Shown piece after piece: positions 1 through 24,000 of a stretch of DNA of 24,000 nucleotides (its first letter is position 1; every line of letters begins with the position of its first letter). The position numbers and the translations under genes are program-made. Origin of the DNA: Leptotrichia hongkongensis (GTDB lineage Bacteria > Fusobacteriota > Fusobacteriia > Fusobacteriales > Leptotrichiaceae); NCBI RefSeq assembly GCF_041538065.1, contig NZ_JBGORW010000001.1, positions 54,790-78,789 on the forward strand, read 5' to 3'. Under the pieces are notes generated by a model. The model was not told the DNA's origin. It saw only the letters and a program-made list of their open reading frames with translations, and searched no databases.

Positions 1-516
<516 letters not shown>

Positions 517-539
517 TTAACAAATATACTTAATTTATA

Positions 540-592
540 GGATTATCTCAAAAGGTTAAAAAATACACTTAACTTGTGAGATAATCTTTTTA
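540..592 (+). terminator. Putative intrinsic terminator after the GH4 gene
   Basis: The arm GATTATCTCA (541-550) pairs with TGAGATAATC (577-586) as a 10-bp stem and is followed by TTTTTATT. The loop is unusually long (about 26 nt), which lowers confidence. Confidence 0.45.
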
Positions 593-628
593 TTGATAAT
601 ATAAAAAAATTCTGAAAAAGGAGAAAAT

Positions 629-2377
629 ATGGATACAAAAAAATTAGATAAAAAATGGTGGAAAAAAGAAGTTGGATATCAAATATATCCAAGAAGTTTT
701 TATGATAGTAACAATGATGGAATTGGAGATTTGAATGGAATTATTGAAAAATTGGATTATCTAAAAGAACTGGGGATAACTCTTATCTGGATTTGTCCTG
801 TGTATAAGTCACCAATGGATGACAATGGATACGATATTTCTGATTATTATGATATAAATCCTGAATTTGGAACAAAGGAAGATTTGGAAAGATTAATTGT
901 AGAGGCGGAAAAAAGAGGAATAAAGATAATTCTGGACTTGGTAATTAATCATACTTCAGATGAGCATGAGTGGTTTTTGGAAGCATTAAGAAATCCTGAA
1001 AGTAAGTATAGAAATTATTATATTTTTAAAAGAGGAAAAAATGGAATGCCACCAACAAACTGGAGAAGCCATTTTGGAGGTTCTGCTTGGGAAAAAGTTG
1101 AAGGGGAAACTGATGAAAATGGGAATGAAATGTATTATTTACATTTATTTTCAAAGAAACAGCCTGATTTAAATTGGGAAAACCCTGAAGTTAGGGAAGA
1201 GCTTTATAAAATGGTAAATTACTGGCTGGAAAAAGGAATTGCAGGTTTCAGGGTAGATGCTATAAATTCAATAAAAAAAGATAAGGATTATTTAGATTTG
1301 CCTGTTGACGGAGCGGATGGTTTTGCATTTAGCATAAAATATACGTTAAATCAGCCAGGAATTGAGGAATTTTTAGGAGAACTGGCAAAAAAAACATTTA
1401 AGAAGTACAACTGCATGACTGTAGCTGAAACACCTTTGCTGGAATACGAAAGATACAATGATTTTATTGGTGAAGATGGATTTTTTTCAATGATTTTTGA
1501 TTTCAGCTATTCTGATTTAGATATGGCGAAAGAAGGTTTTTACTATTCAGTGCAGGATGTGAAAATTAATGAATTGAGAAAAAAATTTTTTGAAAGTCAG
1601 CTGACACAGCAGAAATATGGATGGGGAGCACCATTTTTAGAAAATCACGATTTGCCAAGAAGTTTGAATAAATTTTTAGGGAAGAAAGCAAATGAAATAA
1701 ATGCAAAATTACTTGCGACATTGTTTTTCTTTTTACGTGGGACACCGTTTATTTATCAGGGACAGGAAATAGGAATGGACAATTTTGAGAGAACTGATAT
1801 AGCACAGTTTGATGATATTGCCAGCAAAGATCAGTATCAACGTGCATTGGGAGAAGGTTTTTCTCCTAAAGAAGCGCTATATTTTGTAAACAAAAGAAGC
1901 CGTGACAATTCAAGAACACCTTTCCAATGGAATAGCAGTAAAAATGCTGGATTTTCAAAAAATGAAGATGTAAAAGCATGGATAGAATTAACTGGAAGTC
2001 AAGATAAAGTAAATGCAGAATCTCAAATAAATAATGAAAATTCAATTTTTGCCCATTATAAAAAAATGATTGATTTACGACAAAATGGAAAATATTCAGA
2101 TTGTCTGATTTTTGGGGAATTTATTCCAGTAGAATTAGAAAATGATGAAATAATCGCATATATAAGAAAATATAAAAATCAGCAAGTTCTTTGCATTAAT
2201 AATTTTTCTGATAAAAAACAGAGAGTGGATCTAAGCGAAATTGCTAAAAATATTGATGAAACAGAAATCAAGCTAGGAGATATTCTGATTAATAATTATG
2301 CGAATATTGAAAATGATGGAAAAGCGCTAATTTTGGAAGGATACCAAAGTTTGTTAGTGGAAATTCACATGTTATAA
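629..2377 (+). CDS. GH13 alpha-glucosidase (oligo-1,6-glucosidase / glucan 1,6-alpha-glucosidase subfamily)
   Basis: A 582-aa ORF with an SD (AAAGGAG) upstream of the ATG at 629. The canonical GH13 regions are visible: DLVINHTS, GFRVDAIN (nucleophile Asp), MTVAETP (acid/base Glu) and FLENHDLPR. The N-terminus WWKKEVGYQIYPRSFYDSNNDGIGDL is typical of the oligo-1,6-glucosidase group. Confidence 0.85.
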   Translation: MDTKKLDKKWWKKEVGYQIYPRSFYDSNNDGIGDLNGIIEKLDYLKELGITLIWICPVYKSPMDDNGYDISDYYDINPEFGTKEDLERLIVEAEKRGIKIILDLVINHTSDEHEWFLEALRNPESKYRNYYIFKRGKNGMPPTNWRSHFGGSAWEKVEGETDENGNEMYYLHLFSKKQPDLNWENPEVREELYKMVNYWLEKGIAGFRVDAINSIKKDKDYLDLPVDGADGFAFSIKYTLNQPGIEEFLGELAKKTFKKYNCMTVAETPLLEYERYNDFIGEDGFFSMIFDFSYSDLDMAKEGFYYSVQDVKINELRKKFFESQLTQQKYGWGAPFLENHDLPRSLNKFLGKKANEINAKLLATLFFFLRGTPFIYQGQEIGMDNFERTDIAQFDDIASKDQYQRALGEGFSPKEALYFVNKRSRDNSRTPFQWNSSKNAGFSKNEDVKAWIELTGSQDKVNAESQINNENSIFAHYKKMIDLRQNGKYSDCLIFGEFIPVELENDEIIAYIRKYKNQQVLCINNFSDKKQRVDLSEIAKNIDETEIKLGDILINNYANIENDGKALILEGYQSLLVEIHML

Positions 2378-2408
2378 AGATTTTACGGAAATATCGATAG
2401 ATAATTTG

Positions 2409-2514
2409 TATAGTAAAACTAGTTTAAAACAGAACTCAAAAATTATGACTATTTTACTCAAATCCTAAATTGTATAATTTCTATCATTTCAATTTTAAAT
2501 GGGTTCGAGTATAA
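2409..2514 (+). repeat. Intergenic structured repeat, copy A (about 105 bp)
   Basis: The sequence TATAGTAAAACTAGTTTAAAACAGAACTCAAAAATTATGACTATTTTACTCAAATCCTAAATTGTATAATTTCTATCATTTCAATTTTAAATGGGTTCGAGTATA is near-identical to 15757-15861 and 11976-12067, and to the reverse complement of 6778-6883. Confidence 0.75.
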
Positions 2515-2533
2515 TTTGAAAAATGTATAAAAT

Positions 2534-2582
2534 AAAAAACTGTCTTTTATTCTTAAAAAAGCAATATTGGACAGTTTTTTTA
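2534..2582. terminator. Putative bidirectional terminator between the convergent GH13 and Rep-like genes
   Basis: AAAAAACTGTC (2534-2544) pairs with GACAGTTTTTTT (2570-2581). The A-run and T-run flanks allow termination in both directions. The loop is long (about 25 nt). Confidence 0.45.
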
Positions 2583-2597
2583 TATGGTTTAATGAGA

Positions 2598-3788
2598 TTA
2601 AATTTCCTTTTCTAGTCTCATTTTTTCGATAATATTGCTTGGAAGATATATTTCAATAATGGACTTTTTGCTAGAATAATATTTTACAAAAATTCTAATA
2701 TATTTATTTGAAAATTCAAAAGAGTCATTATCGTTGAAATAGCTGATAGAATCAATATTTTTTAATTTAAAGTCATACATAAGTTCTTCAATTTTTGGAT
2801 AATGTCTTTTAATTTTGTTAAGTTTTCTTGTAAGTGTGTAAAATAGGACTATTGGTGATTTAACAGTTTTTGATACATTTACAAAAAGTTTTAGATTGTT
2901 TGAGGCTAGATTAAGCATAAGAGCCTTTTTCAAATTTTTTTCAAAATCTTTAGAATTTTTGGCATAATTTATATTGTCGTAGACGTATTTATATCCTCTT
3001 TTTGATACATAAAGTACAAATAAACGGTAAATTTCTTCAGGATTGGAAATTTTTTCTTTAATAAGTTCCAGCATTTTATAAATTTTATTATCAAAAGGTT
3101 TGTAGGATTGTTTTGATTTATTTATAGAAAAACTTATTGAGGTAATTTTATTTGTTGCTTTTTTGTGTTCTTTTATTTTTTCATATTCAATTGAAAAATC
3201 TGTAAAAGTATTTATGTCCAGTATAGCTTTTTTTAAAATATACTTTTCAAAATCAAAAAATCTTTCATATTTATCATTTGAGTTTAGGTAAGTTTTTACT
3301 AACGAAACTGGTAGAGTGATTTCGTTCTTATCTTTAAAGTTTTTAATAATATTGTTATAAAAACTGAATGAGAAAGAATCATTCATAAAAATAAATTTTT
3401 CAATTTCAAGAAGGGAAAAAAAGTTTTTTTTGAGAGAAAAGCAGTTTTTAAATTCTTCAGTAAAAAATATGTGACAATAATCAGAATATAAAACAAAAGA
3501 TGAAATGATTCCAAAGGAGCCTGAAAATTGCATATCTGTAGAAAAAAATATATGTTTTTCTATTAAAGCATTAAAAAATGGGGTAAAATCATTAATTGAA
3601 GGAAAATCGAGTATGGAAAGCAGTTCTTCAAATCTAATTTCAGCTTTTTCTAAAAATGATGAATCTGATGCAATTCTAAAGAATAATAATTTAAAAAAAT
3701 TTTTTTCATTTTTTGTTATTTTTTTTGAAAATTTAAGATTAATAGTATTTTTTAAATTTGTAAATTTTTCTGAAAAATAAATATCCAT
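2598..3788 (-). CDS. Rep_3/RepB-like replication-initiator homologue (tandem winged-helix pattern); function in this context unknown
   Basis: A 396-aa ORF. The central segment (FYNNIIKNF...ITLPVSLVKTYLNSNDKYERFFDFEKYILKKAILDINTFTDFSIEYEKIKEHKKATNKITSISFSINKS) matches by eye the signature of plasmid Rep_3 initiators: a Y-x-R-F-x-D-F-x(3)-[IV]L-x(2)-A-[IV]-x-[ED]-IN-x(2)-T-D-x(8-20)-[IV]-x-S-I-x-F pattern. This is not HMM-verified. Confidence 0.45.
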   Translation of the reverse strand: MDIYFSEKFTNLKNTINLKFSKKITKNEKNFFKLLFFRIASDSSFLEKAEIRFEELLSILDFPSINDFTPFFNALIEKHIFFSTDMQFSGSFGIISSFVLYSDYCHIFFTEEFKNCFSLKKNFFSLLEIEKFIFMNDSFSFSFYNNIIKNFKDKNEITLPVSLVKTYLNSNDKYERFFDFEKYILKKAILDINTFTDFSIEYEKIKEHKKATNKITSISFSINKSKQSYKPFDNKIYKMLELIKEKISNPEEIYRLFVLYVSKRGYKYVYDNINYAKNSKDFEKNLKKALMLNLASNNLKLFVNVSKTVKSPIVLFYTLTRKLNKIKRHYPKIEELMYDFKLKNIDSISYFNDNDSFEFSNKYIRIFVKYYSSKKSIIEIYLPSNIIEKMRLEKEI

Positions 3789-3985
3789 TCTATTCTCCTA
3801 ACTGACGAAAGAAAATTTATAAGTTTCGTTTAATTTTTATATTAAAATTTTTTTATTATAAAGTATTTATAATTAGACGAAAAAGCTAAATAATTATTCG
3901 TCTTTCTTTAATTATATCTTAAATTAAAGAAAAAATCAACTAATAAATAATATAAAAAATATTAAATTAATAATTAAAAATTTTT

Positions 3986-4014
3986 TTGACAAAATGAAAA
4001 ATGTGGGGTATAAC
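3986..4014 (+). promoter_or_regulatory. Putative sigma-70-type promoter for the TIM-barrel/PTS unit
   Basis: TTGACA (3986-3991), a 17-nt spacer, then TATAAC (4009-4014). It lies about 55 nt upstream of the SD GGAGGA and the ATG at 4068. Confidence 0.45.
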
Positions 4015-4067
4015 GATAGTGAAAAGCAGAAGAATTTAAAGATAGAGTTAAAATTGGAGGAAATAAG

Positions 4068-4964
4068 ATGGGAAAAAGATTATTAAGTTGTTTTACTAGT
4101 GATTTTAGTAAAATGTCAGGACAAGATTTAAAGAATGCAATTAAAGCAAGTGAAGGAAGAACAGTGCTTTCAGAAAATGTTACAGGAAGAAGAAGCGTTA
4201 CAGGAGATGTTACAAATAGCGAATTAGCAAGAGCATTTGGAGCAGATCTTATATTACTGAATGGATTGGATGTGTATAATCCTGTTATAGCAGCTTTGCC
4301 TGAAAGTGATGAACCAATAAAGCTTTTGAAAAAGCTTACAGGTAGACCAGTAGGTCTGAATCTTGAGCCTGTAGACTTGAATGCGGATATGATGGAGGAA
4401 ATAGAGATTATTCCTGAAGGAAGAATGTGTTCTGAAGCAACATTAAAAAAAATAGAGGAAATGGGATTTGACTTTGTATGTCTTACAGGAAATCCTGGTA
4501 CAGGAGTTACAAACAATCGAATTTCAGAAGGAATAAAACAGGCCAAAAAATATTTTAGTGGAATGGTAATAGCAGGGAAAATGCATTCAGCAGGAGTTGA
4601 TGAACCTGTCGCAAATTTAGATGTTGTAAAAGAATTTATTGAAAGCGGTGCAGATGTTATTATGCTTCCAGCTGTTGGAACAGTACCTGGCTTTACTCAA
4701 GATGAAATGATAAAGGCTGTAAGATTTATTAAGGAAAATGGAGCATTATCAATGTCTGCGATAGGAACAAGTCAAGAAAGCTCCACAAGAGAAACAATAA
4801 GACAAATAGCAATAATGAATAAAATAGCTGGAGTGGATATTCAACATATTGGAGATGCTGGATATTCAGGAGTTGCAAATTATGAAAATATAATGGAACT
4901 GTCAATCGCCATAAGAGGTGTAAGACACACAATTAGAATGATTGCTGCTTCAAATGATAGATAA
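4068..4964 (+). CDS. Conserved protein of unknown function, possibly a (beta/alpha)8-barrel; first gene of the PTS unit
   Basis: A 298-aa ORF with a strong SD (GGAGGA), non-repetitive composition and tight spacing to the EIIB gene. Alternating hydrophobic-strand and helix segments (ADLILLNGLD, FDFVCLTGNPGTG, VIAGKMHSAG, ADVIMLPAVGT) suggest a TIM-barrel. I do not recognise the family with certainty. Confidence 0.5.
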   Translation: MGKRLLSCFTSDFSKMSGQDLKNAIKASEGRTVLSENVTGRRSVTGDVTNSELARAFGADLILLNGLDVYNPVIAALPESDEPIKLLKKLTGRPVGLNLEPVDLNADMMEEIEIIPEGRMCSEATLKKIEEMGFDFVCLTGNPGTGVTNNRISEGIKQAKKYFSGMVIAGKMHSAGVDEPVANLDVVKEFIESGADVIMLPAVGTVPGFTQDEMIKAVRFIKENGALSMSAIGTSQESSTRETIRQIAIMNKIAGVDIQHIGDAGYSGVANYENIMELSIAIRGVRHTIRMIAASNDR

Positions 4965-5008
4965 AAATAAAAAATATTATAAATTATACATAATTGGAGG
5001 AGGATTTT

Positions 5009-5344
5009 ATGAAAAGAATATATTTGTTTTGTGCTGCGGGAATGTCTACAAGTTTAGTTGCAAAAAAAATGCAGGAAGTTGCAGATAAACATAATTTACC
5101 TGTTGAAGTAAAAGCTTTTCCTGATGGTAAAATAGATGCTATTGTTGAAGAATTGCATCCAGATATAATATTGCTTGGGCCTCAAGTAAAATTTAAATTT
5201 GAAGAAACAGCTTCAAAATATGAGCCAAAGGGAATTCCTGTAGCAGTAATTGATTTGGAAGATTATGGAAAAATCGATGGAGAACGTATTTTAAAAAGAG
5301 CAATAAAAATACTAAAAGAAAAGGCGGTAAAGGAAGATGTTTGA
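5009..5344 (+). CDS. PTS EIIB component, lactose/cellobiose/chitobiose family
   Basis: MKRIYLFCAAGMSTSLLV-type N-terminus with the phosphorylatable Cys (LFCAAGMSTS). I prefer the ATG at 5009 (SD GGAGGAGG at 4997-5004) over the TTG at 4994 used by the ORF track. The stop TGA at 5342-5344 overlaps the EIIC start. Confidence 0.85.
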   Translation: MKRIYLFCAAGMSTSLVAKKMQEVADKHNLPVEVKAFPDGKIDAIVEELHPDIILLGPQVKFKFEETASKYEPKGIPVAVIDLEDYGKIDGERILKRAIKILKEKAVKEDV

Positions 5345-6686
5345 TAAATTAGAGAAAATTTTAGGACCTTTGGCTACTAAATTAAGCAGTAATAAAGTTT
5401 TAACAGCAATCCGTGATGGATTTTTAGTAGGTACACCGTTAATTATAGTGGCTTCAATATTTTTAGTTATTGGGAATTTTCCAATTCCTGGATATACAGA
5501 ATTTATTGCAAAATTTTTGGGAAAGGGATGGGATGGACACCTTGATGCAGTTATTAATTCTACATTTGGTATAATAGCTCTTCTTGGAGTTATTGGTATT
5601 GGTTATTATTATGGTAAAGAAAAAGGAATAGAAGGTATTGCGGGAGCTGCAGTTTCATTAGTTGCATTTCTGATTATAAGTCCTCAGACACATCCGCTTT
5701 TTGTAGACAAGGAAGGTAAAGCTTTTAGCGGATTTGCATCAGGAAATTTAGGAACAAAAGGATTATTTTTAGCAATGATTACAGCATTGGTTTCTGTAAC
5801 AATATTTACGGCAATTAAAAATAAAGGATGGACAATAAAATTGCCGGATGGTGTGCCACCTGCGGTAATGAATTCATTTGCAGCATTGATTCCAAGTATG
5901 TTTGTTATGTTTACATTCTTTATAATAAGACTTGGGTTCTTGTTTTTTACAAAAGAAGGATATGCTCATGATTTTATTTATAAAGTATTACAGGCACCTT
6001 TGATGGGATTTGGTCAAAGCCTTATATTTGAACCTATTTATCAATTTTTGTCAACATTATTCTGGTTCTTTGGTATAAACGGTCCAGCAGTTACGAATAC
6101 TATTTTCAATCCTATACATTTAGCATTGACTGCTGAAAACCTGGCTGCATATAATGCACATCAACCTTTGCCTAATATATTCGCAGGACCATTTGGAGAC
6201 TTCTTCTGTAACTTTGGTGGTGGAGGAAGTACACTATCTCTTGTATTACTTATGATATTTAAAGGTAAATCAGAACGTATGAAAAAATTAGGTAAATTGT
6301 CTATAGTTCCAGGAATCTTTGGTATAAATGAAATGGTTATATTTGGACTTCCAGTTGTATTAAATCCAATTATCGCGGTACCATTTTTATTGGTTCCACT
6401 TGTTAATACGATTTTGTCCACAGCTGCCACTTTGTTAAATATTATACCTCGTACAACTGGAGTTTTACTACCTTGGACAACACCAATGTTCTTTTCAGGA
6501 TGGTTGGCTACAGGAAGTATAATTGCGGGACTTTTCCAAATAATACTGGTTATAATTGGATGCCTTATTTATTATCCATTCTTTAAAGTGCTTGATACAC
6601 AGTACTTGAAAGAAGAAACTCAACCAGTAGAACAAAATGAGAAAGATGATTTAGAAGATATTTCTCTTGATGATATCTCGTTCTAA
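5337..6686 (+). CDS. PTS EIIC permease, lactose/cellobiose/chitobiose family
   Basis: A 449-aa polytopic membrane protein with the N-terminal pattern (LGPLATKLSSNKVLTAIRDGF...P) typical of CelB/ChbC-type EIIC. Its ATG overlaps the EIIB stop by 8 nt, which suggests translational coupling. Confidence 0.85.
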   Translation: MFDKLEKILGPLATKLSSNKVLTAIRDGFLVGTPLIIVASIFLVIGNFPIPGYTEFIAKFLGKGWDGHLDAVINSTFGIIALLGVIGIGYYYGKEKGIEGIAGAAVSLVAFLIISPQTHPLFVDKEGKAFSGFASGNLGTKGLFLAMITALVSVTIFTAIKNKGWTIKLPDGVPPAVMNSFAALIPSMFVMFTFFIIRLGFLFFTKEGYAHDFIYKVLQAPLMGFGQSLIFEPIYQFLSTLFWFFGINGPAVTNTIFNPIHLALTAENLAAYNAHQPLPNIFAGPFGDFFCNFGGGGSTLSLVLLMIFKGKSERMKKLGKLSIVPGIFGINEMVIFGLPVVLNPIIAVPFLLVPLVNTILSTAATLLNIIPRTTGVLLPWTTPMFFSGWLATGSIIAGLFQIILVIIGCLIYYPFFKVLDTQYLKEETQPVEQNEKDDLEDISLDDISF

Positions 6687-6710
6687 TGTATAAATTTATA
6701 TTGAATAAGG

Positions 6711-6758
6711 CTGTTTCAAAATTAATTATAAAACTTGATTTTGGGGCAGTTTTATTTG
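6711..6758 (+). terminator. Putative intrinsic terminator after EIIC
   Basis: CTGTTTCAAAAT (6711-6722) pairs with ATTTTGGGGCAG (6738-6749) as 12 bp, including three G-U pairs, and is followed by TTTTATTTG. Confidence 0.4.
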
Positions 6759-6777
6759 TTATTAAAGACTATTCAAG

Positions 6778-6883
6778 ATATACTCAAACCTATTTTAATT
6801 TAAACTGCTAAAATTATATAAATTTATTGTTTGAGTAAAATAGTCATAGCTTTTGAGTTTGGTTTTAAATAAGTTTTACTATA
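6778..6883 (-). repeat. Intergenic structured repeat, copy B (inverted orientation)
   Basis: The reverse complement aligns along its whole length with copies A, C and D (for example ...TTTGAGTAAAATAGTCATAGCTTTTGAGTTTGGTTTTAAATAAGTTTTACTATA). Confidence 0.7.
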
Positions 6884-6950
6884 AAAAAGTATTATTGTTA
6901 ATAAATACAGAAAAATGAAAGCAGAATTTTGACAGAAAAGAGGAAAGATA

Positions 6951-7472
6951 ATGAAAATAGTTTTGTTTTTTGATCAGATTCAATCTGGAACAGGTGGAAA
7001 AGAAGGAGCTAATGTAGAACTTGCGCTGGAAAAAGGTGGAATGGGTTCGTACATGATGTTTTCTGAATATATAAAAAATATAGGTGGAACAGTGCTTGCA
7101 ACAACATATTGCAGCGATAGTTATTTTAAGGAAAATCAGGAGCTTGTCCTTGAAAAAATGACAGGTCTTCTGAATAAGGTAAAAGCGGATATTCTTTTGT
7201 GTGGACCATGTTTTAACTATTACAACTATGCAGAAATGTCTTCTATTCTAGCAGAACATGTAAAAAAGGAAACAAATTGTAAACCTGTAGTTGTATGTTC
7301 AGAAGAAAATAAAGAAATAATAGATAAATATAAAAATGACTTAGTAATGATAAAAATGCCAAAAAAAGGTGGAGTAGGATTACGTGAATCACTTCAGAAT
7401 ATGGCAAAAGTAATTAAGAAGGTTTACGATGGGGATAATTTATCAGAAGTGAGCGATTATATATATAAATAG
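6951..7472 (+). CDS. Small protein resembling the N-terminal domain of GrdB-type (glycine/sarcosine/betaine reductase component B) proteins; function unknown
   Basis: A 173-aa ORF with an SD (AGAGGA) 6 nt upstream. By eye, MKIVLFFDQIQSGTGGKEGANVE...TTYCSDSYFKEN...ADILLCGPCFNYYNY resembles the GrdB-family N-terminus (INQFF..GGE..A...CGD.YF.EN...PD....GPAFNAGRYG). It has no in-frame TGA and is much shorter than GrdB. Confidence 0.4.
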   Translation: MKIVLFFDQIQSGTGGKEGANVELALEKGGMGSYMMFSEYIKNIGGTVLATTYCSDSYFKENQELVLEKMTGLLNKVKADILLCGPCFNYYNYAEMSSILAEHVKKETNCKPVVVCSEENKEIIDKYKNDLVMIKMPKKGGVGLRESLQNMAKVIKKVYDGDNLSEVSDYIYK

Positions 7473-7604
7473 ATAGGAAAAAATTATCGCAAAATTAAAT
7501 AAAATATATAAAAAGCAGAAATTTTTACATTATTTTTGAATATCTTTGGGATAGTTTTATCTATTAATTTATCTGTATTGTCAAATAAAAGAAATGGAGT
7601 AAAT

Positions 7605-8594
7605 ATGAGACTAAAAGAATTATGTCAGTTAAATGGAGTTTCAGGGGATGAGAAGGAAGTATATGATTTTTTATATAATGAATATAAAAAAAGAAACCTT
7701 TCAATAATAAAGGACAGACTTGGCTCTATTTTTGGTCTTAAAAAAGGAAACAACTCGTCATATAAAATAATGATAAGTTCCAACATGGATGAAAGTGGAG
7801 GAATGATTTCAGACATTAGAGAAGACGGACTGATGGAATTTTTAACAATAGGACTTTATGAAAAAAGTCTGTTTGAACAGAGAATAGTAAAAGTGCTTAA
7901 TAGAAGACATGAAGAATATACAGGGTTTATAGTAAAAAATGAAAATGAACTTTTACTTGATACAGGATATGGAAGTAAAGCGGAAGTTTTAAAGGCAGGA
8001 ATTCAGATTGGAGATATTTTTTTACTTGATATTCCAACTTTATGCCTTCCAGAAGGAGAGATACTTTCTAAAAATCTTTCTAACAGGGCAGGGCTTGAGG
8101 TTGGTCTTACAGTTCTGGATAAACTGGAAGAAGGTAGCGAAAATCTTTCATTTGATGTAGCAGTAGGCGGGATATCCCATTCAGTAACAGGTCAGCGTGG
8201 TGCAATAACGGCAACGACTGCTGTAAAACCTGATATAGCTATTGTTATTGATGCAGCATATGTAAAAGAATCTAAAGAAAATGCCATATATATTCGCAGT
8301 TTTGATAAGTCAATGCTTCCAAATCAAATGTTAAAACAGGAATTTTATGAAGCTGCAAAGAAAAAAGGATATATTCCTGAAGGGCATGTTCAGCTGGAAG
8401 CAACAGACGGTTCTTTTATCCATAAGTCATTGGAGGGAACTCCAACAGTTGTGCTTGTACTGCCTTTAAAACATAAACAGGCTCTTCTAAATTCGTTAAA
8501 AGTAAAACACATAAATAATCTTAGTGATGTAATCATAGAGTTTATTAAGGGGCTGACTGCTGAAAAAATAGAAAAATTCGGATTTAAAGGGTGA
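7605..8594 (+). CDS. M42-family peptidase paralogue with degenerate metal-binding and catalytic motifs (probable pseudo-enzyme subunit)
   Basis: I prefer the ATG at 7605 (SD GGAG at 7596-7599) over the ORF-track start at 7536. The protein is collinear with the next gene's product, but the motifs differ: HMDEVG becomes NMDESG, FDNR becomes LSNR, and QEEVGLRGA becomes HSVTGQRGA. AIVIDAA is retained. Confidence 0.7.
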   Translation: MRLKELCQLNGVSGDEKEVYDFLYNEYKKRNLSIIKDRLGSIFGLKKGNNSSYKIMISSNMDESGGMISDIREDGLMEFLTIGLYEKSLFEQRIVKVLNRRHEEYTGFIVKNENELLLDTGYGSKAEVLKAGIQIGDIFLLDIPTLCLPEGEILSKNLSNRAGLEVGLTVLDKLEEGSENLSFDVAVGGISHSVTGQRGAITATTAVKPDIAIVIDAAYVKESKENAIYIRSFDKSMLPNQMLKQEFYEAAKKKGYIPEGHVQLEATDGSFIHKSLEGTPTVVLVLPLKHKQALLNSLKVKHINNLSDVIIEFIKGLTAEKIEKFGFKG

Positions 8595-8599
8595 GAAAA

Positions 8600-9679
8600 A
8601 TGAATTTTGATATAAGATGGGAAGTTTTGAAGGAGCTGACAGAAACTTATGCAATTTCAGGATTTGAAGAGGATATTGTAGATATGTTGAAAAAGCATAT
8701 AAATCTTCCATATTCTCAGGATGGTCTTGGATCCTGCCTTTTTAGAAAGGAAGGAAATGGTATTTCCATAATGATAGCCACTCATATGGATGAAGTAGGG
8801 TTTGTTGTAAAGGAAATAGATGAGCAGGGGTACATGTATTTTCAGAATGTAGGAAACATGTGGTCGCATGTTCTGCTCAATCAGAAAGTGGCAGTTATAA
8901 ATGAAAAAAAGAATATATATTATGGTGTTATTGGTGGACCTGCAGTTCATTCAATAAAGGAAAAGGAAAGAGAAAAGGTATTACCGATTGATAAACTGTA
9001 TATTGATATGGGAGTCAGCAGTAAAAAACGGATTGAAGAACTTGGAATAAAAGTAGGAGATATGATATGTCCGTATGGAGAAATGATAGAGCTGAATGAG
9101 GAAGGATACCTTGCAGGGAAATCCTTTGACAATCGTGTAAGTGTAGCGACAGGAATATGGCTTATGAATATGCTGAAAAAAGAAAATACAGGCAATAAGG
9201 TTACTCTTGCGGCAACGGTACAGGAGGAAGTAGGACTTAGGGGTGCAAGAACAACAGCACATAAAGTTTTTCCTGACCTGGCAATAGCTGTAGATACTAC
9301 TTTGGCAGGAGATACCCCCTTGAATAAAAATAATATAAAGCTTGGAAAAGGAGTAGCTATTAATGTTATTGATTCAATGACCATAATGAACAGAGGACTG
9401 CTTATTTATATTGAAAATCTATGCAGAAAGAATGACATTCCTTATCAGCTGAGCTGTTTTACAGATGGTGGGACTGATGCAGGAAATATTCATAAGTCAG
9501 GAACTGGAATACCAGCCACAACTTTATCTATACCTATGAGATACATGCATACTCATCTTGGAGTCGTACATAAGGATGATATTATTGCAACATTGAAACT
9601 GCTGAAACTGATAGTAGAAGATCTGACTCCTGAAAAGTACGACAGAATACTGAAGGAAAATTATAATTACAGTGAATAA
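8600..9679 (+). CDS. M42-family aminopeptidase (FrvX/YsdC/TET-like), canonical motifs intact
   Basis: The motifs ATHMDEVGF, GKSFDNRVS, TVQEEVGLRGA, AIAVDTT and PMRYMHTH are all present. The ATG at 8600 is taken as the start. The GTG at 8591 overlaps the upstream stop and remains an alternative. Confidence 0.85.
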   Translation: MNFDIRWEVLKELTETYAISGFEEDIVDMLKKHINLPYSQDGLGSCLFRKEGNGISIMIATHMDEVGFVVKEIDEQGYMYFQNVGNMWSHVLLNQKVAVINEKKNIYYGVIGGPAVHSIKEKEREKVLPIDKLYIDMGVSSKKRIEELGIKVGDMICPYGEMIELNEEGYLAGKSFDNRVSVATGIWLMNMLKKENTGNKVTLAATVQEEVGLRGARTTAHKVFPDLAIAVDTTLAGDTPLNKNNIKLGKGVAINVIDSMTIMNRGLLIYIENLCRKNDIPYQLSCFTDGGTDAGNIHKSGTGIPATTLSIPMRYMHTHLGVVHKDDIIATLKLLKLIVEDLTPEKYDRILKENYNYSE

Positions 9680-9706
9680 GATGAAAAAACTTGAGGAGGT
9701 AAGAAG

Positions 9707-10672
9707 ATGTGGGGAATAATCGCAACATGGTGCATGGCACATGATGGTGTCAAAGAAGCTGCAAAAATACTGAAAAATGATGGAAAAGCGGGAGAAGCGA
9801 TAGAAACTGCAATAAAAAATGTTGAAGATTTTCCTTTTTATAAATCTGTAGGTTACGGTGGACTTCCAAATGAAGAAATGGAAGTGGAACTGGATGCGGC
9901 ATACATGGATGGAAGCAACTTTGATTTTGGAGCAGTATGTGCCATTAAGGATTTTGCCAATCCTATATCTGTTGCCAGAGATTTGAGTCATTTAAATGAA
10001 AATAGCATGTTAGTAAGTGAAGGGGCAGAAAAATATGCGCATAAAAAAGGTTTTGAAAGAAAAAATATGCTTACAGAAAGGGCAAAAATACATTACAGAA
10101 ACAGATTGAAGGATATGGCACATATAAAAGAAATAGAAATAAAGCCCTATTCAGGACATGATACGGTTGGTATGGTGTGCCTTGATAAAGAAGAAAATAT
10201 AGTTGCAGGAACTTCTACAAGCGGACTTTTCATGAAAAAGAAAGGAAGAGTGGGAGATTCGCCTGTAATCGGTTCAGGACTCTATGCTGACAGTGAGATT
10301 GGAGGAGCAAGTGCAACAGGGCTTGGAGAAGATATAATGAAGGGGATAATTTCATACGAGATAGTAAAACTTATGGAAAGTGGTCTTTCTCCCCAGAAAG
10401 CATGTGAAAAGGCTGTCTTCACTTTTGAGAAGAAATTGATAAGAAAAAGAGGAAAAGCAGGAGATATTTCTGTAATTGCCATGAATAACAAAGGGGAATG
10501 GGGAGTGGCTACAAATATTGAAAATTTTTCCTTTGTTGCAGGAAATGAAAAGACTCCTGTAAAAGTATACAGGACAAAAAGAAAAGGCAATGAAATGATA
10601 CACGAAGAAGCGACTGAAGAGTGGCTACAGGAGTATATCAATGAAAGAACGAAACCTCTTATAGAAAAATAA
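9707..10672 (+). CDS. Ntn-hydrolase of the asparaginase_2 family, glycosylasparaginase (aspartylglucosaminidase)-like
   Basis: SD GAGGAGG precedes the ATG at 9707. The motifs are ATW near the N-terminus, SVGYGGLP, LDAAYMDG, the autoprocessing site GHD-T-VGMV (Thr codon 10163-10165), GTSTSG, GRVGDSPVIGSGLYAD and ATGLGEDIM. By eye the pattern is closer to AGA-type enzymes (HDTIGMV) than to the E. coli IaaA type (GTVGAV). Confidence 0.8.
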   Translation: MWGIIATWCMAHDGVKEAAKILKNDGKAGEAIETAIKNVEDFPFYKSVGYGGLPNEEMEVELDAAYMDGSNFDFGAVCAIKDFANPISVARDLSHLNENSMLVSEGAEKYAHKKGFERKNMLTERAKIHYRNRLKDMAHIKEIEIKPYSGHDTVGMVCLDKEENIVAGTSTSGLFMKKKGRVGDSPVIGSGLYADSEIGGASATGLGEDIMKGIISYEIVKLMESGLSPQKACEKAVFTFEKKLIRKRGKAGDISVIAMNNKGEWGVATNIENFSFVAGNEKTPVKVYRTKRKGNEMIHEEATEEWLQEYINERTKPLIEK

Positions 10673-10684
10673 GGTAGGTAGAAA

Positions 10685-11887
10685 ATGGATAAAAATACGG
10701 ATGATAATAAAAAATATGATAAAAAAAGGAATATTTCCGATGAGGAAATAATATTGAAAATAAAAGAAGAAGTGAAAAAAATACAGCCTGAATTAATAGA
10801 GAAAATACGTGAATTAGTTTCAATTTACAGTATTCAGACGGAACCTGAAGAAAATGCCCCATTTGGAAAAGGGCCTGCTGAGGCACTGGATAAAGCTTTG
10901 GAAATATCAGAAAAACTGGGATTTAATACAGTGAATATAGATAATAAAATAGGTTATGCAGAATATGTATCAGAAGAAATAAGGGATTATGAGGAATATA
11001 TAGGGATTTTTGGGCATGTAGATGTTGTTCCTCTTGGTGAAGGGTGGAAGTATCCTCCATTAGGCGGAAAAATAGAAAATAATCGCATATATGGAAGAGG
11101 TGTTCTAGATAATAAAGGTCCCATTCTGTCAAATCTTTTTGCACTTCATATTCTGAAAAAATTAGGAATAAAATTTGATGTTCCTGTAAGAATAGTTTTC
11201 GGAGCAAATGAAGAAACAGGATTTGCATGTGTAAAACATTATCTGACAAAGAAAAAAGCTCCTATTTTTGGCTGGACTCCTGACTGTAAATGGCCAGTTG
11301 TGTACGGCGAAAGGGGAAGGCTTAAGGTAAGAATATATTCTGAAATGAAAGATTTAGAGAAATTATATGAATTTGTAAATGGATATATATTATCAGCACC
11401 TAATAATGGTGTAAAATTAAAAATAAACTTTAAGGATGATGATTTCGGAGAAATGATATTAAGAGGGTACAGATTTGGAATTGCTGAAAACAGACATTTT
11501 TTTGAATTTGTAATGAGCTATCCTGCAATATGTAAAAAAGATCAGCTTATGGATTTAATCAGAAGTAATTTGACGGAAGGAACAGAGCTGGAAGAAATTT
11601 CCAACTGGAATCCAGTTCTATATGATAAAAGTTCTGAATATGTGCAGACTTTACAGAAAGTATATAATTATGTCACAGGCTTTAATGCAGAACCTGTCAC
11701 AACGACAGGAGGAACTTATGCAAAGATAATTCCTAATATTATTGCATATGGCCCAAGTTTTCCAGGTCAGAAGGATATAGCACATTTACCTGATGAGTGG
11801 CTTGATTTATCAGATTTAGAGAAAATAACAGAGATTTATGCACTTTCATTATATGAAATAAGTAAATTGAAAAATAGAAAAGAATAA
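10685..11887 (+). CDS. M20-family dipeptidase (PepV/Sapep-like)
   Basis: The M20 motifs GIFGHVDVVPLGEGW and YGRGVLDNKGP, plus NEETG, are present. The 400-aa length and the lid-domain-sized insert fit PepV-type dipeptidases. Confidence 0.8.
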   Translation: MDKNTDDNKKYDKKRNISDEEIILKIKEEVKKIQPELIEKIRELVSIYSIQTEPEENAPFGKGPAEALDKALEISEKLGFNTVNIDNKIGYAEYVSEEIRDYEEYIGIFGHVDVVPLGEGWKYPPLGGKIENNRIYGRGVLDNKGPILSNLFALHILKKLGIKFDVPVRIVFGANEETGFACVKHYLTKKKAPIFGWTPDCKWPVVYGERGRLKVRIYSEMKDLEKLYEFVNGYILSAPNNGVKLKINFKDDDFGEMILRGYRFGIAENRHFFEFVMSYPAICKKDQLMDLIRSNLTEGTELEEISNWNPVLYDKSSEYVQTLQKVYNYVTGFNAEPVTTTGGTYAKIIPNIIAYGPSFPGQKDIAHLPDEWLDLSDLEKITEIYALSLYEISKLKNRKE

Positions 11888-11895
11888 CTTGAAAT

Positions 11896-11941
11896 AAAAA
11901 ACTGTCTAATAGTCCTGTTTTAAGATTAAAAGACAGTTTTT
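11896..11941. terminator. Putative terminator at the end of the peptidase cluster
   Basis: AAAAACTGTCT (11896-11907 region) pairs with AGACAGTTTTT (11931-11941). It begins 9 nt after the M20 stop. Confidence 0.5.
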
Positions 11942-11975
11942 GAATAATTTGTTTAAAAATAATAATTTTATATAA

Positions 11976-12067
11976 ATTTAAAACAGAACTCAAAAATTAT
12001 GACTATTTTACTCAAACCCTAAATTATATAATTTCTATCAGTTCAATTTTAAATGGGTTCGAGTATA
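11976..12067 (+). repeat. Intergenic structured repeat, copy C (5'-truncated)
   Basis: TTTAAAACAGAACTCAAAAATTATGACTATTTTACTCAAACCCTAAATTATATAATTTCTATCAGTTCAATTTTAAATGGGTTCGAGTATA. It lacks the TATAGTAAAACTAG 5' end seen in copies A and D. Confidence 0.7.
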
Positions 12068-12108
12068 ATGTGATTTTTCAGTCTAATTTTAGCGAAATTT
12101 TACTAAAA

Positions 12109-13356
12109 TTAGTTATAGAATTTTTGGGGATCTGTAATTTCATTTTCACTTCTAGCTACAACCATTGTGCAGACAGCATCTCCTGTTATATTTACTGCTG
12201 TTCTGAACATATCTATTATTCTGTCAACACCGATTACAACGCCAATTCCTTCAAGTGGCAATCCTGCTTGTTTTAATACAAGTGAAAGCATTAGCATACC
12301 TGCACCTGGAACACCTGCTGTACCAACAGAAGCCAGTACTGCTGTTAAAATAATTCCCAAATATTGTGTTGGACCTAAATGAATATTATAAAGATTTGCA
12401 ATAAATACGGCAGCAACACCTTGCATAATTGCAGTACCGTCCATATTTACAGTTGCTCCTAAAGGAATTGTGAATGAACTTATTTCCTCAGATATACCAA
12501 ATTTTTCTGTTAAAGTTTCAATATTTACTGGAATCGTTGCATTGCTGCTGGATGTAGAAAATGCAACTGATATTACATTAAAGAATTTTTTGAAGAATCT
12601 TAATGGACTTACTTTTGCCATAGTTGTTAGCATTATTTGATAAACACCTGTATGAATAACAAATGCAAATAATGTTGCAGCCACAAATCCAAGCAATTTT
12701 ACAAGCACATCCACACCTGTTGAAGCAACAACTTTTGAAATTAGTGCGAATACTCCTATTGGAGCGACTTCCATTATAAGTTCCACCATTTTTAACACAA
12801 GTTCATTTGCTTCTTCAAGTAAAGCTTTTAAATTTTTTACTTTATCTCCTAAAGCTGAAATTGCAACTCCTAACAGCAGAAAAAATACTATAATTGCAAG
12901 CATTTTTTCCTCTGACATTGCATTAATAATGTTTTTTGGAATCATATCAAGAAGAATATCAATAAGTTTACCTTGCTCCGCAATTTTAAATTCACCTTTA
13001 GGAAGTTCTCCATGAACCATTCCCATTCCAATTCCAGAAACTTTTGCTACAAATAATCCAATTACTACAGCAATAGCAGTAGTTGCAAAATAGAAACCCA
13101 AAACCTTTGTACCAATTCTTTTAAGTTTTTTTATATCTCCAATAGAAGCTGCTCCCATTGCAAGAGAAATAGAAACTAACGGTACAATCATAACTTTCAT
13201 AAGATTGATAAACATTCCTCCAAAAAAAGCAAGGACTGAATCAATAACAACATCTTTTACGAAGGGATTTTTTGCAAAAGGACTTAATATTAGCCCAAAT
13301 ACAATCCCAAGTGCTAGCCCAACCATTATCCTAGTTGTTAATCCCATTTTTTTCAT
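12109..13356 (-). CDS. Dicarboxylate/amino acid:cation symporter (DAACS family, SstT/GltP-like)
   Basis: A polytopic protein with family-typical segments (SSSNATIPV, GATVNMDGTA, DRIIDMFRTAVNITGDA). The start is uncertain. The ORF track uses the TTG at 13395. I prefer the ATG at 13356 (MKKMGLTTRIMVGL...), and the ATG at 13347 is also possible. An AAGGAGG lies 26 nt upstream of 13356, which is too far to act as a classical SD. Confidence 0.8.
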   Translation of the reverse strand: MKKMGLTTRIMVGLALGIVFGLILSPFAKNPFVKDVVIDSVLAFFGGMFINLMKVMIVPLVSISLAMGAASIGDIKKLKRIGTKVLGFYFATTAIAVVIGLFVAKVSGIGMGMVHGELPKGEFKIAEQGKLIDILLDMIPKNIINAMSEEKMLAIIVFFLLLGVAISALGDKVKNLKALLEEANELVLKMVELIMEVAPIGVFALISKVVASTGVDVLVKLLGFVAATLFAFVIHTGVYQIMLTTMAKVSPLRFFKKFFNVISVAFSTSSSNATIPVNIETLTEKFGISEEISSFTIPLGATVNMDGTAIMQGVAAVFIANLYNIHLGPTQYLGIILTAVLASVGTAGVPGAGMLMLSLVLKQAGLPLEGIGVVIGVDRIIDMFRTAVNITGDAVCTMVVARSENEITDPQKFYN

Positions 13357-13578
13357 AGATTTTTTTACAGTATAAAATACTGCCTCCTTTCTCAAATTTG
13401 TAAAATATACTATATTTTAACTTTTTATTGAAAAATTTACAACCCATAAAAAAAATTTTTTTTATCCTAACAAATAAATGAAAGATTTTAAAAGAATTTT
13501 TTGTTTATTGGATAATACAATTAAATAATACTAAACTCCATTTAAATAACGGATTTATTATAAACTTCTCTAATAAAG

Positions 13579-13649
13579 GATATAAACCCAATATTTTAAA
13601 ATAATTTAAGATATAATTTTTATTTTTTAAACAGGGTTTAGTATAAAAT
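13579..13649 (-). repeat. Possible degenerate, internally rearranged remnant of the intergenic repeat
   Basis: TATAAACCCAATATTTTAAAATAATTTAAGATATAATTT...AAACAGGGTTTAGTATAAAAT loosely parallels the inverted-orientation consensus TATACTCGAACCCATTTAAAATTGA...ATAGAAATTATATAATTTAGGGTTTGAGTAAAAT. This is a by-eye alignment only. Confidence 0.25.
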
Positions 13650-13749
13650 TAAATAAAATAATATTAAAATAAAACTGCCCTTTATTCCTAAAAATAAGAA
13701 TATCAGACAGTTTTAATTCTCAATTAACCCAATAAATTTAGAAATAATT

Positions 13750-14016
13750 CTAAATATAAATTTTATCCCTTTTATCTATTTCAACAATTAAAATGACTAA
13801 TTCATCCTTCTCAATTTTTGCAATAATTCTATAGTTTTCAACTCTATATCTCCAAAATCCTTTCAGATTATATCTTAATGCTTTATCAAATTTTTTTGGA
13901 TTATCTGTATTATTAAGATTTTGTTTAATGTATCGCATAATTTTTAGTTTCATAGAATCATCTAGTTTATTTAATTGTTTTTCAGCTTTTTGTCTAATGA
14001 TAACTTTATATTTCAT
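13750..14016 (-). CDS. Type II toxin, RelE/ParE superfamily
   Basis: An 88-aa basic protein. Its C-terminal pattern FWRYRVENYRIIAKIEKDELVILIVEIDKRDKIY is the classic RelE/StbE signature (W-x-[YL]-R-[IV]-G-[DN]-YR-[IVL]-[IVL]-[YA]-x-[IV]...V-x(2)-[IV]-x(2)-R-x(2)-[IVA]-Y). It overlaps the upstream small acidic ORF by 11 nt. Confidence 0.75.
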   Translation of the reverse strand: MKYKVIIRQKAEKQLNKLDDSMKLKIMRYIKQNLNNTDNPKKFDKALRYNLKGFWRYRVENYRIIAKIEKDELVILIVEIDKRDKIYI

Positions 14017-14242
14017 TTTCCAATCTCATTTTTTTTACTAAATCTTCAAATGAAATTGCTTTTTCCTTGTTTAACTTATACTCTTCATAAGCTTCAACAG
14101 CCGATTTGTAGTCCTCTTCATCTTCGATTTTTTCAAGAATTAAATCTAACATTACTTGGTTTAAATTGATATTGTTTTCCTTAACATAGTTGTTTATTTT
14201 ATCTTCTATGTCAGGATGAGCATTTATAGAAACGGTTATCAT
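14006..14242 (-). CDS. Cognate antitoxin (RelB/DinJ or DUF6290-like, ribbon-helix-helix type)
   Basis: A 78-aa acidic protein starting at the ATG at 14242 (MITVSINAHPDIEDKINNYV...), with an SD-like AAGGGTG upstream. The ORF-track start at 14308 adds an implausible hydrophobic extension. The gene order and overlap are typical of relBE operons. Confidence 0.6.
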   Translation of the reverse strand: MITVSINAHPDIEDKINNYVKENNINLNQVMLDLILEKIEDEEDYKSAVEAYEEYKLNKEKAISFEDLVKKMRLENEI

Positions 14243-14339
14243 AAAGTTCACACCCTTTCTTGTTATTTTTGTTAATAAAATTTTAACATAAAAAATAATA
14301 AAAATCAACGAAAATATTATTTCTTATATTTTGTTCTAT

Positions 14340-15173
14340 TTATTTGTTTTCCTTGGATACAAATAATTTTATTCTATTTGGAGTATCAATAGTTACTGTA
14401 TTTTCTTTTATATTTGGAAAATTTTTTTCAAATTTTTCTTTAACTAATGATAGATGTATTTCTTCAACACCTGTAGAATTATCATTTTTAGGAATCTTTC
14501 TTTTTCCGTTCCATTGATTCATACCAAATTGATGATGATACTTACCTGTTGATAAAAAATATGCTTTTGGTAATTTCGATACTATTTCAAGTCCTAATGC
14601 CTTTATATAAAAGTCTTTATCATTTTCAAGATCAAATGTTTCAAGATGAACATGTCCAATTTTTGTATTCTCAGGAATTTCAAAATCAGGAAGATTGTCT
14701 GAAATTCTCAATAAATCTTCTAAATCAATAGTTTCTGTTCCCATTACAACATGTCCATTTTCCCATTTCCAAGTATTAGAATCTCTGTCTGCATAAACTT
14801 CAATACCGTTTCCTTCAGGATCTGTCAAATAAACCGCTTCGCTTACGTTGTGGTCTCCCACTCCGTCTAATTTAATTAGCTCTTTCGCACAGTTTCTTAA
14901 AAAATTTCCTAAATCTTTTCTTTCAGGCAGTAAATAAGCAATATGAAATACATTTGTCTCGTTATCGTTTTTCAATACTTCATTTCCAAAAGAAATCATT
15001 TTTATAAGAGGAGCTGTCTTAGTTCCCAATGTAATTTCTCTTTTTCCGTTTTCTTTTTTATCTTTTAAAACTTTCATTTTTAGCAATTTTAAATAATAAT
15101 CTCTCATTTTTTCGATATTTTTTACTCTTAAAGTTATAAAATTAAAATTTAATCCATAATTTTTATTATTCAT
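14340..15173 (-). CDS. VOC-superfamily protein (two glyoxalase/extradiol dioxygenase-like modules)
   Basis: Two tandem beta-alpha-beta-beta-beta modules are visible (FITLRVKNIEKMRDYY...HIAYLLP...EAVYLTDPEGNGIEVY, then IGHVHLETFDLENDKDFY...). I prefer the ATG at 15173 (SD GAAGGAA 5 nt upstream) over the TTG at 15206. Confidence 0.65.
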   Translation of the reverse strand: MNNKNYGLNFNFITLRVKNIEKMRDYYLKLLKMKVLKDKKENGKREITLGTKTAPLIKMISFGNEVLKNDNETNVFHIAYLLPERKDLGNFLRNCAKELIKLDGVGDHNVSEAVYLTDPEGNGIEVYADRDSNTWKWENGHVVMGTETIDLEDLLRISDNLPDFEIPENTKIGHVHLETFDLENDKDFYIKALGLEIVSKLPKAYFLSTGKYHHQFGMNQWNGKRKIPKNDNSTGVEEIHLSLVKEKFEKNFPNIKENTVTIDTPNRIKLFVSKENK

Positions 15174-15237
15174 TAATATTCCTTCTTTCAAAATGTCAAA
15201 ACTCAAACATATTATAATTAATTTATTGATAATCTAA

Positions 15238-15735
15238 CTATTTTATTTCAATGCCTTCCAGTTCCAATAAAAACTCCTTTATATGGAGTCCTCCACCATA
15301 TCCGACTAACTTTCCATCCGCACCAATTACACGATGGCAAGGAATAAAAATTGAGATTTTATTTCGATTATTTGCCATTCCGACTGCACGGACTGCTTTT
15401 TCGTTATTAATTGCAACTGCGATGTCCTTGTAGGAACGGGTTTCGCCGTAAGGGATTGTTTCAAGAGCGTTCCAGACGGAAATTTGAAAAGGTGTCCCTT
15501 CTTTTAGAAGTGGCAAGTCAAATTGTTTTCGTTTTTTGGAAAAATATTCAAATAACTGATTTTTTGCCTTTTTTATTAACTCAGTTTCTTTAATTTGAAA
15601 ATTATCATCATTTTTAAATTTTTCAATTTCATAATTCCAGATTACATCAGTAATATGAGAATCATTTTCTGTTGTGGCAAGTCCAATTTTTCCAATCGGA
15701 GTATTGGTTTCATAAAAATAGATATTTTTTCTCAT
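15238..15735 (-). CDS. ogt: Methylated-DNA--protein-cysteine methyltransferase
   Basis: The active-site motif IPCHRVIG, followed by GKLVGYGGGL, and the upstream SYKDIA helix-turn-helix segment are all present. At 165 aa the length is typical. Confidence 0.9.
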   Translation of the reverse strand: MRKNIYFYETNTPIGKIGLATTENDSHITDVIWNYEIEKFKNDDNFQIKETELIKKAKNQLFEYFSKKRKQFDLPLLKEGTPFQISVWNALETIPYGETRSYKDIAVAINNEKAVRAVGMANNRNKISIFIPCHRVIGADGKLVGYGGGLHIKEFLLELEGIEIK

Positions 15736-15756
15736 TGTTATTAGCCTTTCTTTAAT

Positions 15757-15861
15757 TATAGTAAAACTAGTTTAAAATAGAATTCAAAAATTATGCCTAT
15801 TTTACTCAAACACTAAATTATATAATTTCTATCAGTTCAATTTTAAATAGGTTCGAGTATA
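15757..15861 (+). repeat. Intergenic structured repeat, copy D (full length)
   Basis: TATAGTAAAACTAGTTTAAAATAGAATTCAAAAATTATGCCTATTTTACTCAAACACTAAATTATATAATTTCTATCAGTTCAATTTTAAATAGGTTCGAGTATA. It starts 21 nt from the ogt start codon. Confidence 0.75.
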
Positions 15862-16034
15862 TAATCAAACTTCATTAAAGTTTTCTAGAATTTTAAATTT
15901 TAATTATTTTGACATGTAGTCTAAATTATACTACATTAATCGATATTTTAAAACAAAATAATTTTATTATGGCTAAATTATGCGATTTAAGGTATAATAT
16001 AGTAAATTATTAAAAACAGAATAGGGGAGATTTT

Positions 16035-16838
16035 ATGGAAAGTTTTGAAGATGCTGAAAAAAGAGATCTTGTAGGAACTATATCAGGAATCGTTAAAATA
16101 GTTGGAATAATGATTTTTACGTGGAGTGTTCTAATTTTTCAAAGAGGTATTTTTAGCAGTTATTATTTCAATAGTGTTGCAAAAACAGGAGATTTGAAAG
16201 CTGGAGAAATGGTAACACTTGTTCAGACGTTATTTAGCCTTGTTGTACTGATTATAGTAAGTATTATTTTTATAAAAATGATGAAGACTAGATTTGGTAA
16301 GGAAAATTTGAATAAAATAAAATTCTGGACTTTTGTTATAATAGTGATAACTATTGTTTTATTTGCACTTGGAGTGACTTTTTCGATGATAAATTCGATA
16401 GTTAAAAATATTGGGAGTATTTCTTTGAGTGATAAAATTACTATATTTTTTAAAACAGGAATTTTAGAAGGAATAAAAGGGATGCAGTTAATTGGGTTTT
16501 TGTTGACAATGTGTTTATTTTCAGTTAAAGCTTATGAAAATGATAAGGGAAAAAATATATTTGCAATAACCTTTGCTGGCATAAGTTCAATAATTCTAAT
16601 GGTAATTTTTTATTTTGTTGGGCTATTTTTAGATTTATATTTGCTTCAAACAAGTCAAGGCTGGAAAATGGAAACGCTCTCTGGATTTATAAGAGAAATA
16701 ATGCAAAATGCAAATATGCAGGAAGTAGTGTTTAATTATTATTTTTATTTAACATCGTCTGTTGTTGTAATATTTACAATAATATTAATTTTAAATGTTT
16801 TTTCAGATAATAAAAAGAAACTTTATGGAGAAGAATAG
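16035..16838 (+). CDS. Multi-pass membrane protein of unknown function
   Basis: A 267-aa ORF with an SD (GGGGAG) 6 nt upstream of the ATG. By eye there are about six long hydrophobic segments. I recognise no catalytic motif. Confidence 0.55.
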   Translation: MESFEDAEKRDLVGTISGIVKIVGIMIFTWSVLIFQRGIFSSYYFNSVAKTGDLKAGEMVTLVQTLFSLVVLIIVSIIFIKMMKTRFGKENLNKIKFWTFVIIVITIVLFALGVTFSMINSIVKNIGSISLSDKITIFFKTGILEGIKGMQLIGFLLTMCLFSVKAYENDKGKNIFAITFAGISSIILMVIFYFVGLFLDLYLLQTSQGWKMETLSGFIREIMQNANMQEVVFNYYFYLTSSVVVIFTIILILNVFSDNKKKLYGEE

Positions 16839-16939
16839 TTTTAAAACTATTGAAAATATTGATGTTTAATGATTAAAGTTTTGAAAAATGATATTTGTGT
16901 TTGTAATTTACTTTATTTAAAAAAAAATTAAAATACTTG

Positions 16940-16968
16940 TTGACGAATCAATGTTTTAGTGATATACT
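16940..16968 (+). promoter_or_regulatory. Strong predicted sigma-70 promoter driving the small RNA and Abi unit
   Basis: TTGACG (16940-16945), a 17-nt spacer, then the extended -10 TGaTATACT (16960-16968). Confidence 0.55.
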
Positions 16969-16974
16969 TAATTT

Positions 16975-17041
16975 AAGATAAATTGATCGTTTGGATCATC
17001 GGTCTTGTCGTATTTAAATAAGTTATGACAAGACTTTTTTG
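16975..17041 (+). ncRNA. Candidate structured small RNA of about 65 nt (or a terminator-containing 5' leader) immediately upstream of the Abi_2/HEPN gene
   Basis: The 5' end is inferred about 7 nt downstream of the -10 element. Hairpin 1 is TGATC (16984-16988) pairing with GATCA (16994-16998). Hairpin 2 is GTCTTGTC (17002-17009) pairing with GACAAGAC (17027-17034), extendable to 11 bp, and it is followed by a T-run. No ORF is present. Confidence 0.4.
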
Positions 17042-17045
17042 TTTT
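17002..17045 (+). terminator. Intrinsic terminator between the promoter and the Abi gene
   Basis: A perfect 8-bp stem GTCTTGTC/GACAAGAC, plus three further inner pairs, followed by TTTTTTGTTTT (17035-17045). It directly abuts the SD AAGGAG (17046-17051). Confidence 0.6.
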
Positions 17046-17058
17046 AAGGAGAAGGGGA

Positions 17059-18003
17059 ATGAAAGAGGAAAATTATTTATTAGAACAACAAATAGAAATT
17101 TTAAAAGAAAAAGGATTGATAATAAAAGATACGGCTTTAGGGAAGCAAATTTTACAACATTTTAATTTTTTTGATATTATTAAAGTGTATAAAAATTTAT
17201 TTATAGTAAATAATGTTTTTGTCAAAAATACAACTATAGAAAAGGTATTTTTGTTTTATCATTATGATAGAGGGATTCAAAATATATTATTTAAATATAG
17301 TGTGTATATAGAAAGAATATTTAAAAATAGACTGGCAGAGATTCTATCACAAGAAATTGGAATAACTAAACAAGAATATTTAAAAATAGAAAATTATACG
17401 GTAAGAAATAATAATAATTTAATTTTAAATAATACGTTAAAGGAAATAAGAGATGTAGAAGGTATTTCAGAACATCCAAGTATTTTATTAAAAAAAATAA
17501 CTTTTAGCACAACAATAAATTTGTATAATTTTTTAAATGAAAAATTAAAGGAAAAAATGATATATTTTAATTATAAGGATAATGAAAAGCAACAAGCGAA
17601 AAATTTGTTTAGAAATAGCCTTTATATAATTAGAAGGTATCGAAATGAAATAGCACACTCAATGGATTTTATAAATTATAGAGCTGAAAGATATATAATT
17701 TTTAGATATTTAAAAAAAATATTGAATGAATACGGATATATAAAATTAATGAACAAGAACGATTATTCCAAGAGACAAAGAGGTCCTAACGATATTTTTT
17801 CGATGATGTTGTCAGTAATACTGTTGTTAGGAAATGAATTTTTGAGAATAGAAATGCTAAAGGAATTAGAAATGTTTATAAATAAAGAAAATAAAGAAAA
17901 ATTTAAAAGTTATGCTGAAATTACAAATCTTCCTGATAATTTTTTAGATAGATTGCAAGAAACATTAAAAGAAAAAAAGAATAATTACTTATTTAGAAGT
18001 TAA
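17059..18003 (+). CDS. Abi_2-family (AbiD/AbiF-like) HEPN-domain protein, putative abortive-infection RNase/toxin
   Basis: A 314-aa protein. Its N-terminus LLEQQIEILKEKGLIIKD...A...L...NFF and the FLFYHYDRGIQNILFKYSVYIERIFKNRLAE block match the Abi_2 pattern by eye. The HEPN R-x4-H motif RNEIAH, within IIRRYRNEIAHS, lies at 17641-17658. Confidence 0.7.
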   Translation: MKEENYLLEQQIEILKEKGLIIKDTALGKQILQHFNFFDIIKVYKNLFIVNNVFVKNTTIEKVFLFYHYDRGIQNILFKYSVYIERIFKNRLAEILSQEIGITKQEYLKIENYTVRNNNNLILNNTLKEIRDVEGISEHPSILLKKITFSTTINLYNFLNEKLKEKMIYFNYKDNEKQQAKNLFRNSLYIIRRYRNEIAHSMDFINYRAERYIIFRYLKKILNEYGYIKLMNKNDYSKRQRGPNDIFSMMLSVILLLGNEFLRIEMLKELEMFINKENKEKFKSYAEITNLPDNFLDRLQETLKEKKNNYLFRS

Positions 18004-18067
18004 TTTTTATTTGTATTTTTAATATTTGGAAAATTAAACAAGATTATAAAAAAGGAAATATAAAAAA

Positions 18068-19291
18068 ATGAATTTATTTGACGAAGTATATGAAGATAAG
18101 AAGCCGCTGGCATTTAGATACCGTCCAAAAAGTCTTGATGATTTTTATGGGCAGAAGAGATTGGTTGGGGAAAATGGGATTTTGAGAAAGATTATTGAAC
18201 GAGGAAACTTTATGAATGCGATTTTCTGGGGAGCACCGGGAACGGGGAAAACTACACTTGCAGAAATAATCGCTGATAAAATGAATTACCATTACGAATA
18301 TTTGAATGCTATAAAAGCCTCTGTAACAGATATAAAGAATATTTCTGATAAGGCACATAGCAGCTTTCACACAAATGGACAGCAGACATTACTATTTTTA
18401 GATGAAATTCATAGATTTAACAAGCTGCAGCAGGATTCACTACTTGAAGATTTGGAAAATGGAAATATTATTTTAATTGGAGCTACTACTGAAAATCCTT
18501 ATTACAGCTTGAATAACGCGTTATTATCACGGTGTATGGCATTTGAATTTAAGAAATTGAGTGAGGATGATTTGCTTAAAATATTGAGAAATATTAATGA
18601 AAAGGAGAATTTTGGGATTTCAGATGATATTTTGGGATATATTTCGGAAATAATTGAAGGGGATGCAAGGCAGGTTATAAACATTTTGGAACTAATTACA
18701 AATGTTGGAGTGGAGTTTACGCTGGAAGAAGTGAAGGAAATTTTGAATACAAAAAAATCATATCATAAGACAGAAGACAAGTACAATACAATTTCAGCAA
18801 TGATAAAAAGCATTCGTGGAAGCGATCCTGATGCGGCTGTCTACTGGATGGCGAAAATGCTATCTGGCGGAGAAGATATTTTATATATCGCAAGAAGACT
18901 TGTAATTTTGGCTTCTGAAGACATTGGGCTTGCAAATCCGCAGGCTTTACCAGTTGCTGTGGCAGGACTTAATGCGATAAAGGAAATTGGAATGCCTGAA
19001 GCTAGAATCATCTTATCCGAAGTAGCAATCTATCTTGCAATTTCTCCCAAGAGCAATTCAGCCTACAATGCTATAAATTCAGCACTAAGCCACATTGAAA
19101 ATGAAAAAATTCAGGAAGTACCAGTTCATCTCACAAAAGTTGGAGCAAAAGACTACAAATATCCACACAATTATGAAAATCATTATGTAGACCAAATTTA
19201 TATGAATGAAAAAATCAAGTTTTACGAGCATGGGGAAAATAAATTTGAAAAGGCGGCAGATGAGTGGTTGAGGAAGATTAAGAAAAAGTAG
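18068..19291 (+). CDS. rarA: Replication-associated recombination protein A (AAA+ ATPase MgsA/RarA)
   Basis: Walker A GAPGTGKTT, Walker B LLFLDEIHRFNK, IGATTENPY, and the C-terminal MgsA-specific region (DPDAAVYWMAKML..GEDILYIARRL...ASEDIGLANP) are all present. Confidence 0.9.
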   Translation: MNLFDEVYEDKKPLAFRYRPKSLDDFYGQKRLVGENGILRKIIERGNFMNAIFWGAPGTGKTTLAEIIADKMNYHYEYLNAIKASVTDIKNISDKAHSSFHTNGQQTLLFLDEIHRFNKLQQDSLLEDLENGNIILIGATTENPYYSLNNALLSRCMAFEFKKLSEDDLLKILRNINEKENFGISDDILGYISEIIEGDARQVINILELITNVGVEFTLEEVKEILNTKKSYHKTEDKYNTISAMIKSIRGSDPDAAVYWMAKMLSGGEDILYIARRLVILASEDIGLANPQALPVAVAGLNAIKEIGMPEARIILSEVAIYLAISPKSNSAYNAINSALSHIENEKIQEVPVHLTKVGAKDYKYPHNYENHYVDQIYMNEKIKFYEHGENKFEKAADEWLRKIKKK

Positions 19292-19375
19292 GGCTTATCA
19301 TGAATTTATAGCTAAATAATAGATAATTTTGTGCTAAATTTTAAAAGTAAACACATATTAAAATAAAAAGGTGTT

Positions 19376-19407
19376 AAAAGACTGTCTTGTATTTAAGACA
19401 GTTTTTT
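19376..19407. terminator. Intrinsic terminator after rarA (bidirectional architecture)
   Basis: ACTGTCTT (19381-19388) pairs with AAGACAGT (19395-19402) around a 6-nt loop. It is flanked by AAAAG on the 5' side and TTTTT on the 3' side. Confidence 0.6.
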
Positions 19408-19433
19408 ATTTAAAAGTTAATAATTACACAACC

Positions 19434-19462
19434 TTGATAAATACAAGGGTTTGTGATAAAAT
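19434..19462 (+). promoter_or_regulatory. Putative purH promoter
   Basis: TTGATA (19434-19439), a 17-nt spacer, then the extended -10 TGaTAAAAT (19454-19462). Confidence 0.4.
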
Positions 19463-19497
19463 AAATTTAACAAAATATATTGGAGGAATGATGCCGA

Positions 19498-21018
19498 ATG
19501 AAAAAAAGAGCTTTGATTAGTGTCTTTGATAAGACTGGAATATTGGAATTTGCACAGTTTTTAAATCAAAAAGGTGTGGAAATTATTTCGACTGGAGGGA
19601 CTTACAAGTTTTTGAAGGAAAATGGGCTTTCTGTGATAGATGTTTCAGAAGTTACTAATTTTAAAGAAATGCTGGATGGTAGGGTAAAAACATTGCATCC
19701 GAATATTCATGGTGGAATTTTGGCAATTAGGAACAATAAGGAACATATGGATACGATTGCAAAAGAAGGAATAGAGACAATTGATTATGTTGTTGTTAAT
19801 CTTTATCCATTTTTCAGGGAAGTTCAGACAGATAAGACTTTTGATGAAAAAATCGAATTTATTGATATAGGTGGTCCTACAATGCTTCGTTCGGCTGCAA
19901 AATCATTCAAGGATGTTACAGTTATCTGCGAAACAGAAGACTATGAAAAAGTTATGGAAGAAATCAAAAATAATGGGGAAGTTTCATTTGAAACAAAAAA
20001 AAGATTGGCTGGGAAGGTGTTTAACTTGACATCAGCTTATGATGCGGCTATCTCTAATTTCTTGCTGGAAGAGGAATATCCAAAATATTTGAATGTTTCG
20101 TATGAAAAGAAATTTGACTTGAGGTATGGCGAAAACCCTCACCAATCGTCTGCATACTACGTTTCAACTACTGAAAATGGAAGTATGAAGGATTTTGTCC
20201 AGTTAAATGGAAAAGAATTGTCATTTAATAATATCAGGGATATGGATATTGCTTGGAAAGTGGCAAATGAATTTGATGAAATTGCCTGCTGTGCTGTAAA
20301 ACACTCGACTCCTTGCGGAGTAGCAGTTGCAGATGATGTTTTCACAGCTTACAAAAAAGCCCATGATTGTGATCCAGTATCAATTTTTGGCGGAATTGTT
20401 GCGATTAATAGAGAAATCGATGCAAAAACTGCACAGGAACTGAATAAAATTTTCCTTGAAATCGTAATTGCCCCAGCATTTACTGATGAAGCTCTTGAAA
20501 TATTAAAATCCAAGAAAAATTTGAGAGTAATAAAATGCGAAGTTGCAAAACCGCAGGATAAAGTGGAATACGTAAAAGTTGATGGCGGAATATTAGTTCA
20601 GCAGACAAATCAGAAGATGATTGACAATATGGAAGTTGTAACGAAAAAACAGCCAACAGAGGAAGAATTAAAAGATATGGAACTTGGAATGAAAGTCGTA
20701 AAACACGTAAAATCAAATGCAATTGTGGTAGTAAAAGACGGAGCGGCAACAGGAGTTGGAACAGGACAGACAAACAGAATCTGGGCAACCCAGCACGCAC
20801 TTGAACATGCCAAAGGAGATTTAGAATCGCTAGAAGGAGCAGTTCTGGCATCAGACGCATTTTTCCCGTTCAGAGACTGTGTAGACGAAGCTGCAAAATA
20901 TGGTATCAAAGCATTAGTACAACCAGGTGGCTCAATTAGAGACAAAGAGTCAATCGAAGCTGCCGATGAACACGGAATGACAATGGTATTTACTGGCATC
21001 AGACACTTCAAACATTAA
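19498..21018 (+). CDS. purH: Bifunctional AICAR formyltransferase / IMP cyclohydrolase
   Basis: A 506-aa protein. It has the MGS-like N-terminus ([10 protein letters not shown]...GGT..L), the KTLHP.IHGGIL motif, and the AICARFT domain (LRYGENPHQ, ...KHSTPCG, C-terminal RHFKH). SD GGAGGA lies 10 nt upstream. Confidence 0.95.
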
Positions 21019-21032
21019 AATTAAACAAATAT

Positions 21033-21061
21033 TTGTCTTTATAGATAAACTGTGTTAAAAT
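21033..21061 (+). promoter_or_regulatory. Putative CRISPR leader promoter
   Basis: TTGTCT (21033-21038), a 17-nt spacer, then the extended -10 TGtTAAAAT (21053-21061). It lies in the AT-rich 130-bp leader between the purH stop and repeat 1. Confidence 0.35.
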
Positions 21062-21148
21062 GCATAAAAAGGGGTAATCTATATCAAAATTTAAGAATAG
21101 AGGGACAATATAAAATTTAAAAAACTACATTATTCCATTATATGATGG

Positions 21149-21722
21149 GATATAGACTACCCCAATATCGAAGGGGACTAAAACCAGAAAAAATATTTCA
21201 ACTTATGTGAAAATTGGATATAGACTACCCCAATATCGAAGGGGACTAAAACTTGTTGAAGAAATAAAACCAAAAGTTTTTATTGATATAGACTACCCCA
21301 ATATCGAAGGGGACTAAAACAATAGTATTATAAATTAAAACAAAAAAAATAGATATAGACTACCCCAATATCGAAGGGGACTAAAACTATACAAAGGATT
21401 CTGCGAATGTCCTTATGGATATAGACTACCCAAATATCGAAGGGGACTAAAACAATATGACATACTAAATATGGATAAATTCTTAGATATAGACTACCCC
21501 AATATCGAAGGGGACTAAAACTATTTGCCTAATCTCTTTATCCATTTCTTTTTGATATAGACTACCCCAATATCGAAGGGGACTAAAACATCTTTTTTAA
21601 ACTTATCTGCACTCGCTTTTGATATAGACTACCCAAATATCGAAGGGGACTAAAACTCGTTATCTGTCTGACTACAATAGCATTGTAATATAGACTACTC
21701 CAATATCGAAAACTGAGAAAAA
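21149..21722 (+). CRISPR. CRISPR array with a type VI-A (Cas13a)-like repeat: 8 intact 36-nt repeats, 1 degenerate terminal repeat and 8 spacers of 30-32 nt
   Basis: The repeat is GATATAGACTACCCCAATATCGAAGGGGACTAAAAC. It starts at 21149, 21217, 21285, 21352, 21418, 21486, 21554 and 21621. A degenerate copy, AATATAGACTACTCCAATATCGAAAACTGAGAAAAA, lies at 21687-21722. The CCCC/GGGG stem and the 3' GGGGACTAAAAC match the Leptotrichia Cas13a direct-repeat consensus as I recall it (for example GATTTAGACTACCCCAAAAACGAAGGGGACTAAAAC). The plus-strand orientation follows from the repeat polarity and from the degenerate repeat lying distal to the AT-rich leader. Confidence 0.95.
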
Positions 21723-21777
21723 TAGATTTTATAGGGTTAATTTTGGTTTAAAAATATAAAAAATGGAGGAAACCAAA

Positions 21778-21963
21778 ATGAAAAAAATTTTTGTGATATT
21801 GACATTGGTATTTGTGAGTGCAAATACATTTTCAGAAACATTGAATTTTAAGAATTGTAAGGAAGCACGTGCAAAAGGATACAAAAATATAAAAAAAGGC
21901 GAGCCAGGATATGCAAAACATTTAGACAGGGATAAAGATGGTATAGCTTGTGAAAGTAAATAA
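21778..21963 (+). CDS. Small secreted protein with an Excalibur-type calcium-binding motif
   Basis: I prefer the ATG at 21778 (SD GGAGGA at 21766-21770 region, 7 nt spacing). A signal-peptide-like N-terminus (MKKIFVILTLVFVSANTFS) is followed by NCKEARAKGY...DRDKDGIACE, which fits the Excalibur pattern DxDxDGxxCE. Confidence 0.65.
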   Translation: MKKIFVILTLVFVSANTFSETLNFKNCKEARAKGYKNIKKGEPGYAKHLDRDKDGIACESK

Positions 21964-21972
21964 ATTAAATGT

Positions 21973-22006
21973 AGAGTTGTTTCTTGATAGAGATAACTCT
22001 TTTTTT
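21973..22006 (+). terminator. Intrinsic terminator
   Basis: AGAGTTGTTTC (21973-21983) pairs with GAGATAACTCT (21990-22000) as 11 bp, including G-U pairs, around a 6-nt loop. TTTTTT follows. Confidence 0.6.
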
Positions 22007-22142
22007 GAAATTAACAGATGGTAGGAGTGAAATAGATAAACTATGAAAGACAAAAAATTGAAAGGAATATTTTTTTTAATATATTTTTGTAACAAATGTT
22101 TGACATCTATACATAAATATAAAAAAGAAATTAAATATTAAA

Positions 22143-22171
22143 TTGACAAATTGAAAAAATTATGTTATTAT
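22143..22171 (+). promoter_or_regulatory. Putative tRNA promoter
   Basis: TTGACA (22143-22148), a 17-nt spacer, then the extended -10 TGtTATTAT (22163-22171). It lies about 30 nt upstream of the tRNA 5' end. Confidence 0.5.
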
Positions 22172-22201
22172 ACTTGAGGATTGTTAAATTAGTTATATAA
22201 T

Positions 22202-22278
22202 GGGACTGTAGCTCAACTGGTCAGAGCAACCGACTCTTAATCGGTAGGTTGTGGGTTCGATCCCCACCAGTCCCACCA
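22202..22278 (+). tRNA. tRNA-Lys (anticodon CUU), CCA-encoded
   Basis: Manual cloverleaf: acceptor GGGACTG/CAGTCCC; D arm GCTC-AACTGGTCA-GAGC; anticodon arm ACCGA-CTCTTAA-TCGGT (anticodon CTT); variable loop AGGTT; T arm GTGGG-TTCGATC-CCCAC; discriminator A followed by CCA. The total is 77 nt. Confidence 0.9.
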
Positions 22279-22310
22279 TCATCTTCTATAAAATAAAATA
22301 TTAATGTGTG

Positions 22311-22338
22311 ATAAGAGTTTTAGGCTCTTATTTTTTTT
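22311..22338 (+). terminator. Intrinsic terminator after the tRNA
   Basis: ATAAGAG (22311-22317) pairs with CTCTTAT (22325-22331) around a 7-nt loop, followed by TTTTTTT. Confidence 0.55.
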
Positions 22339-22579
22339 GCTATAAATTTAGTATTAATTATCATATTTTCTAAAATTTTTTTTAAGTGATTTTATGAAAA
22401 ATTCTTTAGATTTTTTGTAATACACTATACAATCTATATTATTTTAAAATTTTAAAAGACTTTAAAATAAAAAATATGGTATAATTTATTGAATAAAATA
22501 TATTTGAATATAAGATTGAATAAATATAGAAAATGTTTAGTAGTGAAAAATAAAAAATTAAAGAGGAGCAATGTTTTTT

Positions 22580-24000
22580 ATGAGAAAGAATATTTTTAAG
22601 ATATTAGTAATGTTAATTTTATTAGGAAATATTGGGTTTGGAGAATATATTAAAAAGAATGGAAGAGTTTATTATAGGCAAGATGAGTTTTACTCTGATT
22701 TAGAAGAAGTGAAAAAAAGTTTTAGAGAAATAGAAAAGGAAGAAAATTTTTATAGAATACTAGATATTCAGTATTTTCCAGCAGATATGGATACTTTTCA
22801 AGATATAAACGGAGAATACGGAAAGGACAAGGATAGGATTTTTTTTGAGAAAAATGAAATACATGAAGCCGATTTAGCAAGTTTTGTGGTTGTCAAAGGA
22901 AATATATCGAAGGATAAAAATTTTGTTTACAATATGGGAGATAGAATTTATCTGAAAGATGAAAATGAGATTGATATTGAAAACGAAAATATGAGAAAAA
23001 GAATAGATCCTGCTACTTTAAAAGTATTTAATTCACCTGACAAAAATAGTGTTCGCTATATTGGAGATAAAAATGGAATTTATTATGTATTGAATGATGC
23101 TCAAAAAATAAAAGGAGCTGACTTTAAAACGTTTGAAGAACTAGGATATTCTTATGCAAAGGATAAAAATAACATCTATTTTGAAAACAGGAAAATTAAG
23201 GGAGCGGATATTTCAAGTTTTGAAGTTCTGGAAACTGGGTATGCAAAAGATAAAAATAGTTTCTATTCAGAAGGGAAAAAAGTAAAGGGTATAAGTAAAA
23301 ACTTATTTAAAGCACCTAGCGAAAATTCAGTTCAAAAAGATAAAACGATTATAGGACTTTTGGAAGTTGATGACAATAATGTTTATAATATTGATGAGCC
23401 TTTAAATATAAGTCCGAAAAATTTTTCCTTAATTGGTGAGAGAAATGATTATGTAAAAAATGATAAAGGAGTATATTTTATAGATATTTACAACGTATCT
23501 AAGCCGACTGTAGTAGAAAAATTACCAGTAAATCCGAATAAGTTTAGAGTTATAAAGAAAAATTACCTAAAAGATGACAAAATTGTTTATTATAATAATA
23601 ATCATGGCAATCTAAAAGTCGAAGGAGCAGATGCGGCAAGTTTTCAGGAATTGACAGAAAATTATGGAAAAGATAAAAATTATATTTATTTTGGCGAACA
23701 GAAAATTGAAAATTCAGATTCAAGTAGTGTAAAAGCAATAACTGATGTTATTTTAAAAGATAAAAAGAATGTTTATTACATTGGACAAAAATTAGAGGGA
23801 ATTAATGATGCAGGGACTTTTGAAGCAATTAGCGATGTAAAAGGACTAAATGGATTTTATGCAAAAGACAAGTATAATATTTATTTTATTTCGGCTTTTG
23901 ATTTTTCTGAAAAAGTGAGAAAATTGGAAGGATTGGATGTTAATAAAATAAAAGTTTTGAATGAGTATTATGTAAAAGATAGCAAAGAAGTTTATTGTCT
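22580..24000 (+). CDS. DKNYY-repeat family protein with an N-terminal signal peptide; the 3' end lies outside the window
   Basis: The frame is open from the ATG at 22580 (an in-frame ATG at 22571 is an alternative; SD AAGAGGAG at 22561-22568) to the window end, which is why it is absent from the ORF track. The translation MRKNIFKILVMLILLGNIGFG... contains many iterations of [GA]-[AS]-D-x(2)-[ST]-F-x(2)-L-x(3)-Y-[AG]-KDKN-x-[IV]-Y-[FY]. Confidence 0.75.
   Translation, partial: MRKNIFKILVMLILLGNIGFGEYIKKNGRVYYRQDEFYSDLEEVKKSFREIEKEENFYRILDIQYFPADMDTFQDINGEYGKDKDRIFFEKNEIHEADLASFVVVKGNISKDKNFVYNMGDRIYLKDENEIDIENENMRKRIDPATLKVFNSPDKNSVRYIGDKNGIYYVLNDAQKIKGADFKTFEELGYSYAKDKNNIYFENRKIKGADISSFEVLETGYAKDKNSFYSEGKKVKGISKNLFKAPSENSVQKDKTIIGLLEVDDNNVYNIDEPLNISPKNFSLIGERNDYVKNDKGVYFIDIYNVSKPTVVEKLPVNPNKFRVIKKNYLKDDKIVYYNNNHGNLKVEGADAASFQELTENYGKDKNYIYFGEQKIENSDSSSVKAITDVILKDKKNVYYIGQKLEGINDAGTFEAISDVKGLNGFYAKDKYNIYFISAFDFSEKVRKLEGLDVNKIKVLNEYYVKDSKEVYC

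Follow-up and report, generated by a model that had tools for sequence, protein, structure and literature searches.

A probable remote type VI-A CRISPR array of the Leptotrichia shahii type between purH and an Excalibur-domain gene in Leptotrichia

A CRISPR array stands by itself between the housekeeping gene purH and the gene of a 61-amino-acid protein in a 24,000-nucleotide stretch of Leptotrichia hongkongensis DNA (hereafter the window). This placement raises the question of which CRISPR type the array belongs to, and whether it still takes part in immunity at such a distance from any cas gene. An earlier note, made from the letters of the window, had proposed a Cas13a-type array that is still functional. 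We consider it probable that this is a type VI-A array remote from its cas genes, which serve it in trans, and that its uptake of spacers is recent; the evidence bearing on each part of this reading is set out below together with the alternatives.

The array extends over positions 21149-21722 and comprises nine direct repeats and eight spacers (Table 1), a division on which reading of the sequence, a repeat search, TRF (scores of 325-628) and our own parse agree. Repeat starts are spaced 66-68 nt apart across the nine copies. The repeat is 36 nt long, and six of the copies are identical (GATATAGACTACCCCAATATCGAAGGGGACTAAAAC). Spacer lengths in order are 32, 32, 31, 30, 32, 32, 31 and 30 nt, exactly as the earlier note had them; each spacer is unique, and GC contents range from 6 to 37%. 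The locus thus shows the regular, near-identical direct repeats and the unique spacers of like length by which CRISPR arrays are recognized in general.

Table 1. Features of the purH-DKNYY region, in positions of the window
Feature	Positions	Strand	Remarks
purH	19498-21018	+	Pfam MGS and AICARFT_IMPCHas; anchor of the strain comparison
Leader	21019-21148	+	purH stop codon to repeat 1
Repeat 1	21149-21184	+	Leader-proximal, consensus, hairpin
Spacer 1	21185-21216	+	Found only in the window strain
Repeat 2	21217-21252	+	Between spacers 1 and 2
Spacer 2	21253-21284	+	Found only in the window strain
Repeat 3, spacer 3 (21321-21351), repeat 4, spacer 4 (21388-21417)	21285-21417	+	
Repeat 5	21418-21453	+	C15-to-A at 21432
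Spacer 5 (21454-21485) and repeat 6	21454-21521	+	
Spacer 6	21522-21553	+	Phage protospacer
Repeat 7 and spacer 7 (21590-21620)	21554-21620	+	
Repeat 8	21621-21656	+	C15-to-A at 21635
Spacer 8	21657-21686	+	Trailer end, oldest; in every strain of the window lineage
Degenerate terminal repeat	21687-21722	+	10 mismatches
61-aa Excalibur-domain protein	21778-21963	+	Pfam PF05901, E = 3e-18
Terminator-like hairpin	21973-22000		After the Excalibur gene; terminator scan
tRNA-Lys(CTT)	22202-22278		
DKNYY protein	22571 to window end		

The consensus repeat is predicted to fold into a 4-bp CCCC/GGGG stem that encloses a 9-nt loop, at -6.1 kcal/mol. Of the eight repeats ahead of the terminal copy, two carry a C15-to-A substitution that removes the loop-closing pair and leaves a predicted -3.2 kcal/mol, so the eight intact repeats originally counted come down to six identical copies and two with a weakened stem. 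In every other strain compared, repeat 5 is without this substitution. The terminal repeat, previously described as degenerate, is borne out as such and folds into no hairpin.

Assignment to a CRISPR type was approached through the repeat. Scanning of metagenome contigs recovered the exact 36-nt sequence at 20 loci, and in seven of these (L055, L057, L061, L065-L067 and L071) it directly follows cas13a-cas1-cas2, usually next to thrS. Among species-representative genomes, a 30-nt core of the repeat adjoins a 1372-aa protein and Cas1 in Fusobacterium sp. PH5-44. This second scan used the form of the repeat with T at position 10, which placed arrays with C10 out of its reach, and its matches were the purH site of a representative MAG and the PH5-44 locus. 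The PH5-44 protein matches the NCBIfam Cas13a model NF038188 with E = 2e-25, which falls under the curated cut-off. Homolog searches seeded with it gather a large family of 1380-1420 aa proteins that carries the Pfam domain PF28192 (Cas13a_endoribonuclease) and includes the L. shahii protein P0156, 77% identical to P0017. In the contigs looked up, genes of this family sit in cas13a-cas1-cas2-array operons. All other L. shahii-type (Lsh-type) loci examined (L014-L022) carry the one-nucleotide variant with C10 instead of T10 (forms of both kinds are GACTACCCC and GACCACCCC). Cas1 of the Leptotrichia and Fusobacterium VI-A loci is type II-like (TIGR03639, E = 9e-73).

A second line of comparison is provided by the published LshCas13a crRNA, which is printed as CCACCCCAATATCGAAGGGGACTAAAAC followed by the guide (PMC6315463). 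This RNA corresponds to positions 9-36 of the window repeat except for one base, and the last 26 nt are identical (PMC6315463). The match fixes the plus strand as the one with the sense of the crRNA, in which the handle precedes the spacer. This orientation agrees with where the degenerate repeat lies, at the end away from purH, and with the polarised gain of spacers described below. As in a Cas13a 5' handle, a short stem-loop and ...GGGGACUAAAAC lie directly 5' of each spacer. Given the identity of the repeat to cas13a-linked arrays and its match to the Lsh crRNA, the array is therefore of the Lsh type VI-A as judged from the repeat. These findings support the type VI-A call that had been made from the repeat hairpin and 3' end, and they identify the array in the purH-Excalibur gap as a genuine type VI-A (Cas13a, L. 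shahii-type) array in a cas-distal position.

The effector is not adjacent, and Rfam holds no CRISPR-DR family for the repeat even at E <= 10, two points that would suit an array of, or used by, some other CRISPR type whose resemblance to Cas13a repeats is superficial. We regard that reading as very improbable, since it must accommodate a full 36-nt repeat identical to that of arrays directly after cas13a-cas1-cas2, a 26-nt 3' portion equal to the LshCas13a crRNA handle, and a repeat of 36 nt with spacers of 30-32 nt, which suit type VI-A. The cas13a-linked identical repeat and the crRNA handle match effectively refute a non-VI-A assignment.

The surroundings of the array are as they had been described earlier, with purH, a 61-aa protein, a tRNA and a DKNYY protein, and the 61-aa protein proves to have an Excalibur domain (Table 1). 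The window holds no ORF of more than 582 aa. When it was searched by tblastn with five Cas13a proteins, Cas1 and Cas2, the best match had E = 0.05, and the sole PADLOC match in the window is an AbiD-like protein at 17059-18003. The flanks were extended with contigs whose PurH, or whose amylase in the case of the window start, is identical to that of the window. About 10 kb past purH on the downstream side are encoded the DKNYY protein, an SDF transporter, a PhdYeFM/YoeB pair, three TPR proteins and a GntP permease, and about 10 kb upstream of the window start are sugar-utilisation genes, type I restriction-modification subunits and an HSP70-like protein. From ~31 kb upstream to ~10 kb downstream of the array, neither tblastn nor PADLOC found cas genes or their remnants in the window and same-lineage contigs. 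A cas13a gene adjacent to the array is therefore missing here. The earlier statement that no cas gene lies within 24 kb holds over this wider interval, and the same-lineage contigs exclude the case, named at the time as one that would make this an ordinary locus, of a cas13a gene just beyond the window edge.

Longer assemblies were screened for a cas locus by three homolog searches for Lsh-type Cas13a, through the longest contig given per cluster, among records that carry contig data. Among the best 120 of ~222 hits per search, no Lsh-type Cas13a cluster is assigned to a 528,951-bp contig that carries PurH, and none is assigned to the complete sister genome CP130323.1 (2,452,811 bp). The same is true of ten exact Cas2 variants. 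These results suggest that neither the PurH contig nor CP130323.1 has an Lsh-type cas locus. In addition, seven Cas13a look-ups yielded no sample common to purH contigs and cas13a contigs among the places listed.

The array was followed between strains by mapping the spacers of 17 contigs at the purH site. The exact PurH protein is present on 22 contigs, of which those listed are metagenome assemblies, two labelled human oral, and in 10 of 10 listed contigs with this protein the gap downstream of purH contains the array. The window has the spacer order 1-2-3-4-5-6-7-8. Five contigs (L003, L004, L005, L009 and L010) have 3-4-5-6-7-8, L001 has 3-4-5-6-8, three others (L002, L006 and L008) have 3-4-5-8, and L007 has 9-10-4-5-6-7-8. 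Spacers 1 and 2 are absent from all ten other contigs with identical PurH. Spacer 3 is common to nine of these ten and is replaced by two other spacers in L007, and spacer 7 is deleted in L001, L002, L006 and L008. The trailer end is thus fixed, internal units are lost and the leader end varies, which is the polarity of a CRISPR array and therefore points to polarised acquisition together with deletion. The purH DNA of strains that differ in this way is 99-100% identical; for example, L001, which lacks spacers 1, 2 and 7, matches the window at 100%, and L007 does so at 99.2%. Turnover has therefore taken place within very little divergence. The array is best read as having recently gained spacers, and the check proposed in the earlier note, a comparison of spacers across strains, finds leader-end spacers that differ between near-identical strains.

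The same site is used more widely. Arrays occupy the purH-Excalibur site in at least three lineages at ~96% purH nucleotide identity, and their spacer sets are wholly different. These lineages are the window group, the GTDB-representative Leptotrichia MAG (L011), and the lineage of GCA_030644325.1 and GCA_000469525.1. The purH-site array of the MAG has nine spacers, all different from those of the window. In the sister lineage, represented by the complete genome CP130323.1 (GCA_030644325.1) and by GCA_000469525.1 (L028-L032), the arrays hold spacers 20-31 and are polymorphic at the leader end. The metagenome scan recovered additional arrays at the purH site (L053, L054 and L062/L063), with yet other spacers. 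No spacers common to purH-site and cas-adjacent arrays were found.

Repeats of the sister lineage carry a further trace of this activity. Repeat 1 has the variant GATC at positions 7-10, and older repeats have GACT or GACC. Wherever a leader-end spacer is specific to a strain, all repeats beside it have GATC, namely five in L029, two each in L031 and L030, and one in L028. This distribution of GATC on the newest repeats would follow from duplication of repeat 1 by Cas1-Cas2 at each integration.

These comparisons bear on whether the array has been left without its machinery. In the chief alternative, the strain, and perhaps much of its lineage, has recently lost cas13a-cas1-cas2, so that the array would be an inert, slowly decaying memory bank that might be re-armed once the cas locus was regained. 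Such a history fits the absence of cas genes from ~31 kb upstream to ~10 kb downstream and, among the matches listed, of any Cas13a or Cas2 assigned to the PurH contig or the sister complete genome; it also fits the two stem-weakening repeat mutations, which occur in the window copy alone, and the finding that cas1 of some Leptotrichia VI-A loci is broken up into two ORFs, by which cas modules are seen to decay in the genus. We nevertheless consider it unlikely. Strains whose purH is 99-100% identical already differ by spacers gained next to the leader, which would make any loss very recent, and all other repeats are perfectly conserved in more than 10 strains. Moreover, the Cas13a and Cas2 screen from which part of the favorable evidence comes spans the best 120 of ~222 hits per search and a single contig of the source assembly, with the Lbu/Lwa type outside it.

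A more far-reaching proposal is that the purH-site lineages, including CP130323.1 and the window genome, are entirely without cas13a-cas1-cas2 and keep the array as a conserved memory locus, which strikes us as quite doubtful. If this were true, the array would persist and diversify as the cas module varied from strain to strain and was transferred horizontally, and the memory of immunity and its machinery would be inherited separately.

The leader contains a promoter-like element, TTGTCT-17-TAAAAT preceded by TG (21033-21061), that agrees with the consensus at 9 of 12 positions. The plausible leader promoter of the earlier note corresponds to this match, and promoter consensus matches in the AT-rich leader region are no commoner than in shuffled sequence. 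The terminator scan is empty between purH and the array, and read-through from purH may add transcription into it. Directly abutting repeat 1 is GATGG (21144-21148), which is invariant in all nine aligned leaders (three purH-site and six cas-adjacent). This junction and a TCTATATCA motif are the only leader elements that purH-site arrays share with cas-adjacent ones. In local alignments, the purH-site leader matches six cas-adjacent leaders no better than dinucleotide shuffles do (best 22/500), and homology between these leaders is accordingly not claimed. At the opposite end, the terminal repeats of purH-site and cas-adjacent arrays break into one derived sequence, ATCGAAAA(C/G)TGA. An origin of the purH array by duplication of a canonical array is suggested by comparisons of this kind, although we do not claim it.

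The targets of the spacers were sought in several collections. Thirty-one purH-site spacers yielded no credible match among GenBank phages and PLSDB plasmids, where the only matches, all at E = 0.4, were with phages of Klebsiella and with plasmids of Bacillus and Sinorhizobium. IMG/VR was scanned with the central 24-mer of each of eight spacers, and seven of them (1, 2, 4, 5, 7, 8 and 10) had no match. Spacer 6 matches two IMG/VR contigs outside any array, at 31 of 32 positions in L088 (8395-8426) and at 30 of 32 in L089. The earlier suggestion to match the eight spacers to phages, plasmids and the host has thus produced one phage match, for spacer 6, with seven of eight IMG/VR-tested spacers remaining unmatched.

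L088 is a fragment of a tailed phage that encodes small and large terminase (terS and terL), portal, protease, major head and neck proteins. The fragment has 31.5% GC, compared with 29.6% for the window, and the nearest counterparts of its terL belong to Fusobacterium nucleatum phages (69% identity). The protospacer lies in a 112-aa ORF just upstream of terS. All L088 genes are on the strand opposite to the spacer 6 sense, and the spacer 6 crRNA would therefore be antisense to phage mRNA. The base 3' of the RNA protospacer is A. LshCas13a prefers a non-G flank, and A is thus permissive. Spacer 130, a leader-end spacer of the purH-site array L062, matches this phage fragment too, in its major head gene, at 27 of 31 positions and is likewise antisense to mRNA. 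Both protospacers (2 of 2) have this orientation, which would accord with RNA targeting but is an outcome that chance alone gives in 25% of cases, the sample being too small to weigh. Together with leader-end turnover, the phage protospacer supports the earlier claim that the array is still functional.

Orphan arrays may also act against cas genes themselves. For the purH array, this would mean spacers that target cas13a, cas1 or cas2 and so keep the cognate system out of the genome. There is precedent in the I-F orphan arrays of E. coli (PMC8616872), and the want of a nearby cas locus would suit it. However, we searched 37 purH-site spacers at up to 5 mismatches against 1.02 Mb of fetched Leptotrichia loci, a set that takes in ~50 loci obtained by Cas13a protein look-up, and none of the 37 matches cas13a, cas1 or cas2. 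The spacers that do match are directed to genes of a phage structural module. The anti-cas reading is therefore barely credible, and it was set aside along with self-targeting, as the only matches in the 1.02 Mb outside arrays are those to phage contigs.

We propose the following course of events for a remote type VI-A array served in trans. A pre-crRNA would be made in the plus-strand sense, either by a start in the leader or by transcription that continues out of purH. A Cas13a encoded elsewhere would cut upstream of each CCCC/GGGG hairpin and release crRNAs in which a repeat-derived 5' handle (...GGGGACUAAAAC) precedes a 30-32-nt guide. Pairing of the guide with phage mRNA would then switch on the HEPN RNase activity. 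Cas1-Cas2, also acting in trans, would add spacers at the purH-proximal end and duplicate repeat 1 each time. On this model, cas13a-cas1-cas2 would be present in the same genome, and the crRNAs would be made and used.

Several observations were counted against the in-trans model. Two of eight repeats are short of a stem pair, and the leader is unlike those of cas-adjacent arrays. Also counted were the seven of eight tested spacers without a match, an antisense orientation that comes from two protospacers, and the Cas13a and Cas2 screen, in which none of the clusters listed is assigned to the PurH contig or to CP130323.1.

The value of the locus is practical, in that it offers an overlooked further archive of spacers, a marker for strains and a link of host to phage, and adds nothing new on mechanism. 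In at least one clade of oral Leptotrichia, a fixed housekeeping site appears to house a second Cas13a array, distal to the cas genes, which seems to turn over as fast as a canonical one. Surveys of Cas13a spacers that draw on cas-adjacent arrays alone would therefore miss part of the immune record. The purH site could serve as a strain-typing marker and as a source of host-phage links for uncultured oral Leptotrichia, and one such link has been made here, to a relative of Fusobacterium-type phages.

Among the closest known counterparts is the VI-A locus of L. shahii. Its 36-nt repeat is one base apart from that of the window (C10 rather than T10), and the hairpin, the loop AATATCGAA and the 3' handle GGGGACTAAAAC are identical in the window repeat. 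Its spacers are likewise ~30-32 nt long, and the derived sequence of the degenerate terminal repeat and the GATGG leader-repeat junction are features of both. In contrast, the window array stands alone between purH and the Excalibur gene with cas13a, cas1 and cas2 not adjacent, and its leader is not recognisably homologous apart from short motifs.

Remote ('orphan') arrays that are served in trans by a cas locus elsewhere have been described by Shmakov et al. 2020, as cited in PMC8616872. The purH array resembles them in that it is stand-alone, has the repeat of the cas-adjacent arrays of its taxon, retains intact repeats and has spacers that vary between strains. The window repeat is indeed cas-linked elsewhere in the genus Leptotrichia. 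Functional remote arrays are told apart from relics by their co-occurrence, within one genome, with an array that adjoins cas genes.

Adaptation of type VI arrays in trans has also been shown experimentally, for a VI-B array of Flavobacterium columnare (PMC8092290) and for a VI-A array of Listeria seeligeri (bioRxiv 10.1101/2024.10.25.620265), both by way of II-C Cas1-2. Like these, the purH array is a type VI array that gains leader-end spacers without an adjacent integrase. In F. columnare and L. seeligeri the effector adjoins the array and the integrase is remote, whereas effector and integrase would both be remote from the window array. A further difference is that those two species use II-C Cas1-2, whereas Leptotrichia VI-A loci have their own cas1-cas2. 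With remote arrays and type VI adaptation in trans both already documented, the purH locus is best seen as one more remote array of a familiar sort, not as a novel type of system.

The same C-to-A change is present at window positions 21432 and 21635, which lie in the fifth and eighth repeats of the array and thus not in neighbouring units. This change is restricted to the window strain, with CCCC retained at these locations in all other contigs of the lineage, and it costs one of the four stem base-pairs. Inter-repeat gene conversion, early decay, or an assembly artefact could be the source of these substitutions. In arrays at the purH site of the sister lineage (~96% purH identity to the window), repeat variants are graded along the array, such that the GATC of the first repeat is copied in the leader-end repeats and either GACT or GACC is carried by older repeats. 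This gradient reads as a record of first-repeat duplications that occurred one after another.

A metagenomic array at the purH site (L054, 347-1240) carries an insert of ~890 bp between its third repeat and its terminal degenerate repeat. The insert encodes a pair of ORFs that overlap each other, one of 136 aa and one of 81 aa, neither of which has a significant match in Pfam. Another locus (L033, 352-2895) encodes a PurH protein identical to that of the sister lineage, yet lacks both the array and the Excalibur gene downstream, where a 285-aa ORF is followed by rplS. Because of this arrangement, either the array-bearing junction at purH is not universal or the L033 contig is rearranged. Moreover, a short-read metagenome assembly is broken by the purH-site array, with one contig terminating in leader-end repeats and a second contig of similar coverage starting with trailer-end repeats. 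MAGs will therefore frequently lack the array at this site or contain only a shortened version of it.

Because the slot corresponding to window 16035-18003 is filled in the sister lineage by other ORFs, of 319 aa and 268 aa, we consider this segment to be a small variable islet that is possibly defence-related. The window also encodes a ParE-family toxin that likely forms a toxin-antitoxin pair with a DUF6290 protein. Another pair, PhdYeFM/YoeB, is located shortly past the window end in related contigs (16177-16685 in L001, of the window lineage). The gene for the Rep3_C protein has an alpha-amylase gene on one side and PTS genes on the other. Its surroundings otherwise look chromosomal, and the gene is also kept in related contigs.

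Locations of features in the window and in related loci
Feature	Location	Strand	Remarks
AbiD/Abi_2-like protein	window 17059-18003		~3 kb upstream of array
267-aa protein, unannotated	window 16035-16838		~3 kb upstream of array
ParE-family toxin and DUF6290 protein	window 13750-14308	-	
396-aa protein, Rep3_C (plasmid initiator WH2) domain	window 2598-3788	-	
purH-site arrays with repeat-variant gradient	L029 11652-12364; L031 7111-7620; L030; L028		sister lineage
Split cas1	L072 8230-9144; L075 4635-5549; L076; L077		two ORFs each
30-nt repeat core in two arrays, one contig	L012, L013		Fusobacterium sp. PH5-44, NZ_JBNPVX010000025.1
Short-read contigs split at purH-site array	L062, L063		ERZ773021 NODE_27 and NODE_353

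Among Leptotrichia VI-A loci (L014-L087, L052-L071), Cas1 and Cas2 share 95-99% identity, whereas Cas13a proteins share only 58-80% and almost every cluster formed at 90% identity is a singleton. These loci pair a hyperdiverse effector with an almost invariant adaptation module. At several loci, all of which encode the same Cas13a protein (P0204), cas1 is divided into two ORFs (117-120 aa and 163-184 aa), which suggests that adaptation modules have been inactivated by frameshifts in some strains.

The 30-nt core of the window array repeat is also found in another genus, in Fusobacterium sp. PH5-44. Because this core is kept even though the adjoining Cas13a in PH5-44 has only 39-47% identity to other Cas13a-family matches, the crRNA handle either is far better conserved than the effector or has been swapped between genera.
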